Positions 1 through 32,000 are shown, numbered from the stretch's first letter. The stretch is DNA of 32,000 bases from an archaeon (GCA_024275415.1 JAJRZD010000043.1:30001-62000), one strand, 5' to 3'. A program made the numbers and translations. The notes: generated from the letters alone by a model not told the origin.

Positions 1-2
1 TG

Positions 3-578
3 GTCAACTGCACGAAGAGGGAATGCGTGCGTGAGAGTGAGTGGGCACGTCCGGTGAATCCGGAGTACGAGCGACTGACGAACATGGATTGGGCAGACAA
101 GATAGACAACAGCATTCTGAGGATCACAGGGATGGGAGCGCTCTTGATGGTCATCTTCGAGCTATTCTTCTTCCTTTCTATGCTTTATATCCAGTTCCTC
201 ACACCTTGGGGACTTTCCGATAATATCCCATATTGGTTCATTCGAGGCGACCAAGTCATTGTCCTAAGCATAGTAGGTAATTTCATCTCAGCCATGTTGC
301 TACAGACTGGGCTTCAAGTGTACATTCACGAACGGCAGCTAGGGGCTGGTCTCATGCTATTCGTAATACTGGTCATTGAGGTCGTCGTTCTCGTCTTCCG
401 GGGTCTCCAGTTCAATCTGCTGAATTTCCCGAATGGCATGTACCTTCTGTTCCTGCTGGGAGCCTTCGTCTTTGCATCATTTCTGGTCTTTGTCGGAGCC
501 CTTCTTGCAATCAGGATTGGCTGGAAGAAGCGGAAGCAACTTGAAAGAGCGATGGCTGAACTTGGACTGAGCAAATAA
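3..578 (+). CDS. Hypothetical polytopic membrane protein (about 4 TM), probably 5'-truncated by the window edge
   Basis: The frame is open from position 3 (VNCTKREC...) through the tracked ORF 27..578. Four long hydrophobic segments and a basic C-terminal tail (WKKRKQ). No family recognised. Confidence 0.75.
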   Translation, partial: VNCTKRECVRESEWARPVNPEYERLTNMDWADKIDNSILRITGMGALLMVIFELFFFLSMLYIQFLTPWGLSDNIPYWFIRGDQVIVLSIVGNFISAMLLQTGLQVYIHERQLGAGLMLFVILVIEVVVLVFRGLQFNLLNFPNGMYLLFLLGAFVFASFLVFVGALLAIRIGWKKRKQLERAMAELGLSK

Positions 579-579
579 A

Positions 580-594
580 GGAGAAAGCCTCTCC
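580..594. terminator. Short hairpin between convergent genes (GGAGA-AAGCC-TCTCC)
   Basis: 5-bp inverted repeat in the 17-nt gap between two convergent stop codons. Confidence 0.35.
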
Positions 595-595
595 C

Positions 596-2338
596 TTACT
601 CGATGTCAAAGAGATCGATGAATCGAAAACGCTCGACATCGACGAGTCCTTTGTCTGTTATCTTCAGTTTAGGGATGACGGGAAGGGAGAGGAACGCCAT
701 TGCCATGAAGGGCTCAGTAAGAGCAGTCCCAAGATCTTTTGCTGCCTCTTTCAGTTCAATAATCTTATCGCTCACCTCCTCCACAGACCTGTCGGACATC
801 AATCCAGCAATAGGCAAAGGCAACGAGGAAAGAACCTTTCCGTCCTTGACAATCGCAATCCCTCCTTGCATCCGGACAATCTGGATGACCGCCTCGATAA
901 TGTCCCTATCGTTCGTGCCTACGGCCACAATGTTATGGCTGTCATGAGCGATTGACGAAACCATAGCACCCTCCTTGATGCCCATGCCCTTCACAAAGCC
1001 AATCCCAGTGGGAGGTGTAGCATTGTGTCGCTCCACGATGACAATCTTGGATATGTCCCTGTCTATATCTGGCACGACGACACCATCATTCACCTTCACA
1101 TCCTCGATTAACCTCTCGGTAATCAACTGCTCGGGGACAACACCAATCACGTTCATTTGCTCGCCCTTTGGTTTGACCTTGAAATCGTCCAGTTCAAGCC
1201 AATGTATGTTCACCGAGCGGCGCAACCGAGGTTGCTCTTGCACTCCGAAATCAGTGACAAGCTTGCCATCCTTTGCTACAATGGTTCCCTGTTTGAAGAC
1301 AAGTTCGACATTGACTTTCTCCAGAGAATCCAGCACAACTAGGTCTGCATAGTACCCAGGCGCAACCGCACCAAGATACTGGATACCATAATGCCGTGCT
1401 GTAGAAAGAGAAGCCACCTTTATCGCAAGTACCGGATCCAGACCATAACCGATAGCCTCTCTGATGATACTATCCATATGTCCTTTCGTGATTAGGTCGA
1501 GTGTGTTCCGGTCATCCGTAACGAAACTACAGGAAAGGGCTGTGTCTGGAGTAATGAGTCCTACCAGATCCTTCAGGTTCTTGGCTGTGGATCCTTCACG
1601 GATATGGATGTGCATACCCACACCAAGCTTTTCCTTTGCTTCCTCAAGAGTGGTACACTCGTGCTCTGAGGTTATCCGTGCTGCTGCATAAGCGTTCAAC
1701 TCAGTGCTGGAGATATGAGGCGCGTGACCATCGACTCGTTTTCCCAACTTCAAAGAAACCTTGATCTTCTCAAGGATTTCGGGATCTTTGAAAATGACTC
1801 CCGGATAGTTCATCGCTTCTGCCAGTCCGAGAACATAGTGCTCGGTCATGAGAGGTTTGATGTCCAAGAAATCAAGAGTGACACCATTTGTTTCCATGTC
1901 AGTAGATGGAACACAAGATGGTAGCATGATATAGAATTCCAAAGGTCCCCCACGCATGCTCTTGCTCATGTACATGATGCCTTCCATACCCAGTACATTC
2001 GCAATCTCGTGAGGGTCTGCAATCACGGCACCAGTCCCATGTGGGACGACTGCTCGTGCATACTGGATTGGCATAACCATGGACGATTCCACATGAACGT
2101 GTCCATCGATGAAACTAGGAGCGACGTACTTGCCTTTCAAGTCATATACTTCGTTTCCAACATATTCTCCAATCCCCGCGATGAATCCTCGGTGAATGGC
2201 AACATCTCCTTGTACGACCTCGTTTGTGAACACATTGACCACATGGGCGTTCTTCAGGACTACATCAGCGCGTGTTCTACCAGACGCGACATCAATCATC
2301 TGTTCAAGGGGGTATTCTTCGCTCCGCGTTAGAAACAT
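596..2338 (-). CDS. ade: Adenine deaminase (AdeC type, amidohydrolase superfamily)
   Basis: Motifs DGHVHVESSM, ADPHEIANVLG, DGHAP, EHEC, IREGS, FVTDD and SIAHDSHN. Start placed at ATG 2338 (MFLTRSEE) because AAAGGAG lies just upstream; the track extends the ORF to 2443. Confidence 0.95.
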   Translation of the reverse strand: MFLTRSEEYPLEQMIDVASGRTRADVVLKNAHVVNVFTNEVVQGDVAIHRGFIAGIGEYVGNEVYDLKGKYVAPSFIDGHVHVESSMVMPIQYARAVVPHGTGAVIADPHEIANVLGMEGIMYMSKSMRGGPLEFYIMLPSCVPSTDMETNGVTLDFLDIKPLMTEHYVLGLAEAMNYPGVIFKDPEILEKIKVSLKLGKRVDGHAPHISSTELNAYAAARITSEHECTTLEEAKEKLGVGMHIHIREGSTAKNLKDLVGLITPDTALSCSFVTDDRNTLDLITKGHMDSIIREAIGYGLDPVLAIKVASLSTARHYGIQYLGAVAPGYYADLVVLDSLEKVNVELVFKQGTIVAKDGKLVTDFGVQEQPRLRRSVNIHWLELDDFKVKPKGEQMNVIGVVPEQLITERLIEDVKVNDGVVVPDIDRDISKIVIVERHNATPPTGIGFVKGMGIKEGAMVSSIAHDSHNIVAVGTNDRDIIEAVIQIVRMQGGIAIVKDGKVLSSLPLPIAGLMSDRSVEEVSDKIIELKEAAKDLGTALTEPFMAMAFLSLPVIPKLKITDKGLVDVERFRFIDLFDIE

Positions 2339-2686
2339 TCTTGGAGTCTCCTTTCCTAATGGATTAGGAGGAATCAATGAAAAGGATTTCCCATTGGCAT
2401 ACAATAGTATTTGCAGGAATGTGACCTGGAGTGGGCATCTCAAAGAATTCCCTCGCGTAGAGATGCAATCATGGATACGGCGTGAGGAGAACCACTACCA
2501 ACAACTATGCATTTCACTTCAGGTCTGTTGGAGGACTGGTTTCAGGTAGGATATTGTACCTCATTGAATAAACATAGGGGTTTTTGTGTTTGTGAGTGCA
2601 CCTTAGATGAAAGGTAGAAACGCTGAGTTTTTTACATGGTTTGAAGCATCCACGAGTCAATCTATAAATAGTATGGTGGATTAATT

Positions 2687-3307
2687 TTGGGTACTCGCAT
2701 TGCTTTTCCGAGAAAATACGATTCAAAGACCATATCGCTACTATCGATATTCCTTGCGATGGTGTTTGCACTGGAGGTATACCCCGTAGTTGGGATCATA
2801 GACATCCCGATCCCAGGAATCACTTTTACTATAGACTGGACTGGGATACCGCTTATCCTTCTATTCTATTTCTTCGGACCTTTCTTCTCACTTATCGGAG
2901 TGGGCGTGATCGGCATAGCGATCGGCTATCGGAAACCCATCAGTGCCGTCTTCAAGGTTCTTGCAGAATTCTACAAGATTCTGGGTATTACAGTGGTCTG
3001 GCTTGTTATCAGAAACAGAGAGGTTTCTTATGGAAGACGGGTTCTCTTGTACACGATAGTTGCCAGCATATTCTGTGCCGGAGGCATGTTCCTGTCCAAT
3101 ATCTATCTGCTCCAGCTTCTGTACGGAATGCCCGTTGATGCTGCAATAGTTGCATCTACTGTCCTTATCCCTTGGAACGTTCTTCAATCCATCATCAATG
3201 TTGCCAGTGGATCATTTCTGTTCAAAATCGTTCCCGATGACTTGAAACGGTCATTCTTGTGGGACGATAGTATGCAACAGGGCGAGCTAGAACTCGACCA
3301 AGAATGA
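2687..3307 (+). CDS. ECF transporter substrate-binding S component (substrate unknown)
   Basis: 206 aa, about 6 TM. Pattern SIFLAMVFALE...IP...IDWTGIP...GP, and C-terminal IPWNVLQSIIN typical of S components. TTG start. Confidence 0.75.
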   Translation: MGTRIAFPRKYDSKTISLLSIFLAMVFALEVYPVVGIIDIPIPGITFTIDWTGIPLILLFYFFGPFFSLIGVGVIGIAIGYRKPISAVFKVLAEFYKILGITVVWLVIRNREVSYGRRVLLYTIVASIFCAGGMFLSNIYLLQLLYGMPVDAAIVASTVLIPWNVLQSIINVASGSFLFKIVPDDLKRSFLWDDSMQQGELELDQE

Positions 3308-3321
3308 ACAAAAAGTGTTCA

Positions 3322-3343
3322 GAGGCGAGATTGCTCTCGCCTC
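3322..3343 (+). terminator. Stem-loop after the S-component gene (GAGGCGAGA-TTGC-TCTCGCCTC)
   Basis: Perfect 9-bp inverted repeat with a 4-nt loop, 14 nt after the stop codon. Confidence 0.65.
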
Positions 3344-3600
3344 AGTTCCTAGGGCTAGCATCTATCAACTGACAATGAGTTCCACTCGCGATATTGAGCA
3401 ACGCTCATCCCGCAACTCTTTCAGTTGGCCACGATTCCCACGAATCAACCCATGAATAATATGACGCTACAATTCCTTATAAACTATTGCCAAATTTGGG
3501 TTAACTACTATCCATAAAAACGACTATAACTAACGAATTTATCCATTATTTATACAGGTATGCAAATATTGCCTAAACTAGGTTAATTTATATTGGGGGA

Positions 3601-4146
3601 ATGCATAACAAGATTGCACGCACTCGTCGAATGAGGAGTTCATACATGAAGAACAACACCCGTATCCGGGTATCCAAGCAACCACTCGTCTTGAGATATC
3701 CCTCTGACCAGGAAGCCACTATCTGGTTGAAACGTAGACAGGGGACTCCCCCTTCAGTAATCGCAGATGACCTTGGAGTCACAAGAGCTTACGTTAGCAA
3801 GTCCCTCCGCAAGGCCGAGAAGAAAATCGGATCTCTATTAGAGCACGCAGCAGCTATTAACAGAATCAAACTTCATCATATCAGCTCCAAGCACGGCATG
3901 GCAGTAGGGTACTGTGCAGCGTACAAGTCCGAAACGGTAATCACCTATTCGCCCAATCTCGGTATTCAAGTATGGTTCGAGCACAGGGGTGATTGTAGCA
4001 GTTGTGCAGACATTGACCAATGCACGGCTCTCATCGCCAGTCTTTCCACTGAATGGAATGTGCCCATCATAAGGAACGCACCGGCCCTAGTCCTCGTCAA
4101 TGACTTGTTGAACACAATCATGAAACGGTTGGAGTGGAGAAACTAG
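3601..4146 (+). CDS. HTH DNA-binding protein (Tfx/sigma70-region-4-like) with C-terminal H-x3-CxxC-x5-C motif
   Basis: HTH-like segment PSVIADDLGVTRAYVSKSLRKAEKKI; HRGDCSSCADIDQC near the C-terminus; AT-rich promoter region upstream. The start codon is uncertain (3601 or a downstream ATG). Confidence 0.75.
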   Translation: MHNKIARTRRMRSSYMKNNTRIRVSKQPLVLRYPSDQEATIWLKRRQGTPPSVIADDLGVTRAYVSKSLRKAEKKIGSLLEHAAAINRIKLHHISSKHGMAVGYCAAYKSETVITYSPNLGIQVWFEHRGDCSSCADIDQCTALIASLSTEWNVPIIRNAPALVLVNDLLNTIMKRLEWRN

Positions 4147-4734
4147 CTAGAGTCCAAGGGATGTCAGTGTCGAGTCCATGGAAGATGCAGCCCAAGTTCC
4201 TACATGGATCCATCTCAGGAAGCCATCTGGATCTATGATTATGAGAGTTGGGACGTACTCCAAATCCAAAAAAGACGAGAAACCCCCATCATTCTCTACA
4301 CCACTGTCCCAGTCATAACCGTGTTCTTGCTTGTAGGCAGCCATAACAGCTGGGGTTTCGGATACATCCACACTGAGGGAAATAATCTTGATTCCCGTTG
4401 TTCGGGTATCCTGAAGAGATTGAAGATTGATGATCTGGGCTTCACAAGCAGAACACCATGTGGCCATAAGTTCAATCAGTAACACTTGACCTCTAAGGTC
4501 ATATAACCCGACAACTGTGTCATTTGTCAGAGTCATGTTCAAGTTTGGCATCTCGATATTCTGTCCAAGTAGGTCAGTGTCTTCCACAAGAGAGGGTGCA
4601 CCGTTTCCTACATTGTTCAGATAAACGACCCCTAACATGATTCCAGTCACGACCATACTGATGACAATGAGAACTATTGCATAGACTTTGAATCTAATCA
4701 CGACCACATCCGCTTGGGAATAATTGCCGTACAC
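4147..4734 (-). CDS. Membrane-anchored TlpA/ResA-like thiol-disulfide oxidoreductase (redoxin)
   Basis: N-terminal TM helix, active site MATWCSAC, IISLSVD, and YVPTLIIIDPDG (cis-Pro loop). Confidence 0.9.
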   Translation of the reverse strand: MYGNYSQADVVVIRFKVYAIVLIVISMVVTGIMLGVVYLNNVGNGAPSLVEDTDLLGQNIEMPNLNMTLTNDTVVGLYDLRGQVLLIELMATWCSACEAQIINLQSLQDTRTTGIKIISLSVDVSETPAVMAAYKQEHGYDWDSGVENDGGFSSFLDLEYVPTLIIIDPDGFLRWIHVGTWAASSMDSTLTSLGL

Positions 4735-4840
4735 ATGTCGCTAGTGGATATGCTGTGCTATCTCGAAGAGACAATTGGTACTTCAAGACTCTCGTCCGGA
4801 TCTTGATATAAGAATTGAGAAAGGAACTTTTTTCTCGGGA

Positions 4841-5494
4841 TCACATGACTGCTTGATGGAGGCGTGACGATGATGTAGAAGAGCTCGCCTTCTCTAATGA
4901 GTGGTGGATGCTCCGCCAGGGAGCACTCAGGAAGATGACCTTATGTGGACGACTCTTCCTGTCAACCGCAACGAATCCTTTCTGCATCAAAGACTTTGTG
5001 TGCTTCCTGACATCAGCAGTTTTGAACCCAGAAGCCTTGGCCAACTCATTGTAGGATCCCCGTCCGAGAGAACGAAGGGTTTCAAGGAGCTTGAACTCTG
5101 GGATGGCGAGAAGCGTCTTCCGAAGACGGTCATTCTCTCTCCGTATCATCCCCTCATCACCTGATGTCACCACAGCCAAAGATGACCGCAGGTCATTTAT
5201 CTCCTCTAACAATGCTTGACGCTCAGATTCGAAACGCCCGAATATTCCTCGTGACTCATGAACCAGTTCGGCGCTGAGATCAGTACTAAGTCCATCCAAT
5301 GCCTCTTGAGATGCAACACATGCTTCTCTAATGATCCCAACCATGTCACTGGGCTCAATCCACTGCCCATTGATGAGAGACTCGATTTGAGTGAAGTAAT
5401 TCTCCAAACGCTTAGCCCATGTGTTTCGTACATCCTGAAAGACGCCTGCAAGTTTCAACGTCAGACGTGCTGCATTATCTTCTGGACTTTTCAT
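4841..5494 (-). CDS. Helical/coiled-coil protein with C-terminal winged-helix domain (putative regulator)
   Basis: Heptad-rich middle (ERQALLEEINDLRSSL, ENDRLRKTL). wHTH-like LLETLRSLGRGSYNELAKASG...VRKHTKSLMQKGFV. Confidence 0.7.
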   Translation of the reverse strand: MKSPEDNAARLTLKLAGVFQDVRNTWAKRLENYFTQIESLINGQWIEPSDMVGIIREACVASQEALDGLSTDLSAELVHESRGIFGRFESERQALLEEINDLRSSLAVVTSGDEGMIRRENDRLRKTLLAIPEFKLLETLRSLGRGSYNELAKASGFKTADVRKHTKSLMQKGFVAVDRKSRPHKVIFLSAPWRSIHHSLEKASSSTSSSRLHQAVM

Positions 5495-5557
5495 CTCGAC
5501 TCGACCTTCATGTATCGAACGAGCAAATGAGAGCGAGTGTTTCCCTCGTATGACACA

Positions 5558-6103
5558 CTAGAAGTATATAACACGGGTCTTCTCGATATGACTCCATGGA
5601 TACGGCGCCTGCACTGTACGTAGCATCCGCTGAATCAACTCATAGATTCCCCTAGGGTTCTCGATAGAGTAAAAGATGATAGCAGGCTCGTCCTCGCCAT
5701 TCGCAAAGATTTGGATATCCCCCTGATTGACGATACGGTCTTGGATGTTAGCAATTATCCGGACATCCGAGATGTCATCATAGAATACTCTTGTTGTTCG
5801 TTTTTTCAGATAGCCCTTGCGAACCCTCACGTTCCACGATGTGATGATGTAAAGCGTGTAGCGTCTCTTGACCTCTCGCCAGATGATGGTTCCAATACCA
5901 GCTGCCATCGCACATATCCCTGCAATCCACGCAACAAGGCTGAACTCGACGAATTGAACCGAACTGGCAATCATGAAGACCCAACCAACGATGAAAACTA
6001 TGAAGCCAAAAACATAGAAGACCAGACTTGAGATACGTTTTGGATGGAATTTAGCAATCAGAATCTCGTGTTGTATGTCATCAACAGTGGGATCATCGTT
6101 CAT
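5558..6103 (-). CDS. Membrane protein with bacterial PH (bPH_2, YdbS-like) domain
   Basis: Two TM helices followed by YIITSWNVRVRKGYLKKRTTRVFYDDISDVRI...RIVNQGDIQI, the bPH_2 pattern. Confidence 0.85.
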   Translation of the reverse strand: MNDDPTVDDIQHEILIAKFHPKRISSLVFYVFGFIVFIVGWVFMIASSVQFVEFSLVAWIAGICAMAAGIGTIIWREVKRRYTLYIITSWNVRVRKGYLKKRTTRVFYDDISDVRIIANIQDRIVNQGDIQIFANGEDEPAIIFYSIENPRGIYELIQRMLRTVQAPYPWSHIEKTRVIYF

Positions 6104-6221
6104 TCAATCATCTCCATTATCCCATTCGGACTCCTTCCTGCGTGAGTCTTAATGATACAAGAAAAGTCCCTGATTTTACCTTTTCCCTTTGTCAGATAGA
6201 GTACTCGATTCACAATCTTTT

Positions 6222-6281
6222 TATATAGTATGTGGTACATACTATATATGTCGTGACACGATATATATCGTTAAACGATAT
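6222..6281. promoter_or_regulatory. Divergent promoter covered by three overlapping palindromes (putative PadR operators)
   Basis: TATATAGTATGT-GGT-ACATACTATATA (6222-6248, perfect 12-3-12); ATATATGTCGTG-A-CACGATATATAT (6244-6268, one mismatch); ATATCGTT-A-AACGATAT (6265-6281, perfect 8-1-8). TATA-like TTTTTATATA overlaps the first. Confidence 0.7.
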
Positions 6282-6283
6282 TA

Positions 6284-6670
6284 GTGGTTGTGATGATAAT
6301 GGCCAAGGAGAACCAGAACCCTGAACTTGAGTACCAGAAGTGGAAACTTGAGGTACGAAGGGGAGCGTTGTCTTTGGCCATACTTGCAGTAATTTCTGCT
6401 GGACAGTCATATGGCTATGACATAATGAAGAAGCTTAGTGAAGGACATCTCAAGGCACTACAGGTAGAACCCAGCACCACATACCCATTGTTACGGCGTT
6501 TAGAGAAAAGGGGGATGCTTGAAGGGCATTCTGTAGAGTACGAGGGCAGGATGCGTCGGCACTACTACATCACCCGTGAAGGACGCGAATATTTAGACAG
6601 GATGGTTGAGTCATGGAAGGACTTGAACAATCAAATAGTACTTCTCCTAAAGGAGGCGGAGTTGATATGA
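6284..6670 (+). CDS. PadR-family transcriptional regulator
   Basis: RRGALSLAILAVIS...SYGYDIMKKL...VEPSTTYPLLRRLEKRG...RRHYYITREGREYL...W. The start could be GTG 6284 or ATG 6293/6299. Confidence 0.95.
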   Translation: MVVMIMAKENQNPELEYQKWKLEVRRGALSLAILAVISAGQSYGYDIMKKLSEGHLKALQVEPSTTYPLLRRLEKRGMLEGHSVEYEGRMRRHYYITREGREYLDRMVESWKDLNNQIVLLLKEAELI

Positions 6671-9126
6671 TCGAAGATGCGCTGAACGTGATCGAGAACT
6701 ACCTTACACTAGTAAGGAAGCACTTGCCCGAGAAGATTGCCATTGAGGTCATTGATGAGCTACGTTCGTATGTCATCGAGGCAGCAGAGGAAGAAGGTGG
6801 CGGGGTTCTTACCGTGGATAGCGCAAAACGAACCGTGTCCAGATTTGGTGCTCCTTCCGAGGTCGCAGAAGAGTACATCCATTCCATGATCATTGAGGAA
6901 GATGAACCTATCATGGGCTCGGTAGAAGAAGAAAGCCCTCCTGACAGTACCAGAATAGAACCGGAACCTGTGAGCAACTTAGTAGCATATGGCAAATTCC
7001 TGTTCACCGCAACAATATGGATATTGCTCACATCCATACCTACATTGCTGCTGACCGGAATCATCATAGCTCTCTTTTTGTCCGTGACCGCAATAATCGG
7101 TTTCTTTTTGCTTCTATACAACTGGCGTATAGGAAAATCGGTTACCAAGAGCCATTTTGATGAGTGGCCTCTACTTCAGCGCCTAGTCGCTATCCCTAGA
7201 GGGTTCATCCCAGAATTAGGCAAGAGAAGCATGGTACTTGAGGGCATACTAACAATTCAAGCTCTGATTCTCTTCATCATTACCCCATCCTTTTGGCTTA
7301 CTGTCCCATTCCTCGTATTGCGTCTTGGGATGCTTGTGAAAAGAATGGGAAATATGAACCCGTCAACATACGCATGGGTCGATGCCGTGCTGGAATTTCT
7401 GGGCGCACTGACGATTAACATAGGGTTCTTCTGGGCAGTGCATACTTACTATGGTGAGTATTACTGGTACTCTGTGTTCACGCCTTTCACAATGATTACT
7501 GCAATCTACTTTGTGATCTATTTGAATATCAGACTGGTCAGTCTGACACCAGAATTATGGGTCACGAACGATCGAGGTTATCCATCAGGCCGTGATGTTC
7601 CAACCTCGTACAGTAAAACAACATTCAAAGGGTTCATCTTAGGTGTATTCTGGTCACTCATGATTCCCTTGTTCACCATTCCTTTATTCGCATTGAGTGT
7701 TCCAGAAAGCGGTTATTTTGTGAACATCTATCTTGTATTATTGCTTATGTTCCAAATACCAGGAATAATAGCGATGAATATTGGGAACGCTATCAGAGCC
7801 TACAAGAAAGGAATCACATGGTGGGACATCAGCAAGCCCTCGTGGTCGCGCATCAGGAGGCTTCTTTCCTTTCCAAAGGGTGTCTTCATGGAACAATCGT
7901 CAGCCAGTCTACGACTGGACATGTCCGTAACATCATTGTTTATGGCAATGTCGGTCATCACCATCTTCAGGTTCTCATACGTTTTAGATCTCATCGTTGC
8001 ATTGGGTCTCTTTATAATATCATTAGGTATCCGCTTGGTCTTTCTTGACGAGCGATGGAAGAATCAACTTGCAAGGAAACACGACAAGGGAGAATATATC
8101 TCCACAATTTTTGCTTTGGTAGCAGGTTGTCTTCTAACCGCTATTGTCGGGTACACTGGTGTGATATGGGGAAGCAAACCCGGATTTATTCCCTACATGT
8201 GGCAACTTTTTCTCCCAGCTTGGGGGATATTCAGCACCTATCTCCTTTATAGTACAGTGGCTAGGGGTTCGACCCTTTGGAGTGAGAAGGCAGTTTCAGA
8301 ACCAACACCCTCAGAAACTACCGACACGGAACTCAGTGCGGAGAGGGTCGAACCCGATTTTAAGAAGAAAGTTGATGAAAAATTCAGACAGATACTAGTA
8401 GAGGTGCTGATGTGGAGTGTGGGTATTACAGTCCTCATCATCACCCTCCTCCTCGCTGGCTCGGAAGATGCAATCTCAATCCCGTTCTTAGTGGTCATGA
8501 CGTATACCTTGATATTCCTCACGCTTATTGCTCTGTCCGGAGAGATCCCAGCTATCATATATTATGCATGGAAGAAAAGACATGTCATCTCAACAAGTCA
8601 CCCATCGGCGATAGGGAAACGTAATAGAAAAGAAGCAATCGTGGATATGGTAGGCACCCTGTACTTGGTATTTATAATCACCGTGAATTCAGAAGTCATC
8701 AGCAGAGTTGTGGACAGATACATCAGTATCAGTTTCCTAGAAGGGTTCATCTCTTGGACGTTCAGGATACTATTTTGGACATTCATCATCTCAGCCTTAG
8801 TGTTCAGACTAGCAGCAGATGTAGCTAGCATCGTTGATGCTAAAGAACATAGTATGTACACGACACTGAAAACCAGCGCTGTTTTAGCGGTAATCACAAT
8901 TGGGCTCGTAATTGGGATATCGTTGCAATCCGGAATGGGCACGATTCTTGAAGGCAATCTCTTGGGATTCACAGGCGTCCTTATTGTGTTGTGTGCTTTG
9001 ATGATTTTACAAGCTGTAGTCACCAAGCACAAAATTATAGAGTTGGCTGAACATCAAGCGGAAGAGCGAGAACATGTGACTGTTGATGACCATGAATTGA
9101 AAGAAGTTGAGATTCCAACTAACTGA
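6667..9126 (+). CDS. Large polytopic membrane protein with N-terminal HAAS-like domain and three internal membrane repeats
   Basis: ATGA overlap with the PadR stop places the start at 6667. N-terminus YLTLVRKHLP...IDELRSYVIE...RFGAPSEVAEEY matches the PadR-associated HAAS/DUF1700-like pattern. Many TM helices follow. Confidence 0.8.
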   Translation: MIEDALNVIENYLTLVRKHLPEKIAIEVIDELRSYVIEAAEEEGGGVLTVDSAKRTVSRFGAPSEVAEEYIHSMIIEEDEPIMGSVEEESPPDSTRIEPEPVSNLVAYGKFLFTATIWILLTSIPTLLLTGIIIALFLSVTAIIGFFLLLYNWRIGKSVTKSHFDEWPLLQRLVAIPRGFIPELGKRSMVLEGILTIQALILFIITPSFWLTVPFLVLRLGMLVKRMGNMNPSTYAWVDAVLEFLGALTINIGFFWAVHTYYGEYYWYSVFTPFTMITAIYFVIYLNIRLVSLTPELWVTNDRGYPSGRDVPTSYSKTTFKGFILGVFWSLMIPLFTIPLFALSVPESGYFVNIYLVLLLMFQIPGIIAMNIGNAIRAYKKGITWWDISKPSWSRIRRLLSFPKGVFMEQSSASLRLDMSVTSLFMAMSVITIFRFSYVLDLIVALGLFIISLGIRLVFLDERWKNQLARKHDKGEYISTIFALVAGCLLTAIVGYTGVIWGSKPGFIPYMWQLFLPAWGIFSTYLLYSTVARGSTLWSEKAVSEPTPSETTDTELSAERVEPDFKKKVDEKFRQILVEVLMWSVGITVLIITLLLAGSEDAISIPFLVVMTYTLIFLTLIALSGEIPAIIYYAWKKRHVISTSHPSAIGKRNRKEAIVDMVGTLYLVFIITVNSEVISRVVDRYISISFLEGFISWTFRILFWTFIISALVFRLAADVASIVDAKEHSMYTTLKTSAVLAVITIGLVIGISLQSGMGTILEGNLLGFTGVLIVLCALMILQAVVTKHKIIELAEHQAEEREHVTVDDHELKEVEIPTN

Positions 9127-9216
9127 GCTGAGCGGTACACTATTGCGTCGTTCAGTAGACACTTTTATTATCAGAGTCCATCATTTAATAGACGACCTAG
9201 GTAGGAGCCAAAGCAA

Positions 9217-11097
9217 ATGAGTAGATTCTACGCGCTCACGATAGTGGTACTTCTTTTATTCACAAGCCTTCCCGTTTCAGCTCAGAACGACTATTCATTC
9301 ATCGCCAAAGACATCTACGATGTAGAGGAGGTCATTCCGGATCCTTTCTTGGCTTCAGATGGCAATATGACTTTTGAGAAGCATGATAACATAAATGAGC
9401 TCTCTGTTTCATACGAGCAATCTGAAGACCAGTCAGGTGTCGTGATTCTTAACTGGACTCATATTGCAGGAACTAAGCTAGAATACGACAATGACTCGTA
9501 TAGACCACGTGAGTACGTTTACTTCGCCCAGAACATTTCGTGGGATCATACAGTCATTCCTGCAAGTCTGAACATATCGGTCAATTATCAGATAGAAACA
9601 ACTGGGAATTTTAGCGATCAATCACCAATGAGATATTTCAATCTCGAAGCATGGGCTATCGACTCGTCTGGTGAATGGGATGCGCTTACTAGATTCTATG
9701 GAGTACCGGAACAGTATGAAACCAAAAGCGTTAGAGAAGCAAACAAATACGTCATGGAAAGATTGTTCGGTCCATTCATTCTTGGAGAACCTATTCAACT
9801 TCAATTTGCCATTGCATTGGCTCCATCATCCAGTTTCGTAATAGACCAAAACGCCCCTTGGAAAACATACAATGGTTCTATAATAGTTCGAGTCAAAGAG
9901 GTACATCTCCATGCCACGTTTAATGAGGTGGACAACTGGCCTTCAGTAGAACCACCAATCAACAATAGCACCTATCGAATATCAGAATCCGAGCGACTTG
10001 TAGATTCCTCTATCACACCTGATGGGGGAGTCTATGTTCTTTCATACCTAGAATCTAATAGCGATCCCTCAGGTTTTGTTTTGAGAAGAATCAATCCAAT
10101 GACTCAAACAGAGTGGTTGGTCAAATGGGATGCGTCCAGTCCAATATATTGGCGCTACGTTGGTGGGACTGATTTGTATGTATATCTAGTGGGAACTAAC
10201 AAGACTTCCAAAGCTTCTAGTGTTGTAGTATCAGCATTGAATTATGATGGCTCCTCTGCCTACAACTGGTCATATTCGATCTCGAATGATATTGTTACGA
10301 CCATCGATGTTGGATCAGACGGCTCTGTGTATTTGGGGCTGTACAAGTGGATTAGTGATGGCCGGTCTAGATTAGTCAAAATCGGACCTGATGGAAGTGT
10401 TCAATGGGAACTGAACGGAGATTCAGACGGAGCCACAGTTCTAATCGAGCTTGAAGGTGACTCGCAAGGAAATATCATCGGCTTGTCCGCAGATAGACTT
10501 TCAAAGATTGATGCAGACGGAAACATAAAATGGGAAATATTCAACGAGTTCGGAGGCTATGAGTATAATCTTCATATCATGGATGATGACTCGATCTTGC
10601 TGGTTTCGAACACGTACAGCGAAACGACAATCGTGAAAGTGTATAGCAATGGAACAATAGGCTGGGAGTACACGAACCGGATTACCTATGCAGACTCATG
10701 GAACGAGTATTCCTATGTCCCAGATATCGCACATAGTGGGGATGGTCGTATATTTGTCCTGTGTAATAACTATGGGTATCACAGGGCTGGGATCGTCATC
10801 GTCCTAAGTAGCTCTGGGAACCAACTCTATAACTTCACAGTGGCATTTGAAAAGGTCATATACGCGCCTTTCGAGGTTCCGTCCTACCAGAATATCCATC
10901 TAGATAATAATGGAATTCTCTATCTTGTGGGGAGAACGATTGACCCTGACTCATACTATGAGGTTGTTATTGCCACTTATGGAACCGAACCGACCTTTCT
11001 GGGTGTATCCATGACATATTTGGGTACGGTTGGCATCGCGTTGGTATCTGTCATTGTGGTAATTGCCATCATCCACTTCAGAAGAAAAACTGGCTGA
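9217..11097 (+). CDS. Secreted, C-terminally anchored surface protein with beta-propeller (PQQ/WD-like) repeats
   Basis: Signal peptide (ending LPVSA). Repeats of the type D(S)DGSVY...LVKIGPDGSVQW and IDADGNIKW. About 13 N-x-S/T sequons. C-terminal TM helix plus RRK. AGGAG SD upstream. Confidence 0.8.
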   Translation: MSRFYALTIVVLLLFTSLPVSAQNDYSFIAKDIYDVEEVIPDPFLASDGNMTFEKHDNINELSVSYEQSEDQSGVVILNWTHIAGTKLEYDNDSYRPREYVYFAQNISWDHTVIPASLNISVNYQIETTGNFSDQSPMRYFNLEAWAIDSSGEWDALTRFYGVPEQYETKSVREANKYVMERLFGPFILGEPIQLQFAIALAPSSSFVIDQNAPWKTYNGSIIVRVKEVHLHATFNEVDNWPSVEPPINNSTYRISESERLVDSSITPDGGVYVLSYLESNSDPSGFVLRRINPMTQTEWLVKWDASSPIYWRYVGGTDLYVYLVGTNKTSKASSVVVSALNYDGSSAYNWSYSISNDIVTTIDVGSDGSVYLGLYKWISDGRSRLVKIGPDGSVQWELNGDSDGATVLIELEGDSQGNIIGLSADRLSKIDADGNIKWEIFNEFGGYEYNLHIMDDDSILLVSNTYSETTIVKVYSNGTIGWEYTNRITYADSWNEYSYVPDIAHSGDGRIFVLCNNYGYHRAGIVIVLSSSGNQLYNFTVAFEKVIYAPFEVPSYQNIHLDNNGILYLVGRTIDPDSYYEVVIATYGTEPTFLGVSMTYLGTVGIALVSVIVVIAIIHFRRKTG

Positions 11098-11177
11098 GGA
11101 GTCGGGTCACCTTTATTTAGTTTCAAGCCAAAGCTATCTAAAAGATCTGTTCGGGCCCAGGAGCGTAAATTAAGAAC

Positions 11178-11945
11178 ATGCAAGAATATGCACTGTTGGC
11201 GGAAATCATGTGGAATATATCAGTGGGTGTGCTGATCGCTGGTCTATTCTATACTTTTGGTATGTTCACGCTGGGAAAGCTGTTCGCTGTAATCTCTGAT
11301 CACGGAGGCGATCATGATTACGAATCAGATGTGGAACATGACATTGACCATGACATGGAACATGATATTGACCATGACATGGAACATGACATTAGCCATG
11401 ACATAGACCACGACATCGACCATGAAAAGGACTACGACCACAGTTTCGACACTAGCGTGGGAATCGATGTCGATTCTCACTCGGGGTTTTTCGAGTTCTC
11501 CAGAGATGCCCCACTCGGAGTCACTATCGGCACTTCATTAGTGAGCTTCGGGTTCATCGGTACAATGATGTATTATGATGGGATTGCTATACCAGTCCTC
11601 GCAAAGATGGGGTTCCATTTTCTTTCTGTGTTCGTTATTGTCTACTCTATGCGTTGGGCACTCGGGCGGATCTTCATCGAATCAGGCTTTCACATGACCC
11701 CAAAGCATCTGGTTGGCAAAGAGGTCGAGGCCGTGTCTACTATTGATGATAGGTTTGGAGAGATCAGAACAGAAACAGAAATGGGGCTACGTAGATTCAA
11801 CGCCAAACCCTTTGAGAAGGGCAATACCTACAAAAAAGGCACCGTTGTATGGGTGATATCCGCCGATGATCGATTCGCCTATGTGGATCACAGAAAAGAC
11901 GTAAGAACGTGGACACAGGAACAAAGTCGTGCGGAAACAGATTGA
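11178..11945 (+). CDS. NfeD/YuaF/YqiJ-like membrane protein with His/Asp-rich repeat and C-terminal OB fold
   Basis: TM1, HD repeat, APLG...SFGFIG TM pair, then LVGKEVEAVSTIDDRFGEIR...YKKGTVVWVIS (OB-like). Lies upstream of a flotillin. Confidence 0.75.
   Translation: MQEYALLAEIMWNISVGVLIAGLFYTFGMFTLGKLFAVISDHGGDHDYESDVEHDIDHDMEHDIDHDMEHDISHDIDHDIDHEKDYDHSFDTSVGIDVDSHSGFFEFSRDAPLGVTIGTSLVSFGFIGTMMYYDGIAIPVLAKMGFHFLSVFVIVYSMRWALGRIFIESGFHMTPKHLVGKEVEAVSTIDDRFGEIRTETEMGLRRFNAKPFEKGNTYKKGTVVWVISADDRFAYVDHRKDVRTWTQEQSRAETD
11333..11428 (+). repeat. In-frame 24-bp tandem repeat (12-bp sub-period) encoding EHDIDHDM
   Basis: GGAACATGACATTGACCATGACAT at 11333, with near-identical copies at 11357 and 11381 and a degenerate fourth unit. 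Confidence 0.9.
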
Positions 11946-12322
11946 ACCCACGACCGCGTTCTGCTTTTTAAACTAACGATTTTCGCAGCGTGAAAAGTGA
12001 CTATTATTAATCAACAGACGCAGTTCTGTCATGTTCTCATTGAGTTATCTTTCTCCTCACGGGAAATAGGGGGGATGCTGTACGTCCAGTCATTCCCCTG
12101 AAGTACCGATTTTACCATGTTTTTTGCTGAAAGACTTTATATTCCTTCACAAGAAGTATCACTTGAGTGCACTGGATCCAGATTGGTTATCTGGATGCGC
12201 ACCTGTGGGATGATACAAAATGTGTCAATCTCCTTAACCAAGGGTGGATACATCGAGGGTTCTCATTCAGATAGCCAAAGAGAAACAAGTGCATTAAGAA
12301 AGAAGTGTGAGTAGAACAATAA

Positions 12323-13639
12323 ATGCAAGCGGGTACATGGGAATCGTTGGGCCTAACCATTGGTGTATTTGGCATCCTTCTTATTCTGCTGTTCGCCCTC
12401 TATGTGAAAAAGTATGTTCGTATATTTGACCCGAACATCTTCTTCGTTCATCTTCGAAGAGGAAAGGCAATCAGACAGGGCGAGGGTGGCATGGTCATTC
12501 GGATCCCGTTCCTGGATAGGATTCTTGCTGTTGATAGGACTGTCCAACAACTCGATATCTCAGCCGAGTCTGTCCTTTCAAAGGAGAAACAGAAAATCAA
12601 GCTGAGTGCTGTCCTTCAATGGCAGGCTGAGAACGCTATTGCCACGATTAATAATGTGAAATGGAGCGAAATACCTCCTCGGCTCACAGCTATTATTGAA
12701 TCAGTCATACGCACAGCATGTGCACAACTGTCTGTCGAAGAAATCCTTGAAGAACGCCAGTTGATCATCGAAGCCATCAAGAAGGAACTCATCGACATCG
12801 TTAGTGAGTGGGGCCTCAAAGTTGTCACTGTAGAGCTGGTTGACGTTTCAGTGGTAAACGAATCATTTCTCAGGGACATGGCAAAGCCCAGAGAGGCTGA
12901 AATGCACAGACTCGCGCAGATTGCACTCATTGATGCTGATCAGGAAACCGGAACACGTGACATCGAGCGTACAAAAGTACTCAGACAGAAGGAAATTGAA
13001 CGTGACAAGATGATAGGTGTCAAGGAACAGGAACAACTTCGTGAGATACAAGAAGCTGAAAAACGCAGAGAGCAAAGTGTTCTTGAAATCGAGCTTCAGA
13101 AAGAATTGATGTCCAAGAAATACGAGAAACAACAGGCTGAGGTGGAGGCCGCAAAAGATCTTGAGGTAGCCAAGTTTGCCGCCGAGGCTGAGAAGCAACG
13201 AAAGATAAAACAAGAAGTTGAGGTTCAGGCTCAGAAAATCCTTCAGGAAGCCGAAGCTGAGGCTACTAAGATTAGCGCAATCGCTGCTGCTGAAGCAGAC
13301 CAAATCAAGAAGATCACGTCAGCTCAGGCAGAAGGTATCAAGAAGACCCTTGAAGCCGCAAGGGACTATTCGCCTCAGGCCTTTGCAAGGGACTTCCTGC
13401 AAATGCTACCAGAAATCTATCGCAACATCGACATCGGTGACATCACACTCTTCGGTGGAGGAGGCGGTGGGGCAGATGGCGAAGGTGGCGATGGTGGTGC
13501 AGGTGCATTCCAAGTATTCGGCAATGTCATGCTTCCTATGATGATCATGGCGAAAATGATGGGATTTGATTTCCAGAAGCTGATGAAGGACTCCCTTGGT
13601 GAGTTTGCCGTCAAGGACGAAGAGAAGAAGAGCAAATAG
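12323..13639 (+). CDS. SPFH/Band-7 flotillin-like protein
   Basis: N-terminal TM helix; SPFH domain (VIRIPFLDR...VLSKEKQKI...IRTACAQLSVEEILEER...WGLKV); long AEA/EAE coiled coil; Gly-rich tail. Confidence 0.92.
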   Translation: MQAGTWESLGLTIGVFGILLILLFALYVKKYVRIFDPNIFFVHLRRGKAIRQGEGGMVIRIPFLDRILAVDRTVQQLDISAESVLSKEKQKIKLSAVLQWQAENAIATINNVKWSEIPPRLTAIIESVIRTACAQLSVEEILEERQLIIEAIKKELIDIVSEWGLKVVTVELVDVSVVNESFLRDMAKPREAEMHRLAQIALIDADQETGTRDIERTKVLRQKEIERDKMIGVKEQEQLREIQEAEKRREQSVLEIELQKELMSKKYEKQQAEVEAAKDLEVAKFAAEAEKQRKIKQEVEVQAQKILQEAEAEATKISAIAAAEADQIKKITSAQAEGIKKTLEAARDYSPQAFARDFLQMLPEIYRNIDIGDITLFGGGGGGADGEGGDGGAGAFQVFGNVMLPMMIMAKMMGFDFQKLMKDSLGEFAVKDEEKKSK

Positions 13640-13645
13640 AACGGA

Positions 13646-13686
13646 ACCCACCCCTGGTACGAATCCAAGGGTGTGGTCTGTTTTTC
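13646..13686. terminator. Hairpin with T tract between the convergent flotillin and tusA genes
   Basis: Imperfect stem ACCCACCCCTGG / CCAAGGGTGTGGT with a 7-nt loop, followed by CTGTTTTTC. Confidence 0.55.
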
Positions 13687-13935
13687 TTATTTTAAGCGTT
13701 TGATGTACCAGACGAGCTTCCCGTCCTCTTCGACAAGTTCGACAATCTCGTTCCCAGTACGTTCGGCCCAAGCTGGAAAGTCCTTCTTAGTACCAATATC
13801 GGTAGCAACGACCTTCAGAATCTGGCCAATTTCAATAGACTTGACCTGCTTCTTGGTTTGGAGTATTGGCATGGGGCATCGCAGCCCGCTAGCATCGAAT
13901 TCCTTGGCTACTTCGTGTTCGGTCATAGGTATCAA
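13687..13935 (-). CDS. tusA: TusA/SirA-family sulfur carrier protein
   Basis: FDASGLRCPMPIL with the catalytic Cys; GQILKVVATD...DFPAWAERTGNE. The start may be ATG 13926. Confidence 0.93.
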   Translation of the reverse strand: MIPMTEHEVAKEFDASGLRCPMPILQTKKQVKSIEIGQILKVVATDIGTKKDFPAWAERTGNEIVELVEEDGKLVWYIKRLK

Positions 13936-14127
13936 CCGGTTTTCCCCGCTTCAGAGGTCATTTATTATTTGCTATTGCGTCTTCACATGCTCAAGAGAGA
14001 ATTTCCGATTGTGAGGGCAAATATACCAGTTTAGTTTCTTGATGTAACTTTACTTACACATATCTTTCGTTTTATCACCATCATTAAATACCCCATTGGA
14101 AAGCAAAAAAGAGTAGGTGAACAGTTT

Positions 14128-14511
14128 ATGGCGTTCTACCAGTTACTCTTGTTTGTTCTCTTTGCACTGAACATGAGTGCCATGTTTAGTGGGTTCATGC
14201 TGGCAAGGAGAATGGGAATGTACCTCATGACACAGGTCATGATGCTCATGTTTGGGATGATAGTAGGTCTCATCGCACTAATCCTGCCATTCGTCGGGTT
14301 TGGCGATGTCGTGTACTGGCTACTGGTCGTTGATCTAGTGTTGGTACTTATCGCATTCCTTCTAGAATTCGGGACAGTCCTGCCCATTCTGATGAAGACC
14401 ATGCAAGGCGGACCAATCCACAGCTCGCACATCACGAATCTGATTTTGAGCCTGTTCTACCTGTTGGGTCTCGTCCTGTTCTGGACTGACATAATCGCCA
14501 TAGGTGCATAG
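14128..14511 (+). CDS. Small Met-rich 4-TM membrane protein of unknown function
   Basis: 127 aa, four hydrophobic helices, 11 Met in the first 44 residues, HSSH near the last TM. GGTGA SD upstream; stop lies just before the DsrE gene. Confidence 0.75.
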   Translation: MAFYQLLLFVLFALNMSAMFSGFMLARRMGMYLMTQVMMLMFGMIVGLIALILPFVGFGDVVYWLLVVDLVLVLIAFLLEFGTVLPILMKTMQGGPIHSSHITNLILSLFYLLGLVLFWTDIIAIGA

Positions 14512-14516
14512 AGGAG

Positions 14517-14891
14517 TTGAATAAGAAAATGCCAAGTCTATACATAATCGGTCAATGGGGTCCTGAAGCTGCCGAACGTTGCTATGGTCCTTTTGTGACA
14601 GGTACTACTGCACAAGCTCAGGATATCGAAACGAACATCTTCCTGATGATGGATGCTGTCTATCTGATCAAGAAAGGAATTCCTGAGAAGATCAAGGCTC
14701 CCGGATTCCCACCACTACAAGATCTAATCACGTCATTTCTCGATGAGGGTGGCAAGATTCAGGTCTGCTCCAATTCCTACGAGTTTCGTGGGATGAAAGA
14801 GGAAGACTTCATGGACTCCCGAATTGAGGTCGCTGGTGCTGCGACTATGATTGATGAAGTACTAAAACATGACAAAGTAATGTTCTTCTAA
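14517..14891 (+). CDS. DsrE/DsrF-like sulfurtransferase family protein
   Basis: GPEAAERCYGPF...NIFLMMDAVYLIKKG...GGKIQVCSNS...VAGAATMI. GAGGAG SD upstream. Start is TTG 14517 or ATG 14529. Confidence 0.88.
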   Translation: MNKKMPSLYIIGQWGPEAAERCYGPFVTGTTAQAQDIETNIFLMMDAVYLIKKGIPEKIKAPGFPPLQDLITSFLDEGGKIQVCSNSYEFRGMKEEDFMDSRIEVAGAATMIDEVLKHDKVMFF

Positions 14892-14894
14892 AGC

Positions 14895-14928
14895 GGATGG
14901 GATATACAACCCATCCTCCTCTTTTTTT
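14895..14928 (+). terminator. Stem-loop with oligo-T after the DsrE gene
   Basis: GGATGGG-ATATACAA-CCCATCC followed by TCCTCTTTTTTT. Confidence 0.7.
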
Positions 14929-14940
14929 GTAACCACAACA

Positions 14941-15885
14941 TCATTTCAATAGTGGTAAGACTCGATTGCCAATCATTTCAATTTGTTCTATTTCATGGCC
15001 ATAAGGAAGCATCAAGATGACATGATGAATCCCGATATCTGAATACCTCTGTAGCTTCACAGTCAGCGCTTCGGGTGTGCCCCAAAGTGATGATTCAACA
15101 CGACGACGGTAATCGTCTAGAGTGACACCCCGCTTCTGAGCATTCTCGACAAGTACATGTTCCATATCATCAGGGCTCTCAAAGCATCGGGTCCACAACC
15201 CGACGGATCTCTGGATTGAACTCCTCTTACGACCATTCTGTTCGCACAGGTCACCAAGGGTCTTGAATATGTCCTCACACATCTCAGGTGTGAACGACCA
15301 AGCGATGTTTATACCATCTGCATATTTTGCTGCGAGCTCGAGCATCCTTTGCCTCGCCTTCATTGTCCCAATCCAAATTCTCGGATTTTTTTGGTAGGGC
15401 TTAGGAAAGGAGATGAGGTTTCTGACAGAGTAATGAGAACCAGTAAATGTGAATCGCTCATTGGTCCAGATCCCGCGTATTATCTGGACAGCTTCTTCAA
15501 GCTGGTCGATGCGAGTGTGGTCAGGAGGGAAATCGTATCCATATGCCTCATATTCGATCTTCTTCCATCCTGCACCATATCCGAACTCGAAGCGACCTTC
15601 GGATATGACATCTAACGAAGCAGCCATCTTTGCCGTAAGAGCAGGATTCCGGTAGCTGTTGCAAAAGACCATGCTTCCGACCCTAATCTCACGATTGTTT
15701 CGTACAAGTGCAGCCATTAGAACCCATGGGTCAATCAACACCTTATCGGTCGCTTCCCGATCCAGCATGAAGTGATCCGAGAACCAAAGAGTTGAGAAAC
15801 CATTCTTCACGGCTGCATGAGCAATCTCTAAGACACTGTCATATGAAAAACCGAACTGCGGCTCGATTTGAATACCGAACTCCAT
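14941..15885 (-). CDS. LLM-class (luciferase-like) oxidoreductase, probably F420-dependent
   Basis: GFSTLWFSDHF, DPWVLMAAL, RNPALTAKMAASLDVISEGRFEFGYGAGW, PKPYQ and YADG motifs. Confidence 0.9.
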   Translation of the reverse strand: MEFGIQIEPQFGFSYDSVLEIAHAAVKNGFSTLWFSDHFMLDREATDKVLIDPWVLMAALVRNNREIRVGSMVFCNSYRNPALTAKMAASLDVISEGRFEFGYGAGWKKIEYEAYGYDFPPDHTRIDQLEEAVQIIRGIWTNERFTFTGSHYSVRNLISFPKPYQKNPRIWIGTMKARQRMLELAAKYADGINIAWSFTPEMCEDIFKTLGDLCEQNGRKRSSIQRSVGLWTRCFESPDDMEHVLVENAQKRGVTLDDYRRRVESSLWGTPEALTVKLQRYSDIGIHHVILMLPYGHEIEQIEMIGNRVLPLLK

Positions 15886-15937
15886 TGTTCATCAGAAACA
15901 GTCTGTTTCTATTATTCAATAATCCTTTGGTCTCTCG

Positions 15938-17380
15938 CTAGTACGGATAGCAAGGTGTCATTAGCAGGTTCATTAGAGCGACCCTGACATCCTCGACATC
16001 TGCAAATCCGACAATGTCCGTCTTACATATCCTAGTGTATGGGACCATGGGAAGATCTTTTTCTTTGACTCCTGAAGCGGGGTCGTCAACATTGATTTGC
16101 GTGAGCAATGAAGCAGGGATTCCAAGTTCTTCCATGACACCTGTGAGAACCTCATATGTTGGTTCACAGAAGAGACAGTGATTGGACTTGTAAAAAGTAA
16201 TGCAGGAGGTCTTACCACACTCAAGGGTCTTTTGCATGTTCCATGACGGCACCATCATGACAAACCTTGCACCTTTAGTGAAATCCCCTTCGACCTTGTC
16301 CTCGACCCAGACCTCGCCGCCTATCTTTTCGAGGATTCGGTCAGTAAGGGTCAGCCCTAGACCTCGACCTACAATTTGAAAATCAGGACTACCAGAACGC
16401 TTGAAAATAAATGGTTTTAGAGAGTCAGGCACGCCAGGGCCATTGTCTTCAAACTCAATCCGAATCTTGCCCCGTGCAGGGATGTGTTTTGCTGTTATCT
16501 TGACATGAACTTCTTCTGATTGGTCGAATTGCATAGAGTTGTGTAAGATGTTGTAGAATGCCTTGTGTAGAAGATCATATCCTTCTAGGATGAATTGCCT
16601 TTCTTCGATATTTGATGTAACAACCAAAGATTTTGAGTCGAATTCATTGCGTACATCACGAATAACGCTATTCAAACATTCATTCAGATCAAGTGATTCA
16701 GTTTCCACCTTTGCTTCACTCAAGGCAAAGATATCTCGAAGGTTGGAAATCATTCTCGACGCTCGCCGGACCTCTTCTAGCGATGCGTTTAGGAGATTTG
16801 AGCCAGTCCTATTCAGCCTTTGAGACTCCCCCAATAGACCCAGTGAGAATATCAGACTTTGATTGACATTATTGAGGTCGTGTGTCATGACCTCTAGTAC
16901 AAGCGATGCACGTTCTCTCTCACTTCGTGCACGGGACTCAGCAAACTTTCTCCTGTCGATATCGGTTGCCATCAATCCAATCATTGGAGGCCCGCCGTTC
17001 TGCGAGATGATGCTTGCAGTGATGCTCACCCACACTTTGCTACCATCTGACCGAACCATCTGAACTTCGAGATCCTTGATTTCTTTTCCCTGCATGACTT
17101 CCGATACTAGGAGACGCCCTACATCGTCCGAATCGCTGTCTGTGGCAAATACAGATGAAACATGATGTTTTAGAAGAGCATCTTTCGGATATCCCAGTAA
17201 ATCCACAGCTTCGCTGTTAAGATTCGTAATGATGCCATGCTGACTAAGAGAGAAATATGCAAGTGGAAGGGCGTTGACAGAAATGAAGTTCCCACTAGCT
17301 GTTGCATCCCGTTCAGATTTGTTTTTCACGGTCACTTTCGTCCCCCTTGCAGAATGATTATTGCCAGTTCGGTTTCGCAA
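15938..17380 (-). CDS. Cytoplasmic PAS sensor histidine kinase with C-terminal thioredoxin-like (CLFC) domain
   Basis: PAS domain (NSEAVDLLGY...RSDGSKVWV); H-box VMTHDLNN; N-box NILHNS; G1 EDNGPG; G2 GRGLGL; then FYKSNHCLFCEP...INVDD...MVPY. The start codon is uncertain. Confidence 0.88.
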   Translation of the reverse strand: MRNRTGNNHSARGTKVTVKNKSERDATASGNFISVNALPLAYFSLSQHGIITNLNSEAVDLLGYPKDALLKHHVSSVFATDSDSDDVGRLLVSEVMQGKEIKDLEVQMVRSDGSKVWVSITASIISQNGGPPMIGLMATDIDRRKFAESRARSERERASLVLEVMTHDLNNVNQSLIFSLGLLGESQRLNRTGSNLLNASLEEVRRASRMISNLRDIFALSEAKVETESLDLNECLNSVIRDVRNEFDSKSLVVTSNIEERQFILEGYDLLHKAFYNILHNSMQFDQSEEVHVKITAKHIPARGKIRIEFEDNGPGVPDSLKPFIFKRSGSPDFQIVGRGLGLTLTDRILEKIGGEVWVEDKVEGDFTKGARFVMMVPSWNMQKTLECGKTSCITFYKSNHCLFCEPTYEVLTGVMEELGIPASLLTQINVDDPASGVKEKDLPMVPYTRICKTDIVGFADVEDVRVALMNLLMTPCYPY

Positions 17381-17527
17381 TAGGTTACGAAGTCACTTTA
17401 GAATTGTGAAGTCGCAGTTGGTCCGTACAATCTCAAGAAGTATCTATAGATAATAGTATCTATGAGGGACGTTTGTTAGTAATTGATTGTTCCTTTCCAC
17501 AACAGTTAAAAAGTGAGTTTTGAACAT

Positions 17528-17543
17528 TTGAACAAGTGTTCAA
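17528..17543. promoter_or_regulatory. SmtB/CzrA-type operator TTGAACA-AG-TGTTCAA
   Basis: Perfect 7-2-7 inverted repeat matching the TGAACA-NN-T(A/G)TTCA core of SmtB/CzrA operators. It lies between a TATA-like TTAAAA (17507-17512) and the ArsR ATG. Confidence 0.75.
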
Positions 17544-17560
17544 CTAAGAAGGACAAAATA

Positions 17561-17881
17561 ATGTTTGTTTCTAATAACGACGAATCAGTAATGCTCTTCG
17601 ATGACGAAGTTGATGGTATTGTGAAGATCTTCAAAGCACTTGCAGATAAGACTCGTGTGAAGGTCATCTCAATTCTGACTTCTCCAAAGAAACATCGCGT
17701 GTCAGAGATCGCAAAGATGCTTGATATGGAGGTAAGCAGGATTAGTCACCAACTGACCAAGCTTGAAGACATGGGGTTTGTCAAAGGAATAAGAGATGGA
17801 AGGAACATATACTATGAAATCCAAGACGAATGCATCAAAACAATCCTCAGAACCGCAAAAGATCATATCAGTGGAAAATAA
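17561..17881 (+). CDS. ArsR/SmtB-family metal-responsive repressor
   Basis: IFKALADKTRVKVISIL...VSEIAKML...ISHQLTKLEDMGFVKGIRDGRNIYY. Start moved from GTG 17513 to ATG 17561 (GAAGGA SD; the operator occupies 17528-17543). Confidence 0.93.
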   Translation: MFVSNNDESVMLFDDEVDGIVKIFKALADKTRVKVISILTSPKKHRVSEIAKMLDMEVSRISHQLTKLEDMGFVKGIRDGRNIYYEIQDECIKTILRTAKDHISGK

Positions 17882-19775
17882 GGCAGTCTGTTCGCATTGT
17901 GAAGCAGAGAGAATGACCCGCGAATCGGTCGGGTTCAGAACCAAGTACATTCTCGCCATAGTGGCAGCGATTACGCTGGTCATAGGACTGATTGTGCAGA
18001 CATTGGGATTTCATCCAATTGTCTACTACAGCTTCTTTCTAATCAGCATATTCTCAGCCGGTAGATGGATAATTCCCAACGGGATTCGCAGTATCGCAAA
18101 AGCGCACCTAGGGATTAGCTTCCTGATGACAGTGGCTGCAGTGGGTGCGTTGCTTATCGGTGAACCAGCAGAAGGGGCAGCAGTGATGTTCCTCTTCTAT
18201 GTCGCCGAGCTCCTTGAATCAAAGGCAGGAGAAAAAGTGAGAGTTGAGATCGAAAGCTTGCTTGAACTTGAACCAGACACGGTCACAATAGTAGAGGATG
18301 GAAATGAATACTGCACCGCTCCGGATCATGTCAAAGCTGGACAGCTTTTTTCGGTCAAACCAGGGGAGCGGATTGGGCTGGATGGGATAGTGGCACAAGG
18401 ACGGTCAACAGTGAATCAGGCACCGATAACAGGCGAATCGCTTCCTGTGGACAAGGATGTAGGTGATGAGGTGTTTGCTGGAACGATCAACATAGATGGC
18501 TATCTTGTTGTCGAGGTCACGCGGGAATCCAAGGACTCTGTGCTCTCGCGGATAGTCAAGCTCGTACAAGACGCCAGAAATTCCAAATCTCCAACAGAAC
18601 GATTCGTTTCAAGGTTTTCACATGTTTACACTCCGATTGTCATTCTTGGGTCAATATTGATGGCTCTTTTCACATTCGTCTTAGTAGGATCTGTCCAGTA
18701 CGCGATATACCGGGGACTCACGCTTCTTGTCATCTCGTGTCCATGCGCATTTGCAATCTCTATTCCTGTTAGCATGGTGTCATCCATCGTGGGTTCAGCC
18801 AGAGATGGTGTCCTTGTCAAGGGATCGGATCATCTAGAGAACCTCAGCAAAGTGAAGACTGTCGCGTTGGACAAGACAGGCACCTTGACGCAAGGAGACC
18901 TGTCATTGCTGGACATATGCCTCCATAATGGGGCGTCGCGACAAGATGTGCTAAGTGCTGCCATAGCATTGGAAAACATGTCAGAACATCCAATTGCTCA
19001 AGCCATCTTGAGAGCAGGAAACACAGAAGGTATAGAAACAAGTCAGGCAGAAGAGTTCATCGCAATCCCCGGCCGCGGTGTGAAAGGTGTCGTAGACAAT
19101 GAAACATATCTCGTGGGAAACCAGAAGTTACTGGTCGCAGAACAAATCGAGCTTCCAGATCGTAGCCATGAATGTGGCATTGGCACGATGGTCTATGTTG
19201 TACGAGAGAAGACACATCTTGGGACAGTGATCCTTGGTGACTCGGTCAGACCTACGACAAAGGAAGCAATCAGCGACTTGAAGAATTCAGGCATCTACAC
19301 CGTGATGCTGACTGGTGATAGCAATGACATTGCTCAGGAAACTGCAAAAGCGCTGGGCGTCGATGAGGTATATGCTGAGTTGCTACCACAAGAGAAAGTG
19401 GAGAAGATAAGGGAGTTGACAGCCAGAGGCACCACTGTCATGGTGGGTGATGGCATCAATGATACGCCGGCTCTTGCCGCCGCAGACATTGGGATTGCCA
19501 TGGGCGTGATATCAAGTGATGCTGCTATCGAAACTGCTGATATCGCTCTTATGGAGGAAGATCTAAGGAAGATACCTAAATTGATTCGCAGGGCAAAGAG
19601 AACGATGAGGATAGTAAAAGAGAATGTCATTCTCTCGATATCGCTCAAACTTTTCATCGGGTTCCTTGCAATCATAGGTGTGGCCACCCTGTGGACGGCA
19701 ATTCTCTTTGGTGACATGGGACTGACTCTCGTCGTCATAGCCAATGCGCTGAGGCTTACGAGAAAGCGCTCATGA
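17871..19775 (+). CDS. Heavy-metal P1B-type ATPase, subgroup P1B-2 (Zn/Cd/Pb; ZntA/CadA-like)
   Basis: TGES, SCPC, DKTGT, SEHP and GDGINDTP motifs. Lys in the penultimate TM (SLKLF) and DxG in the last TM (GDMG) indicate P1B-2; no HEGT motif. Start proposed at GTG 17871 (overlapping the ArsR end); ATG 17913 is the alternative. Confidence 0.92.
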   Translation: MENKAVCSHCEAERMTRESVGFRTKYILAIVAAITLVIGLIVQTLGFHPIVYYSFFLISIFSAGRWIIPNGIRSIAKAHLGISFLMTVAAVGALLIGEPAEGAAVMFLFYVAELLESKAGEKVRVEIESLLELEPDTVTIVEDGNEYCTAPDHVKAGQLFSVKPGERIGLDGIVAQGRSTVNQAPITGESLPVDKDVGDEVFAGTINIDGYLVVEVTRESKDSVLSRIVKLVQDARNSKSPTERFVSRFSHVYTPIVILGSILMALFTFVLVGSVQYAIYRGLTLLVISCPCAFAISIPVSMVSSIVGSARDGVLVKGSDHLENLSKVKTVALDKTGTLTQGDLSLLDICLHNGASRQDVLSAAIALENMSEHPIAQAILRAGNTEGIETSQAEEFIAIPGRGVKGVVDNETYLVGNQKLLVAEQIELPDRSHECGIGTMVYVVREKTHLGTVILGDSVRPTTKEAISDLKNSGIYTVMLTGDSNDIAQETAKALGVDEVYAELLPQEKVEKIRELTARGTTVMVGDGINDTPALAAADIGIAMGVISSDAAIETADIALMEEDLRKIPKLIRRAKRTMRIVKENVILSISLKLFIGFLAIIGVATLWTAILFGDMGLTLVVIANALRLTRKRS

Positions 19776-19780
19776 TAGCA

Positions 19781-21376
19781 TCACTTGAAAGACTCCATTG
19801 CGCGGGTTGATAGTGCAAGGAAGAGAATTACAAAGAACACAGTGAGCAACGGGAGGAACACTATGATTTCGAGTGATTTCCCGTATAGTAATATGAGCCA
19901 CACCATCAGCCCTCCAATGGCAAGATTGATTGTCGGAAAGGAGAACGCAAGCGGGACAGGGGGATTCTTCGGGTCGTTTGTGAAGACCGGCACATACGCT
20001 CCGACCATGATCCCTGTCGCAGAAAACACTAGAAGCATTGGAGCAGCAAGGAATATCAGATAGGCAGCACCAGGGATTCGCATGAAGTAAAGGATGAGAA
20101 GGAAAAGAGGTAACGAGGTGAGGGACACTTCTACGACAGCGAATAGATACTTTGCCAGTATGATATCTCTCGACCGAAACGGACTGGATCTTAGAAGATA
20201 GATGTTGTCTTTCTCATCAACAAACGCAAGCAGTGATGGAAGCACTGTCATCTGGGTGAACAGGACAATCACGAGCATGAAAGCCTGAGTCAAGGAAGCT
20301 GCAAATTCTGAGGGAATCGGAATGGGTGTCATCCATAGAGGCTGGACTAGAAGGAGATAGATGCCAAACGCTACTCCAAAGACCACATACACATACTTCC
20401 AGAATTGTACCGGCGTGCGCATCTTGCTCCAGAAGTCCTTGAGAATGATCCACATCATGGGGTCTTTGAAACGTGTCTTGGAGAAATCTACTTGTCCTCG
20501 AATCCGTTGGCTGATGCCACCTGTTGCTTCCACTTCTTCGTTCCGGCCTTTGGCGAACACCTCATAGATATCATAATCTACGACAATCGTGAGAGCAAGG
20601 AACCCTATGAAGAAAGCGATGAAAATGACTACAAGCAACGCAGCGATAGGAGCTCCGATTGAATGCACTCCAAAGCTCTCCATTATGATGATACTAACCA
20701 TGTTGCTTGGATACCCAAACTGGAAAATTGGGTTGCTTGAATACTCTGGCATTGCTGGTACATAAAGAACCGCTGCAATCGGGAGAAGTATGAGATGTGC
20801 TGCACGCGACTTCCAGACTGCGTGTACCTTGGTTCTAAGGATACTGCAGAAGCCCCCTACGAAATAGTTGAATTCGAGGAAGAAGATCAACGCAACTATC
20901 GTGATCATCAATGACAACGCAAATAGATGAGCGCTCTGCAATAGAGGGGATATGACGATAACCCCGATGATGATGTACATCATCTTGCGCACAATCCTCC
21001 TCAAATAGCGGGCCAGAAACAATTGATGTGGTCGAACTGGGGCTGTCATCATGATGTGCTCGTCTGAGGATTCTAGGACTTGCGAGGGACCAAGCCCAAA
21101 ATATCCACCTAATGCAGAGGCAACTGTCAGGAGCCCCACTACCGAGAAGATGGCTGATTTCTCGATATTGTCCTCGATGTATTGGATCATGGGAGAGAAG
21201 TATGGTGCCAAATCGAGAAATGAAGAAACGACAGATGCAACGATGAAGGAACCGCCTAATGTGATGCCATAGAATACCAGCATTGATGGGGCTCGGAGCG
21301 TCCGTATAAATTGGTTGAACATCATCCGGAGTTCCATTCTGACTAGGAATGGAGTTTTGATGTCGCTCATGTGCAT
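19781..21376 (-). CDS. ABC exporter permease (ABC-2/putative ABC exporter family)
   Basis: Two-repeat polytopic membrane protein with the loops MTAPVRPHQLFLARY and LLRSSPFRSRDIILAKY. Starts immediately after the ABC ATPase stop. Confidence 0.8.
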   Translation of the reverse strand: MHMSDIKTPFLVRMELRMMFNQFIRTLRAPSMLVFYGITLGGSFIVASVVSSFLDLAPYFSPMIQYIEDNIEKSAIFSVVGLLTVASALGGYFGLGPSQVLESSDEHIMMTAPVRPHQLFLARYLRRIVRKMMYIIIGVIVISPLLQSAHLFALSLMITIVALIFFLEFNYFVGGFCSILRTKVHAVWKSRAAHLILLPIAAVLYVPAMPEYSSNPIFQFGYPSNMVSIIIMESFGVHSIGAPIAALLVVIFIAFFIGFLALTIVVDYDIYEVFAKGRNEEVEATGGISQRIRGQVDFSKTRFKDPMMWIILKDFWSKMRTPVQFWKYVYVVFGVAFGIYLLLVQPLWMTPIPIPSEFAASLTQAFMLVIVLFTQMTVLPSLLAFVDEKDNIYLLRSSPFRSRDIILAKYLFAVVEVSLTSLPLFLLILYFMRIPGAAYLIFLAAPMLLVFSATGIMVGAYVPVFTNDPKNPPVPLAFSFPTINLAIGGLMVWLILLYGKSLEIIVFLPLLTVFFVILFLALSTRAMESFK

Positions 21377-22300
21377 TCACACCTCTGGAATCCCACCGGT
21401 CAGCATCAAGAAAATCTCCTCCAATGATGTGGCTCCTGGATTCGATTCGCGCAGCTGTTCTATGGTCCCAGTCCCAACAACCTTACCGTGGTTCATAATC
21501 ACGAAACGATCGCACAATGCCTCGGCCACCTCAAGGATATGCGTAGAGATGAGGATTGCAGACCCGTCATCTCTGAGTTCCCGCAAGAGTGACTTTAGAG
21601 ACCATGCTCCACGAGGGTCTAATCCATAGATGGGTTCGTCGAGTGCTAAGATGAACGGCGGCTCTCGGACAAAAATGCCTGCGAGAAGAGTTCGCTGGAG
21701 GTTGCCTTTTGACAGAGTGCCAATATAGGAATTCAAGAACTCGTCCAGCTGGAACCGAGATACGAATTCCCGGATTCGGAGGAGGGCGTTGATTCGAGGA
21801 ACGTCATATATGCGAGCGACGAATGTCAGGTATTCAATGACCCGTAGACTTGGGTAACAGGTCGGACGTTCGGGGATATATCCAATTCTTCTCTTTGCCT
21901 CAACAGGTTCTTTCCGTATGTCGTATCCGTTTACAGTGACTTGGCCGTTCGTTGGTTTTATGATACCCGTTAGCACTCGTAAGGTGGTAGATTTGCCAGC
22001 ACCATTTGGGCCAACCAGACCAACAATCTCACCCGGATGAACCTCAAGATCAAGATTTGCAACAGCTACCTTGGAGCCAAACTCCTTGTGAAGATTGCTT
22101 ATTTTCAAAGCTGGGATGTCAAGCTTCTGGACGGGCTTGCCCTTCTCCGTTTGCCAATGTAACTTTAGAGCCTGTACGAGGTCGTTTTCGATTTTTGCCC
22201 TGCTCACATGTCGATAAGTAAGTGGGACTCCCAGTGCTTCTGCTAGCCTTATCAATTCAGGCCCCGTCATCTGATGGATTAATTCCAGTTCATCTTGCAT
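21377..22300 (-). CDS. ABC transporter ATP-binding protein with N-terminal helical extension
   Basis: Walker A GPNGAGKST, signature LSKGN, Walker B LALDEP, H-switch STHIL; about 60 extra N-terminal residues. Confidence 0.93.
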   Translation of the reverse strand: MQDELELIHQMTGPELIRLAEALGVPLTYRHVSRAKIENDLVQALKLHWQTEKGKPVQKLDIPALKISNLHKEFGSKVAVANLDLEVHPGEIVGLVGPNGAGKSTTLRVLTGIIKPTNGQVTVNGYDIRKEPVEAKRRIGYIPERPTCYPSLRVIEYLTFVARIYDVPRINALLRIREFVSRFQLDEFLNSYIGTLSKGNLQRTLLAGIFVREPPFILALDEPIYGLDPRGAWSLKSLLRELRDDGSAILISTHILEVAEALCDRFVIMNHGKVVGTGTIEQLRESNPGATSLEEIFLMLTGGIPEV

Positions 22301-22347
22301 CTTTCATAAACCCCCAGTAGCACTATTCAAGGGATACCTGTGAATCA

Positions 22348-23457
22348 TCAATGGACATCACTCTCATCCGTCTGTTCATCGAACTCGAATCTTGGTGTTT
22401 TGTTCCCCCACTTCCTGAAGAAGGACATTACCATATACCTGAAAGGAACCGTTACATGCCGAGAAGGTTCGATATATACCCCCGTAACGTTTGGCTCCGC
22501 CTTTATCTTTTTGCTTCGCCGAATGACAACGATACATGCTATTTGAAGAATGGGTACAAAAAGGAAAATGTACCCGGTCCAATAGAAAACTGCCAGTGCT
22601 AAGGTCGCGAATGTTAGAAACAGTAGAGGAATCAAGGAAACAAGGCCAAGTGTGACGACAAAAGATTTTCTGTATCGTTCTTGCACATAAAGAAACGACG
22701 CTAGAACAAAAAGAAAGCTCCATACTGAGGTCGTTAGCATAAGAGGAAGAAACCGAATCCCACCTATTGTGAACATGAAGGATTCTGAAGATATGAGCGA
22801 CGCCGGACTGTACTGGAACGAGTAAAAAGCAGCCAATGCCGAGATTCTGATATGACTATCAATCTGTACGACGGATGGAAACACAAACAAGGCAAGCAGA
22901 AGACGTCCACTTGTTATCGAGAAGAGTGTATTCTTTTTCTGAGAAAATGACTCAGATGCCATCGATATTGTGGGGGTGTTGAAATCAGCCTCTATCTTAA
23001 GAAGGGGGATGAGAATCTGCGTGACTGATAGAAGCATTGCGAACGATGGCATGAAGGGAAAGTTTTCCACAGCGAACATACCAGTATCGATCTGACCGGC
23101 CGTCGTGAGTTCGGAAGGCATGAGAACTGATGTTAAAGCCAATGTCAATCCAATCAGTATAACACCTTCTAAGAACAGCGATTCCCCCTCTGTTCGTATG
23201 ACCACTCTATATGTGAAATACGCACTCGGAATGATGATCATCATCATGTTCACTAAGGCAATTGGAGAGAACGAATTCAGAAACACATAAGGCCGAACCG
23301 CAGTGAAGATTGCATAGAATATGCTTAAGACTTCAATACTGCCGTCAGGGGTACGTCCAAACCTATACGGCATTATAACAAGGAAAAAAGTCAATAAAAG
23401 AAATCTACCCCAGCGAGATTTTATGACCATCTGCTTCACATCAACACCTCCACACAA
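22348..23457 (-). CDS. Hypothetical polytopic membrane protein, probably two internal repeats
   Basis: 369 aa. Two similar hydrophobic blocks (GRFLLLTFFLVIMPY... and GRLLLALFVFPSVV...) separated by a polar linker. No family recognised. Confidence 0.7.
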   Translation of the reverse strand: MCGGVDVKQMVIKSRWGRFLLLTFFLVIMPYRFGRTPDGSIEVLSIFYAIFTAVRPYVFLNSFSPIALVNMMMIIIPSAYFTYRVVIRTEGESLFLEGVILIGLTLALTSVLMPSELTTAGQIDTGMFAVENFPFMPSFAMLLSVTQILIPLLKIEADFNTPTISMASESFSQKKNTLFSITSGRLLLALFVFPSVVQIDSHIRISALAAFYSFQYSPASLISSESFMFTIGGIRFLPLMLTTSVWSFLFVLASFLYVQERYRKSFVVTLGLVSLIPLLFLTFATLALAVFYWTGYIFLFVPILQIACIVVIRRSKKIKAEPNVTGVYIEPSRHVTVPFRYMVMSFFRKWGNKTPRFEFDEQTDESDVH

Positions 23458-23776
23458 TTTGAATATGGCTCTACTAGAACGCTGAAAAAGGTGATGTATT
23501 GCGTAGTAGAGTTCCTATCAGCTGCGCAAAACATTGACAATTCTGGACAATTTCGTGTATTTGGTCATATAGATTCGCCAAGATATACTTCTTGAGCCTG
23601 TCTTATCATAATCGGGGCTTCACGGCGTCGCTCCCTGAAAGCACAGCAATCCGGTATCCAAGTCCTTACAACTTTCATATACAGTTGCGCATATTCTTAT
23701 ATACCATTCACATAAGACTAACAGCAGTGAAATAAAGCCTCATTACGACGAGTGGTAACCAGGAGACCTCTAGTCA

Positions 23777-24712
23777 ATGAGTCTTAGTCTTCTACAAAAG
23801 CATCTTGCATACTGGATGCTGTTCAACGAGATGAAGGGAGTCACTACCAGTAGCATACTTGACCTGCTGAACAGGTACGGAGGGCTAGAGTCAGCGTTTC
23901 TGGCATACATCCGTTCCAAGGACGCCCTGCCTATCCGTGTTGTCAAGGATAGGGGTGTACAATCATGGGAGCGACTTGCAGCCCTGTACCTCCGGGCTGT
24001 GCAGACTGCTGAGAGAGATCAGGTCAGGATCCTTACAGCAATAGGGAAGGGATACCCCAAGAGGCTCATGAAGATTCCTAACATGCCGCCAACTCTCTTT
24101 GTGAGGGGCAATGCAGACGCACTGAACGCTCAGAAGGCAGTTGCGATTGTGGGGACGAGGAAGCCGTCTGCCTACGGACGGAAGAAAGCATATCAGATCG
24201 CACATGGACTGGCAAAGTCAGGCTATGTCATCATCTCGGGCCTTGCCTTTGGCATTGACACGCAGGCACACCTAGGTGCATTGGACGCACAGGGAACGAC
24301 TGTTGCTGTTCTTGCCAGCTATGTGTGCAACATTGTGCCAAAGTCGAACCAAGATATTGCCGAGAGGATACTATCCCTCAACGGGGCCATCGCCTCGGAG
24401 TATCCGCCCGGTACAAAGCCAACTCGTGACAAGTTTGTCTACCGGAACAGGCTAATTGCTGCACTTACAGATGCCACTATCATCGTCGAGGGATATCTGA
24501 GAAGTGGGACAAGGCATCAGGCATCCTATTCCCGAGAACTCCACCGTCGGATATTCGTCGTGTCCCCTGACGACAGGCAAGACCCGCAGGCAGAGCTACC
24601 ATTGTATCTGGAGAGAAGGGGCGCGGAGGCGATAGAGAGTGCGAATGATTTTCTGGAGGCCATGGAGTCTACAAAGGGTGACGGGATAGAGGGGAGTAAG
24701 GTAAGGATGTGA
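23777..24712 (+). CDS. dprA: DNA-processing protein DprA/Smf (short form without C-terminal wHTH)
   Basis: AIVGTRKPSAYG, IISGLAFGIDTQAHLGAL, SEYPPG and RNRLIAAL...IIVEG...SGT motifs. Confidence 0.9.
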   Translation: MSLSLLQKHLAYWMLFNEMKGVTTSSILDLLNRYGGLESAFLAYIRSKDALPIRVVKDRGVQSWERLAALYLRAVQTAERDQVRILTAIGKGYPKRLMKIPNMPPTLFVRGNADALNAQKAVAIVGTRKPSAYGRKKAYQIAHGLAKSGYVIISGLAFGIDTQAHLGALDAQGTTVAVLASYVCNIVPKSNQDIAERILSLNGAIASEYPPGTKPTRDKFVYRNRLIAALTDATIIVEGYLRSGTRHQASYSRELHRRIFVVSPDDRQDPQAELPLYLERRGAEAIESANDFLEAMESTKGDGIEGSKVRM

Positions 24713-24822
24713 TACCAATGAGAGTGGTCTGGGAAAGAAGAGGTACTGTCGAGTTGTTCCCGTTGTAGATCTGTGCGTGTGCTTCATTCTGGTGAATTGA
24801 TCCCGCAACTTGCGATGAACGG

Positions 24823-25548
24823 TCAGCCAATGAAGAACTCCAAGTCGACGGGAACAAGACGCTCCGTTTCAAGATTCCAATTGACCACCCTGCATGATAG
24901 GGCATAGACCTCTACACCCACACTGTGGGCATCACGAAGAGCATCACCGAACTTCGGATCCATGGGGTCATTCGGCGAGAACAATCGTGCATCAGGTCTC
25001 TGGATGATGAAGACAACAGCGGCTCGGGATGCCAGATTTTCCGATAATGTCCGAGACAGAGAATGCATATGTCTTGCGCCACGTACAGTGGGGGCATCTG
25101 GGAAAATAGCATGGCCGTCCTCGACCAGTGTGCATGACTTGACCTCGATGAATGCCACGCCAGACTCGCCTTCAAGCCTGAAATCGAATCGCCCCTCGTA
25201 GACACGCGGCTCTGAAACGATGGTGTCGTACTCGGCGAAGGGAGCAAACCGTTTTGCCACCAGTAGTTGTTTCATGAACCTATTTGGAAGATTAGAATCG
25301 ATTGACACTCTCACGCCATCGTGTTCAACGCCAATCACATCGTATGATGTTCTCCTGTGGGAATGATCAGCCTTACGTACGAACACCTTCTTGCCAGGAT
25401 AAAGGAGTTCGTGCATCCGCCCAGGGTTAGGAATGAATGCCTCAACAACATCAGAGCCAAGTCGTATCAGTCCAAGAAACCTGTTAGGTCTTTTGACCAG
25501 TGTTGCTACTGTGATATTTTGCTGGTTTATCAAACGGGAGCCTCCCAT
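24823..25548 (-). CDS. sfsA: SfsA-family DNA/RNA nuclease
   Basis: RPNRF, FIPNPGRM, RFDFRL, FIEVKSCTL and FPDAPTVRGARH motifs. The real start may be TTG 25530. Confidence 0.93.
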   Translation of the reverse strand: MGGSRLINQQNITVATLVKRPNRFLGLIRLGSDVVEAFIPNPGRMHELLYPGKKVFVRKADHSHRRTSYDVIGVEHDGVRVSIDSNLPNRFMKQLLVAKRFAPFAEYDTIVSEPRVYEGRFDFRLEGESGVAFIEVKSCTLVEDGHAIFPDAPTVRGARHMHSLSRTLSENLASRAAVVFIIQRPDARLFSPNDPMDPKFGDALRDAHSVGVEVYALSCRVVNWNLETERLVPVDLEFFIG

Positions 25549-25628
25549 AGGACATCCTAGTTAACTTAAAAATCGAATTGCTTATTGACAATGTGGATGT
25601 TGGGACGATAGACCGTAGAGTGTGATAT

Positions 25629-28202
25629 ATGACGATTAAGGTTCTTCTTATTGATGACGACAGAGAAGGGTTGACAGTAACCGCCAAGTCACTTGAAGCA
25701 GAGGATTCTTCCTTTGATGTGACTCCTATCGAGTCTGCAGAATCAGCACGGACGTTGCTTTCTGAAACACAGTTCGATGTGATTGTGTGCGATTATGAAC
25801 TAAAGTCGGGAATGAACGGATTGGATTTCCTGAATTGGATCCGAGAAACTAATCCAAGTATCCCATTCATCATATTCACAGGAAAGAGCCGAGAAGAGGT
25901 GGCCATACGTGCACTCAATCTAGGTGCTAACGCTTACATAACCAAAGACATTGATGTGAAATATCTCTATTCAGAACTAGCATATTCCATTAGGAGCAAT
26001 GTTGCGCACTATCGAGCCAAGTTGGCACTTGTAGAGAGCGATGCACGGTTCAGGGCAGCATTCGAGGACGCTGCGATTGGAATGGCTATCATTTCACTTG
26101 AACAGAAAATCATACATGTCAATTCTAAATTCTGTGAGATGCTCGGGTTAAAAATAACGGAAGTTCTCGGGACAAGGCTAGAATCTTTCATGCATCCTGA
26201 CGAAATAGAACAGGTATCTATGAATGCTCAGAGCAGCTCAGATAAAGATATTACCATCCTTTCTGGAGAGTATCGATTGTTTCACAGCGAGAAGAGGTGG
26301 ATATGGGTACGCACAACATCATCAATTGTGCGAAACAGATGTGGTGAACCCATACATTTCGTGAGTCAGTTCATAGATATCACGGAAACAAAACTGGCTA
26401 TCGAAGCATTACAGGATAGTGAGAAACGTTTCAGGGGAGCGTTTGAGGATGCAGCGATTGGAATGGCCCTAATCAACTTCAACTTATCCCATATCCATTG
26501 TAATCGAGCACTGACCGAGATGCTTGGATACTCGTCCGAGGAGCTAAACAAGCTCAAATTTGAAGCAATAACACATCCTGATGATATCTATAATACTCCA
26601 ACGGTTATAGATGGAAAGTTTCCCAATGGGACGACCACGATTCGATTAGAAAAAAGATACATCCACAAAGACGGTCACATAGTCCACACATCCATCTCCT
26701 CATCGATCTTGCATGACGACGATGGAAACCCGCTGTATTTCGTGACACAGTTCCAAGACATCACAGAGCAACGGATGGCTTTAGAGGCTCTCGCATCATC
26801 TGAAAGGAAGTATAAGACGCTCGTAGAGCAGAGCCTCCAGAACTATGCCATCATTCAGGATGGTAAGTACGTGTATGTGAACGACGCCTTTGCTAATACA
26901 ATAGGTATGGCTCCCGACGAATTGATGAAACTTGATTCTGATGGAGTCTGGAAACTTGTTCATCCTGATGATGTTCTAATACTCAAGAAACGTGATGAAC
27001 TGCTGGAGAACGAGGCAAAAGAACTTTCGAAGACCGAGTTCAGGTACGTCAGACCTGACGGTGAGATTAGATGGGTGGAGGGTCTTGTACGGGAAATCCA
27101 ATACGACGGGAAACCGGCACGCCAGATAGTCGAGATTGATATTACCTCGAGAAAGCAGTATGAAGATGCACTGCGTGAGAACCTCGAATTCCTTGACACG
27201 TTGCTCAATACCCTGCCAAATCCTGTCTTTTTCAAAGATGTTGACGGATGTTATAGACGATGCAACCCCGCGTTTGCGCTTGAGATAATGGGATTGCCTG
27301 TGGAAGAAGTTATCGGAAAGAGCACCAAAGACCTCATGATTCGCATCAAGGATATGAACATGGATGATGTCATTCAGCTCGATAAAGAGATTCTTGACGA
27401 CCACACGAACCAATCTTTCGAGGTACAGATCGAGGACTCGGAAGGAGGTTATAGAACATATCTAGTCAATCGAAGCGTCTTCAAAAGCAAGGAGGATAAA
27501 GTGCTAGGCATCGTCGGGGTATTGCAGGATATTACAGACTTGAGAGAATTACAGGCAAAGCTTACACGACAAAAAGCAGAGCTGTCTGAGTTCGCCCAAG
27601 TAATGAGTCACGATATCCAAGGCTCACTTCACAATGCCCTTCTTTTCGCAGAGTTGCTGGAAGAGGAATGTAGCAAAGAGAACCTCAACGGATTAAAGGA
27701 CATGCTGATGGTCGCACAAGCCATATTGAGAAGATCGTTGCAGCTAGCTGAAGCAGGTCTGGTCATAGGCGACCTTGAACCTGTGGCGTTGAATGAACTT
27801 GTTGACGAGATTGCAGCCATGGAACTTCAAAATGAAATCGCGTTCGTTCGAGATGACCTCCCCACAATCAGATGTGACAGAGCAAAGACAACTCAAATCT
27901 TCTCAAATCTGATCCGTAATGCTGTCGAACATGGGAAACCTAGCACGATTGAAATCCGGGTTGTCATAAAAAGAACCTATGTCTACTTGAGAATAATCAA
28001 TGATGGAGAGCTCATACCAGATAACATTCGCAAGAACATCCTCAAGAAGGCATTCTCGTCAAGGAAAGGAGGTGGAGGTCTGGGGTTGATGATTGTAAAG
28101 AAACTTGTCGAGGCGCATGATTGGTCTATCGAGCTTGAGAACACAAAAAAGACAACATTTCGTATCAGGATTCCCAAGACATCGATCGTAGTCAAACCCT
28201 AA
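25629..28202 (+). CDS. Hybrid sensor kinase REC-PAS(x4)-HisKA-HATPase
   Basis: Receiver domain (LLIDDD, VCDYE, FTGKS, YITK); three PAS/PAC units with HPD(E/D) plus a fourth PAS; H-box VMSHDIQG; N-box NLIRNAVEHG; G2 GGGLGL. Confidence 0.92.
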   Translation: MTIKVLLIDDDREGLTVTAKSLEAEDSSFDVTPIESAESARTLLSETQFDVIVCDYELKSGMNGLDFLNWIRETNPSIPFIIFTGKSREEVAIRALNLGANAYITKDIDVKYLYSELAYSIRSNVAHYRAKLALVESDARFRAAFEDAAIGMAIISLEQKIIHVNSKFCEMLGLKITEVLGTRLESFMHPDEIEQVSMNAQSSSDKDITILSGEYRLFHSEKRWIWVRTTSSIVRNRCGEPIHFVSQFIDITETKLAIEALQDSEKRFRGAFEDAAIGMALINFNLSHIHCNRALTEMLGYSSEELNKLKFEAITHPDDIYNTPTVIDGKFPNGTTTIRLEKRYIHKDGHIVHTSISSSILHDDDGNPLYFVTQFQDITEQRMALEALASSERKYKTLVEQSLQNYAIIQDGKYVYVNDAFANTIGMAPDELMKLDSDGVWKLVHPDDVLILKKRDELLENEAKELSKTEFRYVRPDGEIRWVEGLVREIQYDGKPARQIVEIDITSRKQYEDALRENLEFLDTLLNTLPNPVFFKDVDGCYRRCNPAFALEIMGLPVEEVIGKSTKDLMIRIKDMNMDDVIQLDKEILDDHTNQSFEVQIEDSEGGYRTYLVNRSVFKSKEDKVLGIVGVLQDITDLRELQAKLTRQKAELSEFAQVMSHDIQGSLHNALLFAELLEEECSKENLNGLKDMLMVAQAILRRSLQLAEAGLVIGDLEPVALNELVDEIAAMELQNEIAFVRDDLPTIRCDRAKTTQIFSNLIRNAVEHGKPSTIEIRVVIKRTYVYLRIINDGELIPDNIRKNILKKAFSSRKGGGGLGLMIVKKLVEAHDWSIELENTKKTTFRIRIPKTSIVVKP

Positions 28203-29305
28203 AAGAAATCAGTGACTGCTGCCTGAGCCGTAGACTCTTCGAGAGAGGAAACCTTCACCCCCAGTAGTCGGATGTGCTTGTTCTTGTTGCGACTCCGATT
28301 AAAGATTTCAAGTGCTACTCGTTCCAACAAAGAACCATCATCTGTTGCGACAGGGATGCTTTTGCTCCGCTGGATAGTGGAATAATCGCCATAGCGTATT
28401 TTCACAGTCACAGTGCGATATTTGAGAGACTTTGACAGAAGACGCTCTCTGATGGTATTGCAGATACTGCGTATCGTTTCATGGAGATAGCCCACCGCAT
28501 CGGGCTCCACATCTTCTATGAACGTCCTGTCCTTACTTATCGATTTCCTGATACGGGGGCCGTTATCTATCAATGGACGATCATCTATCCCATTAGCACG
28601 CCTGAACAACCACACTGAGCCACGACCCATGATAGGCCACAATTCAGCCACTGTCATGGATTGTATCTGACCGATGGTCTTGATTCCGTGTCGTTCTAGT
28701 CGATCAGCAGTTTTTGTTCCGACGCCGTTCAATGCTTGTACATTCAATGGTGCAAGGAATCTCTTTACATCTTCCGGCCTGGGTCCAACAAGTGTAGTTC
28801 CAAGTGGTTTCTTTGTCCCCGTGGCTACCTTGGCGACTGACATGTTTGGGGCAATCCCGATAGAACAGGGGAGAAAGGTCTCTTGCCTTACTGACCTCTG
28901 AATCTCTCGTGCCATGGAAAGCGGACTAGGGAACTGCTGCACACCTCCGGTCACCTCGATATATGCCTCATCGATGCTGGCGCGTCGCACACGTCCACCA
29001 TCTCCATATCGAGAAAGGATATCCATGAACTCCTGACTTGCTTCGACGTAGTTCGAGAAGTCACCATCCACGAATACAGCATCTGGACAAAGACGGTATG
29101 CTTTTGAAACGGGCATTCCAGAACTAATGCCAAATGCCCTAGCTTCATACGAGGCAGCTCGGACAACACCACGCCCAGCCCCTTTCTTCGGGTCATGCCC
29201 CACGCAGACCGGGAGTCCTGCGAGTTCGGGATGAATACGATATTGTTCTACCGATGCGAAAAAGGCATCCATGTCGATGTGCATGATCCATCTTTGCATC
29301 GTCAC
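28199..29305 (-). CDS. dinB: Y-family DNA polymerase IV (DinB/Dbh)
   Basis: HIDMDAFFASVE, SYEARAFGISSGMP, SIDEAY, GIAPN, HhH GVGTKT and little-finger domain. Start is GTG 29305 or ATG 29299. 4-nt overlap with the convergent kinase stop. Confidence 0.96.
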   Translation of the reverse strand: MTMQRWIMHIDMDAFFASVEQYRIHPELAGLPVCVGHDPKKGAGRGVVRAASYEARAFGISSGMPVSKAYRLCPDAVFVDGDFSNYVEASQEFMDILSRYGDGGRVRRASIDEAYIEVTGGVQQFPSPLSMAREIQRSVRQETFLPCSIGIAPNMSVAKVATGTKKPLGTTLVGPRPEDVKRFLAPLNVQALNGVGTKTADRLERHGIKTIGQIQSMTVAELWPIMGRGSVWLFRRANGIDDRPLIDNGPRIRKSISKDRTFIEDVEPDAVGYLHETIRSICNTIRERLLSKSLKYRTVTVKIRYGDYSTIQRSKSIPVATDDGSLLERVALEIFNRSRNKNKHIRLLGVKVSSLEESTAQAAVTDFF

Positions 29306-29399
29306 AAACCATGATGCCTACCGCCAATGTCGATTAGACCTTTCTTTGAGATGTTTATGCCTTCAAGCATATCACAAGATAGGAGAGAGGTTTCCGAAT

Positions 29400-30350
29400 C
29401 TATTCATGATATGACCGGAAGAAAGGATCCAGATCCACATTACCTCCGCTAATCAGCACGCCAACACGCCTCTCCACAAGATCTCCAGAAATCTTTAGCA
29501 GCGCTGCTAGTGATACAGCCCCTGAAGGTTCTACGACAAGCTTCATCCGTTCAAGTAATAACCGCATCGCATTCAGGATCTCCTCTTCGCTCACCGTGAC
29601 GATTCTGTCTGTGTGCCTTCGGATTATATCGAAGGTGATGTCCCCAAGGTTTGTGCGTAGTCCGTCTGCAATCGTATTAGGATTCACACTTGGATAGATT
29701 TTACCATCACGAACAGAACGATATGCATCATCAGCCTTCTCCGGTTCTCCAGCGATGACCAGTGTGTCCTCTGAGATACCTTTCACCGCAATCGAAGTCC
29801 CACTAAGAAAACCTCCACCCCCTACAGGCGCAAAGACCGCATCTAGTGGGGCATGATCCTGAAGCAGTTCGAGTGCGGCAGTCCCTGCTCCTGCAATGAT
29901 CCTCTCATCGTTGTAAGGATGGATCATTGTGAAACCATGCTCTTCGACCAATCGATTTGCGGTTTGCACTCTACTCTCCACATTGTTCTTACAAAACACA
30001 ATCTCTGCACCATACCCTCGTGTGGCATTGACTTTGACCTTGGGCGAATTCTCAGGCATGACGATGGTCGCTTTTACGCCCAGCATACTTGCTGCAAGAG
30101 ACAATGCCTGGGCATGATTGCCTGATGAGTGCGTGACGACACCTCGTGAACGTTCCTCATCGTTCAGTAACAGAATTGTGTTTAGCGCTCCCCGAAATTT
30201 GAACGCACCCCCTCGCTGCATGTTCTCACATTTGAAAAAGACCTTGCAGCCTGTCAATCTATCAATCGTTCGAGAAGTCATCACAGGAGTGCGGTTTGCG
30301 TGTTCCTTGATGCGTTCCTGTGCAGCAAGAATATCGTTTAGGTCTACCAT
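29400..30350 (-). CDS. Fold-type II PLP enzyme: serine racemase / serine-threonine (hydroxyaspartate) dehydratase family, no ACT domain
   Basis: FKCENMQRGGAFKFRGA (PLP Lys), THSSGNHAQA, APVGGGG, EPEKADD and ERMKLVVEPSGA motifs. Start placed at ATG 30350 (MVDLNDI). Confidence 0.88.
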   Translation of the reverse strand: MVDLNDILAAQERIKEHANRTPVMTSRTIDRLTGCKVFFKCENMQRGGAFKFRGALNTILLLNDEERSRGVVTHSSGNHAQALSLAASMLGVKATIVMPENSPKVKVNATRGYGAEIVFCKNNVESRVQTANRLVEEHGFTMIHPYNDERIIAGAGTAALELLQDHAPLDAVFAPVGGGGFLSGTSIAVKGISEDTLVIAGEPEKADDAYRSVRDGKIYPSVNPNTIADGLRTNLGDITFDIIRRHTDRIVTVSEEEILNAMRLLLERMKLVVEPSGAVSLAALLKISGDLVERRVGVLISGGNVDLDPFFRSYHE

Positions 30351-30376
30351 TGTGCCATGCCGCCATTTCTCACTCG

Positions 30377-31180
30377 TCACGAGTTGGACTCTATAAACGC
30401 GATAGCAGATTCCAAGTCTTCGCGTGTGTCCAGCTCCAAGATGACCGGTCCATCGAACTGGATACGATCCAGCATATTAAGGACACTCTTGAAATCGATA
30501 GTGCCATTTCCCAGAGTCATATGCTCATCAGATGTCCCGTTGTTGTCGTGCAGATGCACTTCAATGAGATATGATTGCATCTGTTCAAAATATTCTCCAA
30601 GAGCAATACCTGCCGTGTTTGCGTGGCCGACATCTATCACAGCACCGACATCGAAATCAGCAAATTCGTGTACGACCTCGTGGTGTTCATCCGGGAACAG
30701 GATTACTTCCCTGTCAAGCCCTATCTGCTTGTTTTCCAACCCGATGCGAACCCCACGGTCGTGGGCATACATGGCAAGCTCAAGTAGGCTCGCCCTGAAG
30801 CGCTGGATGGCATTATCATGTTTGCTAATCTGATTGATGGAACAAGAACCACCATGCACCACAAGGATTGATGCACCAATCTCCACAGTAAAGTCCACGC
30901 ATTCTTTCAAGATGTCAAGAGAAGCGCGACGTATCCGTTCCTTGAAGCTTGAGAGATTGATGTCATCATAGGGCGCGTGTGTGGTAGGGATCACACTCGC
31001 AGAGCCGAGAGAGTCCAATATCGTAGTCTTTGTCGTGTGGTCGATATCAGGTGGTGTAATTGGGGGCTCTAGTTGAATCTCGATGTGTTCAAGACCTAGT
31101 TCCTGACACATTCCAAGAAATTCGGGGAATGGAATAGGACATCCGTTGAAATAGGATGCACCTAGTCTGATAGGGGTCAT
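30377..31180 (-). CDS. Sugar-phosphate isomerase/epimerase-type TIM-barrel metalloprotein (AP endonuclease 2 superfamily)
   Basis: HAPYDDINLSS, VVHGG, LEN, DVGHAN, EVHLHDN...DEH...GNGTIDF and VILE motifs. Confidence 0.88.
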   Translation of the reverse strand: MTPIRLGASYFNGCPIPFPEFLGMCQELGLEHIEIQLEPPITPPDIDHTTKTTILDSLGSASVIPTTHAPYDDINLSSFKERIRRASLDILKECVDFTVEIGASILVVHGGSCSINQISKHDNAIQRFRASLLELAMYAHDRGVRIGLENKQIGLDREVILFPDEHHEVVHEFADFDVGAVIDVGHANTAGIALGEYFEQMQSYLIEVHLHDNNGTSDEHMTLGNGTIDFKSVLNMLDRIQFDGPVILELDTREDLESAIAFIESNS

Positions 31181-31304
31181 AGGGGTTCAGTCCTTGCAAT
31201 CTCCCCGGAGAAGCAAAAGGTTATGAAAGTATCAGTAGGACAGTCATTGAGATTGCACGACCTTTTTCATAGATCTGGATGCGATTATCGGGAGGAATGT
31301 GCTG

Positions 31305-32000
31305 ATGCTACGAAGGATGTCATCAATTACCATTCTTGCATTACTCGTAGCACTCCACCCCTATTCCTATAGTGGATTCGGGGTTACCGAGCTCGCACAG
31401 AACAGATTCCTACCAAGCCAGATAACACACGACCCTCTCTATATCACACACGACAGCGATTTCCAACGCTATGGCTTTCCGGGAAGCGGCACCGAGGACG
31501 ACCCGTATATAATAGAGAATTTACTAATAGGTTCGGATGCTCCAAGCCTCGTGATATCATATGTTTCTGCTTATTTTGTCGTTCGAAAATCTATCTTCGA
31601 GTCCTCCTATTCTCAGGACACTGAACCAAAACCAGTGGTAGACGTCCGATTCTCAGAAAATGGCGTATTCAATAACTGTCTCATTGTTGGAGGTGACATA
31701 GGGATAAGTATTCTTGACAGTTTCAATATGAAATTTGAAAGACTCACTATCTCTGAGCCCTCCGTGCTTTCTATCAACGAAAACGCATCTGGGAACATCA
31801 CTGTAAGAGATACGACGTTTATCGGAGGTGGTGGAATCATAATTGAATCTCCATTGCGCGGTTCGAGCAACGACATCTCCAACTGCACGATTGACGGAAA
31901 ACAGATCGGGTACTTTAGTGGTGATGAAGACCTAGTATTGGATGCGTCAGACTATGGACAAGTGATATTGAATCAGTGTGAGAACATCACAATTGCGAAC
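31305..32000 (+). CDS. Secreted right-handed beta-helix (NosD/CASH-like) surface protein, 3'-truncated; absent from the ORF track
   Basis: GGAGGA SD at 31291-31296, ATG at 31305, frame open to the window end. Signal-like N-terminus, then HDPLYITHDSDF...GFPGSGTEDDPYIIEN and beta-helix repeats (FNNCLI, ISNCTIDGKQIGY, ILNQCENITIAN). Confidence 0.85.
   Translation, partial: MLRRMSSITILALLVALHPYSYSGFGVTELAQNRFLPSQITHDPLYITHDSDFQRYGFPGSGTEDDPYIIENLLIGSDAPSLVISYVSAYFVVRKSIFESSYSQDTEPKPVVDVRFSENGVFNNCLIVGGDIGISILDSFNMKFERLTISEPSVLSINENASGNITVRDTTFIGGGGIIIESPLRGSSNDISNCTIDGKQIGYFSGDEDLVLDASDYGQVILNQCENITIAN

Follow-up and report, generated by a model that had tools for sequence, protein, structure and literature searches.

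The question raised by this locus, which occupies positions 5558-13639 of the 32,000-nucleotide stretch of Asgard archaeal DNA that we analysed (the window), is whether its neighbouring genes for a bPH_2 protein, a PadR repressor, a HAAS membrane protein, a beta-propeller protein, an NfeD-like protein and a flotillin make up one envelope-stress system. A sequence-only reading had proposed just this, with a membrane HAAS sensor controlling PadR and, through it, the membrane scaffolds. The background on which it drew is correct, both for the sigma-W regulation of ydbST and yuaF-floT in Bacillus subtilis (PMC3498285) and for the occurrence of HAAS-PadR dyads in Psp-type contexts (Ravi et al., 2024, PMC11237479). 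Our analysis favours another answer: the locus is probably a set of juxtaposed, separately transcribed membrane modules that share one variable chromosomal slot, and not a single PadR-controlled stress system. The first module would be PadR-HAAS, an autoregulated and self-contained signalling dyad, the second a fast-evolving surface propeller protein, and the third an NfeD/YqiJ-type protein with a flotillin, each under its own conserved promoter, as a scaffold pair of the common prokaryotic sort; bPH_2 would belong with a winged-helix neighbour and not with PadR. Both module types have already been described, and what is new is a member from an archaeon, with a membrane module restricted to its lineage.

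All six gene calls of the sequence-only reading are borne out, those of bPH_2, PadR, HAAS and SPFH/flotillin by Pfam, and the remaining two, NfeD and propeller, by the folds predicted for them, which were needed because Pfam, NCBIfam and PDB sequence searches failed. Nothing in Rfam matches 5000-14500 at E up to 0.1, and a query for sequencing runs covering 5500-13700 lists none. The regulator is a 123-residue PadR-family winged-helix repressor of the short subfamily (6299-6670, + strand), lying in an ORF that spans 6284-6670 on the + strand and for which orthologue alignment gives ATG 6299 as the likeliest start. Its Pfam match (E 1.5e-16; score 60.5 bits, cut-off 27) is accompanied by matches to TIGR03433 (E 1.7e-18) and to PadR entries in the PDB (E down to 5.5e-17).

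Upstream of padR, a predicted TATA box, TTTATATA (6220-6227, + strand), would serve as the promoter element, judging from an arrangement common to 17 orthologous padR promoters, in which a GAAAAG-type, purine-rich BRE-like stretch is followed by a TTTATATA-type box and then by operators. The putative operators here are three tandem, overlapping 19-bp palindromes (6226-6244, 6247-6265 and 6264-6282, assigned to neither strand). The palindromes originally marked within 6222-6281 are real, as none of 100 shuffles matches them and the motif is found again in 17 genomes. These contribute 43 putative sites, from which the operator matrix was built, with the consensus TAnnnYGT-N3-ACRnnnTA; there are 1-4 sites per padR promoter, they lie between -85 and -20 relative to the start, and the motif abuts the TATA box in 17 of 17 promoters. 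The core of the operator, GT-N3-AC, differs from the ATGT-N8-ACAT type known for PadR proteins. A predicted archaeal PadR operator and promoter architecture, kept in 17 genomes, is now sharply defined.

The gene that follows encodes the HAAS membrane signalling partner (6667-9126, + strand; 819 residues), the ATG of which, at 6667, overlaps the PadR stop codon as ATGA, with a GGAGG about 10 nt upstream. A longer ORF from ATG 6613 was dropped, 6667 being the start conserved among orthologues. That the two genes form a conserved pair, translationally coupled as had been claimed, is evident from the relatives as well, since a HAAS gene comes next in all 17 genomes of the family for which the flank of the PadR orthologue was fetched, mostly with the same 4-nt ATGA overlap. 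The protein is laid out as an N-terminal cytoplasmic HAAS domain (residues 1-80; PF22564 at 29.8 bits, cut-off 27), then a multi-pass region that varies, and finally ~235 residues (575-805) that form a conserved C-terminal module. The GxP motif of the third HAAS helix is present as FGAP, invariant in 15 of 15 orthologous HAAS domains. Among 1.84 billion proteins, the C-terminal module finds matches in just 66 representative clusters, and a word-based homologue search with it returns the query itself only. Proteins that carry this lineage-restricted membrane module range from 329 to 1103 residues, are duplicated in one genus, and constitute a small Asgard-restricted family of membrane sensors. 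The lengths of the HAAS protein differ between genera in steps of ~250 residues. A clean three-fold tandem repeat is unsupported despite these steps, because self-BLAST finds no internal repeat and internal regions give only weak matches (E 0.01-0.05) to a profile made from the C-terminal module.

How might such a partner act upon the repressor? Modelling of the complex supports binding of the HAAS domain to PadR, with a score of 0.67 as opposed to 0.01 for the best of 3 controls, a level that 58 of 80 solved complexes and 2 of 110 mismatched pairs attain; the model runs show at least 96% contact agreement, and the pLDDT of the partner is 87. Because sequence search finds no solved structure of a HAAS relative, this result is unlikely to reflect memory of a solved complex. 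The predicted interface sets PadR residues 39-43, 57-70 and 84-87 against HAAS residues 27-39, 59-62 and 65-76, with the FGAP motif (59-62) inside it. The modelled HAAS domain sits on the recognition helix and wing of PadR, so that it would compete with DNA for the repressor. Whereas HAAS signalling had previously been proposed in general terms only, this arrangement offers a structural hypothesis for it, in which the DNA-reading face of PadR is occupied.

A plausible mechanism would begin with a PadR dimer at its own promoter, bound to two or three of the tandem 19-bp palindromes, which adjoin the TATA box and extend over the start region, an occupancy that we infer to repress the padR-HAAS operon. 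The co-translated, polytopic partner would then present its cytoplasmic HAAS domain to the recognition helix and wing, and a membrane signal may shift the conformation of HAAS such that PadR is captured or released and the operon switched. The chief output of the dyad would be its own operon, i.e., the large membrane protein. In Listeria, LltR and its DUF1700 partner also regulate mainly their own operon, and the operator-recognition residues of LltR that were mutated there (L49/R51/L52; PMC6624303) appear, judged by their position in the sequence, to correspond to part of the LLRRL motif in the equivalent recognition helix.

The standalone PadR gene followed by a HAAS-membrane gene is an order shared with HAAS-PadR dyads (PMC11237479) and with lltR-lmo0600(DUF1700)-lmo0601 of Listeria monocytogenes (PMC6624303). 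Common to these systems, too, are the N-terminal three-helix HAAS domain, the GxP motif, the fused membrane spans, a groove around GxP as the predicted PadR contact, a probable autorepression, and a regulon apparently centred on the operon itself. Unlike the known HAAS-PadR systems, the present one has an archaeal (Asgard) host, a predicted BRE/TATA promoter, and a lineage-restricted module as its membrane part. Pfam searches over the locus and the genes around it find no PspC, LiaI-LiaF-TM, Toastrack or PspA near the dyad; co-occurrence of the first three with HAAS-PadR dyads is frequent, not obligatory.

Does PadR then reach beyond its own operon? Were the locus a single envelope-stress system, an archaeal analogue of the sigma-W response that dispenses with the sigma factor, HAAS would free or trap PadR and thereby govern bPH_2, propeller, NfeD and flotillin. 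Such a scheme draws on the common strand of all genes from padR through flotillin and the divergence of bPH_2 from padR, on the common sigma-W control of homologous gene types in B. subtilis (PMC3498285), on the complete or partial retention of the gene order in genera g1, g6 and g8, and on the absence of a strong T-run terminator in the intervals from HAAS to propeller and from propeller to NfeD. We judge it highly unlikely nonetheless, as the operators are limited to the padR promoter both here and in relatives. A search upstream of the propeller, NfeD and flotillin genes, which the sequence-only reading had suggested, leaves the PadR site only at its own promoter: the whole-genome scan, which yields 12 sites of at least 14 bits as against 15-22 in shuffles, places none at 9100-12330 of the window, and in ~300 kb of relatives' loci operator sites occur only at padR promoters, two stray sites excepted. 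Lone operator-like sites elsewhere in the genome were rejected as regulon members, because they are no commoner than in shuffles and because the genes nearby (phosphate-binding/PhoU, LysE/DUF389 and others) are unrelated. Also against a single system, the predicted promoters of NfeD and flotillin are free of operators and conserved whatever lies upstream, these two genes lie 377 nt apart with a T5 run between them, and bPH_2 is kept without PadR in most genera, with a putative promoter that sits apart from the operators. Of the proposed chain of control, the dyad and the predicted PadR-HAAS binding stand, whereas control of bPH_2, propeller, NfeD and flotillin is not supported.

The YdbS-like bPH_2 membrane protein itself (5558-6103, - strand; 181 residues; Pfam E 2.3e-9) has two N-terminal hydrophobic (membrane) helices and the bPH_2 domain, and its gene is near-universal: 35 of 41 family genomes carry one copy of it, and all 16 of 16 genera are represented. 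It is adjoined in most of 30 family loci, PadR present or not, by the gene for a 217-residue protein with a C-terminal winged helix (4841-5494, - strand; a weak TrmB/MarR-type match in Pfam). This pairing is unlike that of ydbST in B. subtilis, as the neighbour has no bPH_2 domain and a YdbT-like multi-bPH_2 partner is absent next to the bPH_2 gene. The co-occurrence of a bPH_2 membrane protein, NfeD and flotillin does resemble the B. subtilis sigma-W regulon (ydbST, yuaF-floT-yuaI), but no shared regulatory site is found here, and the genes are linked by position only, in part of one family. The winged-helix and bPH_2 genes form the conserved left flank of the slot; its right flank, likewise conserved, consists of TusA, DUF5400, DsrE, a luciferase-like oxidoreductase and a histidine kinase.

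Within the slot, the propeller gene (9217-11097, + strand) encodes a surface protein to which Pfam, NCBIfam and PDB sequence searches assign no identity. Its AlphaFold2 model (pLDDT 77.5) comprises a signal helix, predicted to be a signal peptide, a beta-sandwich, a beta-propeller of ~340 residues and a C-terminal membrane anchor, and Foldseek matches it at a probability of 1.00 to CylK, the PQQ-like 3hxj, YncE, YxaL and BamB. The protein diverges fast, with 26-34% identity inside the genus, and a word search recovers a single distant relative.

The NfeD/YqiJ/YuaF-like protein (11178-11945, + strand) has no match among Pfam and NCBIfam models, the NfeD/YqiJ families included, even at E up to 10, and its PDB profile matches were discarded as only low-complexity ones to a His/Asp repeat. 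A language-model lead pointed to the NfeD_TM and YqiJ clusters. The structure model has membrane helices at 2-42, 113-131 and 140-169, with the His/Asp repeat as a disordered loop (residues 43-110), and ends in a five-strand OB domain (182-237), the best PDB matches of which are NfeD domains: 3cp0 (target TM 0.87), YuaF 2k14, YbbJ 8z5g, Pyrococcus 2exd, and 3wwv. The gene's own predicted promoter has a TATA box, TTTATTTA (11112-11119, + strand), the TTTAT of which all 12 of 12 genomes keep unchanged, whether the gene upstream is propeller, HAAS or unrelated.

The flotillin-type SPFH protein (12323-13639, + strand) combines an N-terminal membrane hairpin, an SPFH domain and a long Glu/Ala-rich coiled coil. 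It matches Band_7 at E 5e-22 and aligns with human flotillin-1 over residues 54-375 (E 2.8e-9); the Flot domain, at 24.7 bits, falls just below the cut-off of 27, and the FloT equivalog, at 44.8 bits, far under its cut-off of 700. Eight aligned NfeD-flotillin spacers support a predicted promoter of its own, GAAAGAC-TTTATATT (BRE/TATA, 12129-12143, + strand), with a putative initiator region, likewise conserved, downstream of it at 12160-12172. Every relative whose flotillin upstream flank was retrieved has an NfeD gene there in the same orientation. A gene for a three-helix OB protein immediately before one for a flotillin-type SPFH protein is equally the pattern of yuaF-floT in B. subtilis, yqiJ-yqiK in E. 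coli, QmcA-YbbJ (PDB 8z5g) and PH1510/PH1511 in Pyrococcus. Unlike those pairs, the present one has no sequence match to Pfam NfeD models and carries, after helix 1, a His/Asp loop that varies from ~20 to >100 residues. In the host family, each of the two genes has a conserved predicted promoter of its own and 220-390 nt lie between them, as against 6 nt in the sister family.

The modules are separable across related genomes. Flotillin and PadR are both present in 13 of the 41 family genomes, flotillin only in 4, PadR only in 6 and neither in 18, a positive association with an odds ratio of ~10 among genomes that are not independent. The slot is empty in several genera; it holds PadR-HAAS alone in G052 and a metagenome contig, and NfeD-flotillin occurs without the dyad in six genomes (G018, G045, G009, G024, G046, G025). 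Dyads that have relocated have unrelated neighbours, and the gene set is held together only in parts of four genera. Three observations had been named beforehand as ones that would speak against a single system: scattering of the genes in related genomes, a PadR site only at its own promoter, and no interaction of PadR with the HAAS domain. The first two are found, wholly or in part; against the third, the complex model supports binding. The tempting call of a new system falls away as unsupported, and the case illustrates how genes gathered in a variable slot can be mistaken for an operon.

Might the modules cooperate in the membrane all the same? If the HAAS protein, propeller and NfeD-flotillin were physically linked while transcribed apart, for example by a sensor residing in, or monitoring, flotillin assemblies, their adjacency would be the remnant of an ancestral cluster. 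The dyad lies directly upstream of a same-strand NfeD gene in four genera (g1, g6, g8 and g7, the last represented by G043), with propeller genes between them in g1; the products of the HAAS, propeller and NfeD genes are all membrane or surface proteins; and PadR, flotillin and bPH_2 rank the genera by identity in roughly parallel order, in keeping with an ancestral cluster that was inherited vertically and later suffered losses. On the other hand, no flotillin was detected in six genomes that have the dyad and no PadR orthologue in four that have flotillin, membrane-scaffold genes are absent next to relocated dyads, and all dyad-NfeD cases fall inside one family and so represent few independent events. 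We regard this physical link as unlikely, even with the retained paralogue of G043 counted in its favour, and separately transcribed modules as the better account. A related proposal joins a membrane-tethered anti-repressor switch to the scaffolds, either by read-through, in genera with adjacent modules, from the derepressed padR promoter across HAAS into propeller and NfeD, for which the lack of any run of at least 5 T in the stretches that separate these three genes leaves room, or by a HAAS protein that monitors NfeD-flotillin; it seems decidedly unlikely to us. Were it true, such a switch would be an Asgard, sigma-factor-free analogue of bacterial sigma-W/Psp envelope-stress circuits, and a link to NfeD-flotillin would open a first way into the regulation of flotillin-type scaffolds in archaea that are near to eukaryotes.

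In G043, a diverged second NfeD-like paralogue and a propeller-like gene adjoin the dyad, besides the canonical NfeD-flotillin pair of that genome; the position of the paralogue hints at a functional link.

The sequence-only reading had assembled six neighbouring genes into one PadR-controlled envelope-stress locus, and while its observations are confirmed, its interpretation is partly supported: the pairing of PadR with a HAAS-domain protein holds, but a regulon over the other genes does not. All six identities stand, by Pfam or, for the propeller and NfeD-like proteins, by structural matches. The window (G000:C21:30001-62000, in a source assembly of 3.5 Mb and 127 contigs) encodes a bPH_2 membrane protein on the minus strand (5558-6103; Pfam) and, on the plus strand, PadR (6299-6670; Pfam) and a HAAS-domain membrane protein (6667-9126; Pfam) joined to it by an ATGA stop/start overlap with GGAGG upstream. 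These are followed on the plus strand by a propeller protein (9217-11097), by predicted structure and fold search a signal-anchored beta-sandwich and beta-propeller with a C-terminal anchor, an NfeD-like protein (11178-11945) of three helices and an OB domain, whose top structural matches are NfeD domains, including those of YuaF and YbbJ, and a flotillin-type SPFH protein (12323-13639). A TusA gene on the opposite strand (13687-13935) closes the block.

That these genes would be kept together in relatives is not what we find, as the contents of the slot between bPH_2 and the TusA/DsrE/oxidoreductase/kinase flank vary and separate. The slot is empty in five genera; elsewhere it holds PadR-HAAS alone (G052; one metagenome contig), NfeD beside bPH_2 or NfeD-flotillin without PadR-HAAS (relatives G045 and G018, the latter with an inserted STAND NTPase gene), PadR-HAAS with NfeD(-flotillin) (genera g6 and g8), or PadR-HAAS, one or two propeller genes and NfeD-flotillin (genus g1). 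Across 41 family genomes, 13 have both flotillin and PadR, 4 flotillin only, 6 PadR only and 18 neither. In relatives, genes of mobile or defence type are found within or adjoining the slot or the PadR-HAAS dyad (the G018 STAND NTPase, L020:6377-8539; in G012 a DDE transposase adjacent to padR, L057:4870-5715; in G044 McrBC adjacent to the dyad, L063:741-1958), which fits a rearrangement-prone region. The bPH_2 gene, by comparison, is single-copy in 35 of the 41 genomes, present in 16/16 genera, and almost always adjoins a gene for a 217-aa winged-helix protein. This pair (4841-6103), kept in most family loci examined and in many of the 16 genera and frequently adjoined by an AhpC/redoxin gene, is a conserved, uncharacterised pair in its own right. 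Relatives also encode Arf/Roc-type small GTPases, one of the grounds for taking the source to be, probably, an Asgard archaeon.

The PadR-HAAS dyad is a real, self-contained unit. Of 41 family genomes, 19 have PadR orthologues (E <= 1e-30), and a HAAS gene follows every one with a fetched flank, usually with the same 4-nt overlap; relocated dyads have unrelated neighbours. The HAAS domain is well conserved, with FGAP invariant, whereas the membrane part is anywhere between 329 and 1103 aa long but always ends C-terminally in a conserved module of ~235 aa that is doubled in one genus. Among 1.84 billion proteins this module has matches in just 66 representative clusters, most of which carry an N-terminal HAAS domain. 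Two further dyads with differing membrane parts lie elsewhere in the source genome (L070, G000:C41:2729-3558; L071, G000:C72:4585-6036), the coding regions of their HAAS proteins (159 aa in one, 360 aa in the other) overlapping padR or abutting it directly. Both module types have been described before (PMC11237479); what is new here is a member from an archaeon, one whose membrane module is restricted to its lineage, whose operator is well defined and whose predicted binding model can be tested.

Seventeen aligned padR upstream regions share one layout, in which a purine-rich stretch leads to a TTTATATA-type box and then to 2-4 overlapping 19-bp palindromes (consensus TAnnnYGT-N3-ACRnnnTA), giving 43 sites between -85 and -20 relative to the start. 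The palindromes noticed earlier at 6222-6281 prove to be three copies of this conserved motif (6226-6244, 6247-6265 and 6264-6282), immediately past the TATA box (6220-6227). Because they cover the TATA-to-start region, the padR promoter is presumably autorepressed, for which the tested Listeria lltR-DUF1700 operon, a PadR/HAAS-type operon chiefly repressing itself, is a precedent (PMC6624303).

Control by PadR of the propeller, NfeD and flotillin genes, as the sequence-only reading proposed, is very unlikely. A whole-genome scan of the source with the 43-site matrix found no operator upstream of any of the three, and sites were not enriched overall (12 scored >=14 bits, versus 15-22 in shuffles); in ~300 kb of relatives' loci, two strays excepted, sites occur at padR promoters only. 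A separate TATA box (11112-11119) precedes the NfeD gene and is invariant in 12 genomes, whether the preceding gene is a propeller, HAAS or unrelated one. The flotillin gene, set off from NfeD by a T5 run and a 377-nt spacer, carries a conserved BRE/TATA of its own (12129-12143) along with a conserved start region. Some link, transcriptional or not, is still hinted at by the dyad's adjoining NfeD in four genera, by the G043 dyad, which has a second, diverged NfeD-like gene and a propeller-like gene beside it, and by the lack of strong terminators in the stretch from the HAAS gene through the propeller gene to NfeD; these cases are few and phylogenetically close, and we regard a non-transcriptional functional link between dyad and NfeD-flotillin as unlikely.

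Binding of PadR by the HAAS domain is predicted by complex modelling: two PadR chains with HAAS(1-80) score 0.67, a mark attained by 58/80 solved complexes and 2/110 mismatched pairs, while none of three controls scored above 0.01. Runs share at least 96% of contacts, with a HAAS partner pLDDT of 87; sequence search found no solved structure of a HAAS relative. The predicted interface sets HAAS helix 2, the FGAP turn and helix 3 against PadR residues 39-43, 57-70 and 84-87, which, from general knowledge of winged-helix proteins, we take to be the second helix, recognition helix and wing. The membrane-tethered HAAS domain might thus compete with DNA for PadR, and a membrane signal would thereby switch the padR-HAAS operon.

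The flotillin orthologue is confined, among 151 phylum genomes, to this family (12/26 sampled) and one sister family, with an NfeD gene upstream in every relative whose upstream flank was retrieved. The intervening spacer (11946-12322 in the window) measures 220-390 nt across the family versus 6 nt in the sister family; it implies a flotillin leader of ~150 nt, which includes an 8-bp hairpin (12176-12196). A second GAAAAG-TTATTAAT-like element near 11995-12015 is conserved within the genus; the spacer has no Rfam match. A language-model lead tentatively puts the cluster of the NfeD-like protein in Promethearchaeota, again in line with an Asgard source.

Within one genus (window 6667-11097 versus relatives' loci L024, L025 and L017), the HAAS membrane part and propeller show 26-34% identity versus 81-90% for PadR and flotillin, and G006 and G002 each carry a duplicated propeller gene, with one G006 copy frameshifted; together these suggest that the surface-exposed parts are evolving rapidly. 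Between membrane helices 1 and 2, the NfeD-like protein has a disordered region (residues 43-110; 11300-11510) of His/Asp repeats, with (H-D-x-D/E) as the unit, which may bind metal; it is ~20 to >100 residues long among orthologues and absent from the G043 paralogue.
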